Shown here: piece by piece, positions 1 through 63,333 of the stretch
How positions within the stretch are numbered: the stretch's first letter is position 1
Layout: every line of letters begins with the position of its first letter
NCBI GenBank assembly: GCA_022813865.1
Contig: JALDZX010000084.1
Location: 1 to 63,333 of the forward strand
Length of the DNA: 63,333 bases
Reading direction: 5' to 3'
Source of the DNA: Xylographa opegraphella
Taxonomy: Eukaryota
Position numbers and translations under genes: made by a program
Notes under the pieces: model-generated
Database searches by the model: none
What the model was told of the DNA's origin: nothing
What the model saw: only the letters and a program-made list of their open reading frames with translations

Positions 1-694
1 CATCAATGTGAAAATAAACAAAATAGTAGTTGTTAAAATATTGCGACAAAATGATGGTGGTGAATGCTTGGGGGGGTGTGCATTAACATCGGGCCGTGCA
101 CGGAGCCGGGAAAACTCTTAATCGCGCTAACCACACAAGCCGCCACTAGGGTTAGTACGGAGGTACCGACTGGGTCTTCGTCAGCTTCATAATATCACAA
201 AATTTAGGACCACGCCCAGGAACGCCTGTTTGTACATGACTCGAATAAAGATAAACATAATGAGGCCAATTCGGAAAGCGATACAAAACCAGGCATAATC
301 TCATTGTACACATGGTCACATTCACATTTTATCATTATAATCAAGCGTTGGGACGTCCCCCGATGTTATGAGATTCCACCATCGTGGTGAAATACAACTA
401 GTAGTGTTTGGGTATGAGACTGAGTTGACAAAGTGGAGTCGCGCGGTTTTACCGTGTGGTTGTCTGATTATTATGTTCAGAGATGAAGAGGCCGATAGCA
501 TCTGTCAAGCGAAGTAGCGTTGCTATTCTATTGCCATTGGATCCGTGGCAGCTTCTATAGTGTTGAAGTGTTTTTCTATGACACAGCTGGCAAATAATGG
601 TTGAAGTATTGAAAGGCCTGAATGCTTTTGCGGGCTTGGGGTGTGAGGTTTACAGATGCAGAAATGATGCCAGGCTATTTGAAAGATGCAAGTA

Positions 695-2239
695 CTATAT
701 ATTAAAACAATCACTTTCTACTGCAATATCACTGCCTGGGGGCGGGAGGCAAGCGGAAACAGCAGCTTCGTCCATCGGATCCATATCGGCCTCTCGATAT
801 CGCAGGCCTTCTACACACCGTACCCATTCTGAATGTCCGCCATCTCGTCGGTCGAGATGGTCCAGAATTCGATTGTCGAACCGCGCCCGTCTCTGCCAGG
901 AGTCCTCTGTTGTGAGTCTGTTGAAGTAGTCGCTGCAGAGATTGAAACAGGTGACAATGTATTGCTCGCCAAGAAGGCTACTTTCCCTGGCATTTACCAC
1001 CAGGTGAAAGTCTGCTGTGCGCTCACATGAAGTACAACGCGTGGTAAGACTTCGACATTGCAACATATCTGAAGTATCGGTAACGGAGACAGGTGCAACA
1101 TGAGCGTTGGGTAGAGCATCAGATATGCGGTGGAAATTATTGGTAACGGAAAGGGTTGAAGAACGTCGTGTTCAGGTCCCCATGATGTTGTCTCGTTGTT
1201 CTGGCTACAAGTTTTCTAGTTTCATTTTTGCGGTCTTAACTGACAGTGGTTGCAAAGCTGTCGACCTTCAAAACGTGACCTTCAGGCGAATGCTCTTACT
1301 GTTTGATGTTGCGCTGGAACCTCCAGGCTTCTGAGAAATGTATCCACCATATGACGGATTGGTGCTCGTACAGGGGTTGCCGAGTCCATGAATTTATACC
1401 CGGTCCTCATCTTCCTCTGAATCATCTTCGAGACCTCGAAACTCTGGAAACCTATCCGAGTAATGTAGACAGGCTTAGGTAGGGGCCACCAGTGTCGTGA
1501 TCAGACATAAATTCCACGAATTCATTTCAGGCAATGCCGTCGGCATGATCGCTGTTCGTCTGATCAACTAGCGGCAAAGGACTGACAAGTGGACCCCCAA
1601 TATTAGTACAATCATTCCGGGGAGTTCAATTTTATGTAGAACGACGGGGTTTCGGCCTTGTACTGTAGTGGACGCGCTCGCGTAAGCCGCAATGAGATTG
1701 AAAGTTTTGTGCGCTTTCTGCAGTAGTCTTAGGAAATTTCCGTTGGAGCAGACTTCGATACAATCTTTACGATTTCTGGTACTTTCTTGACATGCAGTAG
1801 CGGATCTTGAATTCGGCAAAGTATCGCGACATTGGGAAGCAGATCTGGTACGGTGAGGAGGTGATTTTATGATGCGTGCCCGACGAGGGCGAATACGTTT
1901 TGTCATCTTGAGCGGATCCATGATCTTGACTCGCAACATAGTCCCAATATCATCAACATTTTTGGAATCATCCAAGAGACTGGTTTTGCTGCAAGGTATC
2001 TTTGGGGACGTCTCTTTTTATTGGCCATATTGAAAGTTCTCGTCTCATCGAAGACCATTTTGTGACAGCGAGAAACACGGACCAACTTCACACGCCAATC
2101 CTTCAGTATCAGAACTAATCATCCACATTTCTCCATCATCGATATTATAATCTTGCTGCGGTTCAAACACAAGTAGAAAGTCGGCAATGAAATTTCCCAT
2201 TTCGATCAGAACTCACGACTTGAATCCGTAGTCTGCCAT
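695..2239 (-). pseudogene. Possible decayed lineage-specific gene
   Basis: A GTGAGT...CCGCAG intron-like segment near 2215-2156 is followed by a frame interrupted by two stops that runs into ORF 1975-1568. A further open frame spans 1171-695. No family recognised. Confidence 0.25.
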
Positions 2240-2733
2240 CCACGATAGGCATTCGTTTGCGAAACCGCGACGTTCATACAGTATATGGACGTAGTTACAT
2301 TATGACTTGCGAGTGTGATTGTTCATCTTAACTTCTCTGGCTCGAACCTTCTGTGATGTTCGAGGGCCCACAACGAGCACGCTTGACGAGTTTTGGTTCA
2401 AGATGTAAGGAGAACCATCTCTTCAACTCGAGCTACAACAAATGACATGGGGGAAAATGGAATGGCTAGTGAATAGAAGTCTGGACCGTAGGACTGTGTA
2501 GGAGGTTGCGATGCAAAGGTAATGGAGCAATAGCAAGCAAACACTTTGCTTGTTCATAATTAGGAACAGTGATCACTGCCAGGTAGTGGCTGCAGGACGT
2601 CATCTGCGAACAAGTAAGACAACCAGTAAAAACTATGGATGTAATCAATTCAGAAACTTTTCAACGACCTGAAGCGAACTTGTAGTTATCTACCTCTGCA
2701 TATGTAAGGTACATTACCTTAGAACGCTGCAGC

Positions 2734-5082
2734 CTAAGTCCATAAACGGCATGTCCCATCCGCTCCGGCGCTGGCACACCAAGGTTCCCTCGGATGCCAG
2801 TCGATATCCAAGACCCCAAGCTCCTTCTTCACCTGATGACCACGGAGAACTTTGAGCGGAACGATTGTGGCATTCTCCATCAGATCGCCTACCACTTTTC
2901 CGTGGAAGATCTGTATTGTGCCATCGTCGCTGGCGTCGGCGAAAAGGGGCAGGCCACCTTGATGGAACTTCACGACTCTAATGGCTTTTTGATGGTATCT
3001 AAGTGTCTTATAAGGCCGTACGGAGAGGTCAAGGTCGTGCCATAGAAGTCTCTTATCATATGATCCAACAATTAGGTTGTCTCCTCCGGGGTGTATGTCG
3101 AAAGAAGAAATCCATCGGGCACCCGGCTGGATGATCTTCAGTAGCTCTTGTTTGGAGAGATCATAGCTGCGAATCATACGTTGAGTTGCCACGAAAAAGA
3201 TAGGCTTCGAAGGATGAAATTGGGCCGTTTGCGCAAGGCCTTTGAGCTTGCGAAATGGAAGTTGCGTAAGATGCTTGGAGAGAGTATGAATTGCAACAGC
3301 ACTCGTCTGCCCTTGCGGAGAGACAGTGGCGAAATATTCCCCTCGACGATGCCAGGAGATTACTTTGATAGTATTGCGCAGAACTATCTTAACAAGAATC
3401 CCGTCCTCCTCCTGTCGACTTCCTGGTCGAACCCAATGCGCCGCAGGTTCTTTCTTTGGTGTTCCATTGGAAGATACGTTGGCTGCATAACCCCATCCGG
3501 CATCAATAACTTCTCGACTGTTCGCTTCAGTCTCTGGGTCAGTAATAGGTGGGACTATCAAGTACAAGTTTTCACCGCTAGCAGCTGATAATACGAAAGC
3601 ATCATTCCCTGGTTGCCAACGAACCACGTTGACGGCATCCTCATTATCGAGTCCCACGCTCCATACCTGACGTCCGGTGAGGAGCTCCCAGATTCTGATC
3701 GTTCCGTCATCACCCCCGCTGGCAAGCCAAAAGCCGGATGGATCAATAGCTAAGCTTCGTATCCGCCCTTCGTGGCCTCGAAAAACGACTGCACACGTTG
3801 TCGGAAATGGTCTAAGCTCCTCGGGACTAGGTAGCTTCGGAAGAAGTGACTCAGGGTCAATATTGAGCTTGTTCCGACGGATGCGAGGAGCAAGATAGAG
3901 ATCCAGGCATCGTTCGAACTTCTCCTTCAGAAACTTCTCATACCCTGGAACTTTGCGTAACGAGTCATGGTTTGTAGGAAGATACTCCTTCGCTCTCTCT
4001 TCTTCATCGGTTTCCTCCCAGGCTTTCTTTTCCAATGCATCTGGGAGATATTCAGGTGGTGGATGGTAGCTCTCATCGTATCCTGGCGGAGGAAGCTTCG
4101 GTGCGGGCACATTCATAGGATGATCTGGTCGGGGAGCTTCATTTGCCCAAATGTCATATGTCTTGAGACCTTGCTCCTCTTCGTCCTCTTCGGCAGGTGG
4201 CTTGTACGGCACAATTCGGCCTTCACGAATTGCTCGAACAATCTTCATCACCCGTTTTGCTTCATGCTTTGAAGGCACAAATCTTCGCTTGGGTTCTGGC
4301 GCAGCGCTTAGGGGCATGATCTCCGGCTTACTTGTGAAGTACTCGACGGTGGGCGGGTACATGTCATAGCCCTCCTCGGGTACTTCGTTCATTTGGATCA
4401 TTCGAAGAACCTCTAATTCTTGTTGGCTCAGCTCTAGTGGTTTCCCTGTCGCAGGATCTGTCAGGCCGGTCCAACCCTTTGGTACATCAATACTATCCAA
4501 CAAGGCATCCAGGGCTTCACCCTTTGCGGGTCGAGATATTCTTTTCCCATTGATATCATACCCAATGTGTGGATATGAGTCGTAGAAGGAGAGTGGAATA
4601 TTGCCAATAGTGTTGGTTGTTGCAGGAGCGTCAGAATCGTCCGAGTCATAGACGGGATCAATAGACTTGTAAATATATCGAGGGTTCCCATTGGCATCTT
4701 GAGTAGTTATGTAGTTCGACTTGTTTTCATTCTCAGAATGCTCATTCATACTCACAGCCTGCTTCGGTCCATCACTCACCCCGGATCCTGGTGATATTTG
4801 CCCAAGCCTATTGGATTCGGTGTCTTTTCCGCTTTGTGCAAGTGACAAGCCATCCACAGTGACCTCATCTACGTCTGTTCCAGAGCTTTCAGTCTGATCG
4901 CCATCGTCATAAATATCCTCCTCCAAATCACTCTCGTATTCTTCATCCTCGTCTTGCGACAGAATACCGTCAAGCAGCCCCCTTTCGAAAGCGCTGCCAC
5001 CGTCACTTAAAACAACTTCGTCAGCCTCGGGTGAATCTCTAGTGACCGCTTTACGTTTGCGGGCTGTTGTAGTGGGCGCCAT
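2734..5082 (-). CDS. ERB1: Ribosome biogenesis protein Erb1/BOP1 (BOP1NT + WD40)
   Basis: Intronless ORF with probable ATG at 5082 ([11 protein letters not shown]). Acidic N-terminus, BOP1NT motifs ([51 protein letters not shown]), and C-terminal WD40 repeats ending [21 protein letters not shown]. Confidence 0.96.
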
Positions 5083-5330
5083 GAGTGAACGTCCACAGTG
5101 CACGAACCCGCAAATTATTTTCGATCGAGGTTCATATTGCGCGCCTATTTTTGCAAATTAGCCGACTTAGTCTGTGCACACTATCCTAAGGTAGTCTAGC
5201 TTCACAACTAGTTCCCACCAATAGCAGAAGGTACCTAGGTAATTAAGGGGACCTTAACAGCTTTGCAAATGTTCCTTCACGAAAATTCATTTTTGAACTC
5301 TACAACTACCTTCCAGCTAGCAAAGTCGAT

Positions 5331-7411
5331 TTACAGCTTGATGCTCCGGACCAAGCCTTTCTTGATGCCTGTCAGCTCACCTCCATACCCTCCCCTTCCC
5401 TCCCCACCTTTATACACTGCTCTTATGCTCGAAAGCTTTTTCTTTTTGTCTTCGTATTTCTTCCTCTTCTTAACTCTTGGATTTCTGACATCTTTCTTAC
5501 GCTTAGGAGTCAAACCTTTATTCTTCTCAATAGCATAGGTAATGGCTCGTTTGCCGTCAGCTCCAATTTCTTCGACCTCTCGCACAATGCCGCCCTCTCT
5601 CGTAGCTGCTTCCCGCGCCGCGGCCAGCGCAGCCTTCGAAGACTTTTTCTCTTGAGAACGAGCTGTAATAAGATCATAGTACTCTTCACCGCCTTCATCA
5701 TCCCTAATTTCCTTAGCCACCCTGCGGTCTTCTTCATCACTGTCACCACCAAGGACGTCGCTAGCGGAGGTCCCTTTCTTCTTCCCTCTAGCTTCAGCTT
5801 CAGTATTGAGCCTAGCTACCCTATCTTTGAATCTTTCGCGATACGGCAGGTCAGCATCTCCACCGGCGTCGCGGCCAGCAACGCCACGTTTATTGGCTTT
5901 CTGAGCAATTTGGGACGTGTAAAACCGTAAACCTTTCTTGCGCCTCGCCTTCTCAGCCGCTTCCTCAATAGTCAAGCTTGTCTCTTCACCAAAATCCGAG
6001 CTATTGTCTTCGCCCTTTGATAGAGCAGGTTGTGATGAAGCTCTCGCTTGAGTAGGCATTTTCTTGTAGTCCGTTAATGCGGTAAGTTTTGCTAAATCTT
6101 CTTCCGTTCTCTGAAGGCGTGCCGCCCGTGTTTGATCAGCCTCGATAAGTGCAGCTTCAGCAGCTTTCTGAGCTTGGGTCTTCCGCCGCTTTTTGCGCTT
6201 CTTTGTAGATATTTGGCGATCTATAGAGCTACCATTTGATAGAGGTTTATCCGTTTTGTCTTGTTGATCGAGAGATAAATCACTATCAACATTTTGCAAT
6301 GGCAAGATATCTGCAGAGTTATCGAGCTCTTCGAGATCTTTGACCTTGTCCCATAGTGCTCGACACTGGACGAGAGTCTCCATGATGGGATGATCTCGAA
6401 GCTCAAGTGGAGCCTTTGCAATTGCATTGCCGTCATCATCAGTACCTGATGTAAATAATGTAAAGTACATTCCGAGAGTTGCCAGATATGCTGTAAGCGC
6501 ACTTTGCTTTATTGTCACAGTAGAAGTGTTCGGAGCATTAGTTCTGGCTTTGGAAGTTCCGTTGGGAAACGACCCAACGTGCCCTTGTATAGCTTTAGCA
6601 GCAGAAACTCTGAGAGCCAGCCTTTCATGAAGATCTTGCAAGCTTAAGAATTCCTGTGCAAGTGGCTCAAATTCCGGATATCTTGTGGCTAAGATCTTCC
6701 TCCTCTCCGCTGCGCCCATGCTATCAGTAATTTTAAACTGTGGAAGAATTTCCTTGATAGTGCCTCCATTTCCATCTCCCTCCTCGTTCGCATCAGGCTT
6801 CCCAGTCCCCAACCAAGAGGCTTCGTCGAATCCGAAGTCCGCTTCCGTCATGCCCTGAAGTTGTTTCTTCTGCAATCGAATGGCCTCTTCCTCTTCCTCC
6901 TTTGCATCTGCCTCTGTCTCAATCATATCTGCGTTATAGTAGTCTCTTTTCGCAGGGCCCCATCCGTCAATATCATTGTTTTCACTGACTGACTCAGATG
7001 CATCTGATTCGTTGAGTTTCCTTCTAATATTCCCGCCATTTTCGGCCTCTACTCCAGCATCTATTATATCTTCGTCACTGATATCATCTGGGCCATCCTG
7101 ATCCTCTGCATCCAGACCGTCCCCAAGGATCTCTTCGTCGGAAGGCTCTAAAAGCGCATCTGCGGCAATTGATCAGTATTAATTTCACATAGGACTCATA
7201 CATTAGATAAACCTTCTTCCTGATACCTCCGCTGCTTCTTCTGAGCTGGGCCCTCCTCCAGAAGTATTTTGTCCCTGTTGATGTGGAACTCGTCCTCAGA
7301 GTCCGCCACATCTTCATAGGTATTGATCCCCAATTTCGCATCGGAACTTTTAAAGTCCGGATGCAAGGTGTCTCCAGAAGACTTGCCACCTGATTTCCTT
7401 TTTTTACCCAT
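5331..7411 (-). CDS. SAS10: SSU processome protein Sas10/Utp3
   Basis: Exon 1 7411-7213 (MGKKRKSGG...DSEDEFHINRDKILL), GT-AG intron 7212-7160, exon 2 7159-5331. Sas10 C-terminal domain: DGKRAITYAIEKNKGLTPKRKKDVRNPRVKKRKKY...GYGGELTGIKKGLVRSIKL. Confidence 0.95.
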
Positions 7412-7649
7412 ACTTGAACAAACAGTAATTTCAAAAGCGTAATGTTGTATTATGCTCGCTATTAATTCTCACTCGAGAACTTTTTTGAACGTGTTTGAAC
7501 GTGTTTGCACTCTTTGCATCTAGCTCCAACCCTAAAGTAGTTGTGGGGTATCCGAGAACCTAATCGCCGCGCGCTTGATCCGCTTACGTATGATTTACTG
7601 AGTATGAAGCTCTGAGTATCGTTCCCACGTTTACACTTGCTCTGTCACA

Positions 7650-8838
7650 ATGCCTTTGGGTATAATTTGGGCTTCCCTTTCTTTCTGTCTCTTTGCTTTG
7701 ATATTTACAGCGGACAAGATGGGGTATTTCAAGAGCAAGAACCAGTTCCCCGTGGAAGGCAGGGTATGAGCATGTGAGAGACTAAGACAACAACTACTAA
7801 TGGTGCATATCTATTCAGACAGTCCTTATCACGGGTGGGTCGCAAGGCACTGGAAAAAGCCTTGGTTGTATGCTTGCAAGGAAAGGCGCCAATGTTGTTA
7901 TTGTTGCTCGGAGCGTAGGAAAGCTGGAGGATGCCATTGAGGCAATATCAGTATAGACTTCTAATAAACTCTCCGCTTTGGTTCATTTGCTGACACGAAA
8001 GCAGGCCAGTGCTAAGAATTCTTCAATTCAAAGATTTCACCACATAAATGCGGATCTGATGGTAGCCTCGGAGTCCACCCGTATTTTAAAGGAATTCACA
8101 GAGTGGAACAAGGGCTCCCCACCCGACGTTGTCTTCTGCTGCGCTGGCAGCTGCCATCCGACGTTATTTATCGAGACACCAGTGGAGAAGCTCAGACAAC
8201 AAATGGACTCGAACTACTTCTCGGCCGCGCACATGGCGCATGCTACTCTCAGCTCATGGCTCAAACCCTTGAGCAATTCAAAATCGACATCTGGGGTTGC
8301 GGCTCAAAACCTGAACTCAAGAGAGCCTCGCCACTTGATATTTACTTCTTCAGTTTGTGGCCTCTTCAACGTCGCTGGATATAGCCCTTACTCGCCCGCC
8401 AAGACTGCTCTCCGTTCCCTTTCGGATTCTCTTTCTATGGAAATGCAGCTCTACACGTCTGCAGAATTTCCCCCTGTGAGAATACATACTATATTCCCTG
8501 GCACTATCTTCACAGAATCGTATGTTGAGGAAAACAAAATCAAGCCCGCGATAACGAAAAAGCTTGAAGAGGATGATGGGGGTCAGACACCGGACCAGGT
8601 AGCTGAGAAGAGTATACAAGCGTTGGAGAAGGGGGAGGAACTAATCGCGACGGCGTGGCTTGGGCGAGCATTGATGTGTGGTGTTCTAGGTGGGAGTACT
8701 AGGAACGGGTGGCCGATCATCGATACAGCCCTGAGCTGGGTTATGAGTATCTTGATGATCTTCGTACGGCGAGACATGGATACCAAAGTCAGAAACTGGG
8801 GCAAGCTGCACGGAACATCTGGCAGTGCGGGAAGGTAA
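7650..8838 (+). CDS. TSC10: 3-ketodihydrosphingosine reductase (SDR family)
   Basis: Exons 7650-7763, 7819-7950, 8005-8838. N-terminal TM segment, [20 protein letters not shown]ossmann motif, catalytic YSPAK, C-terminal hydrophobic anchor. Confidence 0.9.
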
Positions 8839-9187
8839 CCACAGCTTCACTTGCGGCCGGCAGTTCGATTCCACAATTAGATACCCTTCATCGCGTAAAG
8901 CAGATCGCTTGGATGATCCAGCTGTATTATTTATTATACATACAATTGACCTCACTCTCCAAGACCCGGTATCCGAACGATGCCCAGCAATAAACCTCCA
9001 TGTACCACTAATACAAAAACAAATCTCTAAAATACACATAACAAATTTTGGCTATCCCTTCTGTTAGATGTGCTGAAAAGACCAAACTCTTCTACGATGC
9101 AAACTCGTCGTTATGTTTCGGAAACGATATTGAGGGCGAGATATATTGATGGACCATTTGTCCTCATTTTCAACCAGCTATACCAGT

Positions 9188-10827
9188 TTACAAGAACAGC
9201 TTTTTGTCTTTGCGCCAGATATCCGGGAGCATCGCAACCGACTTGGCTGACACGCTCTTTGAACCCGATTCTCGCGGAAAATCAATCAACGCCTTTTTAA
9301 GAGCCAATCTTCCTGCGTTCCCAAAGAATTCTAGGATCCTTGTCTCGTTGTTTTCCACTAATGCTTTTAAGACGGTAAAATGCGTCGAACTCGCTTCTTT
9401 GGGGGGCGTGTTGATAATGGCGGCGAGAGCTCTCCAGAAATTGTGAACAGGATAAGGATTTTGCAACCTTGATTTGTCGTAGTTGCGCAGTGAGATCGCA
9501 GCGTATCCAGATCCAAGGCCCGTCATACGCTCGAAGTGCTTTTGTTCGGAAATCCAGTGACCGCTGCCTTTGTTCTCTTCGATCCACCCAGACCTAAATC
9601 TGCCTTGGTTGGTTTCTTCATTGCCATATATTCCAAATAGTATAGGGCATACAAAGTGGTATTTGGCAATCAATATATCGACAAGAGAGAGAGAGTTCCA
9701 GTGGAACTCACTCGACGCAAAAATTTGACTACCAACGACACCTATAGGATCCGCAGCTGTCGATACTATTGATGCTTCGTTGATGAATTGCGCTATTAGT
9801 GCTTTTGCAAATATGTTCAGCAGGTAGATTAGTAGCGCAGGACCTTTTGTCATAGAAATTCCGGAGGGTGGGTTGGCTAAGAACATGGAAACATCAACTT
9901 CTGGTTGTGTAATTTTAGCGGCAGTTTTGAGGACTTCCATAACTTGGTTTCGCTGCAGGGGATTTTAGCAATACTCGCTAGCCTGAGCGGAGGACTTACC
10001 GGTTGCCTGTTCGATTCTTTTCCACTTGTTAATTGTCCAACACATTTCTTGATTATTCTTCGCATGTCTCCCATTTGCGTCTTCAGGGTTGGATTTTGCT
10101 TTCCCTGATCTGACATGAACTTTCGAAATTCTTTCAGACTCTTGTGGATATGAAGATATCGATCATGCTCTGCTTGACGTACCGAATCGTTTTGAGTTAT
10201 AGGTGTTACTCGATGTGCGACTGGTGCCGTAAGTGCCTGTGGTACTGGTGCGGGAGCTGTTGTAGCCTGTGGCTTGAGACGTGCTTGTAATGAAGCAGCT
10301 GCGGCTGCTTTAGCCTTACTTTCGTGCTCCTTTAGCTTCTGGTCGGCTGCTTTTTTTTGAGCAGCTTTCTCGGCAATCTCGAGATCTTCCTTTTCTCTCT
10401 CCAGACGTCTTTGCTCAGCTTCTGCAGCTCGAGCTTCTTCGAGTTTGGCAGCTTTTCTTACGGCCGCTTCCTCGGCTTGAACCCTTTCAATCTCCCTTCG
10501 CCTCTGCGCCAGCTCTTTCTCTAGCTTTTCCTCCCGCTGCCGTTGTTGTTCCTTATGTAATTCCCGACGTTCCTCCTCTTCCCTTCGAGACTTCTCCGCC
10601 TTGATTTGCAACTCGAGCTTTTCCCGCTCTCTCTCAGCACTCCTTCGTATGAGCTCATGTTCCTTGGCGGCTGCGGCTAGCGCCTCGCGATGAGCAGACT
10701 CTCTTTCACTAGATTCCTTCTCAAGTTTTGCGTGGAATGCTTCGCGATCTCCTACGTGCAAGCGGCCAAGTTCCCATAAGAGTTGTCTGGATGGGCTATC
10801 CAAAGCCTTTTTGTACGGACTTTCCAT
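9188..10827 (-). CDS. GLE1: mRNA export factor Gle1
   Basis: Exon 1 10827-10000 (charged coiled coil), intron 9999-9953 (GTAAGT...TGCAG), exon 2 9952-9188 with GLE1-domain motifs (LVDILIAKYHFVCPILFG; HFERMTGLGSGYAAISLR; FWRALAAIIN). Confidence 0.9.
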
Positions 10828-11557
10828 TGTCTCAAGCTGCTTGGGATTGCAGACTAGCAGAAATCTGGTGGGTCCGATCACAGGTTTCCACTACCGTAGT
10901 GTCTAACTGGGCGAAATGGCAAGTGTGGTTATGAAGAAAGCTGTCAGGCGTGGAGAACGATAGATGAAAAGGAATGATTTCAGGCTCCGTGCTTTGTCGA
11001 GGATTGCTTCGAGTCGCTGGTGAAGTGGCCGGGGTAATCGAAGCTGTCTGTAATCGGACTAGTCAACTGGAGGGGCTCGAAGGGGGCGATTGTGACAAGC
11101 TGCGCCTATCGATAGCTTAGTACAGTCATAGCAGGTTAATACCATCGACATACTCAGCAGGTCGTCGTTCGTACCTTTATATCCCACACAAAGAAATCCC
11201 GTTCCACGTCTGAGAAACCCCTAGCGGAGAAACAGGTCAATCCCATGATGTGCTAGTGCTGAGACTTCGGCAGGACTTGCACCAAGGACAATGATGGAGC
11301 AGAACGTAGCCCTAGCTTCCCAGATGGCGAGAACAGCAAACTGATGTGGTAAAGCACTTCGTAAGTAATTGCCTACTCCTCAGGCACCTCAGTCATTGAT
11401 GGCGATTGTGACCGGCAGAGCTCGGGTCTAGCGCGAACGCGATTCTAAGTTTTGCTTTTGCGGGAGGACGGCGGAGATATTTGCGGCCCGGCAGGCGAGA
11501 ACGCTAAATGCATGCAGCTTGAAGGCCACCACTTCTTCGTATCCTCTCCCCTCCCAT

Positions 11558-11839
11558 CATTCCTTCCCTGCTCTATCTCACATCACGCTTTCTCTCCGCC
11601 CCTGCCTTATTCCTATAATCGTCATTCCCTTTTGAGCTTTCACTACAAGTCCCTCCTTCTTGAGGTATCCAGCAAAAGTACTGCGATTGCCACAACACCC
11701 GAACCTAAAAGTCCTCGAGATCCTTACCCCATCACGCTGTATGATCACTTGGCCTGCAATCGAATTTGCATTCGATTTGCAGTCTTCCTCAAGCCCGAGA
11801 AAGTCTTGGACCTTGTTAATATCATTCTCTTCCCTCGTT
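11558..11839 (+). promoter_or_regulatory. Cluster of CNYTCNYT (Ssd1-binding-type) motifs in the probable SSD1 5' leader
   Basis: CATTCCTTCCCT 11558-11569 (two overlapping motifs), CATTCCCT 11623-30, CCCTCCTT 11651-58, CATTCTCT 11823-30, CCCTCGTT 11832-39. The transcription start is unknown. Confidence 0.45.
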
Positions 11840-11990
11840 GCCAATTATTCGACCTTGTATATTCACAGAATTGCTCGCCTTTGCCTTCGCAAGTGAACGA
11901 ACATCCGCCCATCGAGCTTCAACAGGCGCTTTCCGCTTACATTGTTCATAATATCGCACTTCGTCCGCTAGTCTGCCTCATCTTTCAGAG

Positions 11991-14900
11991 ATGGATCAAC
12001 AAGGACAACTAGGAGTGCCAGGTCCGTCGGGACGGAGGTTGCACATTGCCCACAGACGGAGTCCATCGGAAATGACCCCCATGATAAGTGAGTAATTTGC
12101 TTATTCTCATAGAATCTTTATGACATCCAGTCTGCCTTCTAGAGAAGGGTTAGTGGACTTTATACTCACAATTCTAACACTTTTACTTAGTGGAACAATT
12201 GGCCCTTCAGCAACAGATCGAACTGCTACAGCAGCAGCAACAGCAAATTGCTGCCACGCATCAGCAATATGTCAATATGGGAATGATTCCGCAGCAACAA
12301 CAACTACCTACGGTGAATTACCCCAATGCACAAGGACAGGTCTCCATGGGTGGAATGCCTACACATGTAAATGCATTTCAGTTCCCGCAACAGCTACAAC
12401 AGCCCAATCAACTCGGTGTGCCAATGGGCGCGCCAACCCAACCCTCATCACATCGCATGAACCAGTCGGCACTTCCCAACATGAGCATGGGCCCACCACC
12501 TGCACCCTCGTCCGGTGCATCCGGATCGGCGTTCGGAGATTTTAGCCAACAGAATCTAAACAACCAAAATCGAGAAAATGGATCACAACGGGGTGGACGT
12601 GCTGGGGGACCACCTGGTGGGGGCCATCAGCGACGTCATTCTCTTGCTTTGCCAGAAGCCAAAAAAGCTGCCGAACTAGCTCAATCCCAACGAAAGACAT
12701 CAGGGTTCCAATTTCCTATCCCTGGTGCCGGTGGTGCTTCCCCGTCCAGTACCAATCGCTCCACCAGCCCAACTGGCTCGGACGAAAAAGGTAACCAAAC
12801 CCAGCAATCGCTTTCGAGTCAATCCGGTTTGAGTGCTCGTGCAGGTAATCGTGGCCAACTTGGTCATGGCCGCAGCCAGAGTATGGCAATTGGTAATGGT
12901 CGAGGAGCCGGGCAAGGTCGGGGCGTTGGTGGTTTTCAATTTCCACCACCTATGGCTACAAATGATGCGGGGTCCTTGAGCGTAAATCAGTCCGACTTCC
13001 AACGTCGTGGTAGCGCGAATGGACACGGGCGGACCTCGTCCAGAAATTTCGACGGAAACTGGAGGCAGCAGAGTAATGGCCAGCCGCAAATGCAGGACCA
13101 GCAGCAGCCAATGGGCGGGTTCAGTCAGCCTCAGAACCCCAATGCCAATGTCTTCCAGCCTGGTCATCGGGTTCGAGGACCAATGAATCAGTCCATTAGC
13201 TCTATCGGTTCCTTCCAATTTCCGCCCCAGCCTCAGTTGGTCCAACTACCACAAGGGCAAATTATGGTACCACCACAAATGTTTGCTGGACAGCAGCTTA
13301 ATCCGCTACAAATCAATCAGCTTCAAGCGCTACAGGCTGCACAGATGAATGGTCAGTCATTTGGTGGCCTTCAAAGTAGTCAGCACGCCCAACCGCAGTT
13401 ATCTGCACAGCAGCAACAGCAACAGCGAAAGACGCTATTTACCCCATATCTTCCACAAGCAAGCTTGCCAGCTCTGCTATCTGATGGTCAACTCGTAGCA
13501 GGCGTTTTGAGGGTCAACAAGAAGAACAGGAGCGACGCGTATGTCACAACTACGGACCTGGACGCAGATATATTTATCTGTGGTAGTAAAGATAGAAATC
13601 GTGCTTTAGAAGGAGATCTTGTTGCGATTGAGCTTCTAGACGTGGACGAAGTCTGGGGCCAGAAGAGAGAGAAAGAGGAGAAGAAAAAACGAAAAGATAT
13701 CACCGATACCAGAATCAGTAGCGGTACCAGTAACGACAAGCCTTCGAGAGGCGATTCGAATGCTCAAAATGACAACGGACAAGGAGGAAACGAAGGTGGC
13801 CTTAGAAGGCGTGGCAGCCTGCGACAGCGGCCAACCCAAAAGAAGAACGACGATGTCGAAGTGGAAGGCCAGAGCTTACTGCTAATGGAGGAGGAAGAGG
13901 TAAACGATGAACAGAAACCTTTGTATGCTGGTCACGTAGTCGCGGTCATTGAACGTGTCCCTGGTCAGATGTTTTCCGGGTATGCTGATTAATACTATTT
14001 GGTCAATAGACAAGCTAATGATATTTAGAACACTTGGTTTATTGAGGCCTAGCAGCCAGGCAACTAAAGAGAAACAAGAGGCAGAACGTCAGCATCGTGA
14101 CGGTAGCTCTGGTCGTCACCAGCAGGAGAGGCAGCAAGACAAACCTAAGATCGTATGGTTCAAGCCCACAGACAAGCGTGTGCCACTCATAGCTATTCCC
14201 ACCGAACAGGCTCCGCGTGACTTTGTGGAGCGTCATCAAGACTATGCCAATCGCATCTTTGTTGCTTGTATCAAAAGATGGCCAATCACATCGCTTCATC
14301 CGTTCGGAACCTTGGTGGAGCAGCTCGGTGAGATGGGAGATCTCAGAGTGGAGACAGACGCACTGCTACGCGATAATAACTTTGGTCCTGATGACTTCTC
14401 AGATGCGGTACTGAAAAACATCGGATTTGATGAGTGGTCTGTTGAAGGTGAGACTGAGGACGCATTGGCTGCTCGACGCGATTTCCGGAATGAAACCACC
14501 TTCACGATAGACCCCACCGGAACCCAGGATCTTGATGACGCACTTCATGTCAAGGATCTTGGGAACGGAAAAGTCGAAGTTGGTATTCATGTTGCGGACG
14601 CTGCGCATTTCGTCAAGGCCAACTCTCTCGTGGACAGGGAGGCTAAAAAGCGAGGGACCGGAGTGTACCTAATGAATCGTGCTGTCAATATGCTTCCTCC
14701 ACGCTTATCGTCTGAAATATGCTCCTTGAGTCCTGGTGAAGCCAGATTCACGGTCAGTGTTGTCTTCGAGGTCGACCTCAAAACAGGCGGCGTTGCCGAA
14801 GATAAGACGTGGATAGGCAAAGGTATCATCAACAGCTCTGGGAAGCTCACATATGAAGAGGTTGATGCTGTTATTCGTGCTGGAGAGAAGGTCAAATTGC

Positions 14901-16478
14901 AAGGAGCTACCATTGAAGACATCGAGATCCTTAAAGTAAATCCTGCGTTCTTCGTTCATGTCTATTATTATGCTAATACCTTTTAGACTATCGCACAAAA
15001 GTTCCGTGCCGTACGCTATGGTAGTCAAACAGAAAACATACCCTCACTACGACTTCTTTACCAGCTGGACGATGAGAATGTCCCTGTCGAGCACAATATC
15101 TTCGACTCAAGTCCCGCTCACGAAATCATTGAGGAGCTCAGCTACAAAGCAAACTCCTTTGTAGCACAAAAAATTGCTTCTGGTCTTCCAGATAAGGCAC
15201 TTCTGCGTCGACATGCGCCGCCAAAGGCTGGGAGACTCCAGACATTTGCCGAAAGGATGACGAAAGTTGGCTATGAGATTGACACTTCCAGTAGTGGAGC
15301 GTTGCAGAACAGTCTTTTCAAGGTTGAGGATTCCGACATGCGGAAGGTTAGTACATCTTTTCTATACTGGATCATGCTAATATATCACGAAGGGTATGGA
15401 AACACTTCTGGTGAAGACAATGTCTCGTGCCAAGTATGTAGTATGTGGTAAAACACGACAAGACCAGCTTCCTCATTTTGCTCTAAACCTCCCACTCTAC
15501 ACGCATTTTACGAATCCGTCTCGCCGGTATGCAGACATCGTAGTTCATCGTCAGCTTGAAGCTGTACTGTCAAACGGTGCTATCGAGTTCAACGAAGATA
15601 TCGAGAACCTGGTAAAAACCGCAGAGCTGTGCAATACCAAGAAAGATTCTGCTCAGGCAGCACAGGAGCAGAGTGTACATATAGAGTCATGCCGGATCAT
15701 GGATAAGAAGCGCAATGACCTTGGTGGTGATCTTATCAGTGAAGGTATCGTCATCTGTGTCTATGAGTCTGCTTTCGACGTGTTGATACCTGAATACGGC
15801 TTTGAGAAGCGGGTACATTGTGATCAACTTCCTCTTAAGAAGGCCGAGTTTCGCAAAGAGTCTCGTGTTCTTGAGCTTTATTGGGAGAAGGGTGTCACTT
15901 CGTCCGCGTACGTCCCAGAGGACGAACGTCCGTCCAAGGGCGGCCGCAGTATGAACAATGGACGTTTCATGAATGGGTCACAACATACTGTGAGAGAGCC
16001 AGAAATCTCCCGGAAGCAGACCGATATCGGTACCATGTCTACGGACGACGTTGACGCTCTATTCGACGACGACGACGATGAGGCCTCAGGAATTACTGAG
16101 ATGACTGCTGGTGTATCGCTCGGTCTACCCTCTACAGCCGACCGACCAACACAAAGTATGCCCCAGACGCCGACACGAACAAGTCCCTCCAGTGACTTGC
16201 ATCGCACCCAATCTGACTCTCGATTTGCATCAGGTGCTTCCGGGGGTCCTGAGGCCCACCTTTCGGACAAGGAGAGATATCTCAAGTTATTCAAATTGAG
16301 AGAAGAGGGAGGAGAATTCATCCAAGATGTGACGGAGATGACAAGGGTACCGGTCATACTCAAAACTGACTTGACAAAGAGCCCTCCGTAAGTTCTGTTT
16401 GATAGGATTTCTTGAGTATGGTACTGACGAGTACACAGATGCTTGACAATACGGTCCATGAACCCCTACGCGCTTTGA
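11991..16478 (+). CDS. SSD1: Ssd1/Gul-1 RNA-binding protein (RNase II/Dis3L2 family)
   Basis: Six exons: 11991-12087, 12191-13979, 14029-14935, 14987-15346, 15393-16387, 16439-16478. Q-rich N-terminus with HxRxxS Cbk1/COT-1 sites (HRRSPS, HQRRHS, HGRSQS, HGRTSS). Also RKTLFTPYLPQ, DIFICGSKDRNRALEGD, KPKIVWFKPTDKRVPLIAIP, RNB motif YTHFTNPSRRYADIVVHRQL, and C-terminus PCLTIRSMNPYAL. Confidence 0.96.
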
Positions 16479-17829
16479 TGTATGCAGAACGGATCCTGCT
16501 ATCCCACATTGCTTAAGCCGTGCTCTCCATGGGGCTTCTATCTCGCATGAAGAGGGTTTTGTACAAGCTTATCATAGCAGGGCTGTTGGAGTATCGCTGG
16601 CAAAGACATAGTATTCAATCCTTGGGCACGGTTTAGTGGGCGACACGCTTTGCTCTTATGTATATTCATAGTAGCCCTACGGTGCTCTTGCAACCACATA
16701 ATTCAAGCTGATGTCCATAAGATGATCTACAAGCGCTGCTTGAGTCTAGATCAACCTCGATGTGTTAGTAATGCTGTCTACGGTAGCTTATTGGGTTCTC
16801 TACCGCCGCTTTCCTGCCGACCCAAGCCTTTATCTACCTTATGCGGACTGTCTTCTGGTTACTTTTCTTGGGCTGTTGTTGCACAGACCTGGGGCATAGC
16901 TTCATGCTGATTCGGGTAGTGCGTCCCAAATGAATCTTGTTTGTAACTTGAGTACAGAACGCTTACAGGAACACGAAGCAAAGCACTATTTGTCAAGGGT
17001 GACCTCGAGATGGGTCAATGCACAGAAACCAATCCGTAAACCAGTTGAGAGTTTGATAAGGGGAGGCTCGGCTTCAATGTCGACGAGGGAATTCTATTGC
17101 AGGAAACGAGCAACAAAGATTCAAAGGAAGTCTTTTCCTGGACAATTACCTCACGGCATCTTGGATGCGATACGATGAGTTTCCCATAGCTTTATAATAG
17201 GGTATGGAGTAGAGCGTCCTAGCATGATTTTTAGCAACCCCATTTTGTTTCATGTGGTCCGTGGCTGTCTGGAAACATGCTACGTGGGTGTTTGCTTTCT
17301 TAGCCTTCAATATACAGAGGTGCGGCGTCGGCCAGTTCTTGCAAAAGAAAATATTGTTTCTTGTCAGTACAGAGATACACCCGAGACGCTATTTGAGTCA
17401 TCAAACATGGGACCTGCAGATCATTGCCTCAACGTCGGCGGCTGGAGCAAGGGGCAGCGCTAGTGGCGGGACGCCGAGCGCCGTTTACGCCTCGTTACCC
17501 GTGAGCCAGGGGCCAGGGGTACCTTGAAGAGGAACACGAGCGAATGATGCACAACGACTGGCTTGCGCAAATTAGACCTGTTTCGAACGGTGCCGGCGTG
17601 GAATTCTTGGAGCTAGACTCTGTACCTGTGAGCGTTATGAACGGGAAAACCGACAACGGTCCAACGGGGCTAACCTGGTCCTACACCCCTTACAGGGTTA
17701 ATACGAGGATGGTCCGCACTTATATATGGATCCCCATATCAACATGTCCACAACCCCACAGCATCTTCTTCTCCTCCCCGCCTACCAATATTCAAGTCCG
17801 TGATCCCAAACCTCTAAAACACCATCACC

Positions 17830-18671
17830 ATGCTTTCCATCACCATCTCCCTACTCGCCCTCCTCAGCTCCGCCGTCGCCCAAGACGTCGTTTCCCTACT
17901 CATCCCAGACACCGACACGCAGAACCTCGTCGGCGAAGTGATCGGGATCGTACGTTCCCCAGCTGTCATCCTGTGGGCTATTCCCTCATCCACTAACGAA
18001 CGTTGTCTCCAGAGCCCCACCGCCACCACATACGTGATCCAATGCGCGCCCGGCACCGACGCGAACGACTGCGGCTTCGCCAGCCCGTTCACCCTCACCG
18101 AAGGCCCTTCGACAGTTGCATTCACCCTCACCGAAGCCCTCCCGGCTGACTTGTAAGTCCCTCCCTCTCCGGCCCCCAAAACAACCGTTTCCGCCCAGCC
18201 TAGGTGGGCCCCATCAAAGCAAAAAAAAGGCTAATCTCCCCCCCTTTACCAACCAGCACCGCCGCCGTCAACTGCGTCGTGACCGGCTCCCCCATCACGC
18301 AAGCCCTATGCGCCCAGAGCGTCGGCGGCAGCGGCGCCAGCGGAATCGGCTCCACGACGCTGCAGCTCAACTCGACGGACATCACGCTGTTCCCCGTCAG
18401 TATCACGGGCACCGCCACCGGAGTGGGGGCCGCGACCGGATCGCCGTCTGCGGTCTCTACTACGGGCACGGGGTCTGGGGCGGCGACGATGTCGGGAACG
18501 TCGACGGCTGGTGCTGGGGCTGCTAGTACGGGCATGACCTCTACACCGACGGGGACTGCGAGCGGGGCGAGTGCTGCGAGCCCGATGCCGACGAGTGGTG
18601 CGGCGCGGACGGCGGTGAGGTCGGTGGTGGGGTTGTTGCTGGCGGTCGGGGTGGTGGTGGGCTCGGTGTAG
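17830..18671 (+). CDS. Small secreted Ser/Thr/Gly-rich, probably GPI-anchored cell-wall protein
   Basis: Signal peptide MLSITISLLALLSSAVAQ. Exons 17830-17949, 18013-18152, 18257-18671. Four-Cys N-domain (QCAPGTDANDCGF...NC...LC), STG-rich stalk, omega-like TSGAA followed by a hydrophobic tail. Confidence 0.85.
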
Positions 18672-19233
18672 GGCGCTTCTGGGGAGGAAATCATGTACGT
18701 GTTGGAAGGTAAGAAATGGATAGTTTTCTGTCAGCTAGCGAAGCATCTGTGGGCGTGTTCGATACGTGTGCAATGGGTTGTATAGAGAGGAAAGCATTGG
18801 ACATGAGGGCATTGCATAGGGGATCTACAATCTACTTACGGTGGTTGTGTAAATAGGAAAGCATGGGACGTCAGGGCATCGCCTGTGGATGCTAGACCGT
18901 AGGAATGAAGGTAGCGCACAAGAGAAAACAGTATCTACAGTTCCACGACTGTAATGGCGAAATTATTCTTTACTACTTCTTCAACCATGGGCTTCGCACA
19001 TCCGCTGCCTTAGTAATTATCTCAGCTTTCCCGGCATCAAGGAGCTGACATCACAGCAACGCTCTCATCGTTTGGAATCCAACAGTAACTATAGGAGGAT
19101 ACTCCATAAAGCTTGTGGGGCAGCATATAGATTCTATTGTTGCACTACCCTATTAACTCCTTGGAAACCCTAGCTCGGTTGCGATTAGCTCCGCTCAAGG
19201 CGGCAGTAACAACAACGTCCGCTTCCCCTTTGC

Positions 19234-19900
19234 CAGGCGGACGCCGGCGACGTTCTCTAGGCGCTTGAGAAGATGGTTGAGCAAGTCGGACAGCAATACG
19301 GCATGATGAAATCCCAGTGCTCAACGCAGGTCTTCTGCCGATGATGGATCTGGGTTCGACGGACGAGAGTACGTTCGATCGAACTGTAGCTGCGAACATG
19401 AAGGGCCGTCCGTCCTAGCGCAGGCATATTTCCGCTACTCCCCAGGGCAAGCTAGACCGCCAAACCGCTCAGTATCACATAGGCTTTCTCGGTGAGGTCA
19501 ATCCTTGCCGCATACGGGCACCATTGAACGAGATTCAGTCCCTCGTCTTGCTGGCCTCCCATTACAGAAAGTCATCCCCCGTTCGCCGTCCTCCAGATCC
19601 ACCCACCTGTCGAGCCTCCAGCGGCTTGTCGGCTTGTCTCTTCTAGAGCACTACCGCAGGCGCCATGGTGCAGATAAACCGCGTCATGCCATGGAACTCG
19701 GATGCAGGGGCATCCGCATTCATTGCATCGCCCCGGGACAGACTGCGAGGGATCTCGTCTGCCAGGGCATGAGCGAGTAGATGCTGATATCCTTTGCTGG
19801 ACTCAATCCTGTGGATAGGATGGGCGAGCGAGAGATGATCGCGGAGGTCGTAGACTTATTGGCGAGTGGGAAGGCGCATGTGCTGAGGGTGAATAAAGGG
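19234..19900 (+). pseudogene. Decayed short-chain dehydrogenase/reductase (3-oxoacyl-ACP-reductase-like)
   Basis: Colinear SDR fragments broken by stops and frameshifts: QADAGDV (19234), VLNAGLLPMMDLGSTDESTFDRTVAANMKG (19317-19406), GAMVQINRVM, then a frameshift into AMELGCRGIRIHCIAPGQTARDL...GMSE*MLISFAGLNPVDRMGE...IAEVVDLLAS (in-frame TAG at 19778-80). The 5' end may extend to about 18950. Confidence 0.7.
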
Positions 19901-20663
19901 TATGGCATAGGAGCGGATGGTGTCCAAGCCATGATGGGCGGTGGTGCCGGCATATCATGGGACGATAATTTTGAGTCCGTGAGCTTTAGGAGTAGGATGA
20001 AAGGTAACGAGATGTTTGCACGAAGTGCTTCTGTCCACCCTGGTATCCTGTTGGTTGGAAACGTCTTGGATCTCGAGATCGAGACCCGAAGCACCGGCCA
20101 ATAAGGCAGGCGATTTCTTGATGATTCCACACTGAAACTCTTTCCTGCAAGAACTCGTCGAAAGATCGATTAGGTGATAGCTCAGAATTGAGAAGCAACA
20201 GTGGCCAAGGGATTGCTAGCATCACTGCGTCTTTGAAGGTCACAGGGATGACCACAGCTGGCTCTCCAGTTTATTCGGCTACATGACTTTGGGTGGGAGA
20301 AACATCGAATTCCCACAACGAGCACTCACGCAATATGGCGGGCGGCCTCGGAGCCAGAAGGCCAAAGATCGAGGACCCCTAAATTATAGCTACTGACTAG
20401 TTATATCTTAAAGTCCAGATAAGGGCTGCTTTTGTGTTGTAATCCTTGTACTTGTATAATTTGCCGGAATTGCGAACTGAGTTTGGATCCGCTAATACTG
20501 ATGCTGGAAGATGCTCTTGGCCCTTTATCGTGCACTGCCAGAGATTAAATTAGTAATGGTTTAGAATTCGGCCAAAGCACTTACTAGCTGCCTAAGATGC
20601 AAATGACTGAGAATGCCTGGTATTGCCTCCCGTTTAACCTTGGAAATCGAGTGTCTTGGTATC

Positions 20664-21152
20664 CTACAAGTGTAGACCTTCCTCTTCATCCCCTTCCATC
20701 CTTTCTCTTAATCTGCGAGCCAACTCTTCGTCGCTCAAGCTTCCACCACCTCCACCTGACCCTTCGGACCCTTCGGGTCGACCGCTGGTCTCGTGGCCTG
20801 CAGCTCCAGAATCTGCGCCACCATTCACCATGTCCACATCCTCTTCTCCGGGCTCTTTCCCGTCGATATCCGTAGGACCGTTGTCCCATAAGAAGCCTCT
20901 GCCCTCTACCTCTGCTTGCAAAAGCACGATCCTTTCCCTCATCCTTTTCATCACATCTTCATTCTCGCGAATGGCCTCAGCACAGTCTGCGTCGCCTTCA
21001 TCAGCAAAGGGTTTCAGCTGATCATTCGATGCTTGAAGGTGCGTGATCGAGTTGCGAAGCTCGGCAGCCTTAGCATGAAGAGATGAGAGCGGAAGATCGG
21101 GAAGTGCAGCAGCAAAGCGGGCCGGTGTTATGGGTGGGGCGTGTGAGGACAT
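20664..21152 (-). CDS. Conserved small coiled-coil protein, Tma17/Adc17-like
   Basis: Intronless 162-aa ORF. PITPARFAAALPDLPLSSLHAKAAELRNSITHLQASNDQL...CAEAIRENEDVMKRMRERIVLL matches my recollection of the fungal Tma17 family. Confidence 0.7.
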   Translation of the reverse strand: MSSHAPPITPARFAAALPDLPLSSLHAKAAELRNSITHLQASNDQLKPFADEGDADCAEAIRENEDVMKRMRERIVLLQAEVEGRGFLWDNGPTDIDGKEPGEEDVDMVNGGADSGAAGHETSGRPEGSEGSGGGGGSLSDEELARRLRERMEGDEEEGLHL

Positions 21153-21491
21153 TGCATAGCTTAGGTTTCAGTCGGATATGAAGCAGAGCTGTATATTCGG
21201 AGGTCTTTGGCTCATAGTATTACTTCATCGCGCTGTAGTCAGAACATCAGAGTTGTAGTCTAGTGAAGTGGCCAATCGAGGGACGTTGAGTAAAATTGCT
21301 TGGCACTCCTTGACGACATCAAATGCAAGGATCATACTTTCAACATCGACGCTCTCAACGCCGGCTCATTATTGCGCTTCAACCGCACATCTTCTGGACC
21401 GGTCCCGAATCCTAGTAGGAGATGCCCTTCTCTCGCGCTTTATGCTCATCTTGACCAGGCCTTTGGGTGCAACACGGCTTGACGGATTGCG

Positions 21492-23364
21492 ATGAACAAT
21501 GTCTCATCGGTGATATGGTGCACCTCGAGCGTGGGGCTGAGAGCTATAGCAAAGACCGAATATAGGCTCGTCACGCAAAACAAGAGGGATCTTCTAAAGC
21601 CGCAAGGCTTCTTTCAGTTCGCCTCGACCCTTGTGCAATCAAGAGGTGGTCCAATATGGACCACGATTCTCCAACCAGGCTTCAGCGTCAGCCCTCGTGC
21701 GTGTACAAAAGACTGCAGTCAATCTTCAGCCATTGCATCGCAATTGAGTAAATGGTCGCCGAAGATACCAGGGTCCACGATAAGCGTTCGGTATCATTCC
21801 ACTCCGTCAAATGCGTTTCGTCGGACGATAAAGAATGCCCAGCCTGGGTCACAAGAGAGGGTACCCAGTCTCTCCAAAAGTCGTATATCCAAAATCCTGG
21901 GTCCAGGGGTGACTTTAGAGGTGGGTAATCATCTACTCCAAACACTGCAAGAACTACGACATAGCGGTCGACTGGATGAAGAGGTTACTGCGCCTGGGGT
22001 AGATGGGGTTACGGTGGCAAAGGCTCTAGCATGGCTGCGGGATAAATATCCTTTTGATGAGGATGCAGCCATTATGCGGCGGATAGAAGAAGAACAAGGT
22101 GAATCCGATGCTGAACTTTTGGCAAATGCAGAGAAGGTAGGTATCTACAAGCCACAAGAGAATTCAGAGACCAGCAAGTATGGAAAATCTGGTCTTGATG
22201 CTATCCGTGAGCATTACGAGAAGCAATCAATTAAGAGCCAAGCGGATGAAATCCGACACGTGTCTCCAGATTCTGCCATGGTCCAGCATTCAAATCGACG
22301 AGCTGTACTTGCTCGACGCTCCGAGTCTGCCGAATGGGTCAAGCGGTACAAGGAGAAAGCCAAGCTCGACGATTTGGACTTTTCCGATGTCGCATGGCCG
22401 ACTAAAGTGAAGCGGCTTTTTCCATCGACGTTATTTGTTCTTACAGTGATATGGTTTTGTATACTGCTGGCACAGAACTACAAGCCCCCTCCGAGGCAAG
22501 CTCGACTGTGGCCTGACATGGCCCCTGCGGCGGCAACTATTACAGCAATTATTTTAATTAATGCTACTGCGGCAATGCTCTGGAGATTGCCGCCGATGTG
22601 GCGATTTATGAACAAATTCTTCCTTCTAATCCCTGCTCGTCCTAGAATCTGGAGTCTACTTGGAAACGTTTTCAGCCATCAGAGCCCTTTGCATCTAGCC
22701 GGAAACATGCTTGTCCTTTGGTTTATAGGAACAAGATGTAAGCATGCTCATCTACCTATAGCAGAGGAAAGGGCGTCAACTGACAGATCGTAGTACACGA
22801 TGATATCGGTCGGGGTAACTTCTTGGCCATTTACCTCGCCGGCGGCGTTTTTGCTTCTTACTTTTCCCTGTGCCGCTTTGTCTTGACGGGCAACCTACTC
22901 GATACGTCGCTCGGTGCAAGCGGTGCCCTTACGGCTATTCTTGCAGCTTGGTGTTCAATCCACGCCGGGTAAGTTCCGACCAAGTACTCCACTGCCTGTT
23001 TCTTCAGCGTGCTTCGGCTCTCGCCGCGCTGCAGCACTCGGGAACACGAAACATGTGGCTCCGCTAATTCATCCACAGTGAGCAATTCAGGATCCGTTTC
23101 CTCCCCCCTGAGCTAGGGCCCGTTATCTCACTTAATCTTCTCGTGATTGTGCTCGTGGCTGCGGAGATCTTGGGTATTATACGCGGCTACCGCAGTATCG
23201 ATCACTGGGCCCATCTTGGTGGATATGCTTCCGGATTTGCCGGCGCGCAAGCACTGAAGTATCGAGCGAGGAAGAAGCGGGAAGCAGAAGCACAAGGCAT
23301 CTCCCTGACGCCGGAGGACGTGCGACGAGTGGATGGGACAGGCAGGATAGGCGGGTCTCCGTGA
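21492..23364 (+). CDS. PCP1: Mitochondrial rhomboid protease (Pcp1/PARL-like)
   Basis: Exons 21492-22737, 22794-22968, 23079-23364. FSHQSPLHLAGNM, catalytic SLGASGA and DHWAHLGG. Basic, Ser-rich presequence-like N-terminus. Confidence 0.88.
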
Positions 23365-25868
23365 TATCTGGCACAACACAGTTGTGCAGGCGATACTGGT
23401 TGATGTACGTAACATCAGCGAAGAACTTGTATTATACCGTGTACTCCTCTCTTCATCCCATCATGACATTTACGCTTTCCAACCATACCTGCCTGTTGTA
23501 ACGGCAAGGTCAAATACCATTGGTCATTTCACCCCGAAAGGGCTCTACAGTTCCCACCATAACCCACAATGTCTTTCCTGTCCCGTCAGCAAATCTCCCC
23601 GGCTAGAACAGCATCCTCTTACACCTTTGCACCCGCACCCGCGATTCCCCAACTTACGCATCACTGGGACCCGTCAGACACTCTGAATCCCGACCGCCTC
23701 TGCGGATCGGACCACTTCGAGACCTTCCCGGATGAGCCGAAGTGCTCGCACATTTGCGCCATACGAGTCAACCTACGGTGCAGGGCATTGGCTGCAGTGA
23801 GCCCCGGACCACCGTGAGGACAAGAGGCCGACCATCGCGGCCGGGACGCTTTGGAAAGCGTTCATGGGAGACACGCCGGAAGGGCATTGGATAGATCGAT
23901 GAGGGATAGGGGACGGAGAGAGCTAGAGGATGAATTTGCGCTTGCTGTCTCACTGCGGTGTACCGTCTCAAGGACAGGGTCTTCGGTTATGCATGGCTGG
24001 GCGCTGCCACTCCTGAGGAGTTAGAGCTTTCGTCCAGCATCCAGTTGGCAGCTGGAGGGCTGGGAGCGCACGCAAGGCCCGAATATGTCGCTGCGGTGTG
24101 GATGCCTCCCCCGTCATATCTGTCTGCTTTCTCGTGTGGTGCGATGCCTGCAAGGCTAGACTGGGTCCTTGCGGGCCGGGCTCACAACGCGACAGACAAT
24201 AACGACACGGGCAAGGCGCTTTCCACTGCATTGTGTCTTGATCGGACCCGTTGGCAGAACTAAGCAATGTCATGTGCGCGAGGAGGCGGCGATTCGTTCG
24301 GGTGCTGCAGTGTTCAGAGTCATTACGTCTGATGAAGGAAGCAGCGTCGTAGGAAACACCCTTCCTATTCCCTGTTTCGCGGATGGCCCCAGTCAGTGGG
24401 GGAGATAGCGCGCGCTCGCCCGTTCACGACTACATCGTAGCTGCGCGAATTATGGTCCACCTTGGAACTGCATCGCCGAGCGTAGTCGGTATGGAGCGTC
24501 GGAGAGGGATTTCGGCCGCAGGTTCCAAAGGATGTGGGGATAGCAGTGAGCATCTCGACGATAATGCGGAGTAGTTAGGCGCGTACCACAGTAGAGCGAA
24601 AACCCGGGATCATGTCTGGGATTCGGATCCCACACACTTTGCCTCAGTACCGCTAAGCTGCTCATACGGCCATTCATTCACTGCCAACACTTCACAGATT
24701 TCACCACAGTACAGGTCTAACAGGATAGAGTTTCGCTAAACGCCTCTGATAAGGTAATACTTGTGTTCTAAGGTAGATAAGCTCTCGTAAAGAAAATAGG
24801 CAACGCGCCAAGGTACTGCAGGTAAAGCTCTGATAGTAGGTATTGATGGGCCATATCGATACCTTAAGAGAGCTGACCAATGAAATTCGCTGCGAAGGCT
24901 TGACTCGATGTCTGTACATATGAGACCGTAGTATCATGTAACGGTCGTTGATCACAAAGCTCTTTGCCCACCACGATGACCCACATAGGCCAACAGACCC
25001 TGGCAAGACCTCCCAGCGCAGGCTACATATATGAGCATGAAAGACCCTCTGCTTCCCACCCGTAAACGGATCCAAGGGGTGGAAAGTACTCCGCCTTATT
25101 CCTGAACCCCGAAGCCCCCCTAACAGCTTCCCTCTCGTGGCCGTCACCATCCCGGGCTTGTCTGCATCGACACCGAGCTAACATCCACGATTCGGCGAAG
25201 CGTTCATCATACCCGCCACGCAACGTGTGCCTGTTCGTTCGAGCACATTTGGAGAACCCAGCCGCGCGTCAGCCACTCGTAATCGGGCGCCTTGTCCACG
25301 TCCGCCAGCATCACCCAGCGGCTCTTGCCCTCCACCTCGCCGAAGACCCCGTCCCGGTGCGGCCGCAGCTGCCCCAGCTCGCAGGAAAATGCCGTATGAG
25401 GTCTCCCGCTTCTCTCCTATCCCTCCCAGTTCTCTTTTATTCTCTGCTCTTCAACCTTCCCTTCCATGCCCACCCGTTGCGTTTCTGTCCATGCCCCGCT
25501 GACAACAGGCTCAATCTTCACCAACAGCCAAGCAACGCTCACCAGCGACCGTCCCCCCAAGAACGACGGTCAATCCAGCTTCGCCCGCGAGCGATGGCTC
25601 CAAGAGCATGACAGACTCCAGCGCTTCTTCGTCGTCGGTCCACAGAGCCCTGCTGGTGTGGGCGGCTGTGCCCATCAGACAGATGACGAGACGACCCAGT
25701 CGCAGTACATCAAGGGTATCGACGGAAGAGAAAGCGAACAGAAAGGGGCGCTGTCAGATCTTGCGAATCAACAGAAAGGTAATGTCATAATACTTATCTC
25801 TGATGTCGATTTGGTATCCTGACCTGGTGAAGGGGGTTCGAAGATCTGAGTCTCTGCATGGCTCGTCA

Positions 25869-25982
25869 CTGGCACGATGATGTTTCTCTGACACGATATT
25901 ATTTCTCTGACACGATGATGTTTCTCTGACACGATGATGTCTCTCTGACACGATGATGTCTCTCTGACACGATGACGTTTCC
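25869..25982. repeat. Minisatellite, 6 x 19 bp (consensus CTGACACGATGATGTYTCT)
   Basis: Six contiguous units starting at 25869, 25888, 25907, 25926, 25945 and 25964, each with 0-3 mismatches. Confidence 0.92.
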
Positions 25983-26519
25983 CTAACGCAATTATATTTT
26001 CTGGTAACTTGAATCCCATCTAGAACAATTAGCAACAAGCGGTGTAGAACAATCGGAAAAAAATCCACAACACAGCGGCTCCTCTCAAAATTGAACTCAT
26101 GAATATTGATGCGCGAAGTGACCAGTGCCTCACCCTTAGACCGTCTATACAAGCCGAGAGGATTGAGCACATTGTCTCCAGATCTCGTAGCACCGCTGTG
26201 GGAAGTTGTCCTGATAATGTATGCTTGACCATTCAGGATACGGCGGGTAGACGCCAGAAAGTCCGAGCGAGACGGTTTCATAAACTGGCTCCTGGCATAA
26301 ACAGAGCATTCGCAAAACACGCATTAGACACAAATAAGTGAAACCGTCACACATATCTTTCGCCAAGCTGTGAAAAGTGGCCAATGAAATGATCGGGGAA
26401 AGCGATTGAACACATTGAAATTACATGACTCTAAGACGGCGATCCAAGCGAAAACTGCTTCAGCTCTATCCAATTGACATTACACACAGATGTCCAATCG
26501 CTTCAGCAGGGTACTATAT

Positions 26520-27530
26520 TCAGTAGGTACTCGTCATAACGCTCAAGCGCCCACCATCAGAAACGATGACGTTCCCGTTGCAGTACGCTCCGGCGCGACT
26601 TGTCAGGTAGAGGATACAGCCAGCCATATCCTCGGGCGTGCCAACCCTCTCCTCTGGGATTTTCTCTTTGGGGAACACGCCCGTGCCAATGATGGGCGCT
26701 GCCATTTCCGATGGGTACACTGTTGTGTAAAGGTCAGCGCCGTTCACGTACTTGTGCTACACATATGTAGAGTTTTTGAGAACAAGGTCAAAGGGTTGAT
26801 ACGTACGGCCCGGACAGATGACATTGGCTCGGATGCGGTACGGCACCAAACTTGTCGCCAACTGCTTCATCATGAGCGTCGTCGCTGCTTTGCTCTGTCC
26901 GTAGGCATATCCGCCCGGCGTCTGTCTGTTGAAGCCGGCGATACTGCTTGTGGCAATGACTTGGCTTCTCTGCTCCACGTTCGCCTTCTTGTTGCCGGCG
27001 TCGAGGAGTGCGAGGAAAGCAACGATGGAGAAGTAGACCCCCGAAGCATTGACCGCGAACGTTTGGGTATAGTCTTCGAAAGAGGGGCCCCATAATATGG
27101 ACTGGTACTCTTCTATGGACTTTGCGGTTGTCGCCGCAGGGGTTTGTGGGCCGCCAATGCCGCTGTTGGCGATCAGGACGTTGATGTAGCCTACTTCGTT
27201 CTTGATTTGCTCGGTAATCGAGCTCAGGGCGTCCTTAGAGGTGACATCCCCGACGAGTGGAATGATGTTTCCGTGGGGTGATTCTTTTGCAGCAGCTTCA
27301 AGGGTTTCTTTTCGACGACCAATAATGTAGACTTTGTGTGCTCCGTTGACTGCAAGCGCTTTTGCCATCATGAGACCGATACCTGGAAGAAAGCTGTAAG
27401 AAACTCGCATGTAATAAACGGACTGAGCCAGCTAAGAGGTATAGAGAATACACTTACCGGAACCACCACCGGTAATGACCGCCACCAGACCTTTGACGGC
27501 GAAGAGGTTTGCTGCTTCAAGCGAAGACAT
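26520..27530 (-). CDS. Short-chain dehydrogenase/reductase
   Basis: Exons 27530-27458, 27382-26807, 26719-26520. NLFAVKGLVAVITGGGSGIG, IANSG, catalytic YGQSK, IRANVICPGLYPSEM, NGNVIVSDGG. Confidence 0.92.
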
Positions 27531-28070
27531 GATGACTGCGGTATCAAAAGGGCCTTGCGACGTCAGACAAACCTGATTTGGCTACTATCAAAAAGCTGGA
27601 TAATGAGAGAGAAAGTATAAAGTAATCAATCAATCAACTGAATTAGAAACAAACTCTGAGAACTGCTAATTATACTCAGTACTGGAGGAGAAGGAATACA
27701 AGTAATCACAAGAACAGGTCTTGACGTTTTCTATTCTTGAATGATACTTATGTCACACGAGTCACAATTACGCTGTAGATGCTTGATATAAGTATTCGCC
27801 CCGTAGAGAAAGAGCGTCGAGGAAGACAAAGTCGCATGCTCTAATGTAGGCGCGGCTTTGATAGCCGGTGGATGACCGAATAGAGCCCATGAGCAGAATT
27901 TGATGCGCAGCGATGATGAAATTCGCACCAATCAGATAGCTTCGGTCTAAGGATATTGCGAGAGCCGGATCACTAGCACTAGCTAGTGGCACTAACCACT
28001 TTACGTCATTTGCCAGCGTTTATCCAAATAGAGCTGGGAGCTTCCAGCAGCACCACATCGGATCTCCACC

Positions 28071-29291
28071 ATGGACGACGACCCCTTCGCCGACGCCGAC
28101 CTCACAGCCGCTGTCATTGCCGCTGAGGGATCCTATCACCCCTCGCCGTCCCGCCCCGCGCCCGCTCCTATCTCCGGTAGTACCCCCGGCGCGCCACCAA
28201 AAGTACAGCAGCCGACCCCCCAGGCCCTCCCATCCCGCAAAGCCATCTCCTCGATTTTCGTCTCGACGCGCCAGAAGGGTAATCCGATCCTCAAGAACAT
28301 CACCGCCCTACCGTGGGAATACGCCGATATCCCGGCCGACTACACCCTCGGCGCGACAACATGCTGCCTCTTCCTCTCGCTGAAATACCATCGCCTCCAC
28401 CCGGAGTACATCTACACGCGCATCAGAGCGCTGCAGCACCAGTACAACCTGCGCGTGCTGCTCACGATGGTGGATATCGAGAACCATGAGGAATCGTTGC
28501 GCGAGTTGGCGAAGACGAGTCTGGTGAATAACCTGACGCTGGTGTTGTGCTGGTCGGCGCGAGAAGCGGCACGGTACGTGGAGCTTTATAAGAGTTTCGA
28601 GAATGCTTCCGCATCGGCGATACGGCAGACTCAAGGGACGGGTTATGCAGATCGGATGGTCGAGTTTGTGACCACGCCCCGGAGTATAAACAAGGCAGAT
28701 GCTGTGGGCCTGGTGAGTGCCTTCGGGAGTGTGAGGGCGGCGATTAATGCTGCACCAGAAGAGGTGGCTGGAATCGCAGGGTGGGGAGAGAAGAAGGTGG
28801 CGAGGTGGTGTGGTAGTGTGAGGGAGGGGTTTCGGGTACGATGGGCTGGGAAGAGGGGTATAGATAGAAACGAGAGTGGGTTAAGACCGTTGAGTAAGGG
28901 CGATAGTCTTATCGATGGTGATGTGGACGGAACAGAAGGAACAGAAGGTGTCAAGAATGGCGCCGTTGGAGCACCGATACCAATTGGCCGACTGCCAAGC
29001 AGGGAGATGAGTGGACTGCCACCTATCACGGCTACTGGGACCCCTGACGCAGAGCGACGACCACCAAAGAGGGTAGCAGAGGATGTACCTGCTTGGGAGC
29101 CAGGAGAGGATGAGGAGGAGGCACTATTAATTGCTGCTGCTGAAGAAGAGCGAGCGGCTATAGGACAAAGGAAAAGTACAGCAGACGTAACGACATCGAC
29201 TTCTCCGGCACCCACGAAAAGAGCGCGACCTAATGAACCAGAATTAAGCGAGGGTATGGCAGCAGCATTGACGAAGCTGAGGCAGACCTGA
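28071..29291 (+). CDS. RAD10: DNA excision repair protein ERCC1/Rad10/Swi10
   Basis: Intronless. VSTRQKGNPILK, ADYTLGATTCCLFLSLKYHRLHPEYIYTRI, tandem HhH region (SINKADAVGLVSAFGS...IAGWGEKKV). Confidence 0.95.
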   Translation: MDDDPFADADLTAAVIAAEGSYHPSPSRPAPAPISGSTPGAPPKVQQPTPQALPSRKAISSIFVSTRQKGNPILKNITALPWEYADIPADYTLGATTCCLFLSLKYHRLHPEYIYTRIRALQHQYNLRVLLTMVDIENHEESLRELAKTSLVNNLTLVLCWSAREAARYVELYKSFENASASAIRQTQGTGYADRMVEFVTTPRSINKADAVGLVSAFGSVRAAINAAPEEVAGIAGWGEKKVARWCGSVREGFRVRWAGKRGIDRNESGLRPLSKGDSLIDGDVDGTEGTEGVKNGAVGAPIPIGRLPSREMSGLPPITATGTPDAERRPPKRVAEDVPAWEPGEDEEEALLIAAAEEERAAIGQRKSTADVTTSTSPAPTKRARPNEPELSEGMAAALTKLRQT

Positions 29292-30022
29292 AGATCAAAG
29301 ATTTCTTTCACACAAAAAAGGGGGTCGGGCACCGGTATCAAAGACAGCCCTGGTATAACCAGCAGCCCTTATGAATATCTAAGCAGCATCTCGTAGCCGG
29401 CACGAAGATCCTGCATATCATACTAGAGGAAGCAAGAGCGAGAAAGGATCAATCTAATCAGCAGACGCTCATGAAGTTCCAGCCATGTAGCACAGTCGCT
29501 AAGAGTCCCTTCGCATATCATATCAACGGAGCCAGAATGATCCGATCCATGCGATGCCCTGTATGCGACATTGATGGTTCGAAAGTCAGCCTTCATAATC
29601 GGAAATGGATATTGCGTGAGAGGTCCATCTTCGATGGAGGACCGTCGGGCGAGACAGCAGCGAGCCATGCCTCCTCAAGTGCGAGCTGTAGATAAAACAA
29701 TGATCGCGTTATCAGTTTCGACCCTGGTTAGAGCGCAGCTTGGCAGTTCAATGCAGCGGCTAAAGTTGCCCGGGTGAGCTTTGCAGCATGGTCGTTGCAC
29801 GAGATGGAACGCTTTGGGTTTGAGGCAGATGATAAATAAATGGATGGAGCGATCGCGACTCTCTACTAAGTATCGATCATGAGGAAGTACGGGTGTAGAC
29901 AGCAAAGTTTTCTCTTTCTCTTCCTCCCGCCACAATAAGGTAGCTACGTAATTGATGTCGCGAGCACGCGCACAGCCACAGTGGCATTTTCCATGACGGC
30001 GATCGGATCAGCGCGGCTTACA

Positions 30023-30042
30023 ATTCACTGGGCTCTGATTGG
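30023..30042 (-). promoter_or_regulatory. Bipartite CCAAT-N12-RWT site (CBC:HapX type) upstream of CCC1
   Basis: The minus strand reads CCAAT-CAGAGCCCAGTG-AAT, about 180 bp upstream of the CCC1 ATG. Confidence 0.55.
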
Positions 30043-30217
30043 CCAGCCCTAGGGTCATATCTGCCAGGTCTTTGTGTTTACCGGCACCTCTCATATTGGT
30101 TCAGTAGGCCTTTGATACCATTGAAAACTCCCTCTTCAAAACTCCTCCACTACCCTCTGGATCATCATCTCCTCTCGAAATCCTTTCCTCGTCTCCTGTC
30201 TAACAAGCTCATCAAAT

Positions 30218-31284
30218 ATGTCCTTTGCCTTTCTAAAAAATGTGTTATTTCCACGCTCGCGACGAGCTGGGAATGGTGAGCAGGCGAAGAGGGAGGCGAG
30301 GCCGGATACTTACCAGGATAGCGACAACGAAAGTGAGTACCGCTCGTGGATGATCAAAATTATTTTCATGATGAAGTACTAAATAATTTCATAGTGACCA
30401 ACCCGGCATCAAGACCCCGGTCGACGACGAGTAGCAGTACGACCTTGGATCTGGAAGCTCAGAAATGCGACTCTTGTCGACCCCGTGTCACCAGCCAAGA
30501 AGCCGAGCCCAAACATCGCCGCTTCAAACCAAGCCCGCGTATGATCTCGGATGCCATCATTGGCCTCTCCGATGGATTGACTGTTCCCTTCGCCCTCACC
30601 GCTGGTCTCTCCTCCCTGGGAAACGCTCGGCTCGTTGTTCTTGGCGGCTTGGCTGAACTCATCGCCGGAGCCATCTCCATGGGCCTGGGAGGTTTCATCG
30701 GCGCGAAGAGCGAAGCGTAAGCTGATGCATCCTCTGTGTGTGGACAGCCTGCTGACCCGCGGCGTAGTGAATCATATAGAGCTACTGTCGCATCGACGAA
30801 AAAGCTTATTGAAACATCACCTTGCCAGACATCAAGTCTCGTCCACGCTGTCTTCAAACCCTACGGACTGTCTGCCATGAGCACCAGCACGATCTCCAAC
30901 AACTTACACGAATCGCCACCCGAGCTTCTGGACTTCCTCATGCGTTTCCATCACCAAATGCCAGAACCATCGACGTCTCGCCCTTTTGTCTCGGCTGCCA
31001 CGATCGCTGCAGGCTACTTCATCGGCGGCTTCGTACCTTTATTACCATACTTCTGCGTGCAAACCGACGAAGTCCTCCTTGCTCTGTATATCAGCATCGG
31101 TGTCATGGCCGTCGCACTCTTCGCCTTTGGCTGGGTCAAGACAGGCGTCGTGAGCGGGTGGAGGGGAAGGAAGAATATCACCGCCTGCGCGATCGGTGGC
31201 GTGCAGATGATTGTCGTCGGAAGCGCAGCCGCCGGTGCCGCTGTGGGGCTTGTCCGAGCCATCGACCGCGGACAAGACGTCTGA
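30218..31284 (+). CDS. CCC1: Vacuolar iron transporter Ccc1/VIT1 (CccA)
   Basis: Exons 30218-30332, 30395-30716, 30768-31284. SDAIIGLSDGLTVPFALTAGLS, ELIAGAISMGLGG, GYFIGGFVPLLPY. Confidence 0.94.
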
Positions 31285-31699
31285 CGATTCTCTTCCGGAG
31301 TGGAGCTTGGTGGAGCTTGGTGTACCGGTGGTTTCTGTTGCATCTGGCGCGCAGCCGCCATTGTGCTGTTGACATGGCGTTAGGATTTCGGACCTGAGCA
31401 AGTCGCTCGTCTGAACCGGCGTGTGATGTGATTCGGAGGCGTGCATGATGAACTGCCGCACTTTCTTGTTCATAGGATTCTGACGAGAGCCTGCGAGCGC
31501 GCGCGCGCAAAGCGATATGACACTTCCTGGTCCACCGACCCCGCCGACGCGACTTTGCGTGATTGCTAAGACGGCCCCCTTTCGACTGCCAAGAACCTCC
31601 TGTAGTTTAACGATGAAACACCTGCTGTCAGCAGCCCTACCACTCAACCACAGCCAGTCCCCCAAACCCTCCCCCTTTCCTCACCCTCCCCACCCCCTC

Positions 31700-32296
31700 C
31701 TACCCCTCCAGCGCCCTCCCCACCAACCTCCTCCCATTCTCTCCCATCTCCATCCCCAACGCCATTTCCCTCCCCACCGTACTCATCTTCGCCCACGTGC
31801 GCCTCAGGATCCCCACCATCTTCTCCTCATCCCCCAAGCGCCGCTCAAACTCCTCAAACTGGTCATCCAGGAACACCAAGCCGGCCACGTCCTCTAGCAC
31901 CTGCGTCTCCTCGTCGCCCTTCAAGTCCTCCTTGCGGATGAGCATGGCCACGCGCTCCGCCTCCGCGGCCGAGAAGCCGCTCTCGCGGCAGATCTGCGCC
32001 GCCTGCTCCGCTTGCCGCTTCTTGAGGTACGTCCGCCATGCGAAGTAGCCCGGTTTGGTGGCGGGGTAGGAGGACCGCGGGATTTCCCAGCGCCGGAAGT
32101 GCTGTGCGCGGATGGCGAGCTGGAGGGTAGGGGGCGCGGAGGGGTAGCGTTGGATGAGGTAGGTGCTCATTTTGCGGGCGTAGTGAAGCTCGTAGGGGAC
32201 GGGCCCGGAGGGGGTGTCGATTGTGGTGGGGTCGAGGGCGTGGGCGGCGTCGATGGCGGAGAGGGCGGCGAGGAGTCTGGGGTCCTCGGTAAGCAT
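31700..32296 (-). CDS. DUF4202-like protein
   Basis: Probable ATG at 32296 (MLTEDPRLLAALSAIDAAHALDP). PYELHYARKMS, LQLAIRAQHFRRWEIPRSSYP, ETQVLEDVA.LVFL, ILRRTWAKMS. Confidence 0.8.
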   Translation of the reverse strand: MLTEDPRLLAALSAIDAAHALDPTTIDTPSGPVPYELHYARKMSTYLIQRYPSAPPTLQLAIRAQHFRRWEIPRSSYPATKPGYFAWRTYLKKRQAEQAAQICRESGFSAAEAERVAMLIRKEDLKGDEETQVLEDVAGLVFLDDQFEEFERRLGDEEKMVGILRRTWAKMSTVGREMALGMEMGENGRRLVGRALEG

Positions 32297-32775
32297 GGTG
32301 GTAAGGTGGTGGGTGGTGGGTGGTGGGAACGCCGGGGGGCTGCTTGGGAGGGATGGTGGTGCGGTTGATGTGGGAAATGTTGCCGAGTGGGTAAAAGTAT
32401 CCCGGTCCGGCTGGGTCGGGGTTGCGTTTGGCCGGGATCCGGATGTCGGGCCGTTGTGGTTAGGGCCCGTGCCCTGATTGTCGCATAATTTGGGACCGAA
32501 ACTTAACCCGATGGGGTGATTGGAAAGACCGTCGGGATCCATTACTGTCGGGTTATCATAACTCTCCTATACTGAATTATGCTTAAGCCCATCTGTTCTA
32601 CTGAGCGCTTGCGTTTTAGTAAGATGCGTTTTTCATTGAGAGCATGAGCTATATAAAGTCCATGCCCCCCCTCTCTGCTGATTGAGATTTGTCTTGCAAT
32701 CGCTGCCCCATCTCGCGCCTCTCCATCCTTGGGTTCTGATGCTCTAGCTATCAAGCTCTCCTATATCAGCACAGC

Positions 32776-33819
32776 ATGAGTCCTCCCTCCCGCTTCTCCC
32801 TGAAGCTCAGAGCCCTGCTCTGGCGCTTCCTCAGCAATCTGTCCTCCTCCTTCTTCGATCGATATTTCACGACTCCGCGCCCCCCTCGAGCCTCATTCGT
32901 AGTATCAATCCCCACCACGATTGCCAAACCGCATGGCCAGATACCCCTCGAGTTTTACGGCCCACCCACTTATCTGCAGCACAGGAAGCCGTTCAACCCC
33001 GCAGGCGGCCCGGGCGAGACCAAGCCGTTCCCCGTGGTGATCAATTTCCACGGCGGAGGCTTCACCATCGGTGGGCCTGGCGGTGATGCGCGCTGGGCAG
33101 CCGCCGTCGTTCAGGAGGGAGTCGTGCTGATCAGCGTGGGCTACAGACTCGCTCCCGAGCATCCATTCCCCACCGGCATCGAGGACGGCGTCGCAGCCAT
33201 CGTGTGGGTATGGGAACACGCCGAGGAGTACAATCTCGACAAGTCGCGGGTCATCATCAGTGGATTCAGCGCCGGGGGCAACTTCTGCTTCACCGTCCCG
33301 ATGCGGCTCTACACAGAGCTCGAACAACGGAAGCAGCAAGGTCGCCCGCTGGCTGCTTCCAAGTCCGGCAAACTGGCCGGTCTTCTGGCCTTCTACCCCA
33401 GCGTCAACTGGACGCAATCCCGCGCCGAACGCACGGCCTCCAATGCGATCTCGGGCGTCAAAGGCCCGATTCCAAAAGCGCTGTTCGACCTCTTCGACCA
33501 CTCCTATCTCTACCCCGGACCGCTGGACATGAGTTCCCCGTACTTATCTCCCGGCCTGGCAGCAGACGAGATGGTGCTGAACGCACTTCCCCATTCAATC
33601 TACATCCACACGTGTGAATGGGACCAACTGCTCGTCGAGGCCGAGACGTTCCGCGAAAGGCTGAAGGGCCTGGGCAAGCGCGTGACTGGGAGCATGACCA
33701 AGGGGGTGGCTCACGCGTGGGATAAGCGGCCCTCGCTTGCCAGAGGGAACCCGCTGAGGGATGAGGTGTATACGGAGGCGACGGGCGCGATGATGAAGAT
33801 GTTGGGCGGGAATGTTTGA
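32776..33819 (+). CDS. Alpha/beta hydrolase fold-3 (HSL-family esterase)
   Basis: Intronless. HGGG oxyanion motif, YRLAPEHPFP, GFSAG nucleophile elbow, EWD acid, HAW His. Confidence 0.92.
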   Translation: MSPPSRFSLKLRALLWRFLSNLSSSFFDRYFTTPRPPRASFVVSIPTTIAKPHGQIPLEFYGPPTYLQHRKPFNPAGGPGETKPFPVVINFHGGGFTIGGPGGDARWAAAVVQEGVVLISVGYRLAPEHPFPTGIEDGVAAIVWVWEHAEEYNLDKSRVIISGFSAGGNFCFTVPMRLYTELEQRKQQGRPLAASKSGKLAGLLAFYPSVNWTQSRAERTASNAISGVKGPIPKALFDLFDHSYLYPGPLDMSSPYLSPGLAADEMVLNALPHSIYIHTCEWDQLLVEAETFRERLKGLGKRVTGSMTKGVAHAWDKRPSLARGNPLRDEVYTEATGAMMKMLGGNV

Positions 33820-34807
33820 CGTCCGGGGATTCGCCGGTATGTATGCCAGGCGGCTTCATACGTCAGCAGCTAGCTACATGAGTCGCTATCACTACGACTC
33901 ACCCCTTCTCAAGTGACTGGTCTTATCAACCTTGTTCTGACTCTCATCTCGCCTTCGTCACTTCGGACCTCCTTCCCACGCAAGCTGAACTCCGCCTCAC
34001 AGCCTGCGGCATGACTCCCTTCATGCCAAAGACCTTGAAGCCACCCTCGATCCTTCCGCCCTCTTCTGCCATTTCACCACCACATCTATCACCATCACCA
34101 CAACCACAACCCACATCTCAGATCCACCAGCGCAGAAGTCGCCAAACCTCCAGCATGCCCTCCCCCTTCTTCCACTCGACAACCACCAACTCAACCCCGA
34201 GCTCGAGCTCGAAACCGAAACCCATAGCCCCCTCTTCGCCTAACCCGTCCCTCTACATAACCGCCCCCTCCTCCCCCCTCCTCTCCAAACCCCCAAACCC
34301 CAAACCCACGCCGCTCCCCACCCCCAACCCCACAAACCCAAGTGTCCCAAAGGCGTGTCTGCCTGCCCCCACAGAGCAAAGCAGAGCCAGGGGGACGAGA
34401 ATAGCTGCGCGGGGGGATGAGATGATCTGAGATAGGATAAAGACAGGAGATTAACTAAACAGCGATGGAGAGTATGCGGTTATTCATTTCATTTCAGTTT
34501 TCGATAAGAAATGCGGAGCGAGATACAGGATAGGATAGAAAACCAACAAACAGCGTGCTGGAATGGAATGGAAATACCACGAGTATGGCAACCAACACGG
34601 GGTTGTAGCTAACGATACAGCAAACGGCCCATGAGCGTAGCGGTCCCAATCCCAATAGCGCTGCCAACTGCTGGGTTTCATAGACCTGAACGATCATGTG
34701 CGGAAGAGGGGCGCCAGAGTTCATAACCAGCATACCAGCCCAACCACCGCACCATCCCCGCACCAAGAAACCCACAAATCCCACCCATCGCCTTCCAAAA
34801 CCTCCCC

Positions 34808-36512
34808 TCACAAACCCCCCCACCCCTCCCTAACCCTCACCCGGACCCTAAACGCCCTCGGCTCAGTCGTCAAGCTCGTCTTGACCGCATTACACGCCAG
34901 CGCATCCAGCACGGGCGCGTCGCGCGGATCCCGGGGCGGCAGGAAGCGCAGCGCGACCAAGAGGCGCACGAAGGCGGTGTACAGCTCGCGGTTGGCGAGG
35001 TGGGAGCCGGCGCACATGCGCGCGCCGGCGCCGTAGGCGTAGTGCGGGGTGCCGGTGCCGTCGGTGGTGCCCAGGTAGCGGTCCGGGAGGAAGAGGTGCG
35101 GGGTGGGGAAGTGCGTGGGGTCGTAGTTGGCGGCGTGGGCGTTCTGTGGGGGGATGGGGGGGTTAGTGTGGGGGATGGGAGGGGTGGGGGATTGTGGGGG
35201 TGGGGTGGGGTGGGGGTGGTTACCATGTAGAAGGTCGTGCCGGCGGGGATGGTGGCGTTTTGCCATTGGATGTCTTTGACGCTGACGCGCGGGAGGCAGA
35301 TGGGGATGACGGACCAGAAGCGCAGGACTTCTTTGACGAAGGCGGTGATGTACGGGATGCGTTCTTCCGCGAGGCACTTGTCCCATGCGTCGCCGTCGGG
35401 GTATACTTTTTGGATTTCGGCGTGGGCTCGTTCTTGGATTTCTTGGCCGTGGGGGGAGGATAGGTAGCCGATTGCCATGATGAGGTTGCCGGGTACGGTA
35501 TCCAGGCCGGCGGAGACCATGGTGAGGCAGATGGATTGGATCTCGGCTGGGGGGTAGCGTGTTAGTGGGTGAGGTGTGGCGGAGGAGATGGCTGACCTTA
35601 CCTTCGTTGAGGATTGCCTCTGGGTCCTTGAGGATGTTGCCCGTGATGCAAGGCTTGTCTTCCCCCTTCGCAATCTTATCCCTCAGCATATTCAGAAGCA
35701 AAGCCATGTACTTATCTCGCCGTGCCCGGTACTCGCCCGCTTGCGTGTTTCTGCTCGGCCACAGACGCAGCAGCGGGATATAGTCCTGCCAGTTATTGCT
35801 GGTGCTCCGAAGATTCGACACCACACGTTCAACGTGCACAATCTCTCGCAGAAGCTCGTCGTTGATATTGCCATCGATCCTGATACCATAGTTGAGCGTT
35901 AAGCTGGTGTTCAATGCAAAGCGCTGGAAATAGGGGTTCGGGTCGATATCGATCTCGCCGTTTTTACTGTCCGTGAGGAGTTCTTTGATGCTGGCTTTAC
36001 TCTCCAAGTCGATAATAGGCATGTAACTCTGTACGGCGGGCCGGTTCAGTGCGGTTGCAGCCGCCTTCCGGCGTCGCTTGCATGACTCATCCCACGGCGA
36101 CGTTCCGATGGTGAAGCCTTGAGAAGAACTCAGCACAGTGTGGAACGTGTGAAGCGTAGGCCTGGATATCAGAGCTGATTGGTTAGTGATCCAGAGATGT
36201 CTGACACTGTCGAAGGTATTCGCGAAAATAATTCGCTAGACATGAACCATCAGCTTGGTGTTACACGAGTTCACTCGTCTCAACGGTTCCGACCTTGTTT
36301 CCCATCCGGACCTGGAAGACCGGTCCATACTGCTTGACCCATGCACCTGCATTCTTTGCATGTTCATTGCCTAATTGAAGGAGATTTCCAAAGATAGGTA
36401 CTCCAGGGATCTCAGGAATGCCCTTGATCTTGGGGACATCTGTACGATTGAAGTAACGCAGGGCGAAGAAGAGGAGCGCTGCAATTGCTATGCCAATCGT
36501 TTGATACGCCAT
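34808..36512 (-). CDS. phacA: Cytochrome P450 CYP504A-like, phenylacetate 2-hydroxylase
   Basis: Exons 36512-36294, 36235-35602, 35546-35224, 35143-34808. SQGFTIGTSPWDESCKRRRKAAATALNRPAVQSY, AGLDT I-helix, EVLR, heme YGAGARMCAG. Confidence 0.92.
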
Positions 36513-36930
36513 GGCGCCACACTATTGTCGAAGGACGAAGTCCGTGAACAGTGGACAATCGCAAGTGTGAAACTTCGAACTTGGTCACGGAGCGAGTTAA
36601 TGACAAGGTTCGAACGGGCAATGCCTTTATGTCCTGACAGAAGACCTCCTTCACCTGAAGCTTTCTTGTCGTCGCTCTTCTCACCGGTCACTTCCGTCCG
36701 GGGTAGCGTGACGTAGGGTTGAAGTAAATGCGGGGAACGAAGCTAAGGGTTAGCCCTGCCGAAAAGGCGGAACGGAGCCGCCACGCGACAATCATCTTCA
36801 AGCAGCGACCAGTCAAGTCGTGCCGGAGATTTCCCCTGTTCGTCGGGTCATATTGCATAGCAAAGTCTCCGGCCAGCCTTGATCGAGTATTGAGTAACCA
36901 AAGTACATGCAACGTCTGCTGCATACACAA

Positions 36931-38330
36931 CTAGGAATCGCTCGCGAGATGTGCGGGCAGGATACTTCCTACACACTCACCAAAGCCAACTCGAGCTCCG
37001 TCACCGGTGACAGACCATCCTCGCATGGTGACAGTATCGCCATCGCATACGAAAGTCCGTTCCTCCCCGTCGTTGAGCTTGATAGGCACTCTTCCGTTCG
37101 AGCACTGCTCCAGCAAGCTTCCTTGTGTACCGGGTTCCGTACCACTGATGGTGCCGGATCCTAGGAGATCACCGACGCGCATTGGGCATCCAGTGACGGT
37201 GTGGTGTGCGAGCATTTGAGGGAAGGAGAACAGGAGGTTTTTAGCATTCGTGTGTGTGATAGTGGTCGTCGTTCCGGTCGGAGCTGCTTGACATCAGTAC
37301 TGATATCTTGTTGGAAGACATATACAGGGTAGCACAGACTAATCAGATCGACTTCAAGGTTGATATCGTAGACATTGTTGGTCTGGCCTTCCTGAAGATA
37401 TGGTAGTAATTCCGTCTCGTTTTCCAAGCCCCTACATCTGAAAGGTTCCAAAGCGTCCGCAAGAACTATCCATGGGCTGATGGAAGTCCCAAAATTCTTT
37501 GCATTGAATGGGCCTAAAGGTACATATTCCCAAGCCTGGATATCCCTTGCAGACCAGTCGTTCATCAGCACAAAGCCAAAGAGATGATCTTCTGCTTCAT
37601 TGACAGGTATGGGATCACCAATGTGATTCGGCTTGCACACAAACGCACCCAACTCAAGTTCAATATCCAAACGCTTGGAGGGATGGAACATCGGGACTTT
37701 GGGCTCCGCCATAGCGTTCTGTATGCTTTGGCCACATGGTCGTCGGATCTGCGTGCCTGATACAACAACCGAAGAGGCCCGTCCATGATATCCTACCGGT
37801 AAGTGATTATAATTAGGCTGCAAAGCATTGTCCGGACCTCGAAACAGGACTCCCACATTGTACGCATGATTTCGGCCCGCATAGAAGTCCGTGTAATCCC
37901 CAATCAGCATCGGTAGGTGATTTGTCACTTCAGTCAACGGTATCAAAACGTCATTTCGCGCCTTCAGATTGGACTTGAGTATGTGAGGGTGAACTGTGTC
38001 ATCTGCGAAGATATTTTGCAAGTACATTCGCACTTCGCGGTGAATTGAACGACCAAGAGCGGCAAAAGCATTCAGTGTTGGTTGGGAAAAGACGGCTAAT
38101 TCTTTTTGAATGGATGGCATTTCCGCAAACCCACCACCAGCAGCAAACATTTCTAGATCGAGTGCATATTCACCAATTGCCACCGCCGGACGATGCTTAC
38201 TTCTGGCTTCTGAGGAGATGATACCGAACGGTATGTTAGCCACGGAGAAGTGAGATTCGGCGGGTATAGGAATCCAGGATCGGGTAGTCATCGTCGTCTC
38301 CACACCGGACTTGGTCGCGCTGTCAACCAT
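36931..38330 (-). CDS. fahA: Fumarylacetoacetase
   Basis: Exons 38330-37340 and 37283-36931. SHFSVANIPFG, GDYTDFY, PVGYHGRASSVVVSG, LDIELE, NDWSARDIQAWEYVPLGPFNAKNF, GDLLGSGTISG. Confidence 0.95.
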
Positions 38331-38930
38331 GTCGAAGTATGGAGTTTGCCAGTAGCTCTGCGAATGATGATCTCGGAGTTCAACTATTGTATTACGCCGA
38401 TGACGATCAGCTCACACCTGATCAAGGATGGCATTATACGGCTTTCACGGTTGATGATTGAGCTCTTCTCCTTGGCAAGGATATCCGCAGAAGCCGCCAA
38501 GGCAGAACGAGGACTAGAGACCGATTCGGGCCTAGCGGCGAGCCACTTTGAACCTCGCCAATTCATCCGGCTTCTGTCTGAAAATGCAAGATAACTACGA
38601 GTCGTACGGGGAGGAAATAGGGAGACACTAGAGTGCGATTCCTTTGGTGAATCTTCCAACGAATCAGAAGGCTTATGTGAGATTTATCCTGCGTAAGCAG
38701 ATTTACTCAGGAGTAGGCTATGGAGTTGATCCACTCAGATCTATCAATTACAATTTCTAGCAATTGATCGAAGTCAGAGATCCACTCCGGCGCTGCTACG
38801 TGGTAGCAACGTAGGACCAAGTGATCGTTCCAGCAAGGAAAACATCTGTGCTGTATAGCAGGTCTCCCATTCATGAAATGCTCAGCCACCACCAGCCACA
38901 GCTGAAAAATTCCATCACCATGGAGCACTT

Positions 38931-40256
38931 TCACACTCCCCCCTGCTGTTCCGCCTGCGCCTCCCCCTTCTCCCCACCGGCAGCCTCATCTCTCTCGACC
39001 CAATGCCGCAGCGGTATAGTCAGCAAACTACTCAGCAGGACCTGAATGATCTGAAAGATCACCATCGGGATCCGCAGCTTCGAGGCCTCGACGTCGGACA
39101 AGCCAACGAACATGACGCTCGACAGGGGGACGCCCATAGCAGGCGTCTTCAAAGGAACGCAGAAGACGACGGCGATGGTGTCCTTCTTCGGCAGCCAGAA
39201 GATGGAAGCGACGAAGCAGATGGCCAGCCAGACGATGTAGAGGGCGGCGGAGATGAAGACGACGAAGATGACGTTGCTTCCCTGCACACTTTTGAACGCC
39301 CCGGATTCGAAAGCCTCGTCGAAGGTTTGCCAGATGATGACCAGGAGCGCGAACGAGACGAGCTTGTTGAGTTGCCAGGTGATGAAGATTTTCTTCGTCA
39401 AGTTGGGCAGGAGATTGAGCACGATTTGACCGACGAACTGTGTTCATGATCAGATTCCTTCGTATAGGGTACAAGCGACGTCTTCGAAGAAGACTTGGTA
39501 CAATGATATATTCACTTACAATGGGAAGGAACACGGTGAGACCAAGCTGCTTCAGAACCCGACTATATATTTCTTGGTAGCCGCCACCATTATTCGGCAA
39601 GCTATCTGTATACCATACTCCCGTGGAGAGGTACATATTGATGAGGACTGGGGACAAGAACGGGCCCAAGAAATTGCCGATGGTGGATTGCACAATCGTC
39701 AGTGCCTCGTTGCCATTGGCTTTCCGTGTCATCCTGACGTTGAAGGCTATGCTTGAGGAAGTTAGCGTCCTGACTGAACGTCAATAGTGCTGGATCCCAA
39801 CACCTACGTTGTCGGCAAACAACCCAGTACGATCATACCCACCAGTAAACTCGGATCCATGAAGTTCTTGTTGGTGGCAGCAGCACTAACCACCGCAAAC
39901 GTCACAGCGGAAGCCATCAGGTACGACTGCACCTGGATGAAAAGATGTGCTTTCCACCGGGAGAGATTGTCGACCAGGGTTCGCGTAGGCAGCGTAACTC
40001 CGTTGATGAAGAAGATCAGCGAGACGCACAAATAGTTGATGACGTTCTCCTTCTGGAACTGCTGCGCGGTTGGCACTTGCACCTGCGAGGATATGGCGAT
40101 CAGGATTCCCAGAATGAACAGAAACCATTGATCGAGGAGGAACCACGCAACGCGGTCTGCGTGTCTCCTGATTGCAGACTTTGGCGGATGCGTGTTGGGG
40201 GCGACTTCTTGTGTGCTCGATGCAGTTCCAGCCAGAACCGGGCCATTTGTGTCCAT
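38931..40256 (-). CDS. SBF-like (sodium/bile-acid symporter, SLC10A7/Rch1-like) membrane transporter
   Basis: Exons 40256-39808, 39751-39520, 39437-38931. DQWF, IFFING, LGCLPTTIAFNVRMTRKANGN, STIGNFLGPFLSP, FCVPLKTPAMGVPL. Multiple TM segments. Confidence 0.9.
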
Positions 40257-40732
40257 CGTTGGCTTCTAAGCAGCAAGACCTATGCTCAATACTCGAATCG
40301 GGCTGTGTAAGATTGCTTCCGGTGGAGGAAGGACGAGTGAGCTGTTCATTGCAGAAGCCGAGCAGTGGAAAGCTTTAAGCAGGTGGTGAACACCATGGGA
40401 TCAGGACCCGTGCGGCCTTCTCTCGCCAACTCGCCAAGGCTCTCCAGCCGACTTTTGTTGAGCGACTAATTCCCGTTTGAAGTCGTACGGCGATAAAGGC
40501 CAACGTCATCGTGTATCTCCGTTGGCGAGCGAGAGGCTCTGTGGATTATGCCCTTTCTAGGAAAGTGTCACCAAGTGTTCGGGCCGATCCCGTAGTCCGA
40601 TGTGGCGATCGCGCAGGGGCCGCGGAGATCAAACGTGGGCAGGACGAGCCAGTATTGAGATGATGGTTCTTATCAAGGGATGTTGGTCTTTTGTGCAACG
40701 GCCGGATCAGTTCCGGGCCAGTGTCGACGGAT

Positions 40733-40844
40733 GCCAAGACGTGCCAAGAGATGCCAAGGACGTCCAAGCTATGCCAAGACAAGATAGGTCATGCCAAGCC
40801 TGTTTATGCCAAGTGCAGCCAAGTGCGCAATATTGAACGCCAAG
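40733..40844 (+). promoter_or_regulatory. Array of 8 GCCAAG (PacC/Rim101 consensus GCCARG) sites
   Basis: GCCAAG at 40733, 40743, 40753, 40773, 40793, 40808, 40818 and 40839, plus TCCAAG at 40763. Outlying copies at 40433 and 41102. Confidence 0.75.
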
Positions 40845-41607
40845 ACGCCGCACCCGTTCTGCAGGTGTCGGTATCAAATGGATGGGAGGTTGCGGTGCGC
40901 GTGGGTGACACAGGAACCAGCAATAGCAGTCACACCGTTCTCCATCACGTCTTTATCAATTATGGAGCATCTTACCTGCGCATCAGCAGATCGTCAAGCC
41001 ATCGAGTAATCCCTTGGGACGTTCGCGATCGGCGTCGTCGGGAGCATACACAAGGTAAGGCAAAATTGTTTGTATCCAGTGCCAACAGCCTCGAGGCACC
41101 TGCCAAGGCCGAGAACAATGTCGTGCTCTGTCTGAAGTGGTAATCAGAAATCCCATGCCTTCTAATCGCATTGCTCGACTTCGTGCATGTGAATCTTACC
41201 TTTCCCGCCCACATGGTGAAGTCATGGCACTGAGTTATGGCTCAAACACAACGCTGTGGGTACTGGCTTATCTCAATGCCTCTTGTCATTGGTGCACCTG
41301 GCGGAACAGACTGCCAAATTTGATATCGACAAAGAATTGCTGCGGTGTGTCTTCCGTCTCGGACTTCTTGTCGATCAATCAGTTTCATCGGCATGCTGAA
41401 GCCCGAGCGTACAGCTCGTGAGTCTCGGCTTTTCGCTTCAGTATCTAGCACGTTCTGTGGCGATTGTCTTGGCCACGGATCGGGGGGTATATATGTACAT
41501 ATCTGTTCTTCGCAATGAATGCTTCCTCTATCACGTAGTCAGTACACTTGGTCTCTGATTTCCACTTTCGATAGAACCAACAACACATTCAAATCAGCTT
41601 CACCGCT

Positions 41608-42775
41608 ATGTCGACCGTTTCGAAAGCCCTGGCCGCGTTCAAGCCGCAGACGCTTGGAAGACCTGCTTCGCTGATAGATAGAGCTGTGCCAACAAGCCTA
41701 GCCCAGAACAGCAAGCAACACACGCATTCCATCACGACCAAGTCCTTTGAGACAGCACGGACCATGGTGACCGTCGCTCAGCCGATGGTGAGCAACTACT
41801 ATCCAGAAAAACATCCCTTGGTCCAGGAAGCGAGCTATCTTCGAAGCATGGTCAAGGAAGCCCCGTACATATTTGAGACGCAAGAACCGACCGATTCTGA
41901 TGCGTATCGGTTCCCACTCGGTACTCTGTTCAAGGCACCGACCCCGGAAGTCGGCCTTTATATGAAGGACATGCAAGCCTTGGCACTCAAGGAACATGGT
42001 ATCGTCGGCATCGAGCTCGGCTTCAACGATCCAGACAGCCACTTCATGCTCAAGCTCGTGGAAGCCATGGGGTGTACTCCCGACTCACACTCGAGCACCC
42101 AAGGCGCTCTCTGGTAAGTCCCATCATCAATCCTCGGGGATCCCATACTGATTCTCAAGGGATGTTACATATCGCCCCGAAGGGACAACAGGTGGCAACG
42201 GCGACATTGCTCACAGCCGATCCCATTCCCTTGGAGAGTTCGCGTGGCACACGGATGGTAGCTATGAGCCAGTGCCCCAGCGATACTTCGGCTTCCATAT
42301 CCTGCACCCCGACAAGCAAGGCGGGGGCGTATTCCGCGTCCTCAAAGCCGACGACCTCATCTCCATGCTGTCTCCACAGGCCGCAGACATCCTCATCAAC
42401 ACCGAGTTTGACATCAAGGTCCCCGCCGAATTTTATCGAGGAGTGGAGTCGAACAAGGGCAAGTTGCTGGAGCTGGATGACCAGACTGGCCGAGTGTATG
42501 TTCGCTTCCGCCGCGACATTCTGCCGGATCCACCAAGCTCCGATCCGGCTGCGTGCGAGGCGGTTGAGGAGCTGAACAGGCTGCTTGACCAATCGGAGGG
42601 GCTAGGCACCTCGGTGCCCAACTCTGTCTTCAAGGAGAATACAATCTTGCTGATGGATAACGCTCGCTTCTTACACATGCGCACTGATATCAAGGATCCC
42701 AAGAGGTGGCTGCGACGAGTGAGGTTCCATGGTAATCCGGGACACAAGGCGAAGAGTGAGTTCCCCCTTTGGTAG
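41608..42775 (+). CDS. TauD/TfdA (clavaminate-synthase-like) Fe(II)/2-oxoglutarate dioxygenase
   Basis: Exons 41608-42113 and 42160-42775. HxD motif in FAWHTDGSYE, distal His and Arg in DNARFLHMR...RWLRRVRF. Confidence 0.88.
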
Positions 42776-44205
42776 AGGCAAGTTCAGAATCTGCCTGGTG
42801 TGCTAGCAACGGTGGGTATCCTGGTTCTGAAACGAACGCTCTGTTGCTGATCCTTCCACCGCTATAGAGAGATATAACAATCGATCTCCGCTTCGTAGGA
42901 AATGTTGCGGGCGCTGTGCTGTATGTCCTTGCACCGTTAAATCCCAGAAGCTACTGCCTTAGACTTGTGAGAGAGATGCTGGAACCAGGGTTGATATCAT
43001 GGGGAGAGTTGGATAACGGCCGATACCACATAAAGAGAAATCTAGAGTTTTGGGCCCTTCGTTTGAATTGTTTGTCCGTCTCATTCGATAGAATTAGGAA
43101 ATTGCCAATTGACTTCTTACACGACGAACCGCTGGGCACCGTACCATGCAATCAACATTACACATACACACGACATGAAGCTTGATAGATCATAGGGCAT
43201 AGCCATCTTGCCCACATATTAATTGAGAAAGCATTTGGTACATAGAGTATAGACCCAGATAAATGATTGCATATATGTATCAAAACATCGCAGCAAGTAG
43301 CTTTACGAAGCATACACGTCCACTAAAACCACCTACCGCTGATCAAGTTGAAGCCTGCAAACAATCGAACTACTCCATACAGCTTCCCTCACAATCGACA
43401 TGACAGCCCCTCCACCTACCGCTCCTTCCAGCGCCATCTGTGATAATGGTAGGGCCACACCGCGGCAAATATTTCAGACGAGTGTGATGCATCAGCTATA
43501 AGGTATCCTCATGACTGGCTGAAAGCCATGCGTCCTATTTCACAGCGGTACATCGGACCACGGTGGAAGCTGTGACCCCGACCGCATTAGCGGCTATGTA
43601 GGCCAGTCTAGAATTCAGCGCAGTCCAATGGAAATGTGGTCTGGAGAGCTCCTCCCCTCCCGGATATCCAAAGGAGGTAATTTGGCTGAGGTAGATCGCC
43701 GCGTGTGGCTGGCTGAGGGGAGGAGAGCGGGCCGCTTTGTCGTCGATATTCGTCCAATCAGATCGCACCAAAGCTATAAGGGAGCTTGGTTCCGGCATTC
43801 CCTTCAATCCTCATTCACTTCGTGCTGTTTCTCGAGGCTCCGGCTAGCATGATCTTCTTCAATAGTCTGTGTCATGCATGTGGAAAGGTCCCGCTCGAGC
43901 TTGCGGCGCGTTGACTGCACCGTGGATGGACTATCGATTTGTGTCCTGATATGGCAACGTGAAGGACAATGCCTGTCCGTCTTCTTCAAATGGTGCTGCT
44001 GATGGATCAGCCATGGATCATTCCCAGCTGACCATTGACGGACGTGCAGCTGTGTGACTGCCGATATATAGCTGGCCATGGGACGAGTCCTCAGTCGTCC
44101 TTCTTGGAGTCATCGCCGGATTCCTACTCAAATCTGCTTCGTACTTGTATCAGTGCCGTTCTCCTTGGTTAGCATAGATCGTCGTTGAGTCTTGACTTTG
44201 CCACA

Positions 44206-46780
44206 ATGCGTATCGACGCGGTGTGGGCTGGGTTCATTTACTTCCTGGACATCATCACGTTTCAGTCACCAAAACATGACGCTGTCGAGCAGGCTCCTGT
44301 CCTTGGTGATGCTCACTTCGAAGAGCTGCCCCCTGGCCCTATCTTTACGCCGCCAAGTGCAGATCTTGGAGATAAGATCGAATGTGACTATACGAAGATG
44401 ATTGGGTGGAAGGCTTGCTCATCGGAGACCGATCGTGGATGCTGGTTGAAAGGTCCGAAAGGGGAATATTTTGGCATTAATACGAATTATGAATTGTTTG
44501 TACCAACGGGTATTAATCGTCAGGTACTCCTCTCTCTGATAGCTTTTTACCACTGTTTCTGAACCCTGCGACTAGTACTATCTCGAAGTTACAGACGAAG
44601 AAGGTGCGCTAGATGGCGTTCTCAATACCGGTCTGAAGCTGTTCAACAAGCAATATCCTGGGCCGTGGATACGTACGTGTGTATCTCGTGGTAGTTAATT
44701 GCAATACTGATGTTGGTGTAGAAGCATGTTGGGGAGATACTCTAGGTTGTTTACAACTCGAGGTCTGGTTTCGGAAGCTTCTTACATTCGGTAGAGATTA
44801 CGGTTAAGAACAAGCTTAAGAAGAATGGAACAACAGTACACTGGCATGGTCTACGTCAGTTGGATACGACGGATATGGATGGCGTCAATGGTAAGTATCG
44901 GCCTTTTTCTGCACTTGCCAAGACCCATCCATGTACTTTTTATTGTCGTCCCCTATATTGTCCGAGGCGGGTGGGTGTCAAAACGCTCTGAAACTGCGCT
45001 GATAGCCTGAAAGGAGTCACGCAGTGCCCGATTGCAGTAAGGCCAGTTGTATCCGTGGGGAAGCCCTTCTAACGGTATAGCCTGGCCAAAGCTTTACATA
45101 TAAATTTCGAGCAATGCAATACGGATCTTCATGGTAGGTGGGCATCGGAAACCATAGGGGGAATACCATTACTAAAACCTTCTAGGTACCACAGTCATTA
45201 CTCGCTACAGGTACGTTTTATAAAGGGCCTATTCAGTCAAAGACTCATTGCATGCTGATTACAACACCTAGTATGGGGATGGCATGTTGTAAGCTGTCAC
45301 TAGAAGCTTATTTTGAAGGATGTTTAGAAGGCTGACTGGATCAGGGGCCCGATGACTATCCATGGACCGTCCTCTGCCTCTTATGATGATGCGAGGGCCC
45401 CCATTCTGATGACCGACTGGCTACACAGAAGCGCGTTCGACATCTGGTCTGAAAGTATTCACTATGGTACATCTTTCAGAATGGACAACATACTAGTAAA
45501 CGGAAAAGGATTACCGCCACCGAACACTCCCGCCGAGTCTATCAAAGGAAACCCGGAGAGATATAGCCTAGTGTTTGAAACTGTAAGAAATGACCTAGCA
45601 TGGACGAAGTTGTTGTCGTGCTGATGTTCTCTACAGGGAAAGCGATACTTGCTGCGCCTGATCAATACGTCGGTAGATACTGCTTTCATCTTTGCCATCG
45701 ACAACCATACAATGGAACTAGTTGGAGCCGATTTTGTGCCTATTCATGCTAATGAAACCGACCATGTTGTTGTTGGAATCGGTAAGCCCATCAACATACG
45801 CTGGCTTCGAGGTGTAGACTTAATTTCGAAGGGCAACGTTATCATGTCATCGTTCAGGCGAAAGACAGAGCGGACCATCCCGCTACAGACGGGAATTACT
45901 GGCTCCGTACTTGGCCGGCAAAAGGATGCGGAAGGTACAGAGATGCCCCGTCTGAGAAGACAGGGGTGGTTCGGTATAATTCATCAAGCACGAGCGACCC
46001 CACCACGCAGAACAGAAACTACTCTCTGAAATGCCGTGATCAGGATTATAATACACTGCGACCTATCCTAGAATGGCAAGTAGGACCACCTGGGAATTTA
46101 GGTAGGTCAATCAGCCAAGCGTGTACCACGGCCCCTGACCGTCTTCAATAGCCAAGAATAGTTACTTCGAGGTCGGCCTAGACCCTACCAGCGGGAAACC
46201 TTTCTACCCGGAAGACAAGCAGCTCAACCGCTGGAACATGTTCACCGACACTATGTGGCTCGACTTCTCCAGCCCCACATTGGCCAACATCAACAAGTCG
46301 TGCTCCAGCTGGGACAAGAACTTCGTCGTCATCACCGAGAACCAGAAGCCGGACACGTGGATCTACCTCCTCGTCTCCGGCACCGGCATCCCCCGCACCG
46401 GGCGCTTCTTCCCTCCCGCCGCGCACCCCATCCATCTGCACGGGCACGACTTCGCCATCCTCGAGCAGTCCGAGAAGCCGTACCAGATCGGCGTGCTGAA
46501 CCTCAAGCTGGACAATCCGCCACGGAGGGACGTCGCCCTGCTGCCCGCGGACGGCTACCTCGTGCTGGCGTTCAAGTCGGACAATCCGGGCGCTTGGCTC
46601 ATGCACTGCCATATCGCGTGGCACGCTTCCGGCGGGCTGGCGCTGCAGATTTTAGAGAATGAGGCGCAGATTAGGATGAGTGAGCAGCAGAAGAGGGACT
46701 TGAAGAATACGTGTGACGATTGGAAGCTTTGGAGGGCGAGGGCAGGAGTGGGTTTTGAGCAGGATGATTCCGGGATTTGA
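44206..46780 (+). CDS. Laccase / multicopper oxidase (AA1, ascomycete type)
   Basis: 12 exons: 44206-44523, 44576-44672, 44722-44745, 44795-44890, 45014-45036, 45081-45133, 45186-45210, 45272-45288, 45345-45582, 45637-45781, 45832-46101, 46152-46780. Copper motifs [24 protein letters not shown]. Axial Leu and C-terminal DSGI plug. Confidence 0.93.
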
Positions 46781-46936
46781 GGGGGGGTGGGATTGGNNNN
46801 NNNNNNNNNNNNNNNGGGGGGTATTGGTTATGTACTTTTGGTGCTGTGGAGAGGTGGTTTGTGTATGTGTTTTTTTCTGGCTCGGGTACTGTATCTTACA
46901 TGACAACTGTGTTGTGCTATTTCTGTTTCTACCAAC

Positions 46937-47264
46937 TGTGTTGTGCCAAATGTGGTGTGCCAAATGTGGTGTGCCAAATGTGGTGTGCCAAATGTGGTGT
47001 GCCAAATGTGGTGTGCCAANNNNNNNNNNNNNNNNNNNNNNNNNNNNNNNNNNNNNNNNNNNNNNNNNNNNNNNNNNNNNNNNNNNNNNNNNNNNNNNNN
47101 NNNNNNNNNNNNNNNNNNNNNNNNNNNNNNNNNNNNNNNNNNNNNNNNNNNNNNNNNNNNNNNNNNNNNNNNNNNNNNNNNNNNNNNNTGTGGTGTGCCA
47201 ATTGTGGTGTGCCAATTGTGGTGTGCCAATTGTGGTGTGCCAATTGTGGTGTGCCAATTATGGT
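46937..47264. repeat. 14-bp tandem repeat (TGTGGTGTGCCAAW)n spanning an assembly gap
   Basis: About 6 copies of TGTGGTGTGCCAAA left of the N-run and about 5 copies of TGTGGTGTGCCAAT right of it. Confidence 0.93.
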
Positions 47265-48460
47265 AAACAACGTATCGGCCAAGTACCAGAGGGCTATCTC
47301 CAGCTCAAGTACACCGTTTTCTAGCTTTCCCATGCGACGATACGTGATCTGGAATTCAAGATCGGCAGCAAGGCACGCAAGGGTGGTACTCGCATCCCTA
47401 AATCGAATGGATTCCTTCGTGAATGTAACATTTGTGACGATCAACGGCTCGAGTTTGGTGAACCTAGCTGTAGATATCCATAACTACTGCCACGTTATCT
47501 GCTCATTCACGAAGTCGGGGCATTAATCTTTTGTGCTTTGCCATAGGCTGCCCGGATGCTGATGACCGCGATGGTTACGGAATAGGAATCATCTGGGTTT
47601 CTTCCCGGTTGGAGAGATCGTCCCACTCGCCATCCAGCAACACCGGTCTTCACACCACACCCTGAATCTCTGGAGGCAGCGCTCAGATGCACGACCAAGT
47701 CCCTTGCCCCGTCAAGAACCCCCCACCATCGCTCCTTCCCACAGGCCCAATCCCAAAACACCCCTCCCCCCTACGCACCACCCATCAACAAAACCCCCCC
47801 CCCAGCGTCTTCGCACAGCGCTGCATATTCAACGCAGCCTGCGCCTCCTCATTCTCGCACGGCTTCATCAGATGCACGCTGCCGAGCGAGCAGCCCATCT
47901 CCGCGAACCGCAGTCGCCGCCGCTGTGGGCCGCCTGCCGGCACTGCAGCCAGGCCGCAACGCCGTCGGCGCTCATCCCCGACGGCGGCGGCTGGCTGACG
48001 CCTTGGCAGCCACCGCTGTTGCCCGGTGGGGGGGTTTGGTGCTGGGTTTCTTGCCGCCGCCGGCGCCGGCGCCTTTGGGGAGGGGGAGGGGCAGGGAGGC
48101 GGGGTTGGGTGGGGAGTGGAGGTTCAGATTAACAGGGGAAAGGAGGGGTTGGTGAGAGTACGAAAGATGTGCAGGAGTGAGTATGCAAGGGTTGAGAGTA
48201 AGAAAGCAGCAATCTTTTGTCGGGGGCGTTGGCGAACCATTAAGTCGGGGAGGTGCTCGCGCTGTTTGTATCGACGTGGTATACAGCTTGCAACATAGCT
48301 CGGTAGCAGAAGATGATCAGTGATATATTTCAGAATATGTTATTCACATCTTGAAGCAGTTAGGTATATACATTATCCAGTACATATGAAGCCCTCCCCC
48401 TATTTCCAGGACGAAGAATGACTACCTCGCCAGCGATCCGCAGCAGCGAGACAGCGTAAA

Positions 48461-49387
48461 CTACGAGCTCTTCTTACCGCTCACGCTGGTACTGACCGGC
48501 TTGACGGCAGCAGTGCTACTCTGCGGAACCGTGGCCGTACTGCTGCCACCACTCGCCGAGCTGCCGCCATTCTGGCTGGCGACTGTGGCCTGCACTACCT
48601 GACCCGCAGTGTTGAACACGATGTTGACGAGGGCGTTGAGCGGCGAGTACGAGTATGTCTTCTGCGTGAGGCCGTTCTGGAGAGTCTGGGTCGCCCCGGT
48701 GAAGGTCATGTTGGTGAGGTAGTTACCCACGATGCTGCTGACCGGGCTGCCGTTGGCGCCGACGACCTGCTGCACGATGTTGCCCAGGTTGTCTACCAAG
48801 AAAGATAGCGTCGTTCCGCCCTGCACGACCGAGCCAAGCAGGCCGTCGACGGCGCCGACGATGGGGGCTAGGGCACTGGTCACGTTGTTGAGGGTGTTGA
48901 TGAGCAGGGGGTTGAGGTCGAGCGAGGAGAAGACGCGGTTGACGATGTCGACGAGGTGGCCGAGGCGGACGATCAGCTCGAGTTCGGCTTGGACGTCGAC
49001 GATGGTGAGGTTGATTTTCTGGACGGAGAGCGCGACGCCGGCGTTGATGGTCACCAGGCTGGCGACGTTGGCGTTGAGGTTGATGTCGGCTTGCAGGTTG
49101 TCCACGTCGAGTTCGATACGGCCGACGGAGAGGTTGGGCACGTTGAGCAGGACATCGGGAGGAGTGGATGAGGATGCGGCGGAGGTGGGCGTGGTTGGTG
49201 TGGACGTAGCAGAAGTGGTCGCCGCCGTGGGAAATACGCTTAGGGTAGATGTAGGCGCGACGGTGGAAGATCTCACAGGGGCGGTTGGCGATGCTGCTGG
49301 AGCGGTGGATGTTGCTGAAAAGACAGGCGCTGCGAAGGTGAGGATGAAGCAAGTGAGAAAGACGCGGAGAACCAGGCGGGAAGACAT
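48461..49387 (-). CDS. Secreted protein of unknown function (paralog A of the divergent pair)
   Basis: Intronless 308-aa ORF with GC-rich third positions. Signal peptide, S/T/P-rich linker, core PDVLLNVPNLSVGRIELDVDNL...NAGV...RLGHLVDIVNRVFSSLDLNP. No Cys in the mature protein. Confidence 0.88.
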   Translation of the reverse strand: MSSRLVLRVFLTCFILTFAAPVFSATSTAPAASPTAPVRSSTVAPTSTLSVFPTAATTSATSTPTTPTSAASSSTPPDVLLNVPNLSVGRIELDVDNLQADINLNANVASLVTINAGVALSVQKINLTIVDVQAELELIVRLGHLVDIVNRVFSSLDLNPLLINTLNNVTSALAPIVGAVDGLLGSVVQGGTTLSFLVDNLGNIVQQVVGANGSPVSSIVGNYLTNMTFTGATQTLQNGLTQKTYSYSPLNALVNIVFNTAGQVVQATVASQNGGSSASGGSSTATVPQSSTAAVKPVSTSVSGKKSS

Positions 49388-49897
49388 CGTGGCGGAAAAG
49401 ACAGGATAGCTGCGAGGAGCGACAGCAAAGCAGTAAGATACACGAAGAGAAAGATGCGAAGTGGAGAAAGAACGTTGAAAAGCAACGCTTCAAAAGAGGG
49501 GAGACTCGACTTCACGGTATGGTATAACTTGATTTCTGGATTAATTTCCCGCGATAATTTCCACTCAGGGGCTGAGGAGGTCGCTGACGTGAGATATTCA
49601 ACGGTCTTGCAGTCTTTTTAAGCTTATTTCTCCAGGTTTGTCCGCTTCGGGACAGCTTTAAATTGCGATTATCCCGCGAGCCGGGATCTTCAACTCCTGA
49701 ACGGTGGACTTGCAGGCCTGCGAGCGCACGTTCCGTGGTTGTTCCTGTTTCGCATCCATATTGTGACGATGAGCTGCCACTCCTTGGATCTTTTCATGTC
49801 ATCCTCTCTTCTTTTCTCGTCTCTCGCCCACCACAAAGACTCGCCACTTGTTTTCTGTGTATCTACTGTTTTATAGCCATCGTTCATTTGCATCGCC

Positions 49898-50785
49898 ATG
49901 TTGCTATCCAGTCTCTACAGCCATGCCTGTCTTTTCCTCCTCATCGCTCCCTTCGTCAGCGCGCAGTCGTCCGATGACTCCGGCTACGTGGGCTACAACC
50001 TCTCCATGAGTGGCGACCCAGATTCGGTCATATATTCGACCTCCTCCACGCCCGCCGATGTCTCGACTACAGTTCCCCAGCCTGATGTCTACTTGAACGC
50101 TTCCGTGAGCGTGGGCGAGATCGATATCACCGTAGCGAATCTCACCGCCAAAATCAACCTGCAAGCGCAGGTGCTCCAGCTGCTCCAATTCAACGCCGGC
50201 GTCGATTTGTCCATTGACCGTGTGGCGCTGAAGATCCAGAATGTCAGCGCAAAGGTCTTGCTCGAGGCCAGGTTGGAAAACCTCGTGCTGATGATCAACG
50301 ATACCCTCAATTCCCTTGACTTGAACCCAATCATAGCAACGCTTGGCCAGGACGTTGGCACCATCGTCAACGAAACGGTCGGCGGACTCACTGGCAGCAC
50401 TTCGCAGTCCAGTGCAATGGTCCCGCGGTCCTTCGAGTTGGCCAACAATATTCTCTACTCCATTAACGACTACAGTGGAAACACGCATACCAACCGGATC
50501 CTAACTCAGAGCGGCAACATTATCGAACAGTCCTTAAACAATGATGGACAGATCTCCGGCCAGCAAGTCGTTGGCACCTATCTGGGCGACATGACCTTCA
50601 ATGGTTACAGCCAGAGCGTGGTCAGGGATGGCCAGACGTTGAAAGAGATGGAGTACGTCTACACACCTATCAATGGGGTGAGCATTGTCAGTGCCGTCTA
50701 TGTCGACGAGGCCGATGCTGTGGTAGCGACGCAGGTGTTGAGTGAGAGTAGCGCAGGAGGAAGCAGCACAGTTGGCGACTTATAG
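49898..50785 (+). CDS. Secreted protein of unknown function (paralog B of the divergent pair)
   Basis: Intronless 295-aa ORF. Signal peptide, core PDVYLNASVSVGEIDITVANL...NAGV...RLENLVLMINDTLNSLDLNP, six N-glycosylation sequons. No Cys in the mature protein. Confidence 0.88.
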   Translation: MLLSSLYSHACLFLLIAPFVSAQSSDDSGYVGYNLSMSGDPDSVIYSTSSTPADVSTTVPQPDVYLNASVSVGEIDITVANLTAKINLQAQVLQLLQFNAGVDLSIDRVALKIQNVSAKVLLEARLENLVLMINDTLNSLDLNPIIATLGQDVGTIVNETVGGLTGSTSQSSAMVPRSFELANNILYSINDYSGNTHTNRILTQSGNIIEQSLNNDGQISGQQVVGTYLGDMTFNGYSQSVVRDGQTLKEMEYVYTPINGVSIVSAVYVDEADAVVATQVLSESSAGGSSTVGDL

Positions 50786-52149
50786 GAAGTGGCCATAGGT
50801 CCTGTTCTGCGATTACACCATTGATGGTAGTGAGGGGTAAGAGAGAGGCGATCTGCAGGCTTACAGAGTAATTGGGCTTCTATTTCTCGAGAATCACAAT
50901 ATACCCGAAGTGGTTCTACAGATGGTAGTCAAAATACATACCCTCGTCTGTAAGACAAATCTTGTGTCCTTCAGTGTTTGTGCTTTAGCGAGTCCTTCCA
51001 ACCTGTTCGATTAACAAGGAAAGCTGACAGCCTTCCGTTCGCAACGTTTCCAAACGCTACCCATTAGCAGCTTGAAAGTGTTGATTTGTCATTTATCCTC
51101 TGTTTACTGCTGAGATTTCTATCCGGTAACAAGTGTAAAGAGCTTTTCATCGTTGGTACTTCCTATTCCTACCCTGGTCCAGAGTACGGCCGACAGTTTC
51201 TTCTCAGTGGCACTCCGGACGATGAACTCCCTCGCCTGTTTTACTGTTGTGTCCAGTCATCGTCTAACTTACAGAATTTGAATTGGGACAGCATTGTCCT
51301 TCAGAAGACTTAAGTCCAAAGGAAATGACAACAGAACAAAAACTGTGTGTATGCTATCGGCTCGCTTGGCGGTCCGGATTATTTCCGACCAAAAAGCAAT
51401 TAACTGGAATAGGAATGGTATGTGACAACTTCTCGCTACTGCAAACCATCCTTGTTTGGGCATAGCGCATTCGGATTTGCCGAACACAAGTCTGGTAGCT
51501 CGAACCGCTGCGTTTCATCTGTTCGTGCTCCAGTAACATGTCCATCATGCAGCATGTCCGAGAACGCCCCTCGGAGGCCGGCTCTGTCAAGTGCCTTCTA
51601 TGAGGGCTAGCTCACAAGCTTGCTTGTATCTCTGGTGCTTTAAGCCTTGTGGCTTTGCAGATCACCGCGCAATCGAAGCTCAAGGGCTGTACTCGAGCCG
51701 TGTGATTGTCGCCGGCGCAATGCGAGTGCTTGATCGGTGTGCGCTCCTGTAAAGTTCAGGAAGGGGCGTGTTTCGGCTCGTGGCTTGCTGGTTTGTGTTA
51801 TGTGGACAAGTATGCCTTACTCTGTACGGAGCTCAGGCATGAGACAAATGAGCAGATCAGCACCACATCCCTTCCAGGCTCCAACAAGCTGGATGTCACC
51901 GCTACCCAAAGCTGGGGGTCATACGGTTCCAGCACAGAGATCCAACGATGAAGATCGCTATCGCCGCCTTCGAGCTTTTGGGTGTGCGACACGGTGCTGG
52001 TATTGGTGGCTGCAAGGCTGGGCCGATTGGTTCTTGGACATGTCCACGGTCCCGCCTCAAACATGCCGGAGCTTGAGGTTTCGGTCATAATCCCAGTACT
52101 GAACGGCTCCATGAGAGCTTCATCTGATACTTGTTGCAAACGACTATTT

Positions 52150-52698
52150 CTTTGGCGTTGTCCCCGTCCTTTCTCGACGCTTTCATGTACGGAAGTCAAC
52201 TCTCTACTCCACTTCTTGTTTGAGAATTTTTTCATTTGCGAGCACTAGCCAGCATAGCGCCGACGATTGCGTCTTTGAGTCTTGGGTTCGTCGAACAATT
52301 TCAGCAGTTAAGCCTAGGGAAGATGCCGTATGATTCTTGGTATACACTTCCCATTCCCTTGATAATTCTACTGTTTGGCCGATTCCTCCTCCCTCATGAA
52401 CACTACTGCAAGCTTGCCTCTATATTAAACCAAACGAGAGGTATCGCACGGGCTGTGCTTTGCGATATCGAATAGCATTTCCTCCTGCCCGAATAGCACT
52501 CCACTCTTCCCCAACTGTCCATCTTAACTTTCCATTCTCCATTTCACATCTTCTTCTTGGTAAGGAGATCCTTATCCAATCTATGACAGGCAAACCAAAC
52601 CAACCGCTGTTCCTGTCCAACGCTCCACTCAGACTTGGAGCTACATCATGCAGCGCTACTACACCGAGCACGACAGATACCAGGCGTTCCTCATCCAT
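52150..52698 (-). pseudogene. Possible decayed gene with HeLo-like N-terminal domain
   Basis: Colinear fragments in shifting frames (MDEERLVSVVLGVVAL; GKLRWTVGEEW; FNIEASLQ/VFMREEESAKQ*; RRTQDSKTQSSALCWLVLANEKIL) loosely recall HeLo motifs. Weak resemblance judged by eye. Confidence 0.25.
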
Positions 52699-53012
52699 GG
52701 CCACCAACCCTCCCATGAAACATATGGACCACACAGCAGCTCAAACTCTCATTCCGTGAATGCACAGCGACACGCCCAGAACGAGGCAGCATTGAAGGAC
52801 AACCTGGGCCCGTCCAAAGGTACGTGGTTCTTCACACGCAAGGGCTGCAAGATCACTGATCGAGACTCACAGGAGGCTCCAAACTGTAACGTTGTTGTAC
52901 GAGCGTCATATCGCGCCCCACCAGCGGCGACCAAGACGGCCCAGCATGGCTTCCTCCAAGCTCGGCCAGACTCGCCTGTTCACCATTGTGACACCGTTGG
53001 AGTGGGGCTTTC

Positions 53013-54117
53013 CACGTGGATCGGCAGCTAGGGACGTCAGTCTAGCGGGGACTGTGAAGCAAAACTGTTTGGTGTCGTCGATCGCTGCGAGGATAATGGT
53101 TCTAGCTGGGAATATGCGAGGAGCACGTTGCCTTGACCTAGTACAAGTAACAAGCTCACGAATCTAACGAACTAAAAAAATCTCTCCCCTTGTCAAACTG
53201 CTCTAATCTTCATCCCCTCCCCCCGTGTCCCCACCAGTAAAACACAATAAACCCACACCCCCATCACCGCCTTTTCAAATCCCTCAAACCGCCTGCCCGA
53301 CCCCTCCCACCTTAAATCCCTCAAACCGCCCGGCCGATCTATCCAAGCATCCAATCCATCCATTAAGCCTCGCGCTATCCTCGCGCTACCTTAGCTCCGC
53401 ACCAGCTCATTAACAACGTGCCCTCCCGTGTGCTAGCTCCACCACCCCACCGCCTCGCCACGTGGAAATTCACAGGGATGTCTCGGCGGCCTTGCCTTAT
53501 CTTGCCCAGCCTAGCCTAATCTAGCGCCCCGCCCGAGACGGACGTGCTGTCCAAGGCATTTACTGTGTACACGGTAAGCATACCGGAAGGATCATCTCGA
53601 ATCCCTATCCTATCGAGTACGGTATTCGTTTCACCGACTTCCACCCCCCGCCCCCCCCATTTCCTTTCGCTCAGCTGTTATTCCACGTGGGAAACCTCAA
53701 TCCCGCAACCAATCAGACTCGCCGTGCAGTTCAGTCCAGTCAGCCCCGGCGCACGAGCGTCGATCGCGAGCGCTCTGGACACGCGCGGGTGTGGAAATCG
53801 GTCTTTGCTGGCTAGGATGCCATACCACCACCCCCCACCCCCCATTAAGCTTTCCTGATTCGTGAAAAGCCGTTGGCGGTCTAGGAGGCTGTTGACGCCT
53901 GGTTGGTAGTTCTTGGTGCAAGCGCTCGCTGGTTGGGTCGGCATGGGATGATTGGTCTGCAGGGGTTTTTATGCGTGCATGTATGTGTGTATGTGGTGTG
54001 GTTTGCACTGGGGGGGGGTGTGGGTCGGGAGGCGGCCACGTGGGAGGGAGGGGGGGTGGATCGCGTGTGGCATTGCGGCTAGGATTTAACGGGTCATGGC
54101 TATGCGAGGGACACGTG
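53013..54117. promoter_or_regulatory. Cluster of CACGTG E-boxes (three as CACGTGGGA)
   Basis: CACGTG at 53013, 53459, 53684, 54037 and 54112. AACGTG variants at 53415 and 54515. Confidence 0.45.
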
Positions 54118-57100
54118 GGATGGGGGGGGGAGGGGGTGTGTATGGGTGATTATCGTAGGTGCGTCCGTGCGTGATGAACTAGGGGCAGAGGATGGTGGTG
54201 GGGGACGTGGTTGGCTAGGAGGCTGCTTGTTTGATCAGGTTGATATGCTTGAACGAGTGCGAACCAGGGGCGGATGTGTTGCCTTGGTGGTATCCTTGCG
54301 CACGAACGGGTTGGCTGAGGCTCGCTGGCTGGGGAGGGAGAGAAGGGATTGGACAGGTTGTGGGCAGGGGGAGCCTGAGGTTTTGGATGGGGATGGCGGG
54401 TCTCTCACCGCTTGTTGGGGGGCATGCGTTGGTTGCGGATGGTGGGTTCGGTGGGTCGGGAAAGTGCGAGTGCGGACTGGGGATCGAAGAGGACAGGAGG
54501 GGGACGAGCGAGCAAACGTGGTGTCGGGAGGGAAAGCGAATGTGGATTGGGGGAGCTTGACGAGCGTGGATGGTTGTTTTCAAGGACATGAGCTGTGTTG
54601 GGTGAGAATTCTGCATGGCCGACGAAGTTTCGCATCACAGGACGAGGTGCGGCTCCATATTTCGAAACATTATTCGTGAACTTCATTCTGTCTAAGCTAG
54701 ACTCCAGACCCTTTGCCAGAGCTGAATACCTGCGCAGGAAGAAGAAATCGCCTTACCAAAACCAATATTCGCTCAGCATGCTCACAACAGTGGTATCATT
54801 GCAGATTATCTGTCACACAACCCGTTAGCCACTCCCATAGCGATAAACATTCCGTCTCACACAAAGAAGCCAGTCGTTTCGTAGTTTGAGAACCTACCTC
54901 CGAATCTGGCACCATAGACAATGTCTGTCAACACTAGCGCTACGCTGTCACCACTATCGAAGCCGCTCGCCTCTCCGCCGGCCATTTCTCTCCAGTCCGC
55001 TTCCCACTGGCGGAGATATTCCGCTATGGTGTAGACCGTGTGATTGGTGGGGTACTGGTGGCTGAGGAGGAAGGTGTAATAACGGCTGCGCTGCTGGGTG
55101 AAGCGCCTTATGCTGTAGCGGTATCGGCAGTGGCTGGACTGGTGGGAGGTGCTGCTGAAGATGATATGAATATTAGTTCTTGTTCATCAGCTCGAGTGCA
55201 TTCGGGGATTTTGCGTAGGGTGCTTACAGCATGATGCTGAGTCTTCAGGGTGCTGCTGGGTGAAAGATGGTGGTGGAGTGTAGTTAGGAATGTGTAGTCA
55301 GGAAGGATAATAGCTGTAAATGGTTCCGAAGTGGAAGTCTGAATTGAGCGGGTGTCGTGTAAGAGGGGGGGTTCCTTAGAGAAGAGACGATAACAACTGT
55401 GAAAATCACTTCCACGATACAACGATCAAAATATAGGGGTGAAGAGAATTGCTAGACTATGCACCAAAATCAGGTAAATGCAATAACCTTTAAAGACTGG
55501 CAATACAAGCAGTATACTCTTGTAATCTATAGGTGAGAATTACAGCAATGCAATGTGAGAATAGGAGACTGGCTTGGATGACATCCAGGAGAACACAACA
55601 ATAGTTATCGAGATAGCAAAGATGTGTTCGGCGCCAGCAGGTTACAAGGCATTAGATGTGGTGGATATCGTTGTCAAGCGAGTCCAGCAAGGACACAGAC
55701 CTCGCAGTATCTGGATGGACGGCCTCGAGCAGCCGATGCATGCATTCCGCTGCAATCGAGTAGGAAAAATGGAGAAGAGCGTCTATAACGGAAGGCTGCG
55801 GTGTAGTGCATAAGAATTCGCGAGGATTACCATACTAATGTATGGTCAGCAATGTTGTTTTTAGCTTTGGCCGGTGCAAGGGTTGAGTGGAAGAGTCGTG
55901 GAGATCGAGTGCAGCTATCCCCTGCACAACAGAATCTTCCGAATCGTTTCGCGTGTAATTGTTTTCTTAGTCTGTACTAGGTCTTGGAGTTGAGCGCACC
56001 ATCCAAGTTTCTGAAGCTCCTAGGCAGACACGGGTAGACAAAATCATCAAGTTGCGCTCAGCTACATCACTTCTCCCCAAGGGTAGCCACTTTTGGCGTT
56101 AGCAACAGAGACCAGGACACGTGCAATAAGGCATACATGTGACGCCGAACCAGTGATGGAATTCACCTTGAAACCCACGTAACATTGACTATTAAATCCA
56201 AGAAATGTCGCACGCAGCCAGGCTGACCAGCAGTTTACTGCAGGGTCGACCAATAGCGGAGGTCAAAGACTATTTTGGGCCACGGGGTCCTGGCTGTAAG
56301 AATCTGCTCGAGCGATTGGGATGAACACACGGTGCGAGCGTTGTAGCAAAGTTGATTTCCACGAGGTCGGACGGTCAACAAAGTCAACCCTCCTTCATCA
56401 TCAACTCTCCAGACTTGAAGGTCCCTGCAAGGGGGTTAATGTCCTGCATTATGGAATCTATTTCCAGAACACCATGTGCGAGAGCCGCAAAACTTCGTCG
56501 AGGTACGGTCCAGTGAGAATCAAGAAGGGTTTCGAATTGCAGATCGGATGGTGTAGTTGCCAGAATTGCGTCTGCGCCTACCCCTTCGTAATTGCAAATC
56601 CGCTCAACGGTGTCATGCGTTCACTTTTCATCGATCAAATCGTTGGAAGCACTAGCCGCCCGGCAGGCTATCGGAGTCGACCGAGCACTCCTGTCGTTGC
56701 CAATTATATATCAGGCTCTCGGTTGACAGCTCTCGCCATTGGCGACGGATTTGTCGGTGTTGTGGATTTAGCCCTCAATGCAGGAGTGATCTTCTGATGG
56801 ATGACACCCATAGCCAACGTCCATGGTACTAGGCAAGGAGTCGTATACGCAGCCTTGTCCTGGGTTGTTTGTTTCTGGCGCGTAACAGATGCATCAGGAA
56901 GCCGAACACGGTGCCGAGCAGCATTGGATGAAGTGCTATACCCTTATAGTACTAGCTCCGAGCTTGAGAGATCACGTGCTGCTAAGGCCACGGATGCTCA
57001 TTCCCTGTTCTGCCCCCAGAATAGTGCTACGATGCTCATGATGCATCCGGCATCAATTGCTTATATGTCAGGACTCTAAAGACCCAATCAGAGCCATCTT

Positions 57101-60100
57101 TTGCTGTCGACATCTATCACAGCGCCTTTCGATTCATCACTATGCAGGACTAAAGACAGTGTTACATGCATGCGAATATCCAGTTTCTACAGATGTGTGA
57201 CGACTGATCGGCCATAACCGCAGAGCAATTGTCCATCTATCGCCGTAGTAGACTACCAGCCGACATGAAGTGCTTGGCATTATACGGTCTCGACGCTTGA
57301 TAGCAACATGAACAGAGTTCAGCCTGGGCAGTCGGATTGTAGTGGATTTACTTCCTGCGTCCTGACGGCTCCGTTACGGCTTTGAGAGGATGTCATCCTA
57401 ATCCACATCTTAGGTCGCTCTCCGTCACCATTTGACAGCGGAGATAAGAGATTGCCAGACATTCTGGAAACAAGTCTTTGAATCAGAGTAATTGAATCAT
57501 AGTAATGCATTACAAAGTTGTATAATCGACCACCAAGACGCGGAAGCCACTTGATATTTGTGATGGAGGCCAGCTTTGCAAATTTGATCGCACACGGCCA
57601 TCACAAAGGCCGAAGTGACACACCGTTACTCTAATAACGTCAATAATCCAAGCTTGCTTTTGAAAAAGTGCTGTAAGGGAGCCGGCGTGTGCCTCTAGCT
57701 TACTCCTATCTCCCGCAAAAAATTATCACTTCGCTAGGCTCGATGTAGGCTCAGGAGGGTAGTCTAGGTCAAGAGGGTGGAATAAATTGCAAACTGAGAG
57801 ACTGGTGTCATTCATCGTATCGTTCGGAAGAGTGTACTCCTCCCTTTGCACGTATTCACTCCAACCGTAAAAAACAAGCGCAACATACTGCTGTAGACTT
57901 TGTTCTGTGAATATTGTATTCCTATCCCAAGAATAGAGGCAAAGATAACCAAGTCGATAATTTCAGCAGCTCGATCGGCTTCAAGGAATAGGCTAGACAT
58001 GTACATCCTAACAGCGAGTCAGTGATCAATACTGCGAGATTGAGTGAGGCAGGTAGTGTACTTCACAAAATGCCAAAATGCCCAGAAGGTGCCTCGTACC
58101 GTGGTCAAAACACCAATACCAAGAGCCTCTACAATCCCATCTCTATCCTAGTTATCTGCTTATAACCAACACTTCATAGGCCATGAATGACAATCCAGGG
58201 GGTCGGGTTATTCTGAATAGCCAGCTGGATATTAATGAGCTGGACCAGATTCGAGCAGATTTTGTTAGACACGTAGCAGCAATATGCATTGAGAGAAATG
58301 TGCCGTCATTGTCGAGCAGATGTTAGTAGCTCCTGTATAGCTGCAGCGGCTGGCGATGAGCTGGCAGAGTCCGTAGCATTCACAATGGCTTGTGTAAGAC
58401 CGTCGTCAAGAAGCTGTGGTTGTGACAGACCTTAATGTTACCTGCACCAGTGTAACTTACACACCTGAGTGAGGCAACACTACACGTCGGAGGTTACCAT
58501 CAGAGGCGCTGGAACGATGCTGTCGTCCGGTAAGAAATATGCCAATTCTATAGTAGATCAACCAAGTCCTATCCGTACGTCGTAGCTGTCGTTTATTTAC
58601 CAAAGATGCAGCAGGCGCTAAGGGGAATAGCAGCACTGAAGCTTTGGCTAAGTTAGCTAAAGCTTATTAGTTCTGAACTCTCTTGTCGATGATTTTCTCG
58701 CATTCCTTCCTCGGAACCAATTCATCCACTATCATCAATTGTCTCTATCGATCAACTCCTGCACACACAGGCCACAATAGTTGGGATATCTTAGCAGTTC
58801 ACGCAACCAAAAAACGGGCTATTGGTGTTCCAGAGCCCCAGAAGGTACAGATTGATCTGGCGCTGTCGAAGGAGGCTATCATTTTCAACCGCCCGACGAT
58901 CTCAGGAGACTTCCACGAAGCTTGTTCTGGTTTGCCTCCGAGTATGCTCAACGACGATCTATAAACATCAGTAAGTCGTGACTACCCCCTCCAGCTCCAT
59001 CCGTGCCATGCCAGAGTATATCAGCATTCCGATGAGCAGCGTTGATGGCCTTCAACTCTCTCTGCTATTTGATATAACAATCAATTTTTACATTAGTATT
59101 TGAATTGTAGCTTTTGATAGCTTGAATATAGCATCCTTTTCTGTCTTGCTTTTCGATAAGGCTCGGCTACTCTCGTCATGGTTTCTGGCACTGTACATTG
59201 AGTCAAACTGTCCGAAAGTCCTGTATGATAACGGTTCATGATAAATGGACTGTGCTTGTTTGAAAGCGCTAAGCTGTTTGATATCTCACTTCTCTATCAA
59301 ACATTGTTCTCATGTCTCTTCTGGACGATATCTCAACCTCCTGAGTCTGTTGTACATGCTTGTAATTCAGTGCCACACGCCGAGTTGGTTTTTATTCGCT
59401 GGGATACATCAAGGTGTTGACTCTATCTCCTGGCTCTGCATATACCTGAGGGCGGCGAAGCCTCGGCCAACATTAAAGATGTTTCTCCTTTCATGTCAGT
59501 GTCTCCTTGTGCTCGAAAGGGAAACAGTCCACTGTTATACACACCAGAATCAACTCCACATTCCCAATCATCCTCGACTAGGTTGAGGCATAATATAATC
59601 CTGTCGATAGATGATACACGTTCGCACTGAAAACCAAGAAGACGAGATTGAAGCTCATCGAATTCTTGAAGGTATCGTTCCATGTTGTATGACCTAGGAG
59701 GGACCCGAGTTGGACGAGGAGGTCTGCTTGTCAGACCATGAAAATTTGTTCCACGGCTAACTCGTGTATATTAGCCGGTGGCCTTTGGTTTGCATTGAGA
59801 CTGGAGAAGAAGGGCAGTAAGAAGGCGTTAGCTTACGACATGGTATCCGAGTTTCTGCTGTGAAAATTGGTCTAGGCTTCCCAGTTACGGCGGAAAGGTT
59901 CAGACAGTGCAGCCACCAGAAAGCTTTGACAAGCATAGATGTCCAGTGTATACGAAGGTATCTTGTTCAGATCCAACGAAGAGTATGGGAAAGTCCCCAT
60001 TTAATATCTTGAGCGCGCTGGCAAATACGTCGAATGTCACCCAGGGTAAGCTTCGTCTGCGCAGCTTGGCCTTGTCGTATGGCCCATCACATTTATCTCC

Positions 60101-63100
60101 GTGCAGGCGTGCTCGGGGTTCTGGACTGGCGGAGTTGTGGAACAACGACACCATCATCCAAGGACTGGGAACACTAGACTTGATTGCACAGGCATTGCTG
60201 CTCCTTTTGCCGTCCAGGGATATCAAAGTCATCGAAATTTGAGAGGCTGTTTGCTTGGTGTCGAGACCGATTGTAGAGCGATTCATGTTCCGGAAGGGGA
60301 ATGAATACGCTCCCCCGAAATGTGTTTCGGGATGTGGGGCCTCGCTCCACTGCAGGGGGATCTAAGGCTCACTGTACCTGTGGCTTGCAATCCACCGCGC
60401 TAGGAGCACAGCTTGGTGTTTGTTGAGGTCGCAACAAGATAGGTGCTGGTGGTCAAGGAGAGAAACGGTCAACCGTGCTGAATGACAGCAGCTTGTAGCC
60501 TTGTCACCCCTCGACTATTTGAGACTACGTCGTCCATGGAATCTAGGATCCTGCAACTTGGCTGGGGAGCGACGCCCCACTCCCTGGCTCATCACATGGC
60601 CGGGGAGAGGCGCGCGACTCCCATACTCATCACATGTGGAATGCTACAAGTCAGCCTTGAGGCATACAAAATGTGATATCACTGTTTATGCAAGTTCCCC
60701 GGTGCGCAGCTGACGGTGCGGTCTTATGACCAGCTTCGAGCAATCATACACCGGCAACTCAGCCTATCTCCGAGATTTGGCGGCCGGGTCCCACGGAATC
60801 CTCCCCATGGGCTCTGTTCATCGGTTGGAAGGATGGTGCAACGCTCTTCACAGTCAAGACGAGCACTACAAAATGGTGTTGCAGATGCAATTATGGACCA
60901 TAGCCACCGGGATCAGGTAACGGCACAGCGGCACAGACTCAATGATCTGCATTGTTTCTGGAGCGGCATTGAAGGTCGAATGGATTGCAGACCGTCAGAT
61001 TTGCGATGACTTACAAGTCTTGCGTATGATTGAAGTTTTCGCTATCGCAACTCTGAAGTTTGCCCATTGCAGAAGTGGGCTACCAGGGTACTCTCGAGCA
61101 TCCGATCAAGACTCCCAGCTCTCAGCCCACAGGGGTTCTCACCGCCTCTCCGTTATTTCGTGAACTGTCGCTGCGGCTGTTCTAGAAACTTGCTACCAAT
61201 GCCTTCTGCGCTAGCCTCCATGCAAGGCGCCACCAGCTTACGATCAAGAACATTTTGTCAACATGTGATTGCGGCAGTCTGCTTCGATTCCTTGCGGCCT
61301 TGGGCGACAGCTTTATTGACACAAAATGGCCACATCGTACGCCGTTCAAGCCGCGGTAGATCTGCAATTGAATGTAAGCATTTTGATCCCATCGACATGA
61401 TCATCAAGCTTTGGAGCCATATATACCGTACTCGCTGGATGCCTTCAGGGCGAAATCTTGTTGTAACTGCCTGTCGTTATGGGCAATTCCTTGGGGCTAG
61501 GTGCTTGGTGCCCGCACTACAGGGTCTTCTCTCAACGCCTTTGCTTTCGAAAATCGTTGGGAACCGTGAAAACAGGGCTGGCTGCAGCAGTCAGCACTAC
61601 CTCCGGATCGGTGCCGCGGTTCTCAAGTTTGCGCTCCGTCCGGCGTCATGCAAGTTGTATAAACCTCTTTCCGCGTAATGCTGCAGGTGAGGTAATTTAG
61701 TGATACCAACCGCTTGAATGTCATCAGGCACACGATCAATCTTCAAGAAATGAGAATTGGTAGAGATAAAGGGGTCGTCAGAGTTCAAAAATTCTGGTCC
61801 TCTTGCTGCGAGCAGTTCAATGGTCCACACACCCCTTATTAACTCTGTTTTCTGTAGGAATACTCTATGCGCCATCGTACCTATACCAGGATTTATTCTT
61901 GGCCCCCAATTAAATACTTTCAAGTTTCACAGGTCATGATGTCTTAGATTTTAGCCGGGTTTATTGGCCCGTTTGTCAAGCCAATGAAAAAACTCGCGAG
62001 CCACACCAAAATCTCAAGGCTGCCGCACGGTTTGAATAGGGATCGCCAATCGGCTTTGACTATTCGATCTCAAAACGGGACCTCTACAGCGTAGTGAGCG
62101 TGGCGGCAAATTCTTCCAACTCGGGGCTGGGTAAATCCTTGACTCGAGTGTGGAGACGGGAAGAAAACCCCAGCCAATGATATTCTCTTTTCAACAACGG
62201 CAAGGAGGGCATAATATTCTCTTAGAAGAAACGCCCTTCATTTTGACACATTTTCAGGCTTCGCCGTAGTGGAAGGCTCAGCTTGGAATGAGTGACAGAT
62301 TCAAATTATTGCCACAATTACTCTTTTGCCCAATACATCATCGCAGCAACACGTTAAGCTCGATGAAACATCACCTGCGTTTGAATTGATCGAATATATT
62401 GGATGATCGGATTCAAGATTGCTTTCTGCTGTCGGTTTCGCAGGTACCCATCCCTTACGAAATAACGCAATACACCTCACCGTGTCTTTGATATTTCGCA
62501 ATCAAACAACCTTGCTGCAGGACATTTTCACAGTATCTTATGCTAATTAGTGCCATGATAATAGACATTTTACGGCTTTTACTTCCGACAACTTAAAGCC
62601 GCTGCTTCATTTTTCGCGCCTCAAACATCTCCATCGATTGATACCACCTGCACCTCTCTCCAAGCTTGTCACGTTCTGCGGATCTCACATCTTATCTGGC
62701 ATCTTGCTTCTTATACTACTGCTGAATGAAGCTGCCCCTGCGGGCGAAAACCGAAACATTCTGATTCTAAGTGCTCAACCATCCATGCCTGATGGCTTGG
62801 CAGACTTAAGCAATTTTTACAATGAAAGCGGTCGACCCGTTCATACATAGGTACATGCGCCGATACGATGGACTTTCGAAGACGGTGTATCTCATCTATC
62901 TTGGCGCGAAAGCTCGGCGAGGGGAGCGGTTCGATGACGGGGCTACGACTAGCTACTCGAGAGCAAATACTGGGACAGAAGCAATAATCATAATTATATA
63001 CGGGAACCCTTCATAAGGGACCGTCTATGAAATACATAAGGGATGCCAGGTCCTTTTGATGAGCGAGAGGAGAAGTGCATATAGCGACATGAGATCTGAA

Positions 63101-63333
63101 ACTCAAGCACTATGGCCCGATTTAATGGCGAGAGGTGTTGAAGTGTGAAAATGAGTTCATTCATTTATTGAAACTATAAGGTTAGTTTGATAAATAGCCC
63201 CTTTTAAAAGGGTTGAGGCTTAGTTATTTAAAATCGTGTGGTGGATTCGGGGCGGGTCTTTTGGGCGCTTTTTTGGATTTCGAGCTTCCTTCCTCACGCA
63301 TCTGCATATAGCGATAGAGCAGCAGAGCCACAA

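What the first reader, a model, noticed from the sequence alone, without database searches (positions are those of the whole stretch)
40433..41107. Helically phased array of PacC-type GCCAAG sites in a divergent promoter
Seen: 8 perfect same-orientation GCCAAG hexamers within 112 bp. Five (40733, 40743, 40753, 40773, 40793) sit at exact multiples of 10 bp, with a TCCAAG filling the 40763 slot. The spacers have diverged while the hexamer is retained, which argues for selection on the motif and not simple repeat slippage. Two more copies flank the array. Established: GCCARG is the PacC/Rim101 site. Inference: a cooperative, switch-like ambient-pH element controlling the transporter and/or the dioxygenase.
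Basis: partly seen in the sequence, partly recalled or inferred. Interest (0 to 1): 0.72.

Follow-up and report, generated by a model that had tools for sequence, protein, structure and literature searches.

The report
Dense GCCAAG site array in promoter
A lichen fungus carries eight identical copies of the DNA word read by the fungal pH-sensing regulator PacC, packed into 112 bases between two divergently transcribed genes; it is probably a young, lineage-specific pH-control element, but no binding or expression data exist.

Summary
Eight perfect + strand GCCAAG lie at 40733-40844, TCCAAG at 40763 and single copies at 40433 and 41102. No more than 3 clustered in any of 300 shuffles. It is the only complex hexamer with 7 or more copies per 112 bp in 364 kb of fungal DNA. 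Hexamer identity between units is 0.96 and flank identity 0.26, which is random, so the core is kept specifically. The array grew partly by 10/20-bp tandem duplication. It lies in a 1351-bp gap between an SBF-like (Rch1/SLC10A7-type) transporter and a TauD-like dioxygenase of Xylographa opegraphella, named. GCCAAG, with T at -1 in 6 of 8 copies, matches the PacC/Rim101 site. Site density is 8.9/kb, against 3.1/kb reported for PacC-activated promoters. PacC is the best candidate reader (about 0.5). Helical phasing is only partial, and it is an automatic by-product of a 10-bp unit. Cooperativity is untested. The array is absent from 40 of 40 promoters of distant transporter homologues. No RNA data or sister-species DNA could be reached. 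It is a new, unusually dense member of a known kind; interest is modest.

The parts
40733..40844 (+). Array of 8 perfect GCCAAG hexamers (starts 40733, 40743, 40753, 40773, 40793, 40808, 40818, 40839) plus degenerate TCCAAG at 40763
   Evidence: at most 3 per 112 bp in 300 shuffles; only complex hexamer with 7 or more copies in 364 kb
40730..40781 (+). Block A: 10-bp period (5.1 copies, 67% matches) that is also a 20-bp period (2.6 copies, 84% matches), showing tandem-duplication origin
   Evidence: Tandem Repeats Finder
40808..40826 (+). Block B: perfect 10-bp duplication GCCAAGTGCA x1.9, a second and younger duplication whose spacer is unrelated to block A
40433..40438 (+). Isolated GCCAAG 177 bp upstream of the transporter ATG
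41102..41107 (+). Isolated TGCCAAG-type site on the dioxygenase side
41297..41302 (-). GCCAGG (GCCARG variant) on the minus strand
41468..41473 (-). GCCAAG on the minus strand, 15 bp upstream of the TATATA box
40257..41607 (.). 1351-bp divergent intergenic region; 12 GCCARG sites = 8.88/kb against 1.41/kb in the whole window
   Evidence: gene starts
38931..40256 (-). SBF-like (PF13593; Rch1/SLC10A7-type) transporter gene, 395 aa annotated, three exons; ATG at 40256 lies 477-588 bp from the array
41608..42775 (+). TauD/TfdA-family (PF02668) dioxygenase gene, 373 aa annotated, two exons; ATG lies 764-875 bp from the array
41488..41493 (+). TATATA box 120 bp upstream of the dioxygenase ATG (candidate core promoter)
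40699..40715 (.). CGG-N11-CCG dyad (inner CCGGA-N5-TCCGG palindrome) ending 17 bp before the first hexamer; a Zn2Cys6-type site by form only

Best explanation
The array is a homotypic cluster of binding sites for the pH-responsive zinc-finger factor PacC/Rim101. It sits in the shared upstream region of a divergent gene pair of the lichen fungus Xylographa opegraphella. It was built recently, in this lineage, by repeated local duplication of 10- and 20-bp units that each carry one or two sites, and selection then kept the hexamer while the spacers randomised. Proposed working: at neutral to alkaline ambient pH the Pal pathway produces the processed, DNA-binding form of PacC. Many adjacent high-affinity GCCAAG sites raise local occupancy, and so raise transcription of the SBF-like transporter (nearer, 477-588 bp), the TauD-like dioxygenase, or both. 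Activation is favoured over repression because site enrichment was reported only for PacC-activated genes. Shown here: the array, its statistics, the core-against-spacer contrast, its duplication origin, the gene context, and its absence from distant orthologous promoters. Taken from papers: what PacC binds and how site number relates to regulation. Inferred: that PacC binds here, the direction of regulation, the target gene, and any steepening of the response.
For: (1) Motif identity. All 8 copies are GCCAAG, the consensus used for A. nidulans PacC (passages of PMC7459330), bound in EMSA by M. oryzae PacC (passages of bioRxiv 10.1101/2020.06.22.164590) and by F. graminearum PacC30 as GCCARG (passages of PMC9226496). 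Yeast Rim101 is stated to bind TGCCAAG (passage of PMC5349140), and T precedes 6 of 8 array copies against 12 of 47 elsewhere (p=0.011). (2) Constraint. Core 53/54 against flanks 32/72; 0 of 20,000 neutral-decay simulations exceeded 40/54 even when the best frame was chosen. Counting only 5 units that are not recent duplicates gives core 30/30 against flank 22/40, P=1.6e-8. (3) Density. 12 GCCARG in 1351 bp = 8.9/kb. Published figures: T. virens PacC-upregulated promoters 3.1/kb, random 1.3/kb, downregulated 1.5/kb, and its own pacC promoter 9 per kb (PMC3618310 section 14 and a passage); A. nidulans enaA 5 and enaB 6 sites per kb, both PacC-dependent alkaline-induced transporters; Y. lipolytica Rim101 targets 3-7 copies (passage of PMC8265631). 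(4) Rarity. It is the densest complex hexamer array in 364,499 bp of fungal DNA. (5) Position. It lies in an annotated gene-free divergent promoter, and the open frame across it has no Pfam match.
Against: There are no binding data, no expression data and no RNA run, so nothing ties the array to pH. The organism's pacC gene could not be examined because no genome is held. The array is not conserved. In 40 of 54 fetched loci that had 400 bp or more upstream of a transporter homologue (38-61% identity; about 32 are independent after near-duplicate loci), GCCARG density upstream was 1.19/kb against 1.21/kb elsewhere, and no locus had more than 2 sites per 150 bp. The single syntenic locus, L037, has no array. 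So this transporter family is not a conserved PacC target by motif count. Part of the copy number is recent duplication, in a genome that makes minisatellites readily: three other arrays lie in the same 63 kb. Some copies may therefore be too young to have been tested by selection. Adjacent sites 10 bp apart may not all be occupiable at once.
Confidence: 0.5

Rival explanations
1. The array is a selectively neutral remnant of a 10/20-bp minisatellite that happens to contain GCCAAG. It has no regulatory role and the resemblance to PacC sites is coincidence.
For: TRF finds period 10 (5.1 copies) and period 20 (2.6 copies, 84% matches) at 40730-40781, and a perfect 10-bp duplication at 40808-40826. 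The same window holds a 19-bp x5.9 array and a 14-bp array of more than 11 copies, so slippage is active in this genome. The array is absent from 40 of 40 related promoters. No expression or binding data exist.
Against: A decaying repeat loses all unit positions alike. Here mean pairwise identity is 0.963 for the core and 0.260 (random) for the flanks, and 0 of 20,000 neutral simulations came near the observed core conservation. The other minisatellites in the window are 89-98% identical across the whole unit, with flank identities of 0.79-1.0, so they are a different class. Two blocks with unrelated spacers, and two isolated in-array copies (40793, 40839), all carry the same hexamer.
Confidence: 0.2
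2. The array is a real cis-regulatory site cluster, but it is read by a factor other than PacC. Candidates are a lineage-specific zinc-finger or other protein that recognises (A)TGCCAAG, possibly working with a Zn2Cys6 factor at the adjacent CGG-N11-CCG dyad to control this small metabolic gene island.
For: The preference extends to A at -2 and T at -1 (6 of 9 each), so the word read could be longer than the PacC core. A CGG-N11-CCG dyad ends 17 bp before the array. The neighbourhood (esterase, P450, fumarylacetoacetase, transporter, TauD-like dioxygenase, multicopper oxidase) looks like a pathway island of the kind usually run by a pathway-specific regulator. Orthologous transporters show no PacC-site enrichment.
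Against: From my own knowledge, not tested here, no other described fungal factor has GCCAAG as its site. SltA (AGGCA), CreA, AreA, CCAAT, STRE, CrzA-like, bZIP and E-box words are not enriched in the region and do not overlap the repeats. Pathway-specific sites normally recur in every promoter of the island, yet GCCAAG clusters only here. No transcription-factor gene was recognised among the 50 open frames scanned.
Confidence: 0.15
3. The array acts mainly through DNA structure or chromatin. AA/TT-containing units repeating every 10 bp could bend the DNA or position or exclude a nucleosome; or the array could be a titrating decoy that buffers free PacC without driving the neighbouring genes.
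For: Five units plus TCCAAG are in exact 10-bp register. All sites fall within about a 150-degree arc at 10.5 bp per turn, with R=0.66.
Against: Phase coherence is weak (p about 0.03, with the period chosen after the fact; R=0.28 at 10 bp for all eight). A structural role would constrain dinucleotide periodicity, not an exact hexamer in one orientation. No test of curvature or chromatin was possible.
Confidence: 0.05

Closest known systems
PacC-site clusters in the A. nidulans enaA/enaB promoters (alkaline-induced Na+-ATPase transporters)
   Same: Several consensus GCCAAG sites lie within 1 kb upstream of a membrane-transporter gene, and PacC is an essential activator there (passages of PMC7459330).
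   Different: Those promoters have 5-6 sites scattered over 1 kb. Here 8 sites sit in 112 bp, all on one strand, partly in 10-bp tandem register, and regulation is untested.
Trichoderma virens pacC autoregulated promoter and the PacC-upregulated gene set
   Same: High GCCARG density marks direct activation: 9 sites per kb in pacC itself and 3.1/kb in upregulated genes, against 1.3/kb in random promoters (PMC3618310).
   Different: Those sites are counted on both strands and include both GCCAAG and GCCAGG; no tandem architecture is reported in the text I read. The present promoter reaches 8.9/kb, and its array contains only the GCCAAG form.
Rim101 sites (TGCCAAG) of yeasts, including Y. lipolytica Rim101 targets with 3-7 GCCARG copies
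   Same: The same extended word; T at -1 in 6 of 8 copies here.
   Different: The S. cerevisiae review passage I read gives only the site. That Rim101 acts mainly as a repressor is recalled, not checked. My recollection that the Y. lipolytica XPR2 UAS holds decameric repeats overlapping PacC-type sites could not be verified (0 papers; listing only).
Synthetic 6xGCCAAG probe used to assay F. graminearum PacC30
   Same: A multimerised GCCAAG array is bound specifically in EMSA and thermophoresis (passages of PMC9226496).
   Different: It is artificial and its spacing was not stated in the passages read. The window carries a natural counterpart with 4-15 bp spacers.
Tandem repeats in promoters as a source of binding-site clusters and expression evolvability (general concept, recalled, not checked here)
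   Same: Site number grew by local duplication, in a genome with active minisatellites.
   Different: Here the repeat has aged: spacers are randomised and only the site core is kept.

Membership tests
PacC/Rim101 response element | Core hexamer 5'-GCCARG-3' | tested here: met
   8 perfect GCCAAG in the array and 12 GCCARG in the 1351-bp intergenic region. Site definition from passages.
PacC/Rim101 response element | Extended preference for T at -1 (TGCCAAG, as stated for yeast Rim101) | tested here: met
   T at -1 in 6 of 8 array copies against 12 of 47 other copies in the window, Fisher p=0.011; 4 of 5 non-duplicate units. Yeast site. A similar preference for A. nidulans PacC is recalled only.
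PacC/Rim101 response element | Located in the 5' intergenic region within about 1 kb of a target gene's start codon | tested here: met
   477-588 bp from the transporter ATG and 764-875 bp from the dioxygenase ATG; no annotated gene lies between them.
PacC/Rim101 response element | Site density above the random-promoter background | tested here: met
   8.88/kb against 1.41/kb in the window and 1.2/kb in 54 fungal loci. Published values are 3.1/kb for activated and 1.3/kb for random promoters.
PacC/Rim101 response element | Specific binding by the PacC zinc-finger region | not testable with these tools
   Needs EMSA, ChIP or similar.
PacC/Rim101 response element | pH- and pacC-dependent expression of the adjacent gene(s) | not testable with these tools
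   No RNA run holds the stretch; this is no evidence either way.
PacC/Rim101 response element | The organism encodes PacC and the Pal pathway | not tested
   No whole genome is held. Conservation of the pathway across Ascomycota is established knowledge, not checked for this species. No paper on PacC regulation in lichen-forming fungi was recognisable among the 5 titles and abstract starts listed (listing only).
PacC/Rim101 response element | Sites retained in orthologous promoters | tested here: not met
   0 of 40 promoters of transporter homologues (38-61% identity) has more than 2 sites per 150 bp; density is 1.19/kb against 1.21/kb background. The syntenic L037 has no array. The sister species (77% identical transporter) could not be fetched, so nothing is known at short range.
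Helically phased cooperative site array | Site spacing in integral multiples of the helical repeat across the array | tested here: inconclusive
   The first five sites are in exact 10-bp register (R=1.0). All eight give R=0.28 at 10 bp (p=0.54) and R=0.66 at 10.5 bp (p=0.026). At 10.5 bp per turn, 40733 and 40793 differ by about 100 degrees. The register is explained by 10/20-bp tandem duplication.
Helically phased cooperative site array | Protein-protein cooperativity between bound factors | not testable with these tools
   PacC binding as a monomer is recalled from memory and could not be verified in the library.
Neutral minisatellite | All positions of the unit decay alike; unit identity is uniform | tested here: not met
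   Core identity 0.963 against flank identity 0.260; neutral simulation reached at most 40/54 against 53/54 observed. True minisatellites in the window have flank identities of 0.79-1.0.
Neutral minisatellite | Head-to-tail periodic units | tested here: met
   Period 10/20 at 40730-40781 and period 10 at 40808-40826. This covers part of the array only; the copies at 40793 and 40839 are outside any period.

The most novel reading that the evidence does not exclude
The array is a recently born, copy-number-variable 'pH rheostat'. Tandem duplication of a 10-bp PacC site unit produced what may be the densest natural PacC array described, 8 sites at near-minimal spacing on roughly one face of the helix. 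It recruits an Rch1/SLC10A7-type regulator of calcium homeostasis and a neighbouring oxidative metabolic island into the alkaline response of a wood-dwelling lichen fungus. Expansion and contraction of the array would tune the steepness of the response between populations.
Probability: 0.1. Interest if true: 0.55.

Novelty: new member of a known kind. Interest (0 to 1): 0.3.

Why it matters
If PacC reads this array, it would be a clear natural example of a regulatory site cluster made by tandem duplication and then kept by selection on the site core alone. It would also give a first handle on ambient-pH regulation in lichen-forming fungi, where gene regulation is almost unstudied. It would further link an Rch1/SLC10A7-type transporter, or a small oxidative gene island, to the pH response. 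The underlying principles are already established: PacC sites, multi-site promoters and repeat-derived site clusters are all known. So the gain is an additional, unusually dense case and not a new mechanism.

Tried and rejected
Whole-genome scan for further arrays: no genome is held for this window.

Expression: no RNA holder is listed for 38800-42900. The only holder, X1, may be the source sample.

Laying runs X2 and X3 of the same study at 80% likeness gave only pieces of 21-64 bases in coding parts and no cover of the promoter, so they say nothing about relatives.

Earlier scan notes: nothing for this genome, this sequence or the sister transporter. A word search returned only phage pac-site notes.

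Sister species: its transporter protein is known (P0002), but its DNA is in no collection I could scan.

A sister-species orthologue of the dioxygenase was not among 5 hits or 26 hits. The tool itself calls such a blank weak evidence.

Self-similarity: the intergenic region matches nothing else in the window or in the 54 loci, so it is not a dispersed repeat as far as this material can show.

Coding reading: the 159-codon open frame across the array has no Pfam match.

A GCCAAG trio at 30494-30653 looked like a second candidate promoter but lies inside exon 1 of a VIT1-like gene.

Literature: the recalled XPR2 decameric repeats were not found (0 papers; listing). PacC monomer binding and a -1 T preference for A. 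nidulans PacC were not found. The Rch1 passages mention calcium but no regulation by pH or Rim101. Supplementary tables of the PacC transcriptome papers were not opened, so I did not check whether an SBF-like or TauD-like gene is listed as PacC-regulated there.

Full report
WHAT IS THERE. Perfect GCCAAG hexamers on the + strand start at 40733, 40743, 40753, 40773, 40793, 40808, 40818 and 40839. TCCAAG is at 40763, and single copies are at 40433 and 41102. Between 40650 and 40900 there is no minus-strand copy, and the only other one-mismatch + strand copy is GACAAG at 40778. A contig of run X1 reproduces 38800-42900 with no difference. That run may be the source of this DNA, so this checks the assembly but is not independent support.

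IS IT MORE THAN CHANCE. In 300 dinucleotide-preserving shuffles of the window, the largest same-strand cluster per 112 bp was 1 (100 shuffles), 2 (192) or 3 (8), against 8 observed. To allow for the look-elsewhere effect, I ranked every non-low-complexity hexamer in 364,499 bp of fungal DNA (the window plus 54 fetched loci). GCCAAG at this place is the top entry and the only one with 7 or more copies per 112 bp. That call returned 29 rows with 5 or more copies. Most belong to three ordinary minisatellites of the window, whose flank identity is 0.61-1.0. Only four arrays have diverged spacers.

HOW IT AROSE. Tandem Repeats Finder reports period 10 (5.1 copies, 67% matches) and period 20 (2.6 copies, 84% matches) at 40730-40781. 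It also reports a perfect 10-bp duplication at 40808-40826. So part of the copy number comes from local duplication. TCCAAG at 40763 looks like a unit that lost the G while gaining a base upstream, which kept the register.

The window also holds a 19-bp x5.9 array, and a 14-bp array of more than 11 copies that is interrupted by an assembly gap. Slippage is therefore active in this genome. Those arrays are 89-98% identical across the whole unit. The GCCAAG array is different. The core matches in 53 of 54 positions, against 32 of 72 for the four bases on each side. In 20,000 simulations of neutral decay, with the best-conserved frame chosen afterwards, none exceeded 40 of 54.

Because some units are young duplicates, I repeated the test with five units that are not recent duplicates. 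That gave core 30/30 against flank 22/40, P=1.6e-8. Mean pairwise identity over all nine units is 0.963 for the core and 0.260 for the flanks, which is the random level. I take this as strong evidence for selection on the word, and so for a protein that reads it.

PHASING. Successive gaps are 10, 10, 20, 20, 15, 10 and 21. The first five sites and TCCAAG are in exact 10-bp register. The last three are offset by 5-6 bp.

For all eight sites, the phase coherence is R=0.28 at a period of 10 (p=0.54) and R=0.66 at 10.5 bp per turn (p=0.026, with the period chosen after the fact). On 10.5-bp DNA the sites at 40733 and 40793 are about 100 degrees apart. Exact 10-bp register follows automatically from duplicating a 10-bp unit. 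I therefore read the phasing as a trace of origin, with at most a weak bias toward one helical face. It is not evidence for cooperativity.

CONTEXT. A protein 100% identical to the first exon of the minus-strand gene, from a contig as long as the window, is named as a hypothetical protein of Xylographa opegraphella, a lichen-forming fungus. It is an SBF-like transporter (PF13593). JGI names its relatives sodium/bile acid cotransporter 7, which is the Rch1/SLC10A7 type. In the review passages I read, Candida Rch1 is described as a negative regulator of calcium uptake.

The plus-strand gene is a 373-aa TauD/TfdA-family protein that carries the next locus tag. So no annotated gene lies in the 1351-bp gap. 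The array lies 477-588 bp from the transporter ATG and 764-875 bp from the dioxygenase ATG. A TATATA box lies 120 bp before the dioxygenase ATG, and a CGG-N11-CCG dyad ends 17 bp before the array.

The wider neighbourhood is an esterase, a P450, a fumarylacetoacetase, the transporter, the dioxygenase and a multicopper oxidase. No PKS or NRPS was seen among the 50 open frames scanned.

WHO READS IT. The papers I read in passages agree on the PacC/Rim101 site:
- A. nidulans PacC: GCCAAG.
- M. oryzae PacC: binds GCCAAG in EMSA and acts as both activator and repressor.
- F. graminearum PacC30: binds GCCARG, including a synthetic 6x array.
- Yeast Rim101: binds TGCCAAG.
- Y. lipolytica Rim101: its targets hold 3-7 GCCARG copies.

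In the array, T precedes 6 of 8 copies, against 12 of 47 copies elsewhere in the window (p=0.011). All eight copies are the AAG form.

Density in the gap is 8.9 GCCARG per kb, against 1.4 per kb for the window. In T. virens, PacC-upregulated promoters have 3.1 per kb, random promoters 1.3, downregulated ones 1.5, and the pacC promoter itself 9. A. nidulans enaA and enaB, which are PacC-dependent alkaline-induced transporters, have 5 and 6 per kb.

Other fungal site words are not enriched and do not coincide with the repeats: SltA, CreA, AreA, CCAAT, STRE, a CrzA-like word, bZIP and E-box. PacC is thus the best candidate. By analogy with the T. virens result, activation at alkaline pH is the likelier direction.

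WHAT SPEAKS AGAINST. Nothing links the array to pH directly. No RNA run holds the stretch, no genome is held, and binding cannot be computed.

The conservation test that I could run is negative. A metagenome scan with an alignment of the transporter returned 54 loci. I dropped 14 of them because they had less than 400 bp upstream or the match began beyond residue 60. Several of the remaining 40 are near-duplicates, leaving about 32 independent loci. In those 40, GCCARG density in up to 1500 bp upstream of the match was 1.19 per kb (66 sites in 55,302 bp), against 1.21 per kb in the rest of the loci. No locus had more than 2 sites per 150 bp.

Only L037 has a TauD-like neighbour in divergent orientation. 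That gene looks degraded, the gap is about 600 bp, and it holds no array.

These homologues are only 38-61% identical, about the distance between fungal classes, so they show that the array is not ancient. They say nothing about close relatives. The 77%-identical transporter of X. carneopallida is known only as a protein.

VERDICT. A neutral repeat remnant (0.2) is disfavoured by the contrast between core and spacers. An unknown factor (0.15) or a structural role (0.05) cannot be excluded. In kind, this is a new and unusually dense member of the known class of multi-site PacC-type promoters, apparently born by tandem duplication in this lineage. The interest is modest.

Noticed in passing
window 46932-47264: A 14-bp minisatellite downstream of the multicopper-oxidase gene is interrupted by an assembly gap of N (about 47020-47197). 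Units left of the gap read CCAAATGTGGTGTG (6.3 copies, 97%). Units right of it read TGTGGTGTGCCAAT (5.4 copies, 98%), so two unit variants differ at one base. The unit contains GTGCCAA, a partial likeness to the GCCAAG units.
   Followed up: partly
window 25869-25981: A 19-bp tandem repeat, CTGACACGATGATGTTTCT x5.9, 89% matches; its context was not examined.
   Followed up: no
window 35100-35220: A G-rich array with 8 GTGGGG per 112 bp (C-rich on the minus strand) lies inside the span of the minus-strand P450 gene. It is probably an intron or a low-complexity insert. GTGGGG fits the CreA-type word SYGGRG by form only.
   Followed up: no
window 40699-40715 and 41389-41405: Two CGG-N11-CCG dyads lie in the same intergenic region (13 in the whole window). 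The first, with an inner CCGGA-N5-TCCGG palindrome, ends 17 bp before the GCCAAG array and could be a Zn2Cys6-type site.
   Followed up: no
window 32740-46777: A small metabolic gene island with no PKS/NRPS seen in the window: Abhydrolase_3 esterase, cytochrome P450, fumarylacetoacetase, SBF-like transporter, TauD-like dioxygenase, multicopper oxidase. It is possibly an aromatic-compound catabolic set.
   Followed up: partly
window 41608-42775: The TauD-like dioxygenase has a patchy set of relatives: 59-67% identity to proteins named from Neofusicoccum, Aplosporella, Aspergillus lentulus, Chaetothyriales and Lasallia. No hit from the sister Xylographa species appeared among 5 and 26 hits.
   Followed up: partly
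L037 2765-3230: In the only syntenic metagenome locus, the TauD-like gene next to the transporter matches in two overlapping frames (49% over 93 aa and 32% over 172 aa), as if frameshifted or degraded.
   Followed up: partly
window 30494-30653: Three GCCAAG copies within 160 bp lie inside exon 1 of a VIT1-family (vacuolar iron transporter-like) gene, so they are coding sequence and not promoter sites.
   Followed up: yes

What the first reader, a model, noticed from the sequence alone, without database searches (positions are those of the whole stretch)
48461..50785. Head-to-head pair of diverged paralogous secreted proteins: candidate two-component extracellular system
Seen: two intronless genes share a 510-bp divergent promoter. 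Both encode signal-peptide, Cys-free proteins of about 300 aa that align over nearly the whole mature length despite deep divergence. Matching segments: PDVLLNV/PDVYLNA, SVGRIELDVDNL.A.INL/SVGEIDITVANL.A.INL, NAGVALS/NAGVDLS, RLGHLV/RLENLV, SLDLNP/SLDLNP, GNIVQQ/GNIIEQ, VGNYLTNMTF/VGTYLGDMTF, YSYSPLN/YVYTPIN, SASGGSST/SSAGGSST. The roughly 85-aa core (49159-48908 and 50081-50329) is a long run of alternating hydrophobic/polar residues, implying amphipathic beta-strands, capped by an amphipathic helix. I cannot assign a characterised family. Inference: long retention of divergent A/B paralogs on one promoter suggests an obligate heteromer, such as a bi-component pore former, a surface-active filament or sheet protein, or a lipid carrier.
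Basis: partly seen in the sequence, partly recalled or inferred. Interest (0 to 1): 0.85.

Follow-up and report, generated by a model that had tools for sequence, protein, structure and literature searches.

The report
Ancient head-to-head secreted paralog pair
Two back-to-back genes in a lichen-forming fungus encode related secreted proteins of an unnamed family, and this pairing is kept across four classes of filamentous ascomycetes, which suggests the two proteins work together outside the cell, although their function is still unknown.

Summary
Window 48461-49387 (-) and 49898-50785 (+) are two intact ORFs, A (308 aa) and B (295 aa), separated by 510 bp. They are 34% identical (E 7e-28). 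Nearest relatives are Xylographa species, which are lichen fungi.

A and B form two separate, well-supported clades, each 60-75% conserved across four Pezizomycotina classes. In all 45 of 45 fungal metagenome loci with at least 1500 nt upstream of B, an A-type gene lies head-to-head. No flanking gene of the window is conserved in those loci.

Neither protein matches Pfam, NCBIfam, PDB sequences or a known fold. A deep-alignment AlphaFold2 model of A (pLDDT 84) shows two domains:
- an N-domain made of an internally duplicated 34-residue beta-hairpin unit plus helices;
- an eight-strand C-domain whose bacterial counterparts match the RHS/YD repeat.

The family also occurs, patchily and as single copies, in soil bacteria.

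Best reading: a co-regulated, co-functioning pair of glycosylated extracellular proteins, possibly a hetero-oligomer. Binding, expression and function remain untested. Pore-former and lipid-carrier readings have little support.

The parts
48461..49387 (-). Gene A, 308 aa, intact ORF including stop
   Evidence: 1005 homologues at E<=1e-3; A clade 28/28 rows, support 95
49316..49387 (-). A residues 1-24, putative signal peptide (holds the only Cys)
   Evidence: read from the sequence; no predictor run
49160..49315 (-). A residues 25-76, Ser/Thr/Pro/Ala-rich linker (S 23%, T 29%, P 15%, A 21%), not conserved among orthologues
48887..49159 (-). A residues 77-167, conserved N-domain: four beta strands (79-96, 99-106, 114-121, 124-140) and two helices (143-158, 161-167)
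   Evidence: AlphaFold2 with a 103-sequence alignment, pLDDT mostly 82-94 here
49046..49135 (-). A residues 85-114, first copy of the internal 34-residue repeat
   Evidence: hhalign of repeat 1 against repeat 2: probability 95.7, E 9.4e-9, score 34.2; 0 of 30 column shuffles exceeded 13.2
48944..49033 (-). A residues 119-148, second copy of the internal repeat
48581..48841 (-). A residues 183-269, C-domain of eight beta strands (two four-strand meanders), pLDDT 93-98
   Evidence: the homologous region of bacterial relatives P0346 and P0390 passes Pfam's cut-off for RHS_repeat
48464..48580 (-). A residues 270-308, Ser/Gly-rich tail with no hydrophobic C-terminus
49388..49897 (.). 510-bp shared intergenic region, presumed bidirectional promoter
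   Evidence: ATG-to-ATG spacers are 380-1177 bp in 40 related loci
49542..49561 (+). Two copies of TAATTTC(C), a weakly recurrent intergenic motif
   Evidence: present in 11 of 28 dereplicated spacers, 10 in the same orientation; not significant family-wise
49898..50785 (+). Gene B, 295 aa, intact ORF including stop
   Evidence: 1155 homologues at E<=1e-3; B clade 23/23 rows, support 100
49898..49963 (+). B residues 1-22, putative signal peptide (holds the only Cys)
   Evidence: read from the sequence
49964..50080 (+). B residues 23-61, B-specific conserved Tyr/Gly/Ser segment (Y30, Y33, T48 invariant in 40 orthologues); A has a non-conserved linker here
50081..50350 (+). B residues 62-151, N-domain homologous to A residues 77-167
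   Evidence: the B model from a shallow alignment was not confident here
50438..50749 (+). B residues 181-284, C-domain of eight beta strands, pLDDT 73-93

Best explanation
A and B are two intact, divergently transcribed genes. They descend from an old duplication within an unnamed protein family that is also found in soil bacteria.

Each protein has four parts: (1) a signal peptide; (2) a variable N-terminal segment, which is a Ser/Thr/Pro/Ala-rich stalk in A and a conserved Tyr/Gly-rich segment in B; (3) an N-domain of about 90 residues built from an internally duplicated 34-residue beta-hairpin unit plus two helices; (4) a C-domain of eight strands made of YD/RHS-like hairpins.

I think both proteins are made from the shared 510-bp promoter, pass through the secretory pathway, and are N-glycosylated (and O-glycosylated on A's stalk). 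I think they act together outside the cell, at the wall or extracellular matrix. The most likely arrangement is a hetero-oligomer in which the hairpin domains bind each other and the YD-like domains bind a polymer.

Shown here: both genes are real and paralogous; A and B form two clades; the head-to-head pairing is conserved while the flanks are not; sequons are conserved; the mature proteins are Cys-free.
Predicted: the two-domain fold.
Inferred: secretion, glycosylation, co-expression, wall or matrix location, physical association, polymer binding.
For: Paralogy: 34% identity, E 7e-28.

Two clades: A 28/28 rows (support 95) and B 23/23 rows (support 100) in a 103-row tree.

Pairing: 45 of 45 fungal metagenome loci with at least 1500 nt upstream of B have an A-type gene on the opposite strand upstream. 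The figure is 55 of 58 at 1000 nt or more; the 3 misses have under 1250 nt upstream. No A-type gene lies anywhere else. About 27 of these loci are distinct after dereplication.

Annotated species: A and B carry consecutive NCBI locus tags in 10 of 10 species where both are named with serial tags. These span Lecanoromycetes, Dothideomycetes and Leotiomycetes. By my hand count, 36 contig lengths are shared between the two top-120 lists.

Flanks: of all ORFs of 70 aa or more in window 40-60 kb, only A and B, and frames overlapping them, have matches in the 80 loci. The linkage of the pair has therefore outlived the surrounding synteny.

Secretory route: sequons are invariant or nearly so (B: N67 40/40, N81 40/40, N115 36/40; A: N126 40/40, N226 40/40, N168 38/40). 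The mature parts are Cys-free and there is no hydrophobic C-terminus.

Selection: each protein is 60-75% identical across classes.

Precedent: divergently transcribed secreted pairs in Fusarium oxysporum (Avr2/SIX5, SIX8/PSL1) interact physically (passages read in PMC10942635).
Against: Bacterial relatives are single-copy. None of 80 loci has a second member within 6 kb, and 5 of 5 genomes gave one match each. The fold therefore does not need a paralogous partner.

Mature A folds confidently on its own in the model (pLDDT 84).

A shared promoter alone could keep two independently acting paralogues adjacent.

There is no expression, localisation or binding evidence for any family member. The 'cell wall protein' names on two orthologues and one Atlas cluster are automatic labels.

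Signal peptides and glycosylation are read from the sequence, not measured.

The metagenome loci were found with B-type patterns, so A genes without B would have been missed.
Confidence: 0.5

Rival explanations
1. Co-regulated but independent paralogues. After duplication, A and B took on different extracellular tasks, for example a wall-tethered and a soluble form. They stay adjacent only because they share one bidirectional promoter. No physical complex forms.
For: Bacterial homologues act as single copies. A alone is modelled with high confidence. A and B differ in their N-terminal segments: a non-conserved S/T/P/A stalk in A against a conserved Tyr/Gly segment in B. They also differ in net charge: A has 12 acidic and 9 basic residues, B has 29 and 9.
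Against: Pairing in 45 of 45 loci while the flanks are not conserved is stronger linkage than most co-regulated fungal neighbours keep. Both partners are similarly constrained.
Confidence: 0.3
2. Bi-component membrane-active or pore-forming pair. The long amphipathic hairpins of A and B would insert together into a target membrane.
For: The N-domain has strands of 17-18 residues with alternating polarity. Head-to-head gene pairs are known for fungal two-component cytolysins; this is recalled, not tested here.
Against: No Pfam match to any pore-former family. The only pore structure in the Foldseek list (lysenin pore, 5ec5) has probability 0.05. Invariant N-glycosylation sequons lie inside the long strands (A N126, B N81). 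The pair is 60-75% conserved across lichens, saprobes, aquatic hyphomycetes and black yeasts, unlike the patchy, fast-evolving toxin families. A also carries wall-protein-like S/T-rich stalks.
Confidence: 0.05
3. Carrier or binder of a hydrophobic ligand. The sheet-plus-helix N-domain would enclose a lipid, as in LolA-like or lipocalin-like proteins.
For: Foldseek lists LolA chains (9azz_B, 9c89) at probability 0.92-0.95.
Against: Those matches have E 0.09-0.14 and TM 0.23-0.28 over 112 columns. No match has E<=0.001 or Z>=8 in any of five fold searches.
Confidence: 0.05
4. Oligomeric propeller-like lectin. The two blade-like four-strand meanders of each C-domain would combine between chains into a closed beta-propeller that binds sugars.
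For: The best structural matches are single propeller blades (Z 6-7.3, 40-50 residues). Foldseek lists the fungal and bacterial propeller lectins AFL, AOL, PHL and PLL at probability 0.72-0.82. The B profile at residues 181-201 matches designed Kelch-type repeat proteins.
Against: Alignments cover only one meander at a time, and the few that span both align at most 54 residues. The two meanders are therefore probably not placed like neighbouring blades. The PDB sequence hits have 0 stretches that pass on their own. All Z values are below the level the tool calls meaningful.
Confidence: 0.07

Closest known systems
RHS/YD-repeat proteins (Pfam PF05593, TIGR01643; bacterial Rhs and Tc toxin shells, teneurins)
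   Same: The C-domain is a run of beta hairpins. In bacterial relatives its last hairpins pass Pfam's RHS_repeat cut-off (P0346 26.8 bits, P0390 23.5 bits, cut-off 22; 5 of 30 relatives at E<=0.1). A and B keep a Y-x-Y...N/G motif at the same place.
   Different: A and B themselves give no RHS_repeat match at E<=1. They have only about four hairpins in proteins of about 300 aa. They lack the Rhs core, a toxin tip and an enclosing shell. They carry an unrelated N-domain.
Divergently transcribed secreted effector pairs of Fusarium oxysporum (Avr2/SIX5, SIX8/PSL1)
   Same: Adjacent head-to-head genes with a common promoter encode secreted proteins that function together and bind each other (passages of PMC10942635).
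   Different: Those partners are unrelated in fold, Cys-containing, lineage-specific and host-directed. A and B are paralogues, Cys-free and conserved across classes and lifestyles. Binding of A to B is not shown.
Ss-Rhs1 of Sclerotinia sclerotiorum (SS1G_07404), a secreted 'Rhs repeat' protein needed for sclerotia and infection
   Same: A fungal secreted protein of similar size (282 aa) with YD-type repeats.
   Different: Its mature sequence, printed in supplementary file 1 of PMC4039746, consists of YDAxGNEID-type repeats and Lys-rich spacers. It has no PDV...SLDLNP N-domain, so it is not an orthologue. I compared it by eye only. The original paper was not held.
Ser/Thr-rich fungal cell-wall mannoproteins
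   Same: Signal peptide, long S/T/P-rich stretches in A, and several conserved N-glycosylation sequons. Automatic names on some orthologues read 'cell wall protein'.
   Different: There is no GPI-type hydrophobic C-terminus. No PIR or other known wall-linkage Pfam domain passes its cut-off; the only row was PIR2-like_helical at E 0.16, 12.6 bits against a cut-off of 27. Wall location is not measured.
Two-component fungal cytolysins (aegerolysin with MACPF partner; recalled, not searched)
   Same: Two secreted proteins from adjacent genes that act only together.
   Different: Those partners are not paralogues. No sequence or fold match was found here.

Membership tests
RHS/YD repeat family (PF05593) | Sequence match to the RHS_repeat/YD profile | tested here: not met
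   A and B have no match at E<=1. Only bacterial relatives match: 5 of 30 at E<=0.1, and 2 above the cut-off.
RHS/YD repeat family (PF05593) | Long array of repeats forming a shell, with Rhs core and C-terminal toxin or other cargo | tested here: not met
   The proteins are 295 and 308 aa with eight strands in the C-domain. No longer fused forms were found, which is weak evidence.
Known pore-forming toxin families (aerolysin, leukocidin, MACPF, aegerolysin) | Pfam domain or fold of the family | tested here: inconclusive
   No Pfam match. Fold searches found nothing convincing, and the N-domain was barely tested because the C-domain filled the lists.
Hydrophobins / cerato-platanins (surface-active fungal proteins) | Conserved cysteine pattern (8 or 4 Cys) | tested here: not met
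   The mature proteins are Cys-free in the window and in 39/40 A and 38/40 B orthologues. No Pfam match.
GPI-anchored fungal wall proteins | Hydrophobic C-terminal GPI signal | tested here: not met
   The hydrophobic fraction of the last 20 residues has a median of 0.25 (A) and 0.30 (B). The window proteins end in ...SGKKSS and ...STVGDL. No GPI predictor was run.
Ss-Rhs1 orthologues | Collinear similarity to SS1G_07404 | tested here: not met
   The sequence in the supplement of PMC4039746 lacks the N-domain and has a different make-up. The comparison was by eye, with no alignment run.
Interacting divergent secreted-protein pairs | Shared promoter, head-to-head orientation | tested here: met
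   510-bp spacer. Pairing in 45 of 45 loci. Spacers of 380-1177 bp.
Interacting divergent secreted-protein pairs | Co-expression | not testable with these tools
   No RNA run was listed for this DNA and no whole genome is held.
Interacting divergent secreted-protein pairs | Physical interaction of the two products | tested here: inconclusive
   One complex job was run and returned no verdict.
Beta-propeller lectins built from two-blade subunits | Neighbouring blades arranged as in a propeller | tested here: inconclusive
   Matches cover single blades only, Z 5-7.3.

The most novel reading that the evidence does not exclude
A and B are the two subunits of an obligate hetero-oligomeric extracellular scaffold. 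This would be a previously unrecognised structural component of the wall or matrix of filamentous ascomycetes. It would be built from a new hairpin-repeat domain plus YD-like hairpins. The family would have been shared with, and perhaps acquired from, soil bacteria before it duplicated in an early Pezizomycotina ancestor.
Probability: 0.2. Interest if true: 0.75.

Novelty: new variant of a known kind. Interest (0 to 1): 0.55.

Why it matters
Secreted fungal proteins usually evolve fast and are lineage-specific. Here, two Cys-free secreted paralogues stay 60-75% identical and locked head-to-head across at least four classes of Pezizomycotina, yet have no family name, known fold or known function. 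That marks them as a likely core part of the extracellular biology of these fungi, which include lichen symbionts, rock-inhabiting black fungi and many Helotiales.

The work also defines a new domain, an internally duplicated 34-residue hairpin unit, that is shared between fungi and several bacterial phyla. It gives a clean, testable case for asking whether long-kept divergent paralogue pairs mean hetero-oligomers.

Tried and rejected
- **Complex prediction of A (72-282) with B (56-292):** no verdict, score 0.02. It was run by ESMFold2 without my alignments. It counts neither for nor against binding.
- **Expression:** no RNA holder was listed for window 48300-50950. Only one DNA run holds the stretch, possibly the source sample.
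- **Whole genome of the window:** not held.
- **Earlier findings of this scan:** none.
- **PDB sequence searches:** only designed Kelch-type 'SAKe' proteins matched the B profile, at positions 181-201. The whole-sequence E was 1.6e-9, but 0 stretches passed alone, so I treat it as a summed repeat-motif match. Nothing real was found for A.
- **Fold searches:** Foldseek against PDB had no match at E<=0.001 for either model. VIA-align gave a best Z of 6.5, 6.8 and 7.3, always one four-strand meander of 40-50 residues.
- **ESM Atlas:** for B, only unnamed or 'cell wall protein family' clusters. For the N-domain of A against named clusters, no usable hit.
- **NCBIfam:** nothing above any cut-off.
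- **Longer fused forms of the N-domain:** none among 312 candidates, which is weak evidence.
- **Bacterial gene neighbourhoods in five loci:** no shared neighbour.
- **Promoter motif search in 28 dereplicated spacers:** the top 7-mers and 8-mers did not exceed the maximum seen in 100 shuffles. TAATTTC (11 of 28, expected 2.0) is kept only as a passing note.
- **GC3:** A 0.79 and B 0.72. This is high, but other window genes are equally high, so it says nothing clear about expression.
- **Literature:** searches found no paper on this family, on six orthologue locus tags, or on six peptide motifs.
- **Ss-Rhs1 lead (recalled):** rejected after reading its sequence in a supplement. The original paper was not held.
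Full report
**Observation.** A is 48461..49387 on the minus strand (308 aa). B is 49898..50785 on the plus strand (295 aa). A 510-bp spacer separates their start codons.

BLASTP of A against B gives 34% identity over 284 columns, E 7e-28. Both N-termini read as signal peptides; this is my reading, with no predictor run. Each signal peptide contains the protein's only cysteine, so 'Cys-free' holds for the mature proteins. The same is true in 39 of 40 A orthologues and 38 of 40 B orthologues.

**Source organism and homologues.** The nearest homologues are annotated hypothetical proteins of Xylographa species: 82-88% identity for A and 86-91% for B. Xylographa is a genus of Lecanoromycetes.

Both proteins have about a thousand homologues at E<=1e-3 in the 90%-clustered collection: 1155 for B and 1005 for A. 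A has 1025 clusters in the 50%-clustered library.

Orthologues at 60-75% identity come from four classes:
- Lecanoromycetes;
- Dothideomycetes, for example Cryomyces minteri;
- Leotiomycetes, for example Hyphodiscus hymeniophilus;
- Chaetothyriales within Eurotiomycetes, for example Fonsecaea erecta.

No Sordariomycetes or Eurotiales names were among the 120 rows shown for each search. That is not evidence of absence.

**No known family.** Pfam gives no match for B at E<=1. For A it gives one row far below its cut-off, PIR2-like_helical at E 0.16, 12.6 bits against 27. NCBIfam gives nothing. PDB sequence searches give nothing convincing. A few orthologues and one Atlas cluster carry the automatic label 'cell wall protein'.

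**Two clades that stay paired.** I built a FastTree tree of 103 sequences: 28 A-type, 23 B-type and 52 other family members. The A rows form one clade (support 95) and the B rows another (support 100). Both are nested inside the wider family.

A scan of metagenome contigs seeded with B-type patterns returned 80 fungal loci. tblastn with A and B showed the following:
- All 45 loci with at least 1500 nt upstream of B carry an A-type gene upstream on the opposite strand.
- With at least 1000 nt upstream, the count is 55 of 58. The three misses have only 1028-1244 nt of upstream sequence.
- No A-type gene was seen in any other position or orientation.

The loci are not all independent. Spacers with both start codons were recovered for 40 loci. 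These reduce to 27 distinct spacers plus the window, and ATG-to-ATG distances are 380-1177 bp.

Independent support comes from annotated genomes. A and B carry consecutive NCBI locus tags in all 10 species where both appear with serial tags. These are four Xylographa species, Lambiella, Trapelia, Icmadophila, Cryomyces, Hyphodiscus, and a record labelled Bifiguratus adelaidae.

Of all ORFs of at least 70 aa in window 40-60 kb, only A and B, and frames overlapping them, have matches in the 80 loci. The pair has therefore stayed together while its surroundings changed. One limit applies: because the scan was seeded with B, A genes without a B partner would not have been found.

**Architecture.** AlphaFold2 on B with 40 close orthologues was confident only for residues 181-284, which form eight strands; overall pLDDT was 55.

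With a 103-sequence alignment spanning A, B and the distant members, mature A (residues 72-282) reached pLDDT 84.1 and pTM 0.48. That model shows:
- an N-domain with long strands at 79-96 and 124-140, short strands at 99-106 and 114-121, and helices at 143-158 and 161-167;
- a poorly modelled linker;
- a C-domain of eight strands at 183-269 with pLDDT 93-98.

The N-domain is an internal duplication. Profile-profile alignment of A residues 84-119 against 118-153 gives probability 95.7, E 9.4e-9 and score 34.2. Thirty column-shuffled controls reached at most 13.2.

The C-domain matches only single propeller-blade-like meanders of 40-50 residues, with Z up to 7.3 and no match at Z>=8. No Foldseek hit had E<=0.001. 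I could not fold the N-domain by itself, so 'no known fold' is not established for it.

Invariant N-glycosylation sequons support passage through the secretory pathway: B N67 and N81 in 40/40; A N126 and N226 in 40/40 and N168 in 38/40. A carries a non-conserved stalk at residues 25-76 (S+T+P+A = 88%) and a Ser-rich tail. In the equivalent position, B has a conserved segment with invariant Y30, Y33 and T48. Neither protein has a hydrophobic C-terminus.

**The family also occurs in bacteria.** Many of the 'other' members looked bacterial. A scan of one genome per prokaryotic species found 314 stretches that encode relatives. The best 80 are mostly Acidobacteriota (Pyrinomonadaceae, Blastocatellia). 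The rest come from Armatimonadota, Gemmatimonadales, Sphingobacteriaceae and Ramlibacter, including the cultured R. alkalitolerans.

Copy number and distribution in bacteria:
- The gene is single-copy. None of 80 loci has a second member within 6 kb, and five genomes from five lineages gave one match each.
- It is patchy. It was found in 21 of 61 genomes sampled from the family of G001 (20 of 60 without the unpublished G022) and in 2 of 41 from the genus of G002.
- Neighbouring genes are not conserved.

In bacterial relatives the last hairpins of the C-domain match Pfam RHS_repeat: 5 of 30 at E<=0.1, with P0346 and P0390 above the cut-off. The C-domain is therefore best described as a short YD/RHS-like hairpin array.

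**Mechanism.** I commit to a co-regulated, co-functioning pair of glycosylated extracellular proteins, most likely wall- or matrix-associated and probably hetero-oligomeric (confidence 0.5 for the package, lower for the physical complex alone). Four observations drive this:
- the extreme persistence of the head-to-head arrangement;
- similar, strong constraint on both partners;
- clade-specific conserved features;
- the precedent of divergent secreted pairs that bind each other in Fusarium oxysporum (passages of PMC10942635).

Against a physical complex, bacterial members work alone and A models well alone.

The main rival is two independent paralogues held together by a shared promoter (0.3). 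I rate four other readings low:
- Pore former: 0.05.
- Lipid carrier: 0.05.
- Propeller lectin: 0.07.
- Chance or non-genes: excluded.

**Comparison with known systems, and novelty.** The genes are annotated in public genomes only as hypothetical proteins. I found no paper on the family; the searches returned only listings and nothing relevant.

A recalled lead, the secreted 'Rhs repeat' virulence protein Ss-Rhs1 of Sclerotinia (282 aa), is a different protein. Its mature sequence, printed in supplementary file 1 of PMC4039746, consists only of YD-type repeats and Lys-rich spacers and has no N-domain. The original paper was not held.

What is new here:
- the definition of the family and its duplicated hairpin domain;
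- its spread across fungi and bacteria;
- the deep conservation of the A/B gene pair.

What remains open is everything functional: expression, location, binding and phenotype.

Noticed in passing
window 46932-47264: A 14-bp minisatellite (unit CCAAATGTGGTGTG, at least 6.3 + 5.4 copies) interrupted by a run of 169 N at 47020-47188. A second run of 19 N lies at 46797-46815. The array probably caused an assembly gap between gene A and the multicopper-oxidase fragment.
   Followed up: partly
window 46139-46780 (+): An ORF fragment matches the Pfam multicopper oxidase domain Cu-oxidase_2 (E 2.2e-30). It lies tail-to-tail with gene A, and this neighbour is not conserved in related loci.
   Followed up: partly
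window 49542-49561 and spacers of L002, L011, L028, L035, L038, L039, L040, L044, L046: TAATTTC(C) recurs in 11 of 28 dereplicated A-B spacers (shuffle mean 2.0). It is in the same orientation relative to B in 10 of them, and occurs twice in the window. It is not significant family-wise. It could be a shared regulatory site.
   Followed up: partly
proteins P0028 and P0172 (records labelled Bifiguratus adelaidae, BZG36_05548/9): An assembly labelled as a Mucoromycota fungus holds an adjacent A/B pair 69% (B) and 84% (A) identical to the window's proteins, on a 21-kb contig. The B gene model is fused to a proline-racemase-type domain, PF05544. This looks like ascomycete contamination or a transfer, plus a merged gene model.
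   Followed up: no
loci L081, L112, L142, L159, L160 (genomes G001-G005): Bacterial family members from five different lineages (Acidobacteriota, Armatimonadota, Ramlibacter, Sphingobacteriaceae, Gemmatimonadales) are each 54-70% identical to one query, yet the gene is patchy within groups: 21 of 61 and 2 of 41. This suggests horizontal spread among soil bacteria.
   Followed up: partly
window 48732-49409 (+) and 49904-50488 (-): Long open frames (225 and 194 aa) run antisense to A and B and also 'match' related loci. They are most simply mirror frames of the conserved genes, not genes themselves.
   Followed up: no
window 2734-38411: The rest of the window carries ordinary fungal housekeeping and metabolic genes: BOP1/Erb1, Sas10/Utp3, Dis3L2-type RNase, Rad10/Ercc1, a DUF4202 protein, an alpha/beta hydrolase, a P450 and fumarylacetoacetase. 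Nothing suggests a gene cluster linked to the pair.
   Followed up: partly
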